NCBI RefSeq assembly: GCF_001433855.1
Contig: NZ_AZCP01000003.1
Span: 207,627 to 231,626 of the forward strand
Direction: 5' to 3'
DNA length: 24,000 bases
DNA from: Levilactobacillus brevis ATCC 14869 = DSM 20054
GTDB lineage: Bacteria; Bacillota; Bacilli; Lactobacillales; Lactobacillaceae
Shown here: one piece after another, positions 1 through 24,000 of the stretch
Position numbering within the stretch: the stretch's first letter is position 1
Layout: the number at the start of each line of letters is the position of its first letter
Program-made: the position numbers and the translations under genes
The notes under the pieces: generated by a model
Databases searched by the model: none
The model's input: only the letters and a program-made list of their open reading frames with translations
Told to the model about the DNA's origin: nothing

Positions 1-96
1 GTTTATTTTGCCACTTTCGTTGATCCGTTAACTTCCAGGGGTTATCACCAGGTAACAAAGAATTTGCGTGCGAAAAAATGGCCACATTCAAAATAG
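1..96 (+). CDS. 3' end of an unidentified CDS entering from the left edge (…VYFATFVDPLTSRGYHQVTKNLRAKKWPHSK*)
   Basis: Frame 1 is the only frame open from base 1; stop TAG at 94-96. A long hairpin terminator follows at 117-165. Confidence 0.25.
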   Translation, partial: VYFATFVDPLTSRGYHQVTKNLRAKKWPHSK

Positions 97-116
97 TAGT
101 ATGACTTAACACAAAC

Positions 117-165
117 CAAAATGTCCTAGGACCATCTATTACAATAGATGGTCCTGGGGCATTTT
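117..165 (+). terminator. Rho-independent terminator, long hairpin
   Basis: A 23-nt inverted repeat aaaatgtcctaggaccatctatt / aatagatggtcctggggcatttt. Two positions pair as G-U in the + strand RNA. It runs into a T-run (cattttt). Confidence 0.5.
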
Positions 166-189
166 TGATTTAGTAAGGATCATCCAGAA

Positions 190-648
190 GTGGTGATCGC
201 CTTTGCTCAACAATATTGGGGCCAGACCAAATACTGGATATTGCGGCGGGGGTTGCGAACCCTATTTAAACAAGAAAATCCGGACGTATTGGCGTTACTG
301 GGTTATGACATTACTGTGGCCGAGAAGGTAACGGACGTGACCTTGCAACCAGAGAGTGATGTGGCAGTAATCGGGGGTCTGACAACGGTGACCTATACGG
401 TGCGGGCGCCTGAAACCATGCCGGTTTATTTAGGCTATCGAGTCGACTATGTTCGACAAAATGGCACAACGACAGCGAAAGATTTTTTTGTAAAGCGGAC
501 GACTCTGCCAGCCGGCCAGTTATTACAAGGAGTGTTTAGGCTTAAATGGCAGCAGCTGACCACGCGGCGACTGTATCCAGGGGTCCACCGGTTGACGTTG
601 CTGGTGAATACACAGGTGGTGGCAGAGAGTTGGGTAACGTTAAAATAG
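190..648 (+). CDS. Hypothetical protein; looks like only the C-terminal beta-rich domain of a COG4335/YhaZ/AlkC-type DNA alkylation repair protein (possible N-terminally truncated remnant)
   Basis: 152-aa ORF with a GTG start and a weak RBS. The motif ...NPDVLALLGYD... followed by a beta-rich tail ending ...YPGVHRLTLLVNTQVV... resembles, from memory, the C-terminus of about 360-aa alkylation repair proteins. An in-frame stop at 166-168 means no N-terminal HEAT-like region is present. Confidence 0.4.
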   Translation: MVIAFAQQYWGQTKYWILRRGLRTLFKQENPDVLALLGYDITVAEKVTDVTLQPESDVAVIGGLTTVTYTVRAPETMPVYLGYRVDYVRQNGTTTAKDFFVKRTTLPAGQLLQGVFRLKWQQLTTRRLYPGVHRLTLLVNTQVVAESWVTLK

Positions 649-721
649 TTATCAATACTTGGTTTTCTGATTATTAATAATAAAAAGGGAATTAATTATA
701 AGCACAGATGATTGTAAGCGC

Positions 722-749
722 TTGACAATTTTTGAAAAATGCTTATCTT
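722..749 (+). promoter_or_regulatory. Sigma-A-type promoter of the gntR-ARH-NCS1-pfkB operon
   Basis: TTGACA at 722-727, a 16-nt spacer, then TATCTT at 744-749. Confidence 0.45.
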
Positions 750-752
750 AGA

Positions 753-768
753 ACTTGAGTACTCAAGT
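753..768 (+). promoter_or_regulatory. Perfect 16-bp palindrome; candidate GntR/HutC operator at the predicted transcription start
   Basis: acttgagtactcaagt is its own reverse complement. It lies directly after the -10 and 25 nt before the likely ATG (793) of the GntR gene. The core GAGTACTC contains the GT..AC half-sites typical of HutC-type operators. Confidence 0.45.
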
Positions 769-792
769 AATCGAATTAAGGGACTGAAAGAA

Positions 793-1485
793 ATGGCCAT
801 TGATAAACATAGACGAAATAGCAGTATTCGAGCGCAAATTGTTGCGGATATTCAAGCTAGTATTTTAAAGAATATGCAGACCGGCGATAAGCTACCATCA
901 GAAGCGGCCTATGCACGGCAGTATGATGTTACGCGGTCAACCATTCAAAAAGCACTCAAAGATTTGGAAGACTTACAGATGATTGATCGGGTTCAAGGCA
1001 AAGGGAGCTTTGTGAAGTTAACGAAACCAAAGATTGATATGTTTAACTTCAAAGGCTTTTCTGACTATGCCTTGCAGTTAGGAGCGACGCCGGTTACCCG
1101 GGTCTTAAAGCAAGAGATTGTTGACCATCACTTGATACTGCAGCGATTACGGGGAATCAAAACTAGCGATGAAGTTGTTCAACTGACTTTAGATGAATCA
1201 CACCTCAATCTGGAGCAGTTTCCGGGGCTAGAACAGACTGACTTTGAGCAGAATTCTTTGTACCAAACGCTACGAAGTCAATTCAAGGTTTATCCAGCGA
1301 CAGCTAACCTTTTGGTCACACCAATTATGCCAACCGTCGCGCAAGCGGAGCTGTTAGAAGTGGCTGATAGCCAACCGTTACTTCAAGTAACGGGACAAGT
1401 ACGTACGGCCAATAATGACTTGGTCGAAACAATCAAGATTATTTATAGTGACCAATCTAATTTTAAATTTGTGGTTGGCGTATAA
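793..1485 (+). CDS. GntR/HutC-family transcriptional regulator (winged HTH plus UTRA-like effector domain)
   Basis: N-terminal LPSEAAYARQYDVTRSTIQKALKDLEDLQMIDRVQGKGSFV is a classic GntR wHTH. I moved the start to ATG 793 (MAIDKHRR...). It has AAGGGA 9 nt upstream, and the track start at 739 would lie inside the promoter. Confidence 0.8.
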   Translation: MAIDKHRRNSSIRAQIVADIQASILKNMQTGDKLPSEAAYARQYDVTRSTIQKALKDLEDLQMIDRVQGKGSFVKLTKPKIDMFNFKGFSDYALQLGATPVTRVLKQEIVDHHLILQRLRGIKTSDEVVQLTLDESHLNLEQFPGLEQTDFEQNSLYQTLRSQFKVYPATANLLVTPIMPTVAQAELLEVADSQPLLQVTGQVRTANNDLVETIKIIYSDQSNFKFVVGV

Positions 1486-1508
1486 AGCGAAAGGGAGTAG
1501 AGAATCAG

Positions 1509-2513
1509 ATGGAACGGACTAAGGATAAAGTATTGGGAACAATTTATGGACAGGCGATTGGGGACGCGATGGGAATGCCCTCAGAACTTTGGCCGGTTGA
1601 AAAAATTCGGCAGCAATTTGGCGGTCTAATTACGACCTTTTTAGATGGCCCACAGAATAATGATATTGCTCTGAATTTTACCAAGGGAGAATATACCGAT
1701 GATACCAACCAGGCCCTAGCAATTTTAGATTCTCTAATTGAAACGAACTGGCAACCGGATCAGCAAAATTTGGTTAAACATATTATGGCTTGGGCGGATG
1801 CTGTGGGTGCATGGGATAACAATATCTTGGGGCCAAGTAGCAAGGCGGCATTGAAGGCCATTAAGGCAGGGCAAGACCCGGCACCGGTTACAGCTAAGGC
1901 GCTGACGAATGGATCAGGTATGCGGATTGCCCCCATTGGCACGCTGTTTACGCCGGATCAAATCAATGAGTTGGTTCAGATGGTCTATGAGGTTAGTCGC
2001 GTGACTCATTCTAGTGACGTTGCAGTGAGTGGTGCCAGTCTTATCGCGGGCGCCGTTACGGCAGCTATGGCCGATTATGAGTGGGATGATATTGTGACTT
2101 ATGCCTTAAATGCCAATGATTTGGGCTACCAAATGGGTAGTCATACTTGGGCTGCCAAGACTCATGAGCGAGCCCTATTAGGGATTCAATTGGCGCAGCA
2201 GTACCCCAATGATGAGCCTAAGTTTAGTCAGGCCATTTATGACCTTGTGGGAACTGGAACGATGATTTCGGAAAGTATTCCGGCAGCATTCGCGATTGCT
2301 TACTACGCTCGAGATGTTCAAAAATGTGCCTTACTTTGTGCTAATTTAGGTGGTGATACCGATACGATTGGGGCCATGGCAACCGCTATTTGTGGCGCTA
2401 AGACTGGATTTAAAGCTATTGATCCTGCTTGGATTCAGACAATTGATGAAAAAAATCCGCAACACATTATGTCTAACTATGCCGATCAAATTCTTAGTTT
2501 TAAAGCGAACTAG
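1509..2513 (+). CDS. ADP-ribosylglycohydrolase (ARH/DraG/YegU) family hydrolase
   Basis: 334 aa. N-terminal GQAIGDAMGMPSE and C-terminal GGDTDTIGAMATAI are the two metal-binding acidic motifs of the ARH fold. Confidence 0.85.
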   Translation: MERTKDKVLGTIYGQAIGDAMGMPSELWPVEKIRQQFGGLITTFLDGPQNNDIALNFTKGEYTDDTNQALAILDSLIETNWQPDQQNLVKHIMAWADAVGAWDNNILGPSSKAALKAIKAGQDPAPVTAKALTNGSGMRIAPIGTLFTPDQINELVQMVYEVSRVTHSSDVAVSGASLIAGAVTAAMADYEWDDIVTYALNANDLGYQMGSHTWAAKTHERALLGIQLAQQYPNDEPKFSQAIYDLVGTGTMISESIPAAFAIAYYARDVQKCALLCANLGGDTDTIGAMATAICGAKTGFKAIDPAWIQTIDEKNPQHIMSNYADQILSFKAN

Positions 2514-2533
2514 CTTTTTGGAGGATTATCATA

Positions 2534-3907
2534 ATGAATAATGAGCTCGTCAAAATTTCGGATGCAGATAAAACATTAACGCCAGGGAAAATTTTCTACA
2601 ACTGGTTTGCCGCGAATATTGGGATTATGGGATTCGTCTTTGGTGCGATGATTGTTGCTTATCATCTGTCGTTTGCCCAAGCAATTCTCGCTGCTTTTTG
2701 TGGCGCGTTGTCCTTTTTAGTGCCAGGATGGGTGGCGATGATTGGTCAACGAGAAGGTGTGACAACCTTTAAGCTGAGCCGGGCGGCCTATGGTACTCGG
2801 GGGAATAAAATTCCCAATGCCATCGCTTGGATTAATATGGTGGGGTGGCTTTCGGTTAACGTGATTACGGGGACCATGCTATTAATTTCCATGTACGGTG
2901 TTTTAAATATCCCCAAGAACACCGTCACACGGGCCGTTGCTCTGGCTATCTTTGGTGGGTTAGTGCTGCTGTCTGGTTTGTTAAAAGAAGCCACTTTAGC
3001 CAAGATTCAAACATGGTTAAGCTATGTCTTTGGCGCGTTAACGGTTGTTATTTTGGTTCTCTTCTTGCTAAAGGCGGATTGGCAGGCCGCTTTTAATCTT
3101 CCAGGTGGTCATTGGATTAGCGGTTTCTTGCCAGCTGTCAGCATCGTTGCCGCCGGTTCAGGCATTTCTTGGTCGATGGCAGCCGCCGATTGGGGTGCCT
3201 ATGTCAAGCCAGAAACTAAACCGCAAGCGACCTTTTGGGGAACAGCCTTGGGTGGCGCAATACCCTTGTTTGTCCTCATGGCCGGTGGTGTTTTGTTAAG
3301 TACGATTGAACCGGCTTTGGCGACAACGGGTGATCCGTTTGGCGTAATGTATTCAGCCTTACCAAGCTGGATCGGCGTAATTTATTTTCTGGTAGCTGCT
3401 GGGGGTCTAATCCCGCAATGTATTGTATCTTTGCGGTCGGCCCGAATTAACTTGGGGACGATTGGGATTCGTGTTTCACAACGGACTTCCTTAGTTATTC
3501 ATGGTTTAATTGTAATTTTGATTCCAGTTTACGTTCTCTTTATCTCAGGAAATTTTCTAGCCAACTTCGAATTGTTCTTAAACTTTTTGGGGATTTGTTT
3601 GGCTAGTTGGGTTGCCATCTTCCTATGCGATAGTGCGATGTTCAGAAAAAACGGCTATGAGCTGGCGTTATTAGTGCCAGATTCTAAAAAGCACTATAAC
3701 TGGGGTGGCATTATCTCTTGGGTCATTGCGACGATTACGGGTTTTCTATTTACAAATAATGCAATTTGGAATGGTCCATTTGCCCATGGAATTTTTAGAA
3801 ATAATAGTCTCGGCGTTTTTATCTCGGCAATTGTTGCGATCATCTGTATGTTTATCGTTAAAATGGTAGCGCATTCAAATGGTGAGGGGGTTATGCATCA
3901 TGAGTAA
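2534..3907 (+). CDS. NCS1-family (purine-cytosine/CodB-like) permease
   Basis: 457 aa with about 12 hydrophobic segments. Contains SRAAYGTRGNKIPNAIAWINMVGW, typical of the cytosine/purine/uracil/allantoin permease family. GGAGGA lies 8 nt upstream. Confidence 0.85.
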   Translation: MNNELVKISDADKTLTPGKIFYNWFAANIGIMGFVFGAMIVAYHLSFAQAILAAFCGALSFLVPGWVAMIGQREGVTTFKLSRAAYGTRGNKIPNAIAWINMVGWLSVNVITGTMLLISMYGVLNIPKNTVTRAVALAIFGGLVLLSGLLKEATLAKIQTWLSYVFGALTVVILVLFLLKADWQAAFNLPGGHWISGFLPAVSIVAAGSGISWSMAAADWGAYVKPETKPQATFWGTALGGAIPLFVLMAGGVLLSTIEPALATTGDPFGVMYSALPSWIGVIYFLVAAGGLIPQCIVSLRSARINLGTIGIRVSQRTSLVIHGLIVILIPVYVLFISGNFLANFELFLNFLGICLASWVAIFLCDSAMFRKNGYELALLVPDSKKHYNWGGIISWVIATITGFLFTNNAIWNGPFAHGIFRNNSLGVFISAIVAIICMFIVKMVAHSNGEGVMHHE

Positions 3908-4778
3908 GGCTTTAGTGTTGGGCGCCGCTTTTGTTGATGTGGTCGTTAACGTTCCACGATTACCCTTTTCTGGCGGGGATGTTACGGGTGATTTAAAGTC
4001 TTATCGAATTGGTGGTTCGGCCTTTAATGTTTATGGCGCCTTACGCTACATGCAGGCATCGGCAGATCTACTGGTGCCAGTGGGTGAAGGCGACTATGCC
4101 ACGCGCGTTAAACAACATTTAAGCAATCAAGGGATTTCCTTAAAATTACCGGTGACGGGTGCTGATAATGGTTGGGATTTATCGTTAGTGGAGCCCGATG
4201 GAGAACGTAGCTTTTTGACAATTAATGGGATTGAACAATGTTGGAAACCACAGTGGTTCCAGCAGGTTCAGCTGGCCGATTATGATTATATCTATGTTAG
4301 CGGTTATGAATTAGAGAATTTACGTTCAGCTAAGGTAATCTTAGATGGTCTGCGGCAACGGCGACCGGATGCCCAAATCTTATTTGATACGTCGCCACGA
4401 ATTGGCGAAATTCCATCAGAAATTTTACAACAAGTGTTAGCGGCGCACGTCATGGTTCATTGTAACGAAGATGAAATTGGAAAGATCATGCCTGACGGTC
4501 GCACCGTTGCAGAAAAAGCACACCGTTTATTCGCGTTAACCCAGAGCCCCGTCATGGTGACGCTGGGAGGTCAGGGCACCTATTATGTCGATGGCACGGC
4601 AACCGGGCAAGTTCCAGCGCAGAACGTTCCGGTTGTCAACACAATTGGCGCTGGTGACACGCATTGTGGCGGGATTATTGCCGGTTTAATGGCCGGACTA
4701 ACACTCCCACAAGCTATCAAGCAAGCTAATCAGTTGTCGGCACAAGTGGTTGGTCAGGAAAATGGCAGTCTGTCTTAA
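3900..4778 (+). CDS. PfkB-family carbohydrate/nucleoside kinase (ribokinase-like)
   Basis: C-terminal NTIGAGDTHCGG is the PfkB GAGD anion-hole motif. I chose the start at ATG 3900 (MSKALVLGAAF) because GGTGAGGGGG lies about 10 nt upstream. It overlaps the permease stop (3905-3907) by 8 nt, which suggests translational coupling. Confidence 0.8.
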   Translation: MSKALVLGAAFVDVVVNVPRLPFSGGDVTGDLKSYRIGGSAFNVYGALRYMQASADLLVPVGEGDYATRVKQHLSNQGISLKLPVTGADNGWDLSLVEPDGERSFLTINGIEQCWKPQWFQQVQLADYDYIYVSGYELENLRSAKVILDGLRQRRPDAQILFDTSPRIGEIPSEILQQVLAAHVMVHCNEDEIGKIMPDGRTVAEKAHRLFALTQSPVMVTLGGQGTYYVDGTATGQVPAQNVPVVNTIGAGDTHCGGIIAGLMAGLTLPQAIKQANQLSAQVVGQENGSLS

Positions 4779-4788
4779 TTGGTTAGTG

Positions 4789-4818
4789 GGTCGGGATGAA
4801 AATCCCGACCTTATTTTT
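4789..4818 (+). terminator. Rho-independent terminator of the ARH/NCS1/PfkB operon
   Basis: ggtcgggat-gaaa-atcccgacc gives a 9-bp perfect stem, followed by ttattttt. Confidence 0.7.
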
Positions 4819-4880
4819 GTGAAATGCCCTAATTGCTCATCATTTAGGGTATTCTTAACCTAACTAAAGGAGGGGATTGC

Positions 4881-5780
4881 ATGGATATTCAAGAAGGGTA
4901 CATGCCGTTTAGATCGTATCAGACATATTATCGGGTGGTTGGTGATTTACGGTCACCGTTACCCCCCTTACTGTTATTGCACGGTGGCCCGGGATCGACC
5001 CATAACTATTTTGAAGCTTTTGATCAACTAGTAGCGACAACCGGTCGGCCAATTGTGATGTACGATCAATTGGGCTGTGGTCGGTCATCCATACCGACTG
5101 ATCCCCATCTTTGGCAGGCAGCAACCTGGGTGGCGGAATTACGGGCGTTACGTGCTTATTTGAAACTCGACCGCGTGCACTTATTAGGCCAGTCGTGGGG
5201 CGGCATGCTGGCGCTTATTTACTTATGTGACGACCAGCCACAGGGAATTCAGAGTGTGATTTTGGCCAGCACCTTATCCTCGGCTCATTTGTGGGCCCGC
5301 GAACAGCATCGCTTGATTCAATTCATGTCAGCGACTGACCAAGCGACCATTCACCAGGCTGAAATGACGGGAGACTTTACAACACCCGCTTACTTGGCAG
5401 CTAACGAGCGGTTCATGATCCAGCATGCAACTGGACCGCTTACCGAGCAAACACCAGAATTCTTGCGGCGATCTAAGCGCTTGGGCACAGCCGCTTATAC
5501 CACGGCTTGGGGGCCTAACGAATATTTTCCCACGGGAACGTTACGGGACTATGATTATACAGCAAAGTTAGCGCAACTACCGTACCCAACGTTAGTGACC
5601 AGCGGTGTCAATGATCTCTGCACACCATTGGTGGCTAAGACGATGGTTGACCAGTTGCCTCACGCCGAATGGACCTTATTTCCGCACAGTCGGCATATGG
5701 CCTTTATTGATGAGCCGGCCGCTTATCAAGCGCGACTGACTCAGTGGCTAGCCGCTCATGACGAGGTGACTAATGATTGA
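4881..5780 (+). CDS. pepI: Proline iminopeptidase (alpha/beta hydrolase, prolyl aminopeptidase)
   Basis: 299 aa. HGGPGS oxyanion motif and GQSWGG nucleophile elbow. Size and N-terminus are typical of lactobacillal PepI/Pip. AAAGGAGGGG RBS. Confidence 0.8.
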   Translation: MDIQEGYMPFRSYQTYYRVVGDLRSPLPPLLLLHGGPGSTHNYFEAFDQLVATTGRPIVMYDQLGCGRSSIPTDPHLWQAATWVAELRALRAYLKLDRVHLLGQSWGGMLALIYLCDDQPQGIQSVILASTLSSAHLWAREQHRLIQFMSATDQATIHQAEMTGDFTTPAYLAANERFMIQHATGPLTEQTPEFLRRSKRLGTAAYTTAWGPNEYFPTGTLRDYDYTAKLAQLPYPTLVTSGVNDLCTPLVAKTMVDQLPHAEWTLFPHSRHMAFIDEPAAYQARLTQWLAAHDEVTND

Positions 5781-6492
5781 AGTGACGTTTGATCCAACGC
5801 TAGCGAATACACTGGCCCAATCCATGAAATTAACAGCTATTGCCTTACCCTTAGACTTGCAGATTGGTGATTTAACGCGTTTAACTGATGCCAAAAATTC
5901 ATATTGGAGACTTAAGGCGCGCTATACCAAATCGGGCGGTGCCTCCGCTGAGTTTGCCGCCGTTACAACGAGTCAACAGCGATTGCAACGGATGTTAGCC
6001 ACTGGCACCACCTTGCGGGTATGGACCTCTGCCAATCCGGCTGATCAGTTGGGGTGGGGGTGGTTATGCAGTCAGTTAGTTCAAGCACAATTTATGGGGG
6101 TTGTTCAGCGGATTCAGATTCCTTTAAGTGGTCCCGTGATGACTGAAATGGGCCCGGTCTTTATGCAAAATTTAACCATTGGGGAGCTGGACGAGCCGGC
6201 GCTGGAACATGACTTAGCGACGGCCAAGGTGGTAACAGCAGCGGATTGGGTAGCCTTTAGTTATCACTGGCAAGCCTGCTATGAAGACAATGCGGCGTTA
6301 CGGTTAACGCTTGGTGGACGGGTGGTTGGCGTGCCACAGGACTTTTTAGATCCGTTGGTGCGAACCTGCTATCGACCCGAGCAATCCACGGCGCAGACTT
6401 TAGGTCGGATATTGGCCAATTATCCAATTGGCATGCCGAATTGGTGGTGGCAGTATCGCATTGACCAGATTGCCAAGGCGTCAGTCAGGTGA
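5773..6492 (+). CDS. Hypothetical protein; resembles the DUF1835/DUF3658 family
   Basis: 239-aa ORF whose ATG overlaps the pepI stop by 8 nt. The N-terminal pattern IEVTFDPTLANTLAQ...LPLDLQIGDL recalls DUF1835 proteins. This is from memory and was not searched. Confidence 0.5.
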   Translation: MIEVTFDPTLANTLAQSMKLTAIALPLDLQIGDLTRLTDAKNSYWRLKARYTKSGGASAEFAAVTTSQQRLQRMLATGTTLRVWTSANPADQLGWGWLCSQLVQAQFMGVVQRIQIPLSGPVMTEMGPVFMQNLTIGELDEPALEHDLATAKVVTAADWVAFSYHWQACYEDNAALRLTLGGRVVGVPQDFLDPLVRTCYRPEQSTAQTLGRILANYPIGMPNWWWQYRIDQIAKASVR

Positions 6493-6540
6493 TTGTTTCA
6501 TGTGAAACAAGTGGGTAATATGGGTGGAATTTTTCATCGA

Positions 6541-6575
6541 AAAAAGCGATACCTCAATGTGGGCATCGCTTTTTT
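6541..6575. terminator. Candidate bidirectional terminator between convergent genes
   Basis: aaaaagcgat ... atcgcttttt is flanked by an A-run and a T-run. The stem is short and the loop is 14 nt, so it is weak. Confidence 0.4.
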
Positions 6576-6583
6576 GTTAGTGG

Positions 6584-7807
6584 TTAAGGATTTACTTTGT
6601 TAAATTGTCGTAGATTAGGAATTGTCAGCATCACGGTGAAACTGACTAGATAGAGGATGGACAGAAACGCCATAACGATATTCAGAGTATAGTGATCCAT
6701 CAGCCAGCCAATGGCGACAGAGGAGAAGCCACCGATGGCCCGACCAACGTTAACAATTAGGTTATTGGCGGTGGAACGAATTTCCGTGGGGTAAAGCCGG
6801 CTGATGACCGCACCATAACCGCCAAACATGCCGTTGGAGAAGAAGCCAATAATCGCGCCAGCTAGAATGAGAGTTGCCTGATTGACGGCCAGCGTGATGC
6901 TAAAGACCGCGATGGCTGAGGCTAACAAGAAGATACCGAAAGCCCGGCGCGGACCGAAATAATCCAGAATACTGCCGAAGGTTAGCATGCCAATGCTCAT
7001 GCCGATAATGGTGGCAATCATCCAGACGGAAGACCCGGCGACCGTTAAGCCTAGCTTTTGTTGCATAATTGCTGGCAGCCAATTCATCAGGCCAAAGTAT
7101 CCGGCAATCTGCACGACGACCATCAACATCAGCGCCAGTGTTTGATAAGCCAGGCGAGGGGTGTTGAAGAGACGCCGTAATTGAATGGGGGTGTGGTCAG
7201 CTGCTTGTTTAGCCGTTAAAAATTCAGGACTTTCGTGTAAATGACGTCGGATGAAATAGGTTAAACCGACCGGCAATAAACCGAAGAGAAACAGGGCCTG
7301 CCAACCGAAAACGGGGATGATTAAGGCAGCGGCTACAGCGGCCAGGATGGCGCCAACTTGGCCACCAACAGCGGCCAGTGAGGTCATTTTGCCAATTTTA
7401 TTGCGGGCAAAGCTTTCGGCGATTAATGTAATCCCCACGCCGTATTCACCACCGGCCCCTACGCCAGCTAGAAACCGGAAGATATAAATGAGCGTGATGT
7501 TGTTGGCCAAACACATTGCGGCCGTGGCAAAGGCGAAAATGAAGATGGTATGGGAGAAGGTGCGGACACGACCATAGCGATCGGCAATGATCCCAAACAA
7601 AAGGCCACCCGCTAGCATTCCCAGATTGGTAATCGACGAAATCAAACCAGCCTGAGCACCGCTAATATGTAAGTCGGCGATGATTGAGGAGAGCGCGAAG
7701 GAGAGAAACATAACATCCATGTTTTCCAAGGCGAATCCAGCTGAGGTTGAAGCGATTGTCCATTTCTGGTTCTTACTGAACGTGTGGTCGTGTAACGAGG
7801 TTTCCAT
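6584..7807 (-). CDS. MFS transporter (substrate unknown)
   Basis: About 12 TM segments and the MFS loop motif GIIADRYGRVR. I moved the start to ATG 7807 (METSLHD...), which has GGAGGA 7 nt upstream. The track start at 7822 is a TTG that overlaps this RBS. Confidence 0.8.
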   Translation of the reverse strand: METSLHDHTFSKNQKWTIASTSAGFALENMDVMFLSFALSSIIADLHISGAQAGLISSITNLGMLAGGLLFGIIADRYGRVRTFSHTIFIFAFATAAMCLANNITLIYIFRFLAGVGAGGEYGVGITLIAESFARNKIGKMTSLAAVGGQVGAILAAVAAALIIPVFGWQALFLFGLLPVGLTYFIRRHLHESPEFLTAKQAADHTPIQLRRLFNTPRLAYQTLALMLMVVVQIAGYFGLMNWLPAIMQQKLGLTVAGSSVWMIATIIGMSIGMLTFGSILDYFGPRRAFGIFLLASAIAVFSITLAVNQATLILAGAIIGFFSNGMFGGYGAVISRLYPTEIRSTANNLIVNVGRAIGGFSSVAIGWLMDHYTLNIVMAFLSILYLVSFTVMLTIPNLRQFNKVNP

Positions 7808-7939
7808 ATTCAATTCCTCCAAAATGAATGTTCACTGACATTCGTTATTTTTGCCGTTCTCACGGAACGTTGTTAGTATTGTGGCATGAATATCCGGGAA
7901 AAGCAACCATTAATCAAGATATTAAAAATATTATACGGC

Positions 7940-7968
7940 TTGACGCTATCGTCTAGTTACGCTACACT
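7940..7968 (+). promoter_or_regulatory. Candidate sigma-A promoter for pyrFE
   Basis: TTGACG at 7940-7945, a 17-nt spacer, then TACACT at 7963-7968. Confidence 0.4.
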
Positions 7969-7983
7969 CAATAACAATCAAAC

Positions 7984-8012
7984 TTTAATTTAGCCCTGTG
8001 AGACTAAAAAGG
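7984..8012 (+). promoter_or_regulatory. Candidate PyrR-binding hairpin (pyrimidine attenuator)
   Basis: tttaatttagCCCTGTGAGACTaaaaagg. The stem is tttag/ctaaa. The loop resembles the PyrR box ARUCCAGAGAGGCU at about 10 of 14 positions, followed by the usual AAAAGG. Confidence 0.45.
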
Positions 8013-8049
8013 TGAACGGAAATGGCCCTCAGTAGATGAGTGGGTCTAT

Positions 8050-8087
8050 AGCCGGTTAGCCTAATACGGGGCTAACCGGCTTTTTTT
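8050..8087 (+). terminator. Attenuator terminator in the pyrFE leader
   Basis: agccggttagcc-taatacgg-ggctaaccggct gives a 12-bp stem followed by seven T. It ends 18 nt before the pyrF ATG, so it is a leader terminator and not a gene-end terminator. Confidence 0.7.
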
Positions 8088-8105
8088 GAAGAAAGGTGAA
8101 GATGG

Positions 8106-8825
8106 ATGCGACCGATTATTGTGGCATTAGACGTGCCGACGCAACAGCAGGCCCTGGCATTGGTCGATCAATTGGCTAATGAGAACGACTTGATGGTCAA
8201 GGTTGGTATGGAGCTTTTTTATGCGGCGGGCCCGACGATAGTAACAGCTTTACGTCAACGTGGGGTAGCGGTTTTTTTGGATTTGAAGCTCTACGATATT
8301 CCCCATACTGTTGAACGGGCAATGTGCCAACTAGGGCGTCAAGAATTGGCTTTGGTCACGATTCATGCGAGCGGCGGCTCGGCAATGATCCGTGCGGCTA
8401 AACGAGGATTGGCACAGGGCGCTGCGATTGCGGGAGTTGCCCCAGCCAAATTGTTGGCCATTACGCAGTTGACCTCAACATCGGAGGTGCAGATGCAGGC
8501 TGAGCAATTAGTAACCGTTGATTTGCCCACTGTCGTTACCCATTTAGCCCGCTTAGCGCAACGGGCCGGTGCCGATGGTGTGGTATCTTCGGCACTGGAA
8601 ACCCCGCTAGTACACGCAGCGACAACGGCTGACTTTTTGAGTATTACGCCAGGAATCCGGTTAGCCCAGGATCGAGCTGACGACCAACAACGGATTGTCA
8701 CACCGGCCGAGGCTGTTGAGTTGGGCAGTGATGGCATTGTTGTGGGGCGTTCGATTACGCAAGCCAGTAATCCAGTTGTCGCTTATCACCAAATCTTACA
8801 GGAATGGGAGTCGACATGCAGATGA
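8106..8825 (+). CDS. pyrF: Orotidine-5'-phosphate decarboxylase
   Basis: 239 aa. Contains IVALDV...MVKVGMELF...FLDLKLYDIPHTV (the DxKxxD catalytic motif) and GIVVGRSIT at the C-terminus. Confidence 0.9.
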   Translation: MRPIIVALDVPTQQQALALVDQLANENDLMVKVGMELFYAAGPTIVTALRQRGVAVFLDLKLYDIPHTVERAMCQLGRQELALVTIHASGGSAMIRAAKRGLAQGAAIAGVAPAKLLAITQLTSTSEVQMQAEQLVTVDLPTVVTHLARLAQRAGADGVVSSALETPLVHAATTADFLSITPGIRLAQDRADDQQRIVTPAEAVELGSDGIVVGRSITQASNPVVAYHQILQEWESTCR

Positions 8826-9454
8826 TACCAGCAGAACAAATTGCGACAGATTTACTAACCATTGGAGCGGTGACGCTAGCACCTAATCATCCCTTCTTGT
8901 GGGCAAGTGGGATGCAAGCCCCAATCTATACGGATAATCGGCGAACAATTGCTTTTCCACAAGTGAGAACACATATCGCCGATGGCCTAGCAAACCTGAT
9001 TAAACACCGTTATCCAACGACCACGGTGATTAGTGGGGTGGCAACGGCGGGAATTCCCCATGCCGCATTAGTCGCAGATCGATTAAGTTTACCCATGAGT
9101 TATGTACGTGCTAAACCCAAAGATCATGGCAAGGGTAAGCAAATTGAAGGCCAAATGACGGCTAGTGATCGGGTGGTTCTGATTGATGATTTAATCTCAA
9201 CCGGAGGAAGTGTTTTAGCCGCTGCTAAAGCCGTTCGCAAGGCCGGCGCCACAGTGCTAGGCGTGGTTGCTATTTTTTCTTATGAATTACCAGATAGTGT
9301 GGTGAACTTTCAGCAGGCGGGGCTGGCCCTGACGCCACTAACAACGTACAGTACACTGATTACAGTAGCGCAGCAGCAAGCCAAAATAACGGCACCAGAA
9401 ATGGCGTCCTTGCGGCAGTGGCGTGAAGATCCGTGGGGCTGGATGTCCGTTTGA
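8816..9454 (+). CDS. pyrE: Orotate phosphoribosyltransferase
   Basis: PRPP-binding loop VVLIDDLISTGGS and N-terminal FLWASGMQAPIYTDNR. I chose the start at ATG 8816 (MQMIPAEQ) because GGGAG lies 5 nt upstream. It overlaps the pyrF stop by 10 nt. The track start at 8804 has no RBS. Confidence 0.9.
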   Translation: MQMIPAEQIATDLLTIGAVTLAPNHPFLWASGMQAPIYTDNRRTIAFPQVRTHIADGLANLIKHRYPTTTVISGVATAGIPHAALVADRLSLPMSYVRAKPKDHGKGKQIEGQMTASDRVVLIDDLISTGGSVLAAAKAVRKAGATVLGVVAIFSYELPDSVVNFQQAGLALTPLTTYSTLITVAQQQAKITAPEMASLRQWREDPWGWMSV

Positions 9455-9479
9455 TTGCGGTGAATTGACTCATTAACAG

Positions 9480-10226
9480 TTATTTCTGATACACAAACAC
9501 CAGGCGCTCTGAGGTTGAGTGCGATGCATCAAACCGGTAGTCGGGATGATCAAAGTCTTTTACGGCATCAATGGTGGTGACTTGGTTTTCAGCTAGGTAA
9601 CGTACCATCGCGCCCCGAGCCATTTTAGCCAACGTGGCTTTGGTCTTTAGCTTGCCGTTTACCAGACTGGCAAAAACTACGGTGATAAAGGGCTGATTAG
9701 GCTGCAGATAAGGGGTAATGGCCTTGGCATATTCCTGAGAGGCCAGATTGATAATTGGTTCCGTGGGTGCTACTAGAGCGTGATAGAGGCGATCACCCCA
9801 GAAAGCATATAAGTTAGTCGCTTCACCCACTGACAATCGGGCTTGCATTTCCAATCGATAGGGAACAATACCATCAAAAGGTCGTAGCAGACCATAAAAC
9901 CCAGATAGAATCCGGAGATTGTGGCGAACGTAATCTAAAGCAGGTGCCGTAAAGAGATCCGGTGCCATGTATTGGTACTGAAGGCCACGGTAGCTTAAGA
10001 GGGCGGGGGTAACTTGACGAGTTAAATCCATCTGATGGAGCCAATCGAAGTTGCGTTGAGCCAGCTTGTCACTACAATGCCATAACTGCTGCGCTTCTGG
10101 GTAAGTGAGTTGCCGTAGAACTTCTAGTAGTTGTTGGGCTTGTGATTGAAATTGGGGCTGGGTTTCGGGTGCAAAGTTGTCGAGATCCACGGCCATTTGC
10201 TTGGCCGGCGCAATAATCATTTTCAT
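9480..10226 (-). CDS. yaaA: YaaA-family peroxide stress protein (UPF0246/DUF328)
   Basis: 248 aa. The N-terminus MKMIIAPAKQM and the length are characteristic of YaaA. Confidence 0.8.
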   Translation of the reverse strand: MKMIIAPAKQMAVDLDNFAPETQPQFQSQAQQLLEVLRQLTYPEAQQLWHCSDKLAQRNFDWLHQMDLTRQVTPALLSYRGLQYQYMAPDLFTAPALDYVRHNLRILSGFYGLLRPFDGIVPYRLEMQARLSVGEATNLYAFWGDRLYHALVAPTEPIINLASQEYAKAITPYLQPNQPFITVVFASLVNGKLKTKATLAKMARGAMVRYLAENQVTTIDAVKDFDHPDYRFDASHSTSERLVFVYQK

Positions 10227-10271
10227 AAATCCACGTCGTTTCTTTCAGAGTTGTTCCTATCGTAGCATATT

Positions 10272-10320
10272 AAAAAGCCAGTCACACTTTTCGATATTGA
10301 GAAAGTGTGGCTGACTTTTT
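10272..10320 (-). terminator. Terminator of the GH30 gene (also usable in the + direction)
   Basis: aaaaagccagtcacacttt-tcgatattgag-aaagtgtggctgacttttt is a long, mostly paired stem flanked by A and T runs. It lies 2 nt after the GH30 stop. Confidence 0.55.
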
Positions 10321-10322
10321 GA

Positions 10323-11855
10323 TTAATGCTGTCCAGGGGCGACATCACTATGATTAGCGGGTGTTGGATTCAGAGGAAATTCATCATCCGTAGGCACGTT
10401 CGTGGCGTTGAGCGGAGCATCTGACTTGTGTAGGGTGACGGTCCCATATGGCGGAACGGTGACCAATTGCCAATTAGCGCCGTTACCGTTAATGGTGACG
10501 GCGGCCTGAATCGGTTGGGCGGTTGGGTTGTAAAGGTATGCGGCAATGTCGCCAGCGGTTCCTAAAAAGGCCACAGAGCCTAGCCCACCCGTATAGCCAT
10601 CACGGGTATAGTTGGTGGAACCAATGACGGTTGCGCCCACGCTAACATCCTGACCGAAGTTTCGCAGCATGAAGTATTCCAGGTTACGCTGGACTTTCCC
10701 GGTCGTATGGTCAATGGTGACGACACCTTCTCGCCCAGTGGAGTCCGCAGCGTTGGGCAGACCTCGTTCATCGAGCGCTAGGTTCCACAAGGTAATCATA
10801 CTGAGACCGTTGTGAACTAACCAGTTACCGATAATCCCAAACATAATATGAGCGGCTTCTTCAGGCGTGTCGGTCATCATGCATCGACGTTCAGTCATGA
10901 TCGTGGACCAATTGGGATAAGCACGGTTGGCGTGATAGAGGTTGTCATAGGGGCCCGAGTAGGTGTGAACGGCCAGTCCGTCAAATGCGGCGGCCTGCTC
11001 TGGGGTGACTTCCGCCGTAATCGGCTTGGTCAACGCATGAAAACTATCATCTAATAGGTAAAGTTTGGTATCGGGGAAACTATGATTTAATGCCGGGCGA
11101 AGATAACGGTAACCAAAGTCAGCTAGCTGGGGAACCGTCCAAATCATAGCTGGCCAGTGAGCGGCGTTCGACGGTTCATTTTGAATGGTGAGCCCATAGA
11201 TGGGGATGCCCAGTTTTTGATAGGCCTCAATATACCGAATAAAGTACTGGGCATAAATATATTCGAAACGATTTTCCTCGGTATAGCCATTGCCAGTGAA
11301 TTCGCCAAACCGCAGATGACCACCATGGGTCAAATGACCTGTGTTTTTCATCCATGCAGGGGCGGACCATGGTGAAGCAATGACTTTCACGGCCGGATTA
11401 ATGGCCAAGATCTCTTGTAGGACGGGGACGATGTGTTTTAAATCTTTGGTGGCATCTGGTGCGCCTGGCTGACCAGTACCGATGGAGAACTGTTCCAGCT
11501 TCTGATCGTGCTCACCATACGGGACGTCATCGTAGGTATAAAAATCTTGGCTTTGAAAATCGCAAGATCCTAGAGGCACCCGCACGCTAGAAAAGCCGCC
11601 TTGCTCGGGATCAAATAGTTCAGTTAACAGGGCATGCCGTTGTTCAGCGCTCATGACGGACCATAAGAGATACGCAGCTGAGTCCGTAATAGCAGCTCCG
11701 CCACCTAACCATGGTTGATGACGGTCGGCGGGGTCAATGATAATTTTTACGGCCGCTGCGCTAGTCGATTGATAATCGGGTGTTGCTAGCGGTGTGCGGC
11801 GCTGCGTTAGATCGCCGGAAGTGGCGGTCCAGAATTCATGTTGGAACTTCTTCAT
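10323..11855 (-). CDS. Glycoside hydrolase family 30 (glucosylceramidase-like O-glycosyl hydrolase)
   Basis: 510 aa. Contains FGGAxT-like WLGGGAAITDSAAYLL, WSAPAWMK, and TIQNEPS (the GH30 acid/base NEP motif). GGAGG lies 8 nt upstream. Confidence 0.8.
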   Translation of the reverse strand: MKKFQHEFWTATSGDLTQRRTPLATPDYQSTSAAAVKIIIDPADRHQPWLGGGAAITDSAAYLLWSVMSAEQRHALLTELFDPEQGGFSSVRVPLGSCDFQSQDFYTYDDVPYGEHDQKLEQFSIGTGQPGAPDATKDLKHIVPVLQEILAINPAVKVIASPWSAPAWMKNTGHLTHGGHLRFGEFTGNGYTEENRFEYIYAQYFIRYIEAYQKLGIPIYGLTIQNEPSNAAHWPAMIWTVPQLADFGYRYLRPALNHSFPDTKLYLLDDSFHALTKPITAEVTPEQAAAFDGLAVHTYSGPYDNLYHANRAYPNWSTIMTERRCMMTDTPEEAAHIMFGIIGNWLVHNGLSMITLWNLALDERGLPNAADSTGREGVVTIDHTTGKVQRNLEYFMLRNFGQDVSVGATVIGSTNYTRDGYTGGLGSVAFLGTAGDIAAYLYNPTAQPIQAAVTINGNGANWQLVTVPPYGTVTLHKSDAPLNATNVPTDDEFPLNPTPANHSDVAPGQH

Positions 11856-11967
11856 AAATAAAGCCTCCAGTCAGTAAGGATGTATAACTCTAGCGTAACC
11901 GTTTTCTTAAAAGCTGTCCATAGCGAATGCTGTGGTAAATTTGTCCTAATGGAAAGTGGTGACTGAT

Positions 11968-11981
11968 TGTGAGCGCGTACT
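11968..11981. promoter_or_regulatory. Weak cre-like (CcpA) box in the GH30/araC divergent region
   Basis: TGTGAGCGCGTACT has 2 mismatches to the consensus TGWNANCGNTNWCA. Confidence 0.3.
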
Positions 11982-12021
11982 AATCATGATAAGCTTGGTC
12001 GTAAGAATATGATGGAAAAGC

Positions 12022-12900
12022 TTGGGGGAAACCGGTGTGGCACAATCACAAGTATTTCAGGCTATCGAATCAACCGTTTATCTATATGGTGGGCATTTTC
12101 AACAGAATTTTCCCAATTGGCATTATCCGCAAGAACAACATCAATTATTTGAAATGGTTGTGGTATTGCAGGGAACGGAGACCGTATTTATGGGAACACG
12201 GCGGTGCGTATTATCTGCGGGGGAAGCCATGATTATCACTCCTGAAACCGCGCATGAAAGTTTTAATTTCTGTGGTAATCGGCTACGCTTCTTCTGTTTT
12301 CACTTTAGTGTCGGCGATTTGGCGTTGAAAACGCAAATTATTCAAAATTTGGGAAATACGGTATTAGCTGCTGATACGCCGTTAGCGCAGGCCGCCCAGC
12401 GGTTGATTCAACGGTTTAGTGCGTTACAAGCAGCCCAACAACAGCCGGACTGGACGCTGAATATGGAAATTGCTTTTTTGCAGTTCATGGCGGTTGTTAG
12501 TCAAGCACCCCGAGTCGTTGCACCGGTGGCACAATTACCAGAACAGCAGGTCATCTTGGCGCAAAAAATGGCGACGTTATTATTTCAGAAGGGGCCGCGA
12601 CCGCAGTCATTTCAAGCCGTTTGTGCAGCGCTTAATTTTAGTACGACGTATGGTCATACTGTTTTTAAGCGCGTGTATGGGATTACGCCAAGTACCTACA
12701 CGAAAGAACGACGTTTCAGCCGTGCCAAGGTGTTGTTAGAGATTGGTGAAAAATCAATGGCCGAAATTGCGGTAGACCTAGCCTTTAGCAGTCAAGCCAG
12801 CTTTAGCAAGCAATTTAAGTTGTGGTCGGGAATGACGCCCAGTGATTTTCGACAAACCCAGCGGCGGCATCAGTCACAAGCTAACTACTTGAACCAGTGA
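12022..12900 (+). CDS. AraC-family transcriptional regulator (cupin-like N-domain plus C-terminal double HTH)
   Basis: The C-terminus FSTTYGHTVFKRVYGITPSTYTKERRFSRAKVLLEIGEKSMAEIAVDLAFSSQASFSKQFKLWSGMTPSDFR is a canonical AraC HTH. The start is uncertain: TTG 12022 or GTG 12037. Confidence 0.75.
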   Translation: MGETGVAQSQVFQAIESTVYLYGGHFQQNFPNWHYPQEQHQLFEMVVVLQGTETVFMGTRRCVLSAGEAMIITPETAHESFNFCGNRLRFFCFHFSVGDLALKTQIIQNLGNTVLAADTPLAQAAQRLIQRFSALQAAQQQPDWTLNMEIAFLQFMAVVSQAPRVVAPVAQLPEQQVILAQKMATLLFQKGPRPQSFQAVCAALNFSTTYGHTVFKRVYGITPSTYTKERRFSRAKVLLEIGEKSMAEIAVDLAFSSQASFSKQFKLWSGMTPSDFRQTQRRHQSQANYLNQ

Positions 12901-12926
12901 GTCGGTGGCCAATCGCTGTATTTTAC

Positions 12927-12955
12927 TTGACACAGTTGACTGGTCGTTTGAAAAT
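12927..12955 (+). promoter_or_regulatory. Candidate promoter of the yjdF-like gene
   Basis: TTGACA at 12927-12932, a 17-nt spacer, then GAAAAT at 12950-12955. Confidence 0.3.
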
Positions 12956-12974
12956 ATAAATGACAGAATAAAAA

Positions 12975-13072
12975 ACACGGTCTGGTTGGTAGTCCAGGCG
13001 CGGCCAAAAGCCGTCAGTAACCTGCCTCCTTGGTTGTCCCTATTTTGTTAGTCATTTTAGGGAGGTGTTAGT
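12975..13072 (+). promoter_or_regulatory. Structured 5' leader; candidate yjdF-motif riboswitch (translational)
   Basis: There are two small hairpins: gtctgg..ccaggc at 12980-12999 and cggc-caaaa-gccg at 13001-13013. Two mutually exclusive anti-SD segments, cctcctt at 13025-13031 and tcccta at 13037-13042, can each pair with the SD tagggagg at 13058-13065. The downstream gene belongs to the YjdF family, after which the yjdF RNA motif is named. Confidence 0.35.
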
Positions 13073-13489
13073 TTGGTGATTCATAGCAAGCTAACAGTAT
13101 TTTTTGATCAAGCGTTCTATCGGGGCGTGTTCGAACAATGGACGCCAACCGGCTATCAGGTGGCGCGAGTGACCTTTGGGACTCAACCCCCATCTGCCCC
13201 ACAACTGCAACAAGTGATTTGGCAGCGGTGGCCGACTTTGCAATGGACGGCTCCGACGAGGGTCGTGGTGAGTGAGACCCATCATCGGGTCAAACAACGC
13301 CAACGTGCTGCCCAGCGTGAGCTTAAGCAACACGGGGCCCGACAACGGGCAACCGTGTTGCTTAAGACAGAGCATCGCCAAAACTTGCAGTTGAAAAAAC
13401 AACGGCAGCGTCAAGCGCGGGTTCAGCATGCCGCGGTGGTTCGTCAAAAACAGCAGGCTAAGCGGCTGGCTAAACGTCGCGGGCATTGA
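13073..13489 (+). CDS. yjdF: YjdF-family protein (DUF2992-like) with a highly basic Q/R/K-rich C-terminal tail
   Basis: The N-terminus LTVFFDQAFYRGVFEQ...YQVARVTFG matches my recollection of B. subtilis YjdF (LTIYYDGQFWVGV...). The C-terminal half is R/K/Q-rich. Start is TTG 13073 or GTG 13076, 7-10 nt after AGGGAGG. Confidence 0.7.
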   Translation: MVIHSKLTVFFDQAFYRGVFEQWTPTGYQVARVTFGTQPPSAPQLQQVIWQRWPTLQWTAPTRVVVSETHHRVKQRQRAAQRELKQHGARQRATVLLKTEHRQNLQLKKQRQRQARVQHAAVVRQKQQAKRLAKRRGH

Positions 13490-13508
13490 TAAAAAATACC
13501 AGCATAGG

Positions 13509-13541
13509 GCCTGGGACTGACTAAAGTCTCGGGCTCTTTTT
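13509..13541 (+). terminator. Rho-independent terminator
   Basis: gcctgggact-gactaa-agtctcgggc gives a 10-bp stem with 2 G-U pairs, followed by tcttttt. Confidence 0.6.
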
Positions 13542-13621
13542 GCGTTTCCAAATATTGGGGGTCGAAATGTGCGTCAGTTAACCGCCCTTTGCCCCACTCT
13601 CAGATAGCGTGAGCATATTCA

Positions 13622-13651
13622 TTGATCCAAGATTAATTAATAAGTTATACT
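13622..13651 (+). promoter_or_regulatory. Candidate promoter of the glsB/csbD-like pair
   Basis: TTGATC at 13622-13627, an 18-nt spacer, then TATACT at 13646-13651. Confidence 0.35.
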
Positions 13652-13700
13652 GATTTAACAGATAGATGATTAACAAATCAGATTGAAAGGAGTGACGGCA

Positions 13701-13952
13701 ATGTTTGGATGGTTATGGTCATTAATCGTTGGTGCAATTATTGGTGCTATCGCGGGAGCAATTACGAATCGTGGTGCGTCAATGGGTTGGATTGCCAACA
13801 TTTTAGCAGGGCTGATAGGTTCCTGGTTAGGGCAAAGCTTACTGGGAAGTTGGGGACCGTCACTGGCCGGGATGGCTTTAGTGCCTTCAATCCTGGGTGC
13901 GATTATTTTAGTCTTAATCGTGTCGGCAGTTATGGGTTCTCGTCATAAATAA
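13701..13952 (+). CDS. GlsB/YeaQ/YmgE-family (transglycosylase-associated) small stress membrane protein
   Basis: MFGWLWSLIVGAIIGAIAGAIT...GWIANILAGLIGSWLG is the family signature. Start moved to ATG 13701, 8 nt after AAAGGAG. The track start at 13683 is a TTG. Confidence 0.8.
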   Translation: MFGWLWSLIVGAIIGAIAGAITNRGASMGWIANILAGLIGSWLGQSLLGSWGPSLAGMALVPSILGAIILVLIVSAVMGSRHK

Positions 13953-13965
13953 GGAGGATACTGGT

Positions 13966-14232
13966 ATGAAAAATCTTGTATTGGGTATTAGCTTAGCAAC
14001 GAACGTAGCCTTGGCATATTTGTTATTGCAGGACAAAGATCAATTAAAGGAACTGCAATCGCGCGCCGACAATGCTGCTGATAAGGTAGCTGGTAAAGCC
14101 GAACAAATCAAAGGGGCCATTACCGGTGACACTGGCGATAAGCTGAAAGGCAACTGGGACGAAGGCAAAGGCGAAGCAAAGGACCTCGTTGATGATGTCC
14201 GTAAAGATTTTGAGGCTGGGTCTGAAGAATAA
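13966..14232 (+). CDS. CsbD-like general stress protein with an N-terminal hydrophobic anchor
   Basis: KVAGKAEQIKGAITGDTGDKLKGNWDEGKGEAKD is a CsbD-type repeat. The N-terminal LVLGISLATNVALAYLLL is hydrophobic. AAGGAGGA RBS. Confidence 0.7.
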   Translation: MKNLVLGISLATNVALAYLLLQDKDQLKELQSRADNAADKVAGKAEQIKGAITGDTGDKLKGNWDEGKGEAKDLVDDVRKDFEAGSEE

Positions 14233-14240
14233 AATGAGTG

Positions 14241-14280
14241 AAAACCATCATGTCCCTCTATCAGGGCATGATGGTTTTTT
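14241..14280. terminator. Bidirectional terminator between csbD-like (+) and abfA (-)
   Basis: aaaaccatcatgtccct-ctatc-agggcatgatggtttttt is a long stem with an A-run and a T-run on either side. Confidence 0.7.
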
Positions 14281-14285
14281 AGTGA

Positions 14286-15791
14286 TCAATCTCGGAGCTT
14301 AAACCGCAAGACGTTCCAAGATAGTGGTTGTAATTTAGTGTTCGCATGATGGGTGTCAGTCCTAGCAGGCAATGGTTGTAGCTGCATATGACCATCGCGA
14401 TTATCAGCTTTGACATCGTAACCGTAAAATTGCGTGGCATCAAGTAGCCGATCAATCATCAGCTCGCCGAAATTAAGCTCAAAGTCAAGCGTTTCTGTTT
14501 GGTGTTTATTTTCGGCAAAGACGGTGACGGTCTGGGTAGCCGCGTCATAGGTGGTGACGGTATCCAGATAAGCCACATCGGTGAACTCACGGGAATTGTA
14601 GGTGGATGATGTGCTGTGATCGGTGAGGACGACCCCTTGACCGTAGTTGGCCACCTGCATAAATGGATAGAAGATGGATTGCCGCCAGATACCACCATTT
14701 TCATCCGTCATGATGGGCGCAATCACGTTAACGAGTTGTGCCAAACAAGCGATCTTGACGCGATCAGCATTGCGCAAGAGGGTCATGAGGAGACTGCCAA
14801 TTAATAGCGCGTCTTCGAAATTATAGATATCCTCTAAGAGATGGGGGCCGACTTGCCATGGGGTAACCTGGGTATCAGCGTCGTTGGAATGATACCAGAC
14901 ATTCCATTCGTCAAAGGATAAGTTAATCGTCTTAGTTGACCGTTTACGGGCCTTAACGGCATCGCACATAGCAACGACGCCCTTGATAAAGTCATCTAAG
15001 TCATGATTTTTACCTAAGAAATTATCTAGTTCGGTTGGGTCGTCATCATTGTAGTAGCCGTAGTAACGATGGAGCGACAGGTAATCGACGTTATCGTAGC
15101 AAGCATCAAGGACGGTTTCTTCCCAATTACCAAAGGTGGGATTGTCCATTGACGAGCTGCCACAGGCGACCAGTTCCAGAGTGTCATCAACGCGACGCAT
15201 GGCCTTAGCGGTCTCGTTAGCCAAGTGGGCATATTCGCCTGCCGATTTCGCACCAATTTCCCATGGCCCGTCCATTTCATTACCCAAACACCACGTTTTA
15301 ATGGCAAAGGGGTGCTCAGCACCATTCTGGCGACGAAGATCACTTAAATAAGTGCCTTTAGGAAAATTACAATATTCGACTAAGTCAGCAGCCGCTTGAA
15401 TTCCCCGAGTGCCGAGATTGACGGCCATATTGGGGACAGCATTGACTTTATCTGCCCAACGCATAAACTCGTGAAGGCCAAACTGGTTGGTTTCGAGTTC
15501 CCGCCAAGCCAAGTCCAACCGGACGGGGCGCTGGCTTTTGGGACCAATGCCATCCTCCCATCGATATTGCGAAAGAAAGTTCCCACCAGGATAGCGAATG
15601 AGCGGTACGTTCAGAGTTTTTACGGCATCAATGACATCGGTCCGGAAGCCATCTGAGTCGGCGGTGGGATGATCAGGTTGATAGATACCGGTGTAAACGG
15701 CACGTCCTAATTGCTCGATAAAGGAGCCATATAGCCGGCGGTCGATTGGGGCGACAACGTCTTGGATTTGAATCTTTGTAGAACCTTGCAT
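14286..15791 (-). CDS. abfA: Alpha-L-arabinofuranosidase, glycoside hydrolase family 51
   Basis: Contains RYPGGNFLSQYRWEDGIGP and WCLGNEMDGPWEIG (GH51 acid/base Glu), with a typical length. Start moved to ATG 15791 (MQGSTKIQ), 8 nt after GGAGG. The track start at 15806 overlaps that RBS. Confidence 0.85.
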   Translation of the reverse strand: MQGSTKIQIQDVVAPIDRRLYGSFIEQLGRAVYTGIYQPDHPTADSDGFRTDVIDAVKTLNVPLIRYPGGNFLSQYRWEDGIGPKSQRPVRLDLAWRELETNQFGLHEFMRWADKVNAVPNMAVNLGTRGIQAAADLVEYCNFPKGTYLSDLRRQNGAEHPFAIKTWCLGNEMDGPWEIGAKSAGEYAHLANETAKAMRRVDDTLELVACGSSSMDNPTFGNWEETVLDACYDNVDYLSLHRYYGYYNDDDPTELDNFLGKNHDLDDFIKGVVAMCDAVKARKRSTKTINLSFDEWNVWYHSNDADTQVTPWQVGPHLLEDIYNFEDALLIGSLLMTLLRNADRVKIACLAQLVNVIAPIMTDENGGIWRQSIFYPFMQVANYGQGVVLTDHSTSSTYNSREFTDVAYLDTVTTYDAATQTVTVFAENKHQTETLDFELNFGELMIDRLLDATQFYGYDVKADNRDGHMQLQPLPARTDTHHANTKLQPLSWNVLRFKLRD

Positions 15792-15808
15792 GCGTTTGAC
15801 CTCCATAA

Positions 15809-15822
15809 TGATAACGCTTACT
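15809..15822. promoter_or_regulatory. cre (CcpA catabolite-responsive element) in the abfA leader
   Basis: TGATAACGCTTACT reads aGTAAGCGTTATCA on the abfA sense strand, with 1 mismatch to TGWNANCGNTNWCA. It lies just upstream of the abfA RBS and start. Confidence 0.5.
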
Positions 15823-15975
15823 TAAAAAGTTACCTTTACTATAACGAAGGAAATCTTTAGTGAACATGGGAGATTTCACTGGGAATTTATAATTTTTATC
15901 CCAGTTTAGACGATGCAGGCGTGTGTTAAACTGGGTGAGGAATACGGAAATTTTTACATAAAAGGATGGGGTATT

Positions 15976-16866
15976 TTGAAAAAAATTGCACCACTATTTG
16001 TCGGCTTGGGTGCCATTAGCTTTGGAATCCCGGCGTCGTTATTTAAAATCGCCCGGCATGAGGGGGTAGTGAACGGACCACTGTTATTCTGGTCATTTCT
16101 GAGTGCGGTGATTATCTTAGGCATCATTCACGTTGCGCGCCATCACTGGTTGCGTGACCAACAAACCAGTTGGCGTCAGATAGTGTTGGTGATGGCTGCG
16201 GGGACGGCGTCTGGATTTACGAATACGTTTTATATTCAGTCGTTAAAATTAATTCCGGTAGCGGCTGCGGCCGTCATGCTGATGCAAGCGGTCTGGCTGT
16301 CAGTTCTGTTGGGAGCCGTGATTCATCGGCGGTTACCCTCTCGATTACAGGTCGTTAGCATTATCTTAGTGTTAGTGGGGACGGTTTTAGCCGCGGGATT
16401 ATTTCCCATTACGCAAGCATTATCCCCATTAGGCTTATTCTTTAGCTTTTTAGCAGCCTGTGCGTATGCTTGTACCATGCAGTTTACGGCGAGTCTGGGT
16501 AATAATCTGGATGCGTTGAGTAAGACTTGGTTGTTGTGCATCGGGGCGTTTTTGTTGATTTCGATCGTTTGGGGGCCCCAGATTATGACGGCTCCGGTAA
16601 CGGGGGCGACTATTAAGTGGGGCGTACTCATTGCTTTATTTTCAATGGTCTTTCCACTGGTGGCCTATTCCATCTTTATGCCGTACCTAGAGTTGGGAAT
16701 TGGTCCGATCTTGTCATCATTAGAGTTGCCGTCGTCGATCGTGGTGGCATTTATATTGCTAGGGGAAACGGTCAGTTGGGCCCAGATTGCTGGCGTGGCG
16801 GTGATTATTTTTGCGGTCATTTTACCGAATGTTTGGGGTGTTTGGCACCAGCGACAATTGGAGTAA
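15976..16866 (+). CDS. EamA/DMT-superfamily transporter
   Basis: About 10 TM segments in two repeated halves. I propose a TTG start at 15976 (LKKIAPLFVGLGA...), downstream of AAAGGATGGGG. The track ATG at 15913 has no RBS and would add a non-hydrophobic 21-aa extension. Confidence 0.7.
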   Translation: MKKIAPLFVGLGAISFGIPASLFKIARHEGVVNGPLLFWSFLSAVIILGIIHVARHHWLRDQQTSWRQIVLVMAAGTASGFTNTFYIQSLKLIPVAAAAVMLMQAVWLSVLLGAVIHRRLPSRLQVVSIILVLVGTVLAAGLFPITQALSPLGLFFSFLAACAYACTMQFTASLGNNLDALSKTWLLCIGAFLLISIVWGPQIMTAPVTGATIKWGVLIALFSMVFPLVAYSIFMPYLELGIGPILSSLELPSSIVVAFILLGETVSWAQIAGVAVIIFAVILPNVWGVWHQRQLE

Positions 16867-16881
16867 AATTAACATCATCGA

Positions 16882-16927
16882 AAAACCGGCACTGTCAGGG
16901 CATAAACGCCTGGCAGGGCCGGTTTTA
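16882..16927. terminator. Bidirectional terminator
   Basis: aaaaccggc-actgtcaggg-cataaacg-cctggcag-ggccggtttt is a long interrupted stem with flanking A and T runs. Confidence 0.65.
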
Positions 16928-16935
16928 TTGAAGTT

Positions 16936-17127
16936 TCATTGATGAATGAGGGCGAGTGAAATGAGTAAAAAAATTTGGACAATCATGACGCCGAGGACAC
17001 CACCAAAGTAACGAGAAAAGTGGTGATCACGGTGCCACAGCCAACCTAACACAATGGCTAGGACGATTAAACCGGTGGCGAAAAGAATCAGTAATTTAAG
17101 TTTGACATCAAAATCGGTTGAGAGCAT
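16936..17127 (-). CDS. Small two-TM membrane protein, unknown function
   Basis: 63 aa with two hydrophobic helices. AAGGAAG lies 8 nt upstream of the ATG, and a candidate own promoter is present. Confidence 0.5.
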   Translation of the reverse strand: MLSTDFDVKLKLLILFATGLIVLAIVLGWLWHRDHHFSRYFGGVLGVMIVQIFLLISLALIHQ

Positions 17128-17160
17128 GCGTCACGCTTCCTTCGTTTGACAATTATACTT

Positions 17161-17191
17161 ATTATACCAGATTGAAGTTAGTTGGATTCAA
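17161..17191 (-). promoter_or_regulatory. Candidate extended -10 promoter for the 63-aa membrane protein
   Basis: The minus strand reads TTGAAT-19 nt-TGgTATAAT, with a second TATAAT 3 nt further downstream. The -35 lies in the last codons of the thiolase gene. Confidence 0.35.
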
Positions 17192-18347
17192 TCATCAGCG
17201 CCATCCCCATGCCACCGCCAATACACATTGAGGCGACACCTAAGTGAGTGCCACTGTGCAGGAGTTCATAGAGTAAGGTGACTACAATGCGGGTCCCAGA
17301 AGCACCTAGTGGATGACCCAAAGCAATGGCCCCGCCATTAACGTTTAGGCGGTCATCAGGAAGTGCCAGTGCCTGACCAACCGCGACGGATTGGGCGGCA
17401 AAGGCTTCATTTAATTCAAAACGATCAATGTCACTGACGGATCGCTGGGTTTTGGTTAAGAGTTGTTGGATTGCTGTGACGGGGGCGTAGCCCATGATGG
17501 CCGGGTCAATGCCGACTTCTTGGTAGCCACGGAGCGTTGCGAGATACGCAATACCGGCGGCTCGGGCGGTTGATTTTTTCATGAGAATCATGGCAGCGGC
17601 CCCATCGTTTAAGCCAGCGGCATTGCCGGCAGTAACGGTGCCAGCGGATTTAAAAGCAGGCCGGAGTGCGGCAAGTTGTTCACGTGAAGTTGTGGTGCGC
17701 ACGGCTTCATCGGTCGTTAACGTGGTGGTGCCTAAGGAGACGGGAACGATCTCGTCGGCAAAACGATTGGCTTGTTGTGCAGCGGTTGCCCGCCGTTGGG
17801 AACGAAGTGCGAAAGCATCTTGATCAGCACGGCTAATATGAAATTGAGCTGCAACGTTTTCAGCGGTGATGCCCATGGGGATGTCAGTGAAGGCGTCGGT
17901 CAAGCCGTCATGGGCTAGACTATCAGTGAGCGTAATATCACCAAATTTATGACCCCAACGGGTTTGCGGCGTGAGATAAGGGGCATTGCTCATGCTTTCG
18001 GTGCCACCGACTAGAACAATGTCGGCATCACCCATGAGGATGGCGCTTTGGCCCAAACGGATGGCTTTTAGGCTGGAGCCACAAACCTGATTAATGGTCA
18101 TCGCGGTGCTAGTGACGGGAAGACCAGCGTTAAGTTCAATTTGTCGGGCAATGTTTTGCCCTTGACCAGCCTGTAAGACTGAACCAAAGATGGTCTGCTG
18201 AATTGTGGCGGGGTCTAACCCACTGCGGGTAATCGCGGCTTTGGCAGCGATAGTACCTAATTGCTCGGCGCTTAAGCCCCTTAAACTTTTACCAAATTTG
18301 CCAATGGGGGTGCGTGCCGCACTGACAATAACAACTTCTTCTGCCAT
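17178..18347 (-). CDS. Acetyl-CoA C-acetyltransferase (thiolase II)
   Basis: 389 aa. Contains NQVCGSSLKA (active-site Cys), NVNGGAIALGHPLGASG, and CIGGGMGMA. AAAGGAGAG RBS. Confidence 0.9.
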   Translation of the reverse strand: MAEEVVIVSAARTPIGKFGKSLRGLSAEQLGTIAAKAAITRSGLDPATIQQTIFGSVLQAGQGQNIARQIELNAGLPVTSTAMTINQVCGSSLKAIRLGQSAILMGDADIVLVGGTESMSNAPYLTPQTRWGHKFGDITLTDSLAHDGLTDAFTDIPMGITAENVAAQFHISRADQDAFALRSQRRATAAQQANRFADEIVPVSLGTTTLTTDEAVRTTTSREQLAALRPAFKSAGTVTAGNAAGLNDGAAAMILMKKSTARAAGIAYLATLRGYQEVGIDPAIMGYAPVTAIQQLLTKTQRSVSDIDRFELNEAFAAQSVAVGQALALPDDRLNVNGGAIALGHPLGASGTRIVVTLLYELLHSGTHLGVASMCIGGGMGMALMIESN

Positions 18348-18532
18348 GTTGACTCTCCTTTACGATAGGGTTCCGAACCTTTAATATAACTGACTTTTTG
18401 GGATTTGTCTTGGGTTTGGCTTGATTGATGAGGGGAATTTGGATTTTCTTAAAGAACGGGGATAGCCTAGAAACACTTTATTATTAATAATAAACTTTAA
18501 ATTTTAATAATAAATAAAGTGGATTTTAATGC

Positions 18533-18561
18533 TTGCATTTAAAAAATATTCATGATAGAGT
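18533..18561 (+). promoter_or_regulatory. Promoter of the T-box leader
   Basis: TTGCAT at 18533-18538, a 17-nt spacer, then TGaTAGAGT (extended -10) at 18553-18561. Confidence 0.45.
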
Positions 18562-18567
18562 GTAGCC

Positions 18568-18803
18568 AACATCAAAAAACGAATAAGAAATCTTTCAAAC
18601 GAAGTAGTGACTTATCTGAGGGTTCAGAGAATTGGCGGTTGGTGCAAGCCATGCAGGGTAAGCTTAACGAAATACGAAAGGTGTTTCTTCGGGGTATCTC
18701 CACGTTATTGGGGATTAAAGTGCAGCGGACTTAGGTCCCTGAAGCTGGGTGGTACCGCGCTAAGGCGTCCCTTCTATTTTAGTATAGAAAGGACGCCTTT
18801 TTT
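18568..18803 (+). promoter_or_regulatory. T-box riboswitch leader, specifier codon UAC (tyrosine)
   Basis: Stem I elements: AGTAGTGA (GA/S-turn region), an AGAGA bulge at 18626-18630, and the distal loop TGGTGCAA at 18640-18647. The specifier loop GAAA-UAC-G has UAC at 18673-18675, directly 5' of the closing helix ctttc/gaaag. There is an F-box-like ACGTTA at 18702-18707, the T-box sequence TGGGTGGTACCGCG at 18746-18759, and then a terminator. Confidence 0.85.
18764..18803 (+). terminator. T-box expression-platform terminator
   Basis: ggcgtcccttc-tattttagtata-gaaaggacgcc followed by tttttt. The 5' arm is adjacent to the T-box sequence, giving the usual antiterminator alternative. Confidence 0.8.
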
Positions 18804-18832
18804 GATGTTAAAAATCATAGGAGGTTTTAGTT

Positions 18833-18991
18833 ATGGAGAAGCAAAATGTTAATTTAGGATTGTCGGATGATCGGTTACATTGCCCAGAATGCGGCGATAT
18901 TGTCTTCAAAAAGTTGCCGGGAACGACAGATATTGAGTGTATGAATTGTGGTCATAAAATGCCAGAGTTAACGAAATTAACCCACGCATAA
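18833..18991 (+). CDS. 52-aa zinc-ribbon protein (CPEC-x17-CMNC); not in the supplied ORF track because it is under 60 aa
   Basis: My translation: MEKQNVNLGLSDDRLHCPECGDIVFKKLPGTTDIECMNCGHKMPELTKLTHA*. AGGAGG at 18819-18824 lies 8 nt before the ATG. It is the first ORF after the T-box terminator and contains no Tyr codon. Confidence 0.6.
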   Translation: MEKQNVNLGLSDDRLHCPECGDIVFKKLPGTTDIECMNCGHKMPELTKLTHA

Positions 18992-19042
18992 ATAAGTATT
19001 ACAGATCAAAATTACTGTCAATATTTGATGGGAGGAATGAGT

Positions 19043-19303
19043 ATGCAGGAAACGAATCGTGTCATAAAAACTAAAGAGGACCACCCCATACGCGCTAAGG
19101 TAATTAGTGGAGCAGTTGCAGTTTTTATGTTGTTGCCATTAATTATAACTTTAATTAAATTTGATTGGCAGAAGATGAACGTTGTTCCATTACTAATAAT
19201 AGTCGGCATGATGGTGGCAATTATTACTGGCGTTTGGCGCCTTAGTCAGCAATTAATTACTGTAATTAGAGAGGGTGGGGATAGTGACTTCCGCGAAAGA
19301 TAG
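19043..19303 (+). CDS. 86-aa two-TM membrane protein, unknown function
   Basis: Start moved to ATG 19043 (MQETNRVIK...), 6 nt after GGGAGGA. Two hydrophobic helices: ISGAVAVFMLLPLIITLI and VVPLLIIVGMMVAIITGVW. No Tyr residue. Confidence 0.55.
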   Translation: MQETNRVIKTKEDHPIRAKVISGAVAVFMLLPLIITLIKFDWQKMNVVPLLIIVGMMVAIITGVWRLSQQLITVIREGGDSDFRER

Positions 19304-19329
19304 CGAGTATGCTATTATAGCGTTAACTT

Positions 19330-19364
19330 GGCGTCATATGGTCGAATCTCCATATGGCGTTTTT
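19330..19364 (+). terminator. Rho-independent terminator ending the T-box-driven two-gene unit
   Basis: ggcgtcatatgg-tcgaatct-ccatatggcgt gives an 11-bp stem including 2 G-U pairs, followed by tttt. Confidence 0.6.
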
Positions 19365-19442
19365 AGTTTGGATTAATTAAACTTTACATAAGGCTTAGTC
19401 ACTGGATGTCTGGCTAAATTAAAATTTGGAGGGACCAGAATT

Positions 19443-19691
19443 ATGATTGATTTAAGAGATCGAGATATTATGTCGTCAATGGAAGCAGCTAAACGGTGGA
19501 TGAAAGCGGATGATTATGTTCGTCAAGTTTATCGTAAAACACCGGAGCGCTTTCCCGCTGGGACAATTCGAAAATTTGGGAAACAATTAGTTGTTACACG
19601 AAAAGGAACGGAAGTTGTAACAGGGGAAACCGAGATTGAAGCAAAACAATTTGCCAGCATTCGACAAGATCCTAATATTCGTGACCTCTAA
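19443..19691 (+). CDS. Small helix-turn-helix DNA-binding protein, of the type common on Firmicutes plasmids and phages
   Basis: 82 aa. The segment SSMEAAKRWMKADDYVRQVYRK...GTIRKFGKQLVVTRKGTEVVTG matches the pattern of short HTH proteins (...EAA..WG.....VR.......G..RK.GK.WLVTR.A...). GGAGGG lies 9 nt upstream. Confidence 0.55.
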   Translation: MIDLRDRDIMSSMEAAKRWMKADDYVRQVYRKTPERFPAGTIRKFGKQLVVTRKGTEVVTGETEIEAKQFASIRQDPNIRDL

Positions 19692-19756
19692 TGAGATTAA
19701 AATAATTTGAGTTTATTTTTAACGTATTTTTGAAGCTAGGATTGTGGGACCACCTC

Positions 19757-19785
19757 TTGACAACGCTTTCACTGTTGGCTATCTT
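19757..19785 (+). promoter_or_regulatory. Candidate sigma-A promoter dedicated to tyrS
   Basis: TTGACA at 19757-19762, a 17-nt spacer, then TATCTT at 19780-19785. This leaves a leader of only about 70 nt before the tyrS ATG. Confidence 0.45.
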
Positions 19786-19861
19786 GTGATTGTTTGGCGG
19801 CAATAAATTAGAACTAAACCGCTAGATGAGTTTTGGTGCTTAGTGAAAGGGGAACAAGCTG

Positions 19862-21118
19862 ATGAATATTATTGATGAACTAACCTGGCGTGGTGCAATT
19901 AATCAACAGACCGATGCTGAAGGGCTAAAAAAGTTAACGTCTGAGAAGAAAATATCGTTGTATTGTGGAGTTGATCCAACGGGCGACAGTATGCACATTG
20001 GGCATTTGATTCCATTTATGATGATGAAGCGCTTTGAATTAGCCGGGCATCACCCCTATATTTTGATTGGTGGTGCGACTGGGAGTATTGGTGATCCCAG
20101 TGGTCGAAAGACGGAGCGTCAATTACAAACCATGGATAAAGTGCAGCATAATGTTAAAGCCTTGTCGCGACAGATGCAGCGGCTATTCGGTGGGGATTCA
20201 AATGTGACGATGGTAAATAACTATGATTGGTTATCTAAAATTTCTCTTTTGGATTTTTTGCGGGACTATGGGAAATTAGTTAATATCAATACCATGTTGG
20301 CTAAGGATATTGTTGCCAGTCGTCTAGATACTGGCATTTCATTTACGGAGTTTACGTACCAAATTCTGCAGTCAGTGGATTTCTTGACGCTGCATAACGA
20401 TCATAATATTCAGTTGCAGATTGGTGGAGCTGACCAATGGGGAAACATTACTGCTGGAATTGATTTAATTCATAAAATTAAAGGGGCCGACGAAGCCGTT
20501 TATGGGTTAACGATTCCACTTATGTTAAAGGCAGATGGAACCAAATTTGGCAAAACAGCTGGCGGTGCGATCTGGTTAGATGCTGATAAGACGTCACCGT
20601 ATGAATTTTATCAATTTTGGTTGAATCAGGATGACCGGGATGTTATTCGCTACTTGAAATTTTTCACATTTTTGGGGCAGGATGAGATTAATCAGTTAGC
20701 AGCCACTGTTGAGGATGAACCAGAAAAGCGATTGGCCCAGCGACGTTTGGCAGAGGAAGTCACCCGTTTTGTTCACGGCGAGGAAGCTTTGGAGTCAGCG
20801 CAGCACATTTCGGAAATTCTATTCTCGGGAGATATTCAAAGGTTGACACTTACTGAAGTTCAAGAAGCATTTGAAAAGGTGCCAAATGTTTCGATTAATT
20901 CCGAACCAACTAACATTGTTGAGCTGTTAACCGAAACAGCGATTGAACCTTCACGGCGGCAAGCACGTGAGGATATCACTAATGGTGCGATTACGATTAA
21001 TGGTGAACGCTGTACGAATACGGACGCACAATTGAATCCTAAAACGAATTTCTCTGGTAAGTTTATGGTTATCCGACGGGGGAAGAAAAATTATTTCTTA
21101 GCAAAAGTAAAAGATTAG
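19862..21118 (+). CDS. tyrS: Tyrosyl-tRNA synthetase (tdc-locus copy)
   Basis: 418 aa. HIGH motif (DSMHIGHLIPF), KMSKS variant (TKFGKTAGG), and a C-terminal S4-like domain. Synteny with tyrDC and tyrP. Confidence 0.95.
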   Translation: MNIIDELTWRGAINQQTDAEGLKKLTSEKKISLYCGVDPTGDSMHIGHLIPFMMMKRFELAGHHPYILIGGATGSIGDPSGRKTERQLQTMDKVQHNVKALSRQMQRLFGGDSNVTMVNNYDWLSKISLLDFLRDYGKLVNINTMLAKDIVASRLDTGISFTEFTYQILQSVDFLTLHNDHNIQLQIGGADQWGNITAGIDLIHKIKGADEAVYGLTIPLMLKADGTKFGKTAGGAIWLDADKTSPYEFYQFWLNQDDRDVIRYLKFFTFLGQDEINQLAATVEDEPEKRLAQRRLAEEVTRFVHGEEALESAQHISEILFSGDIQRLTLTEVQEAFEKVPNVSINSEPTNIVELLTETAIEPSRRQAREDITNGAITINGERCTNTDAQLNPKTNFSGKFMVIRRGKKNYFLAKVKD

Positions 21119-21156
21119 AGAAAAATTAATTTTTATTAATGTAATACCCGTTAGCG

Positions 21157-21185
21157 GGTCTGATAGTCGTATCAGGACCGCTTTT
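21157..21185 (+). terminator. Candidate tyrS terminator
   Basis: ggtctgata-gtcg-tatcaggacc gives 9 bp with 1 bulge, followed by gcttttc. Confidence 0.5.
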
Positions 21186-21253
21186 CGTATCTTAAAAGGT
21201 CCTAATAAAGCAATAATAAGCCGAACAGTTTCTCTAATTTTAATAAAATACCC

Positions 21254-21282
21254 TTTACAGGGTATTTGTGAAAGCGTATTCT
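21254..21282 (+). promoter_or_regulatory. Candidate tyrDC promoter
   Basis: TTTACA at 21254-21259, a 17-nt spacer, then TATTCT at 21277-21282. The -35 is embedded in an 8-bp inverted repeat. Confidence 0.35.
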
Positions 21283-21324
21283 CTTGGGTGAACCAGGATA
21301 TTAAATCTGCAGGAGGTAAGTGAC

Positions 21325-23205
21325 ATGGAAAAAAGTAATCGCTCACTTAAAGATTTAGATTTAAATGCATTATTTATTGGGGATAAGGCCGAAAATGGAC
21401 AGTTGTATAAAGATCTGCTTAATAAATTAGTGGATGAACATTTAGGATGGCGTAAGAACTACATACCTTCGGATCCAAATATGATTGGTCCAGAAGATCA
21501 AAACTCTCCAGCGTTTAAAAAGACTGTTGGGCATATGAAGACAGTCTTAGATCAATTGTCAGAACGGATTCGAACAGAGTCTGTTCCATGGCATTCGGCT
21601 GGTCGTTATTGGGGTCACATGAATTCAGAGACCCTAATGCCTGCTCTATTGGCGTATAACTATGCCATGTTATGGAATGGTAATAACGTGGCTTATGAAT
21701 CTTCACCAGCAACGTCGCAAATGGAAGAAGAAGTTGGCCAAGAATTTGCCCGATTAATGGGTTATGACTATGGTTGGGGCCACATTGTCGCAGATGGTTC
21801 CTTGGCTAATCTTGAGGGACTCTGGTATGCGCGAAATATTAAATCACTCCCGTTTGCCATGAAAGAAGTTAATCCAGAATTAGTTGCCGGTAAGTCCGAT
21901 TGGGAGCTTCTTAATATGCCGACTAAAGAAATTATGGATCTTTTGGAGAATGCGGGTTCTCAGATCGATGAAGTCAAGAAGCGTTCAGCTCGAAGTGGTA
22001 AGAATCTACAACGCCTTGGGAAATGGCTAGTACCACAAACGAAGCATTATTCTTGGATGAAGGCCGCTGATATCATTGGTATTGGTTTGGATCAAGTTGT
22101 TCCTGTTCCAATTGATAGTAATTATCGGATGGATATTCAAGCCTTAGAAAGTATTATTCGTAAATATGCGGCTGAAAAGACACCAATACTAGGTGTGGTT
22201 GGTGTGGCCGGATCAACTGAAGAAGGTGCCGTTGATGGCATTGATAAGATTGTCGCTTTACGTCAAAAGCTGCAAAAGGAAGGAATTTACTTTTATCTAC
22301 ACGTAGATGCTGCATATGGTGGATATGCTCGGGCATTGTTCTTGGACGAGGACGATCAGTTTATTCCATACAAAAATTTACAAAAAGTACATGCGGAAAA
22401 TCATGTCTTCACGGAAGATAAAGAATACATCAAGCCAGAAGTCTATGCGGCATATAAAGCTTTCGATCAAGCAGAGTCCATTACAATTGATCCCCATAAG
22501 ATGGGATATGTACCATACTCGGCTGGGGGCATTGTCATTCAAGATATTCGGATGCGTGACACGATTTCCTATTTTGCAACATATGTATTTGAGAAGGGTG
22601 CCGATATTCCGGCATTGCTAGGTGCTTATATTCTGGAGGGCTCCAAAGCGGGTGCCACTGCTGCATCTGTTTGGGCAGCACACCACACATTGCCATTGAA
22701 CGTGACAGGATATGGGAAGTTGGAAGGTGCCTCAATTGAAGGGGCTCACCGTTACTATGATTTCTTGAAGAATTTAAAGTTTGAAGTGGCTGGTAAACGG
22801 ATTTCAGTTCATCCGTTAATCTCACCTGACTTCAATATGGTTGACTATGTTTTAAAAGAAGATGGCAATGATGACTTAATTGAAATGAATCGATTGAATC
22901 ATGCCTTCTATGAACAAGCATCTTATGTTAAAGGGTCCTTGTATGGTAAAGAATATATCGTATCACATACGGACTTTGCTATCCCAGATTATGGTGATAG
23001 TCCATTGGCATTTGTTGAAAGTCTAGGCTTTAGCGAAGCTGAATGGCGACATGCCGGAAAGGTTACAATCATTCGCGCTTCGGTTATGACGCCGTATATG
23101 AATCAACGAGAAAACTTTGACTACTTTGCACCACGAATCAAAAAAGCAATTCAAGCAGACCTTGAAAAAGTCTATGCTTCGGTTAATCAAAAGGAAAATG
23201 TTTAA
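21325..23205 (+). CDS. tyrDC: Tyrosine decarboxylase (PLP-dependent, group II decarboxylase)
   Basis: 626 aa. I recognise the N-terminus [32 protein letters not shown]... as L. brevis TDC. The PLP-lysine motif is [22 protein letters not shown]. Confidence 0.95.
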
Positions 23206-23294
23206 GCCAATCAATCCAGTTTGACTGATTGTCGGTCATTAGGGATAGTGATCGACTGCTATTATTAAATTATTTTTTGAAGGGAAGCGCGAAC

Positions 23295-24000
23295 ATGGAT
23301 AGTCAGGCTAAGAAACTTAGTCTTGGAACGTTTATTGGAATGACGATGGCTTTATGTGCCACCGTTCGTTCAATTCCTTCCGTAGCTGCAACTGGTTGGA
23401 CACAGATCACTTATATGGTATTTGCCGTCGTCTTCTTTGCATTACCGGTGGCTTTAATTTCTGGTGAGTTGGGAACTATGATGCAAGCCGAAGGTGGCCC
23501 ACAATTATGGGTAAAATCGGCTTTAGGAGAAAAGTGGGGATTTGTCACGGCGTGGCTGCTGTGGGTACAAATGTTTCCCGGTATGGTGATGGTAGCGTCA
23601 ACGATCGGCCCGTTATGGGGAAACGTTTTCGGTAATGTGCCATTAGGGAATAATCATTGGTTTATATTAGCCAATATTTTAGGATTTTATTGGTTGATCA
23701 CAGTCCTTAACCTGCGTTTTGATATGGCCAAAGTTGGCGGGAATATTGGTGTTTGGCTAGGTGTTTATATTCCGATTGTGATTATGCTAGTGATGGGGAT
23801 TGCTGCTTTAATTAAAACGGGTATTAATCCTGCCGGTTATCTAGGAACATTTACATGGGGAAAATTAATGCCAAGTTTGGATAATCTACAGTCGTTACAA
23901 TACTTTGCTGCAATTTCCTTTGTTTACACGGGGATGGAAATGTCCTCAGTCTTTATTCCACGATTACATGATGCCAAAAAGACCTATACTCGTGGAATCT
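23295..24000 (+). CDS. tyrP: Tyrosine/tyramine antiporter (APC superfamily), 5' partial; continues beyond the window
   Basis: ATG at 23295 (MDSQAKKLSLGTFIGMTMALCATVRSIP...), open to the window end (235 codons), highly hydrophobic. It occupies the conserved position after tyrDC. It is not in the track because no stop is reached. Confidence 0.85.
   Translation, partial: MDSQAKKLSLGTFIGMTMALCATVRSIPSVAATGWTQITYMVFAVVFFALPVALISGELGTMMQAEGGPQLWVKSALGEKWGFVTAWLLWVQMFPGMVMVASTIGPLWGNVFGNVPLGNNHWFILANILGFYWLITVLNLRFDMAKVGGNIGVWLGVYIPIVIMLVMGIAALIKTGINPAGYLGTFTWGKLMPSLDNLQSLQYFAAISFVYTGMEMSSVFIPRLHDAKKTYTRGI

Follow-up and report, generated by a model that had tools for sequence, protein, structure and literature searches.

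The tyramine locus of Levilactobacillus brevis ATCC 14869 = DSM 20054 raises the question of what a tyrosine-specific T-box controls when it is not the leader of a tyrosyl-tRNA synthetase gene. A T-box is normally taken as a sign that the genes downstream encode an aminoacyl-tRNA synthetase, a transporter or a biosynthetic enzyme for the amino acid it specifies. In the window, by which we mean the whole stretch of 24,000 nucleotides analysed, such an element terminates 1059 nt before the ATG of tyrS at position 19862. The sequence-only reading had located it about 1 kb from tyrS and not attached to it; both points hold, and the interval contains three real genes, a conserved terminator and a conserved promoter. 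tyrS (19862-21118, plus strand) codes for the tdc-type paralog of tyrosyl-tRNA synthetase (Pfam; NCBIfam TIGR00234, E=1.3e-128) and is followed by tdc (21325-23205, plus strand; Pfam), the tyrosine decarboxylase gene. In other L. brevis loci the tyrP permease and nhaC antiporter genes come after tdc, and this window has ORF fragments past 23205. By its gene context the T-box is evidently no orphan, being attached to a conserved module of small proteins. We consider it probable that it is a tRNA-Tyr-sensing attenuator of a sub-clade devoid of Stem II, that its targets are the genes for a zinc-ribbon and a membrane protein rather than tyrS, and that the whole forms a conserved accessory module.

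The complete T-box leader (Rfam RF00230) occupies positions 18585-18803 of the plus strand. A local covariance-model scan by E-value aligned the RF00230 model full-length to 18585-18775 with 62.9 bits and E=6.6e-13. This score misses the curated threshold of Rfam 15, a gathering score of 93, so that a default scan at the gathering threshold reported no T-box in the window. The deficit in bits is due to the missing Stem II: in the Rfam alignment of the L. brevis leader, 27 model positions correspond to 2 nt at the Stem II site. Other T-boxes also score below 93 on the same model at comparable E-values, namely L014 (86.7 bits), L021 (74) and the Asn T-box L097 (85.7). The leaders orthologous to that of L. 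brevis reach 65-87 bits (E=1e-12 to 1e-17), and the tyrS-attached T-boxes of L028, L040, L043, L033 and L047 reach 104-133 bits. The sub-threshold score, the lack of an evident K-turn and the absence of Stem II make sequence alone an insufficient ground to assume that the leader functions. Its identification as a genuine tyrosine-sensing T-box, a predicted riboswitch, is nevertheless confirmed by the comparisons described below. Each hallmark that the sequence-only reading had named is present at its place on the plus strand, and the covariance-model check that it had proposed yielded the full-length match, though below the gathering score. It had also dismissed two ORFs overlapping the leader (18552-18734 and 18607-18852) as almost certainly non-coding. 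The comparison between species leads to the same conclusion: neither ORF exists in S. yichangensis, and L. enshiensis and L. fujinensis have only truncated versions.

Stem I (18590-18682, plus strand) was delineated from the Rfam alignment, per-species helix tables and covariation. It comprises a base helix (18590-18596 with 18676-18682), a middle helix (18611-18617 with 18656-18662) and a distal helix (18633-18636 with 18648-18651) that leads from the AG bulge to the distal loop. The AG bulge AGAGA (18626-18630) matches the consensus AGAGA, and the distal loop GGUUGGUGCAA (18637-18647), which includes GGUGCAA, matches the consensus GgUUGGUGaaA. Both are kept in all orthologs and constitute the predicted platform for the tRNA elbow. 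The middle helix has 98% of its alignment cells paired in eight leaders, with four of its seven pairs changed on both sides, and the distal helix has all cells paired, with all four pairs changed on both sides. The S-turn of the specifier loop is represented by AGUA (18603-18606) together with GAA (18669-18671). The base of Stem I in L. brevis has no UGA...GA motif or lower helix, and the Rfam alignment marks non-canonical pairs there. From our own reading of its sequence, the F. rossiae leader may carry an extra lower helix at this position. De novo folding of Stem I by minimum free energy (MFE) or RNAalifold gave non-canonical structures in which the distal loop pairs with the T-box sequence. 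These were treated as a thermodynamic artefact, and the canonical helices were evaluated explicitly per species and on the alignment in their place.

The triplet UAC (18673-18675), followed by the purine G18676 and the closing helix, occupies the specifier position of the model (GAA-N-UAC-R), which bears out the tyrosine specificity first read from the letters. When tyrS T-boxes are aligned to this model the register is identical, with GAAGUACA in L033, GAAUUACA in L047 and GAAUUAC in the housekeeping tyrS leaders of Levilactobacillus. UAC is invariant in 11/11 orthologous leaders; the base before it is A or C and the base after it G, U, A or C. Since UAC alone is constant among the orthologs and its flanking bases vary, a shifted specifier, whether AUA (Ile) or CUA (Leu), is ruled out. 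The T-box bulge UGGU matches an A73 discriminator, which is that of tRNA-Tyr. There is no tRNA gene in the window.

Downstream of Stem I, a short hairpin (18696-18715, plus strand; RNAalifold, covariation) carries the F-box CGUUA in its loop (18703-18707; ACGUUA from 18702) and fills the Stem IIA/B region, canonical Stem II being absent. Its seven pairs show 90% of cells paired, and five of them are changed on both sides. Stem III follows (18723-18741, plus strand), with seven pairs, a bulged C18726 and the loop UUAG. RNAalifold supports it with several compensatory pairs on an alignment of four species, and 66% of its cells are paired on a MAFFT alignment of eight species. By eye, we attribute this low value to misalignment in the distant species. 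The T-box sequence UGGGUGGUACCGCG (18746-18759, plus strand) is identified by direct reading and by the Rfam alignment; in the housekeeping tyrS T-boxes the corresponding sequence reads GGUGGUAACGCG.

The antiterminator (18746-18771, plus strand) combines two helices, 18747-18749 with 18769-18771 and 18757-18760 with 18765-18768, around a bulge UGGUACC that holds the UGGU predicted to pair with the tRNA 3' end. All cells of the antiterminator pairs are paired, with G-C replaced by A-U in F. rossiae and C-G by U-A in Secundilactobacillus. The helix alone is weak (-7.4 kcal/mol, z=+0.8), as expected of a structure that needs tRNA for its stabilisation. The intrinsic terminator of the leader (18762-18803, plus strand) is a hairpin of 15 pairs with one mismatch (18762-18799) followed by U6. 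It has a predicted energy of -22.1 kcal/mol (z=-6.5), was recovered too as an inverted repeat, and shows 97% of cells paired, both sides having changed in 8 of the 15 pairs. Terminator and antiterminator share sequence, the 5' arm of the former (18762-18770) overlapping the 3' strand of the latter (18765-18771), and the two predicted structures are mutually exclusive. For the leader structure as a whole, 91% of the cells are paired in eight orthologous lineages vs 39-52% with slid partners, 23 pairs are changed on both sides vs 4-8 in the slid controls, and none of 500 shuffles reached the observed pairing. The antiterminator conformation is likewise backed by covariation in the eight leaders.

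A putative promoter for the leader can be read directly at 18534-18562 (plus strand), with the -35 hexamer TTGCAT (18534-18539), a 17-nt spacer and the extended -10 element TGATAGAGT (18554-18562). It matches the consensus weakly and was not listed by the promoter scan of the locus. The block TGATAnnGT is kept in the alignment of orthologous leaders, and S. yichangensis has TTGACA-17-GATAAT at the equivalent place. We infer a promoter role for this element, which would put the predicted 5' end of the transcript at about 18568-18570. An inverted-repeat search also disclosed a candidate long-range helix on the plus strand between AACAUCAAAAAA (18568-18579) and UUUUUUGAUGUU (18798-18809), the latter spanning the U-tract plus the next 6 nt. 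The two strands are complementary at 12 of 12 bases, and the MFE fold of the leader is closed by this helix. Its energy statistics are weak because it is A+U-rich. The case for the helix is based on conserved complementarity, which is retained in other lineages and in F. rossiae involves wholly different sequences.

The first gene after the T-box (18833-18991, plus strand), preceded by the ribosome-binding site AGGAGG (18820-18825), starts with an ATG 30 nt past the U-tract of the leader. It encodes a 52-aa polypeptide with the motif HCPECGD-x15-C-x2-CGH, whose four conserved cysteines suggest zinc binding. Its structure model is a three-stranded zinc ribbon with a mean pLDDT of 65.7. The family counts just 12 clusters among 5.8 billion, and the gene is found in 1-4 tandem copies across species, the T-box lying directly upstream of it in every lineage. 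The next gene (19043-19303, plus strand) encodes a two-helix membrane protein of 86 aa with the conserved tail VIREGGDSDFRER, modelled as a helical hairpin (H16-39, H47-84; mean pLDDT 69). Only 9 relatives of it were found among 1.84 billion representatives; all 7 of those with readable surroundings (six context look-ups, one contig) sit in the same module. For neither small gene were relatives found away from such loci. Searches of Pfam, NCBIfam, PHROGs and PDB sequences, and Foldseek, returned nothing informative for either protein. Together, the zinc-ribbon and membrane proteins are nearly free of tyrosine (138 residues, window background 3.4%, P about 0.008), which fits proteins made under tyrosine starvation.

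A third small gene (19443-19691, plus strand) encodes an 82-aa protein with an excisionase-like helix-turn-helix fold (HTH_59, Pfam PF20038, E=1.9e-20; PHROG 2655 'excisionase', E=5.9e-10) that is probably DNA-binding. Its identity to the L. brevis protein is 96% in L. enshiensis, 89% in L. suantsaii, 90% in L. zymae and 74% in S. yichangensis, a conservation about equal to that of TyrRS. In all three genes, for the zinc-ribbon, membrane and HTH_59 proteins, pN is well below pS. To judge from these substitution patterns, the three small genes are under purifying selection and hence coding.

Between the membrane-protein and HTH_59 genes lies a second intrinsic terminator (19330-19366, plus strand), with a hairpin at 19330-19361 of 12 pairs, an 8-nt loop and UUUUUAGUUU. 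Its energy is -16.7 kcal/mol (z=-4.3), and that of its Levilactobacillus equivalents -16 to -17 kcal/mol. In the alignment with L. enshiensis, L. fujinensis and L096, the stem is invariant and the loop variable; L. suantsaii has a different hairpin at this site. We predict that this terminator closes the unit formed by the T-box, the zinc-ribbon gene and the membrane-protein gene. Four Levilactobacillus lineages, and a metagenomic contig close to them (L096), have a terminator after the membrane-protein gene; L101 and F. rossiae have one after the HTH_59 gene. The promoter scan identified a promoter-like element TTGACA-17-TATCTT just 5' of tyrS (19757-19785, plus strand), which is kept in all co-directional loci, spacer included, as TTGACA-N17/18-TAT(C/G/T)TT. 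No second T-box was found in 18350-19900, hence none between this promoter and tyrS, and a search for repeats common to the promoter regions of the leader and of tyrS gave nothing convincing.

Next to a tdc-type tyrS, the T-box is followed by the zinc-ribbon gene(s), the gene for the membrane protein and that for HTH_59, in this order, in about ten species from four genera of Lactobacillaceae. This arrangement is found in L. brevis, L. enshiensis, L. fujinensis, L. suantsaii, L. zymae, S. yichangensis, S. hailunensis and F. rossiae, as well as in a Lentilactobacillus fungorum-like contig and in metagenomic contigs. The loci have at least five different upstream neighbours. Plasmid sequences searched by blastn with the 1.4-kb region gave no match. 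The module T-boxes form a clade of their own, 40-53% identical to tyrS-attached T-boxes. In Furfurilactobacillus rossiae the tdc-type tyrS, 79% identical to that of the window, is preceded by its own T-box (94 bits), and the module, which is divergently transcribed, has a second one (65 bits). As the two units face apart and each has a T-box, that of the module cannot serve tyrS there.

These data suggest a switch whose mechanism is ordinary and whose regulated genes are new. Transcription would start near 18569. When tRNA-Tyr is charged, the terminator at 18762-18803 would form and the transcript would stop there. When it is uncharged, its GUA anticodon would pair with UAC at 18673-18675, its elbow would dock on the platform made by the AG bulge and the distal loop, and its free 3' end (ACCA) would pair with UGGU at 18750-18753. 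The antiterminator would then be stabilised and RNA polymerase would continue. Read-through would reach the zinc-ribbon and membrane-protein genes, the L. brevis unit stopping at 19330-19366; the HTH_59 gene comes next, and tyrS would use its own promoter at 19757-19785. The small proteins could relay the tyrosine-starvation signal to the locus. Published expression data on the neighbouring genes fit this view: in L. brevis, the induction of tyrS does not depend on tdcA (PMC8419935), and tyrosine induces tdc (PMC3499163).

The T-box could instead still be the leader of tyrS, heading one long operon of the zinc-ribbon, membrane-protein, HTH_59 and tyrS genes, and perhaps tdc, in which the hairpin 19330-19361 serves for processing or terminates leakily. 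On this view read-through would raise tyrS under tyrosine starvation, and the small genes would be passengers. We regard this as possible, though on the unlikely side. The genes are all co-directional and separated by short gaps, and the T-box of L080 heads an operon in which another gene precedes tyrS. L. brevis tyrS rises about 15-fold late in growth and tdcA does not (PMC8419935), as expected under a T-box. In S. yichangensis only 19 nt, without a hairpin, separate the stop of the membrane-protein gene from the start of the HTH_59 gene, and there, as in L102, the stretch from the module to tyrS showed no terminator; in these two lineages transcription may plausibly run on into tyrS, and in L. 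brevis it may do so in part. Against a single long operon stand the 12-pair hairpin and U-run that the Levilactobacillus loci examined keep downstream of the membrane-protein gene, the conserved promoter owned by every co-directional tyrS, and the divergent units of F. rossiae with a T-box each. A different objection to any regulatory role is that the T-box might be a decaying relic of an ancestral tyrS leader, split off by insertion of mobile DNA and regulating nothing useful. The low Rfam score (62.9 vs 104-133 bits for tyrS-attached T-boxes), the missing Stem II, the excisionase-like HTH gene and the view that the tdc cluster of L. brevis is a genomic island (PMC6351943) all go in this direction. 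Decay is, however, hard to reconcile with functional motifs that are all intact, an unchanged UAC, and about 23 base pairs upheld by compensatory changes across four genera, with terminator and antiterminator both covarying. The module T-boxes moreover group together as one clade, always with the same genes downstream, and F. rossiae keeps one besides its tyrS T-box. The relic reading is already disfavoured, and we find it hardly credible.

The role of the small proteins invites a bolder proposal, reminiscent of anti-TRAP, in which the zinc-ribbon protein(s), induced by uncharged tRNA-Tyr and perhaps tethered by the small membrane protein, bind and alter a regulator, or else act on the decarboxylase or the antiporter. 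The most plausible target would be the product of the neighbouring HTH_59 gene, working at the conserved promoter of tyrS, so that tyrosine starvation would raise TyrRS or cut tyrosine consumption. The strict synteny of the zinc-ribbon, membrane-protein and HTH_59 genes beside the tyrS promoter in about ten species speaks for it, as do an HTH_59 protein as conserved as TyrRS and the operator-like conservation of the promoter spacer. A zinc-ribbon copy number of 1-4 might suit a protein that acts by titration. There is a precedent in B. subtilis, where anti-TRAP is induced by uncharged tRNA-Trp (PMC6524683), and a signal of opposite polarity makes physiological sense for a tdc gene induced by tyrosine (PMC3499163). 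The proposal is nonetheless purely inferential, the zinc-ribbon family has no similarity to anti-TRAP in sequence or fold, and the HTH_59 protein, closest to phage excisionases, could be a remnant of a mobile element. We consider it unlikely as it stands. It is similarly doubtful that a relay switched by tRNA-Tyr, from the zinc-ribbon protein and its membrane partner to HTH_59, the decarboxylase or the antiporter, couples tRNA charging to tyrS and tdc, with the 5'/3' helix perhaps stabilising only the read-through mRNA.

With the attenuator of the two small genes as the preferred reading, a distinct clade of Tyr T-boxes appears dedicated to three tiny, strongly conserved, uncharacterised genes, which in tyramine loci always neighbour the accessory tyrS. 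The finding touches on two questions, namely why there is a second tyrS in the tdc cluster and how tyramine producers spare tyrosine for translation. It also provides a candidate site, open to testing, at which tyramine formation in the gut and in fermented foods may be regulated. A relay by the small proteins, if true, would mean that a system of the anti-TRAP type had evolved a second time, independently. For annotation, the default use of the Rfam 15 gathering threshold misses a bona fide T-box clade. L. brevis lies outside the coverage of Wels 2008.

Compared with known systems, the element is akin to the tyrS T-boxes of the tdc clusters of Enterococcus durans and E. faecalis, with which it shares UAC, UGGGUGGUACCGCG, AGUA, the F-box, a GNUG-type distal loop, the terminator/antiterminator switch and the setting in a tyramine locus (PMC3315439). 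The E. durans leader was shown experimentally to exert tyrosine-responsive antitermination under tyrosine limitation (PMC3315439). The Enterococcus leader, 322 nt long, lies directly 5' of tyrS, whereas the zinc-ribbon and membrane-protein genes directly follow the T-box here; in the Levilactobacillus, Secundilactobacillus and Lentilactobacillus loci examined, the link between T-box and tyrS is replaced by one between T-box and small proteins. The prototype of Bacillus subtilis tyrS has the same overall architecture, with pairing to the specifier and to the acceptor end and the UGGU/A73 match. Unlike it, the L. brevis leader has no Stem II and no evident K-turn and scores below the Rfam gathering threshold, and its genes code for no aminoacyl-tRNA synthetase, biosynthetic enzyme or transporter. 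The lack of Stem II, with Stem I joined almost directly to the Stem III/antiterminator region, recalls the glyQS-type T-boxes, whose leaders are devoid of the whole Stem II and IIA/B region. The L. brevis leader differs from these by the F-box in a short hairpin (18696-18715) and by a specifier for Tyr and not for Gly.

The closest analogy to the module as a whole would be the Trp T-box/anti-TRAP system of B. subtilis. Anti-TRAP, a zinc-binding protein of about 50 aa with four cysteines, is encoded in the operon rtpA-ycbK, where a membrane-protein gene comes next. To our knowledge, cases in which a T-box controls a regulatory protein are very rare, and anti-TRAP is the only well-known one. The resemblance lies in organisation: a profile search of PDB sequences with the zinc ribbon did not return anti-TRAP at E up to 10, and Foldseek of the zinc-ribbon model against the PDB found generic zinc ribbons only, with E of 0.14 or worse. 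The membrane protein of the module is an 86-aa hairpin and not a transporter, there is no known TRAP-like partner, and a regulatory role is hypothetical. What the module probably has in common with anti-TRAP, which is listed under a Trp T-box (PMC2494555), is a T-box for an aromatic amino acid that drives a Cys4 protein of about 50 aa outside charging, synthesis and transport.

All the motifs named in the sequence-only reading, which had proposed a tyrosine T-box at 18533-18803, are read directly on the forward strand: AGUA (18603-06), the AG bulge AGAGA (18626-30), the distal loop GGUUGGUGCAA (18637-47), the GAA of the S-turn (18669-71), the specifier UAC followed by G (18673-75), the F-box (A)CGUUA (18702-07) and the T-box sequence UGGGUGGUACCGCG (18746-59). 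The terminator hairpin with U6 (18762-18799; -22.1 kcal/mol, z=-6.5) overlaps with its 5' arm the 3' strand of the antiterminator (18765-71). Alone, the antiterminator is weak (-7.4 kcal/mol, the level of shuffled sequence), which is a requirement of a tRNA-stabilised switch. A permissive local scan gives a significant RF00230 match over the full model length at 18585-18775 (62.9 bits, E=6.6e-13), though below the Rfam 15 gathering score of 93 bits. The score falls short because Stem II is absent, 27 model positions being reduced to 2 nt in the Rfam alignment, and because the alignment is poor at the base of Stem I. Among T-boxes, lack of Stem II is a known natural variation. The element is almost certainly a tyrosine T-box. 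The RNA belongs to the family by its architecture and inferred mechanism and misses three family features, namely the curated score, Stem II and the canonical class of regulated gene. Its mechanism is ordinary; the novelty lies in the set of regulated genes and in the separation from tyrS.

A scan of the whole window at the default Rfam gathering thresholds reports no T-box. Its sole report is an azaaromatic (yjdF-type) riboswitch aptamer at 12959-13057 (+; RF01764, 84.5 bits, E=3.6e-16), directly 3' of which lies a 138-aa DUF2992 ORF (13073-13489). The threshold of 93 bits excludes the whole clade to which the window T-box belongs (63-87 bits) and several other matches with low E-values, like those of comparison loci L014 (86.7 bits) and L021 (74 bits) and an Asn T-box of L. 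suantsaii (85.7 bits). The clade would thus go undetected in default annotation.

T-boxes of tyrS genes read GAA-N-UAC-R in the RF00230 alignment, like GAAGUACA at the tdc-linked locus L033, GAAUUACA at comparison locus L047 and GAAUUAC in the housekeeping tyrS T-box of three Levilactobacillus species. The window reads GAAAUACG in the same columns. UAC is invariant in 11/11 orthologous leaders examined; the base 5' of it is A or C, the base 3' is G, U, A or C, and the S. hailunensis leader keeps UAC while CAA replaces GAA. The constancy of UAC amid variable flanking bases across orthologs excludes a reading shifted to AUA or CUA. The UAC specifier proposed from the sequence is therefore in the right register. 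UGGU in the T-box bulge fits the A73 discriminator of tRNA-Tyr, and the window itself has no tRNA gene.

Eight leaders were aligned with MAFFT (L. brevis, L. enshiensis, L. fujinensis, L. suantsaii, S. yichangensis, comparison contig L101, the Lentilactobacillus-like contig L102 and F. rossiae) and the canonical helices were scored as written from the L. brevis sequence, with slid partners as controls. In the terminator form 91.0% of cells are paired versus 39-52% in the controls, a figure favoured by deriving the structure from one of the aligned sequences. Free of this bias are the 23 pairs changed on both sides, versus 4-8 in the controls; the observed value was reached by 0/500 shuffles. 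The antiterminator form has 90.3% of cells paired across the eight leaders, with compensatory changes from G-C to A-U in F. rossiae and from C-G to U-A in Secundilactobacillus. Covariation extends to the middle and distal parts of Stem I, the F-box hairpin and both terminator halves. Stem III is paired in 66% of cells of the eight-leader alignment, a low figure attributed, as judged by eye, to MAFFT misalignment in distant species, and its compensatory pairs are visible with RNAalifold in four species. The helix at the base of Stem I, not scorable on the MAFFT alignment, was tabulated in four species, where 5-7 pairs close the specifier loop directly after UAC.

The T-box follows a thiolase gene on the opposite strand (17178-18347, -) and precedes a 52-aa Cys-rich ORF, the zinc-ribbon gene (18833-18991, +), whose ATG lies 30 nt from the U-tract and is served by an AGGAGG site. 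Next come the gene of an 86-aa hydrophobic membrane protein (19043-19303, +) and, by Pfam assignment, those of an 82-aa HTH_59 protein (19443-19691, +), tyrS (19862-21118, +) and tyrosine decarboxylase (tdc; 21325-23205, +). In fetched L. brevis loci tdc is followed by tyrP and nhaC, and loci identical to that of the window are found in many L. brevis genomes; in one strain an IS-type transposase gene (HTH_38/rve; L003 10508-11533, CP031169.1) lies between tdc and tyrP. The detachment from tyrS noted from the sequence is borne out. The scan finds a single T-box in 18350-19900, so tyrS has none of its own directly upstream, and a terminator and a promoter-like element of tyrS intervene. This second terminator, 3' of the membrane-protein gene, is a 12-pair hairpin with UUUUUAGUUU (19330-19366; -16.7 kcal/mol, z=-4.3) whose stem is invariant and loop variable in L. 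enshiensis, L. fujinensis and comparison locus L096; in L. suantsaii this position holds a different hairpin. Directly 5' of tyrS, the promoter-like element TTGACA-17-TATCTT (19757-19785) is kept with its spacer in all co-directional loci. Conservation of the region 19757-19800 across genera, including the spacer and a downstream GTTGTTT, suggests an operator for some regulator, possibly the adjacent HTH_59 protein. A direct repeat, GTTTGGATTAATTAAACTTT (19366-19385) and GTCTGGCTAAATTAAAATTT (19408-19427), lies after the second terminator and before the HTH_59 start codon and may serve the HTH_59 gene as promoter or operator; its first copy overlaps a block conserved in Levilactobacillus.

The order T-box, zinc-ribbon gene(s), membrane-protein gene and HTH_59 gene is found in every member with readable surroundings, adjoining tdc-type tyrS, tdc and tyrP, while the upstream neighbours vary among species. 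The hosts are L. brevis, L. enshiensis, L. fujinensis, L. suantsaii, L. zymae, S. yichangensis, S. hailunensis and F. rossiae, together with a Lentilactobacillus fungorum-like contig and metagenomic contigs. By homology search both small-protein families are extremely small, with 12 clusters among 5.8 billion for the zinc-ribbon family and 9 relatives among 1.84 billion representatives for the membrane protein. L. brevis has one zinc-ribbon copy, L. zymae and F. rossiae two, L. enshiensis three and L. fujinensis four, each copy having its own ribosome-binding site in the latter two species; tandem paralogs lie at L094 5001-5513, L095 4237-4949, L104 4658-4946 and L105 5001-5330 (fetched loci). 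The module T-boxes (63-87 bits) all lack Stem II, all have UAC and form a separate clade, with 50-100% identity within it and 40-53% to tyrS-attached T-boxes. In L. suantsaii two T-box units lie in tandem: immediately 5' of the module, a class II aminoacyl-tRNA synthetase gene follows a second T-box (L097 2620-2862, 85.7 bits) whose specifier is apparently AAC (Asn).

The module T-box could have been a displaced tyrS leader. At other tyrS genes, among them the tdc-linked copy of L033 and the Levilactobacillus housekeeping copies, the T-box core lies 73-108 nt upstream, unlike in the window, and in E. durans a 322-nt T-box leader directly adjoins the tyrS of the tdc cluster (PMC3315439), whereas the window leader adjoins the zinc-ribbon gene. 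F. rossiae decides the matter. The tyrS beside its module is a tdc-type paralog, 79% identical to the TyrRS of the window; the housekeeping TyrRS of its type strain (L045) is 66-67% identical to both. This tdc-type tyrS carries a T-box of its own (94 bits), and the module, in the opposite direction, has a second one (65 bits) and a strong terminator after HTH_59. The module T-box is thus not simply a displaced tyrS leader. Downstream of the F. rossiae tdc-type tyrS, a tdc-like gene (L104 504-2400, -) reads as two overlapping ORFs (368 and 331 aa); the split marks a pseudogene with a frameshift or else an error in the assembly. The direct targets of the T-box are very probably the zinc-ribbon and membrane-protein genes, and we consider it somewhat likely that tyrS is not one in L. 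brevis.

The small ORFs are genes, as judged from their sequences: pN lies far below pS (at least 0.56, saturated) in every comparison, at 0.15-0.45 for the zinc-ribbon and membrane genes and 0.02-0.28 for HTH_59, and all have Shine-Dalgarno sites. The zinc-ribbon family shares four cysteines in the motif HCPECGD-x15-C-x2-CGH, and the protein is modelled as a zinc ribbon of three strands (pLDDT about 80 in the core, 65.7 on average). For the membrane protein a hairpin of two helices is predicted, with a charged tail (...GGDSDFRER) that is conserved. Searches of curated families, solved structures and folds point to no function for either protein. The HTH_59 protein, conserved at the level of TyrRS, resembles phage excisionase-type HTH proteins. 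Tyrosine is absent from 16/16 zinc-ribbon sequences and from six of the nine membrane-protein sequences, the other three having one each; at the 3.4% background of the window, 138 residues would lack it with P about 0.008, the sequences being related and not independent. Its near-absence fits proteins needed when tyrosine is scarce. Searchable literature, which covers few subscription journals, holds no mention that we found of this T-box or of its small genes.

The predicted transcript begins with 12 nt (18568-18579, AACAUCAAAAAA) that match 18798-18809 (UUUUUUGAUGUU), the terminator U-tract and six bases beyond, with full complementarity. In the MFE fold of the leader this is the closing helix, and it would enclose the whole T-box; its energy z-scores are modest because it is A/U-rich. 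The complementarity recurs in other lineages, as read partly by eye: CAUCAA(A)GG pairs with CCUUGAUG in Secundilactobacillus, CAAAUAACAAA with UUUGUUAUUUG (11 bp, of unrelated sequence) in F. rossiae, and L102 has a pairing too; in L. suantsaii it is weak. Since the 3' strand reaches past the termination point, the helix is possible only in read-through RNA, whose 5' end it might selectively protect.

A complete, covarying tyrosine T-box switch lies directly 5' of the zinc-ribbon and membrane-protein genes; terminators are present, tyrS has a promoter-like element of its own, and the arrangement as a whole is conserved. Uncharged tRNA-Tyr would stabilise the antiterminator, and transcription would then run into these two genes and, in lineages without the intervening terminator, extend to HTH_59. 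In L. brevis the T-box is unlikely to control tyrS directly. RNA-seq of this species showed, late in growth, an induction of about 15-fold for tyrS and none for tdcA (PMC8419935), which fits leaky read-through, a relay by the module or separate regulation of the tyrS promoter; the E. durans tyrS promoter is under pH control (PMC3315439). Tyrosine induces L. brevis tdc (PMC3499163), a polarity opposite to that of the T-box. For this reason the most plausible role of the module would be to signal tyrosine starvation to the locus.

The best analogy to the module, in function only, is anti-TRAP of B. subtilis, which binds zinc. Sequence and fold searches detected no homology between anti-TRAP and the zinc-ribbon protein, and we hold it doubtful that the module would be a relay of this type. 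Anti-TRAP is a small regulatory protein induced by uncharged tRNA-Trp (PMC6524683) and is listed under a Trp T-box (PMC2494555).

What the first reader, a model, noticed from the sequence alone, without database searches (positions are those of the whole stretch)
18833..19364. The T-box cargo is a tyrosine-free micro-operon: a 52-aa zinc-ribbon protein plus an 86-aa two-TM protein
T-boxes normally control aminoacyl-tRNA synthetases, amino-acid biosynthesis genes or transporters. Here the first genes after the terminator are an unlisted CxxC-x17-CxxC mini-protein with a perfect AGGAGG RBS and a small membrane protein. The unit is closed by its own terminator at 19330-19364. Neither protein contains a single Tyr in 138 residues combined. 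At a typical 3-4% Tyr frequency about 5 would be expected (my rough estimate). That fits proteins meant to be made when tRNA-Tyr is uncharged. The module could be an undescribed tyrosine-starvation-responsive small-protein system, for example a regulator or membrane partner for the adjacent TyrP/TyrDC pathway. It could also be cargo that hitch-hiked onto the T-box.
Basis: inference. Interest (0 to 1): 0.75.

Follow-up and report, generated by a model that had tools for sequence, protein, structure and literature searches.

The report
Tyrosine T-box driving two tiny proteins
In the tyramine-production gene island of Levilactobacillus brevis and its relatives, the RNA switch that senses uncharged tyrosine tRNA does not sit in front of the tyrosyl-tRNA synthetase gene. 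It sits in front of a conserved, almost tyrosine-free pair of tiny proteins, a zinc-ribbon protein and a two-helix membrane protein, whose function is unknown and is probably regulatory.

Summary
A tyrosine-specific T-box (18585-18775, specifier UAC, terminator 18762-18803) is followed by a 52-aa C4 zinc-ribbon ORF (18833-18991), an 86-aa two-helix membrane ORF (19043-19303) and an intrinsic terminator (19330-19364). One correction: the cysteine spacing is CxxC-x15-CxxC, not x17.

Both ORFs are real genes, with dN/dS of 0.02-0.35. The membrane protein has relatives only in Levilactobacillus, Secundilactobacillus and a few unidentified assemblies. Every context I read has the same order: Tyr T-box, then 1-4 tandem zinc-ribbon genes, the membrane protein, an HTH_59 protein, tyrS, tdc and tyrP. 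Vagococcus and a Pectinatus MAG (and E. durans, per the literature) have the T-box directly before tyrS. In this clade tyrS instead keeps its own conserved promoter.

Tyrosine is the only amino acid missing from the L. brevis pair (P about 0.008) and is scarce across the family. It is not excluded, because 6 of 14 membrane-protein sequences have one Tyr.

The closest known analogue is B. subtilis anti-TRAP, a T-box-induced 53-aa zinc-ribbon anti-regulator, but I found no homology. Function is inferred, not shown. My best guess is a tyrosine-starvation small-protein switch tied to the tyramine pathway.

The parts
18533..18561 (+). Inferred promoter of the T-box transcript: -35 TTGCAT, 17-nt spacer, extended -10 TGaTAGAGT
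   Evidence: The position is conserved in 7 species. Secundilactobacillus has TTGACA-17-TGaTAATGT. This element is inferred and was not reported by the consensus scan.
18585..18775 (+). Tyrosine-specific T-box leader: specifier UAC at 18673-18675 after GAA-A, and T-box sequence GGGTGGTACCGCG at 18747-18759 with the UGGU bulge
   Evidence: RF00230 scores 62.9 bits with E = 7e-13, below the gathering score of 93. Orthologues score 70-87 bits. GAA-N-UAC has variable N across lineages. Stem III shows compensatory pairs.
18762..18803 (+). T-box intrinsic terminator (stem AAGGCGTCC...GGACGCCTT plus U6)
   Evidence: It folds at -22.1 kcal/mol. Five stem pairs show changes on both sides across 7 species.
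18833..18991 (+). ZnR: 52-aa C4 zinc-ribbon protein (H16-CPEC-x15-CMNC-GH41), with RBS AGGAGG at 18819-18824
   Evidence: define the ORF. dN/dS is 0.015-0.1. All 17 copies from at least 9 lineages keep the four Cys. The AlphaFold core has pLDDT about 83-85 and three short strands. No Pfam or NCBIfam family reaches its cut-off.
19043..19303 (+). TM2: 86-aa two-helix membrane protein with conserved C-terminal tail ...VIREGGDSDFRER, and RBS GGGAGG at 19030-19035
   Evidence: define the ORF and helices. dN/dS is 0.1-0.35. The family is tiny: 11 clusters among 5.8e9 sequences. A full HMMER scan of 1.84e9 representatives gave 12 hits, of which the 7 best-scoring look like true relatives and the others are weak hits to longer or unlike proteins. 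There are no Pfam, NCBIfam, PHROG or PADLOC hits.
19262..19303 (+). Last 14 codons of TM2, with unusually low synonymous divergence (unexplained nucleotide-level constraint)
   Evidence: Only 0-5 of 13-14 identical-aa codons differ here (0-3 in nine of the ten pairs), against 30-54% in the rest of the gene, among 5 Levilactobacillus lineages.
19330..19366 (+). Intrinsic terminator closing the ZnR-TM2 unit
   Evidence: It has a 12-bp stem and a U-run and folds at -16.5 kcal/mol. It is conserved in 5 Levilactobacillus lineages with G-U/A-U changes. A different terminator-like hairpin occupies the same place in L095. It is absent in Secundilactobacillus and L098.
19443..19691 (+). HTH_59 DNA-binding protein (82 aa), always the third gene of the module
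   Evidence: PF20038 scores 73.1 bits against a cut-off of 27. Identity within Levilactobacillus is 94-98% and dN/dS is about 0.02. It is present in every context read.
19757..19785 (+). Promoter-like site for tyrS (TTGACA-17-TATCTT)
   Evidence: Found by the consensus scan. The TTGACA and the -10-like element are conserved in all 8 lineages aligned.
19862..21118 (+). tdc-linked tyrS (tyrosyl-tRNA synthetase)
   Evidence: Pfam tRNA-synt_1b hits at 4.8e-82.
21325..23205 (+). Tyrosine decarboxylase (tdc/tyrDC)
   Evidence: Pfam tyr_de_CO2_C hits at 9.8e-68.

Best explanation
This is a conserved accessory module of the tyrosine-decarboxylase (tdc) island. So far it appears only in Levilactobacillus, Secundilactobacillus and a few unidentified relatives.

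**What is shown by sequence and comparison.**
- A tRNA-Tyr-sensing T-box leader is followed directly by one to four tandem genes for a 37-52-aa C4 zinc-ribbon protein (ZnR).
- Next comes one gene for an 81-88-aa helical-hairpin membrane protein (TM2) with a conserved charged C-terminal tail.
- An HTH_59 DNA-binding protein always follows.
- tyrS comes after that, with its own conserved promoter.
- In Levilactobacillus, a terminator after TM2 makes ZnR-TM2 a separate T-box-gated transcription unit.

**What is inferred from established T-box knowledge.** When tRNA-Tyr is uncharged, it stabilises the antiterminator. Transcription then reads through 18762-18803 and the small proteins are made. Their scarcity of Tyr codons would help them be translated in exactly that condition.

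**What is inferred by analogy and untested.** ZnR may act by protein-protein binding, as the T-box-induced zinc-ribbon protein anti-TRAP does in B. subtilis, possibly docked at the membrane through the cytoplasmic tail of TM2. This would couple tyrosine starvation to the tyramine pathway. It could act on HTH_59 and through it on the tyrS/tdc promoters, or directly on TyrP, TDC or TyrS, so that tyrosine is spared for translation.
For: **The T-box is real and Tyr-specific.**
- RF00230 gives E = 7e-13 in the window and 70-87 bits in orthologues.
- GAA-N-UAC has N = A, C or U, and the UGGU bulge is invariant.
- Ten predicted pairs show compensatory changes.

**The genes are real.**
- dN/dS is 0.015-0.1 for ZnR and 0.1-0.35 for TM2.
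- Both have strong ribosome-binding sites.
- L. brevis strain variants are single-residue changes that leave the Cys residues and the C-terminal tail intact.

**The link to tdc is consistent in every context read.**
- Every family member whose context was read lies in the order T-box, ZnR, TM2, HTH_59, tyrS, tdc, tyrP. The chromosomal flanks differ between lineages.
- Family members appear nowhere else: not in plasmids and not in viral contigs. The metagenome scan returned only L. brevis-like loci.

**The T-box is uncoupled from tyrS.**
- A terminator follows TM2 in Levilactobacillus and L095.
- A promoter-like site before tyrS is conserved in 8 lineages.
- By contrast, the T-box directly precedes tyrS in Vagococcus and Pectinatus loci and in E. 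durans (PMC3315439).

**Tyrosine is scarce.**

**There is a precedent.** Anti-TRAP is a T-box-induced 53-aa zinc-ribbon anti-regulator (PMC10327191).
Against: - There are no expression, interaction or phenotype data for any of the three small genes.
- The Rfam score is below the curated gathering threshold in all members of this clade.
- In Secundilactobacillus and L098 there is no terminator after TM2. There the T-box may still feed tyrS through one long transcript.
- Tyr avoidance is not absolute. 6 of 14 TM2 sequences have one Tyr, and HTH_59 has two conserved Tyr.
- There is no sequence relationship to anti-TRAP. hhalign gives a probability of 2.6%, and anti-TRAP is absent from the PDB sequence hits even at E up to 10.
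- The promoter assignments are consensus matches only.
- The structure models have moderate confidence, with mean pLDDT of 67-69.
Confidence: 0.6

Rival explanations
1. This would be a long-leader operon. The T-box still exists mainly to control tyrS, as in enterococci. The three small genes would simply be inserted between the leader and tyrS and be co-transcribed as passengers. The terminator after TM2 would be leaky, and the real regulated output would be TyrS.
For: - The arrangement with the T-box directly before tdc-linked tyrS is seen in E. durans (PMC3315439) and in Vagococcus and Pectinatus loci.
- In Secundilactobacillus and L098, no terminator separates TM2, HTH_59 and tyrS.
- No + strand terminator was found between HTH_59 and tyrS in the window.
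- In an L. brevis RNA-seq study, tyrS was strongly induced late in growth while tdcA was not (PMC8419935).
Against: - A dedicated terminator after TM2 is conserved in 5 Levilactobacillus lineages, and an unrelated terminator-like hairpin sits at the same place in L095.
- A TTGACA-17/18 promoter-like site lies between HTH_59 and tyrS in all 8 lineages.
- Passengers would not be expected to stay under purifying selection with conserved synteny at about 30-50% protein identity.
Confidence: 0.2
2. This would be a selfish or island-maintenance cassette. The trio would be a remnant of a mobile element at the edge of the tdc genomic island, with HTH_59 as an excisionase-like protein. Alternatively it would be a toxin-antitoxin-like pair, with the small membrane protein as toxin and the zinc ribbon as antidote. 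In either case it would have landed behind the T-box by accident and would have no role in tyrosine metabolism.
For: - HTH_59 relatives occur on Listeria, Limosilactobacillus and Enterococcus plasmids, next to transposases and a restriction-modification enzyme.
- HTH_59 matches an 'excisionase' PHROG at 6e-10.
- The module sits at the island border, because flanking genes differ between species.
- The zinc-ribbon copy number varies from 1 to 4, and TM2 evolves fast.
Against: - ZnR and TM2 have no match in plasmids (TM2), viral contigs, PHROGs or PADLOC above noise.
- They were never found outside tdc loci.
- No integrase or transposase is adjacent in any locus read.
- HTH_59 is the most conserved gene of the region, with dN/dS about 0.02.
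- The T-box itself stays under structural selection.
Confidence: 0.1
3. The absence of tyrosine would be a compositional accident of two very short proteins, not an adaptation to expression under tRNA-Tyr limitation.
For: - Each protein alone is unremarkable, with P(no Tyr) of 0.16 for 52 aa and 0.05 for 86 aa.
- 6 of 14 TM2 sequences carry a Tyr in the most conserved motif.
- HTH_59 has 2 Tyr and TyrS has 10. Both are potentially downstream of the same T-box and are not Tyr-poor.
- Substitutions in membrane helices rarely lead to Tyr, which weakens my Poisson estimate.
Against: - Tyr is the only one of the 20 amino acids missing from the pair, and it is the amino acid predicted in advance from the specifier. 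The joint P is 0.008.
- Across the family, 0 Tyr columns are seen in ZnR over at least 98 substitutions, against 3.3 expected.
- One Tyr column is seen in TM2 over at least 278 substitutions, against 9.5 expected, giving a crude Poisson P of about 0.001.
Confidence: 0.35

Closest known systems
Anti-TRAP (RtpA/YczA) and the rtpA-ycbK operon of Bacillus subtilis
   Same: - Both have a T-box leader sensing one uncharged tRNA in front of a roughly 53-aa zinc-binding protein.
- Both proteins have an N-terminal tail, a zinc ribbon and a short C-terminal segment.
- In both, a membrane-protein gene follows.
- Anti-TRAP is a regulator that works purely by protein binding (PMC10327191).
- Anti-TRAP lacks Trp, as read from the verified sequence.
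   Different: - No sequence homology was detected. hhalign gives 2.6%, and anti-TRAP is not among the PDB hits.
- The Cys knuckles here are CPxCG/CxxCGH with a 15-residue spacer, not the CxxC-x10-CxxC arrangement read from the anti-TRAP sequence.
- The specifier here is Tyr, not Trp.
- The membrane partner is an 86-aa hairpin, not the larger membrane transporter YcbK (from my own knowledge).
- The target is unknown, and I did not look for a TRAP homologue.
- The gene here is tandemly amplified up to 4 times.
T-box-controlled tyrS of the enterococcal tdc cluster (E. durans IPLA655)
   Same: - The gene island is the same (tyrS-tdc-tyrP-nhaC).
- The UAC specifier and the UGGGUGGUACCGCG box are the same.
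- The logic of induction when tyrosine is scarce is the same (PMC3315439).
   Different: In E. durans the 322-nt leader abuts tyrS. Here about 1 kb holding three small genes, a terminator and a second promoter lie between the T-box terminator and tyrS.
Small C4 zinc-ribbon proteins (CPxCG-type, e.g. archaeal HVO_2753-like proteins, RpoP/Rpb12, S27e, L37Ae, AccD N-terminal ribbon)
   Same: - All have two CxxC knuckles and a three-stranded ribbon.
- The best but non-significant sequence and fold matches are to this group.
   Different: - All matches are below family cut-offs. Foldseek E-values are 0.15 or higher.
- The conserved N-terminal NLGLTDD(K/R)LH segment and the genomic context are specific to this family.
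Small membrane proteins that modulate transporters or sensors (for example SgrT, AcrZ, MgtS, KdpF; from my own knowledge)
   Same: These are under 100 aa, have one or two helices, are induced under a specific stress, and are encoded next to or co-regulated with their target pathway.
   Different: There is no homology and no interaction evidence here. This is a mechanistic lead only.

Membership tests
T-box leader (Rfam RF00230) | Score at or above Rfam's gathering threshold (93 bits) | tested here: not met
   The window scores 62.9 bits (E = 7e-13). Orthologues score 70-87 bits. The full model length is matched (1-219).
T-box leader (Rfam RF00230) | Specifier loop with a codon matching the regulated amino acid | tested here: met
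   GAA-A-UAC-G lies at 18669-18676. UAC is constant while the preceding base varies (A, C or U) across lineages.
T-box leader (Rfam RF00230) | Conserved T-box sequence with a UGGN bulge matching the tRNA discriminator, overlapping a terminator/antiterminator | tested here: met
   GGGUGGUACCGCG is invariant in 7 species. The terminator at 18762-18803 folds at -22.1 kcal/mol and has compensatory pairs.
T-box leader (Rfam RF00230) | tRNA-dependent antitermination in vivo or in vitro | not testable with these tools
   This needs transcription assays with and without uncharged tRNA-Tyr.
Anti-TRAP (RtpA) family | Sequence or profile homology to RtpA (PDB 2BX9) | tested here: not met
   hhalign gives a probability of 2.6% over 12 columns. 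RtpA is absent from hmmsearch against PDB at E up to 10. It is not among the 25 Pfam families shown (of 31 with E up to 1).
Anti-TRAP (RtpA) family | About 53-aa zinc-binding protein encoded directly behind a T-box | tested here: met
   The protein is 52 aa with four invariant Cys. Its RBS starts about 16 nt after the end of the T-box terminator U-run.
Anti-TRAP (RtpA) family | Binds and inactivates a regulatory protein (TRAP) | not tested
   No partner is known, and I did not search for a TRAP homologue.
C4 zinc ribbon (Pfam Zn_ribbon clans) | Two CxxC knuckles on a beta-ribbon; family score above cut-off | tested here: inconclusive
   The four Cys are invariant in 17 copies. The model has three short strands and a core pLDDT of about 83-85. 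The best Pfam and NCBIfam scores are 19-23 bits against cut-offs of 24-37.
HTH_59 (PF20038), for the third gene | Pfam score above the gathering threshold | tested here: met
   It scores 73.1 bits against 27, covering residues 3-64.
Type I or small-membrane-toxin toxin-antitoxin systems | Small hydrophobic toxin with a cognate antisense RNA or antidote; found on mobile elements and in multiple genomic contexts | tested here: not met
   There are no matches in plasmids, viral contigs or PADLOC, and only a single genomic context was seen. Minus-strand promoter-like hits inside TM2 are not conserved in sequence. Toxicity was not tested.

The most novel reading that the evidence does not exclude
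The ZnR/TM2/HTH_59 trio would be a previously undescribed tyrosine-starvation switch, a Tyr counterpart of anti-TRAP. Uncharged tRNA-Tyr would open the T-box. The Tyr-poor zinc-ribbon protein, amplified up to fourfold in some species, would assemble on the cytoplasmic tail of the membrane hairpin. It would then either sequester the HTH_59 regulator or inhibit the TyrP/TDC machinery. Tyrosine decarboxylation would be throttled and tyrS re-tuned when tyrosine is needed for translation. This would be the second known case of a T-box controlling a protein anti-regulator, and the first regulator identified for tyramine production in lactobacilli.
Probability: 0.3. Interest if true: 0.8.

Novelty: new variant of a known kind. 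Interest (0 to 1): 0.55.

Why it matters
T-boxes almost always gate aminoacyl-tRNA synthetases, biosynthesis genes or transporters. The only well-studied case where one gates a small protein regulator is anti-TRAP. Here a second, unrelated small zinc-ribbon protein with a membrane partner sits behind a Tyr T-box. The synthetase that the T-box controls in enterococci has acquired its own promoter.

If the module is regulatory, it would explain how tyramine-producing lactobacilli avoid decarboxylating the tyrosine they need for translation. It would also offer a genetic handle on tyramine formation in fermented foods.

The family-wide scarcity of the cognate amino acid is a clean, testable example of composition adapted to the inducing starvation signal. 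Both protein families currently have no Pfam or NCBIfam model, and the papers I could search do not mention them.

Tried and rejected
**Family assignment.** Pfam, NCBIfam, PHROGs and PADLOC gave only sub-threshold generic zinc-ribbon hits for ZnR and nothing for TM2.

**Solved structures.** The PDB sequence profile search and Foldseek with the ZnR model returned only generic zinc ribbons from ribosomal proteins and RNA polymerase subunits, at E of 0.008 or higher and 0.15 or higher respectively.

**Homology to anti-TRAP.** Rejected; hhalign gives 2.6%.

**Mobile-element origin.**
- tblastn of TM2 against 72,556 plasmids gave no match.
- ZnR and TM2 profiles against viral contigs gave no relatives.
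- The metagenome scan with the ZnR profile returned only L. brevis-like loci.

**A second, degenerate T-box in front of the 19330 terminator.** The GGGTGG...CCGCG string in the TM2 3' end looked suggestive. However, cmscan at E up to 1 finds none, and no antiterminator pairing could be drawn by eye. I left this as unexplained synonymous conservation.

**Stop-codon read-through fusing ZnR to TM2.** The two ORFs are in the same frame in the window, with a single TAA between them. The frame relation is not kept in L. enshiensis or S. yichangensis (coordinates), so I rejected it.

**Structure prediction with the 9-sequence ZnR alignment.** The model was therefore built from 2 sequences only.

**Published transcriptome evidence.** The L. 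brevis RNA-seq paper lists tyrS induction, but the held supplement has no locus-level data for the small genes.

**Literature searches.** None of the papers found or opened describes these genes.
Full report
**1. What is in the window**

Reading 18200-19700 and listing ORFs shows the following order:
- a thiolase gene on the minus strand (17178-18347);
- an AT-rich spacer;
- a T-box leader;
- ORF1 (18833-18991, 52 aa);
- ORF2 (19043-19303, 86 aa);
- a hairpin with a U-run (19330-19366);
- an 82-aa ORF (19443-19691);
- tyrS (19862-21118);
- tyrosine decarboxylase (21325-23205).

Pfam confirms the thiolase, TyrS and TDC, and assigns the 82-aa protein to HTH_59 (PF20038, 73 bits).

The T-box is not reported at Rfam's gathering score. 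It is found at E = 7e-13 with 62.9 bits over the whole model, at 18585-18775.

ORF1 has AGGAGG 8 nt before its ATG. ORF2 has GGGAGG 7 nt before its ATG.

ORF2 has two hydrophobic stretches and is modelled as two helices, 15-39 and 47-85. The ORF1 model is a three-stranded zinc ribbon with a disordered N-terminus and a core pLDDT of about 83-85. The terminator at 19330-19361 has 12 pairs and folds at -16.5 kcal/mol.

**2. Is the T-box real, and is it a tyrosine T-box?**

Seven orthologous leaders align with the box GGGUGGUACCGCG invariant. RNAalifold finds 10 pairs with changes on both sides, concentrated in Stem III and the terminator.

The specifier reads GAA-A-UAC in most lineages. It reads GAA-C-UAC in locus L098 and GAA-U-UAC in the Vagococcus tyrS leader. 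The constant triplet is therefore UAC (Tyr), not the overlapping AUA. UGGU fits a tRNA with discriminator A73. That tRNA-Tyr carries A73 is my own knowledge, not a tool result.

The experimentally studied E. durans tdc-linked tyrS leader has the same box and specifier (PMC3315439). I accept it as a functional Tyr T-box despite the sub-threshold Rfam score.

**3. Are the two ORFs genes?**

Searches of 5.8 billion proteins find ORF1 and ORF2 only in Levilactobacillus. With a profile, ORF2 also appears in Secundilactobacillus, giving 11 clusters in total.

A full HMMER scan of 1.84 billion representatives adds five more distant 81-86-aa relatives of ORF2 and a 29-aa fragment that matches its C-terminal tail. 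The remaining five hits are weak matches to longer or unlike proteins.

Pairwise Nei-Gojobori estimates are as follows:

| Gene | dN/dS |
|---|---|
| Zinc ribbon (ZnR) | 0.015-0.1 |
| Membrane protein (TM2) | 0.1-0.35 |
| HTH_59 | about 0.02 |
| TyrS | about 0.025 |

Synonymous sites are near saturation. L. brevis strain variants are single substitutions that spare the four Cys and the C-terminal tail. Both are real proteins under purifying selection, and the membrane protein evolves fastest.

Both proteins carry NCBI accessions as hypothetical proteins in public L. brevis records.

**4. Context elsewhere**

Every place I could read has the same order: Tyr T-box, ZnR, TM2, HTH_59, tyrS, tdc, tyrP (nhaC also follows wherever the locus extends that far).

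| Lineage |
|---|
| L. enshiensis |
| L. fujinensis |
| JGI metagenome contig (cut within the ZnR gene, so no T-box is held) |
| S. yichangensis |
| L. suantsaiihabitans |
| S. silagei and S. hailunensis |
| Two unidentified lineages from SRA assemblies |

The chromosomal flanks differ between lineages (thiolase, a PfkB kinase, recA, an aaRS). The T-box is therefore part of the island, not of the flank.

The zinc-ribbon gene occurs in different copy numbers, each copy with its own ribosome-binding site:
- once in L. brevis, Secundilactobacillus, L095 and L098;
- twice in L. suantsaiihabitans;
- three times in L. enshiensis;
- four times in L. fujinensis.

tdc loci of a Pectinatus MAG and a Vagococcus have the T-box directly in front of tyrS and lack the trio, as in E. 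durans.

**5. What does the T-box control here?**

Two observations argue that ZnR-TM2 is the proximal cargo and that tyrS is no longer directly gated.

First, a terminator follows TM2 in all five Levilactobacillus lineages, with G-U/A-U changes in the stem. A different terminator-like hairpin occupies the same position in L095.

Second, a TTGACA-17/18-TATCTT/TTATGT promoter-like element lies between HTH_59 and tyrS in all eight lineages aligned. It is the only conserved block in an otherwise divergent spacer.

Against a complete uncoupling, Secundilactobacillus and L098 have no terminator after TM2, and HTH_59 starts 18-55 nt downstream. In those species one transcript may run on towards tyrS.

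In an L. brevis transcriptome study, tyrS was strongly induced late in growth while tdcA was not (PMC8419935). That paper gives no data on the small genes.

**6. Tyrosine content**

The Tyr frequency in 17 long ORFs of the window is 3.42%. That gives P(0 Tyr) of 0.16 for ORF1, 0.05 for ORF2 and 0.008 jointly. Tyr is the only one of the 20 amino acids absent.

Across the family:
- 17 ZnR copies have no Tyr. A lower bound of 98 substitutions would predict 3.3 Tyr-containing columns.
- 14 TM2 sequences have Tyr in one column only, the aromatic position of the tail motif, which toggles between F and Y. A lower bound of 278 substitutions would predict 9.5 such columns, giving a crude Poisson P of about 0.001.

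This test ignores the restricted substitution spectrum of membrane helices, so it overstates significance. Six of 14 TM2 sequences do have that one Tyr. HTH_59 keeps two Tyr.

My reading is that there is a real but not absolute scarcity of Tyr. It is compatible with selection for translation when tRNA-Tyr is uncharged, but it is not proof of it.

**7. What are the proteins?**

Neither ZnR nor TM2 reaches any curated family threshold. The ZnR profile and model match only generic zinc ribbons.

The conserved features of ZnR are an N-terminal NLGLTDD(K/R)LH segment in Levilactobacillus, invariant H-C-x-x-C, F25 and K27 (E19, G21, D22 and the GH after the second knuckle each vary in one lineage), and a C-x-x-C second knuckle.

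TM2 keeps a PL motif in helix 1, a Trp in the short loop, G-x-W at the end of helix 2 in most sequences, and the tail I-x-x-G-x-D-x-[DE]-[FY]-[RK]-E-R. The charge distribution suggests that both termini are cytoplasmic, although this is weak evidence. If so, the tail would be available to a cytoplasmic partner such as ZnR.

HTH_59 relatives are small DNA-binding proteins on Firmicutes plasmids. They resemble the DNA-binding part of an excisionase PHROG.

**8. Closest known system**

B. subtilis anti-TRAP is a 53-residue protein with an N-terminal segment, a zinc ribbon and a C-terminal helix. It is induced through a tRNA-Trp T-box and acts purely by binding another regulator (PMC10327191). That its gene is followed by the membrane-protein gene ycbK is my own knowledge.

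The arrangement here is strikingly parallel. I confirmed the anti-TRAP sequence against PDB 2BX9 and compared it with the ZnR profile. hhalign gives a probability of 2.6%. So this is an analogue in layout, not a member of that family.

**9. Best explanation and rivals**

Best explanation (overall confidence 0.6): a tdc-island-specific module, gated by a Tyr T-box, whose small proteins are made on tyrosine starvation and act as regulators of the tyramine pathway. My confidence in its parts differs:
- the anatomy and conservation, about 0.9;
- T-box gating, about 0.8;
- a regulatory role in the tdc pathway, about 0.4.

Rivals:
- passengers in a long tyrS leader operon (0.2);
- a selfish or island-maintenance cassette (0.1);
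- for the composition sub-claim only, chance (0.35).

The evidence for and against each, and the tests that would refute each, are given in the dedicated fields.

**10. Novelty**

The T-box mechanism is known, and one precedent exists for a small zinc-protein cargo. The following are not described in any paper I could find:
- the protein families themselves;
- their exclusive tdc linkage;
- the tandem amplification of the zinc-ribbon gene;
- the displacement of the T-box from tyrS;
- the scarcity of the cognate amino acid.

I rate it a new variant of a known kind, with moderate interest.

Noticed in passing
window 12959-13057 (+), with ORF 13073-13489: An azaaromatic (yjdF) riboswitch aptamer scores 84.5 bits, above the gathering score. 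It lies directly upstream of a 138-aa DUF2992 protein. This looks like the usual yjdF-type arrangement.
   Followed up: partly
window 19262-19303: The last 14 codons of the membrane-protein gene show almost no synonymous change among five Levilactobacillus lineages. Only 0-5 of 13-14 identical-aa codons differ (0-3 in nine of the ten pairs), against 30-54% elsewhere in the gene. The stretch contains GGGTGG...CCGCG, reminiscent of a T-box motif, just upstream of the terminator. No second T-box was detected and the cause is unknown.
   Followed up: partly
L002 9237-9949; L001 9673-10185; L089 about 5620-5946: The zinc-ribbon gene is tandemly amplified to 4, 3 and 2 copies respectively. Each copy has its own GGAGG ribosome-binding site and all copies are under purifying selection. 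The first and last copies carry a C-terminal ELxKL(T/I)H tail that the middle copies lack.
   Followed up: partly
window 19757-19785 and the aligned positions in L001, L002, L089, L095, L004, L091, L098: A TTGACA-17/18-TATCTT/TTATGT promoter-like block is the only conserved element in the HTH_59-tyrS spacer in all eight lineages. This implies that tdc-linked tyrS has its own promoter in this clade.
   Followed up: partly
window 18833-19303: ORF1 and ORF2 are in the same reading frame, separated by a single TAA and 17 sense codons. The frame relation also holds in L. fujinensis but not in L. enshiensis or S. yichangensis, so a read-through fusion is unlikely to be functional.
   Followed up: yes
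L095 2620-2862: A second T-box (85.7 bits) lies just upstream of a class II aminoacyl-tRNA synthetase gene (tRNA-synt_2) that flanks the tdc island in this unidentified lineage. Two T-boxes therefore lie within 2 kb.
   Followed up: no
window 19171-19142 (-); L091 6118-6091 (-); L004 5467-5440 (-): Strong minus-strand promoter-like matches (10-11 of 12) fall inside the membrane-protein gene, in the AT-rich codons of helix 1. The -35 part is not conserved between genera, so this is probably chance. An antisense RNA was not excluded.
   Followed up: no
window 739-5780: There is a cluster encoding a GntR/UTRA regulator, an ADP-ribosylglycohydrolase-family protein, a cytosine/purine-type permease and a PfkB kinase. 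It looks like a nucleoside-type catabolic operon and is unrelated to the finding.
   Followed up: no
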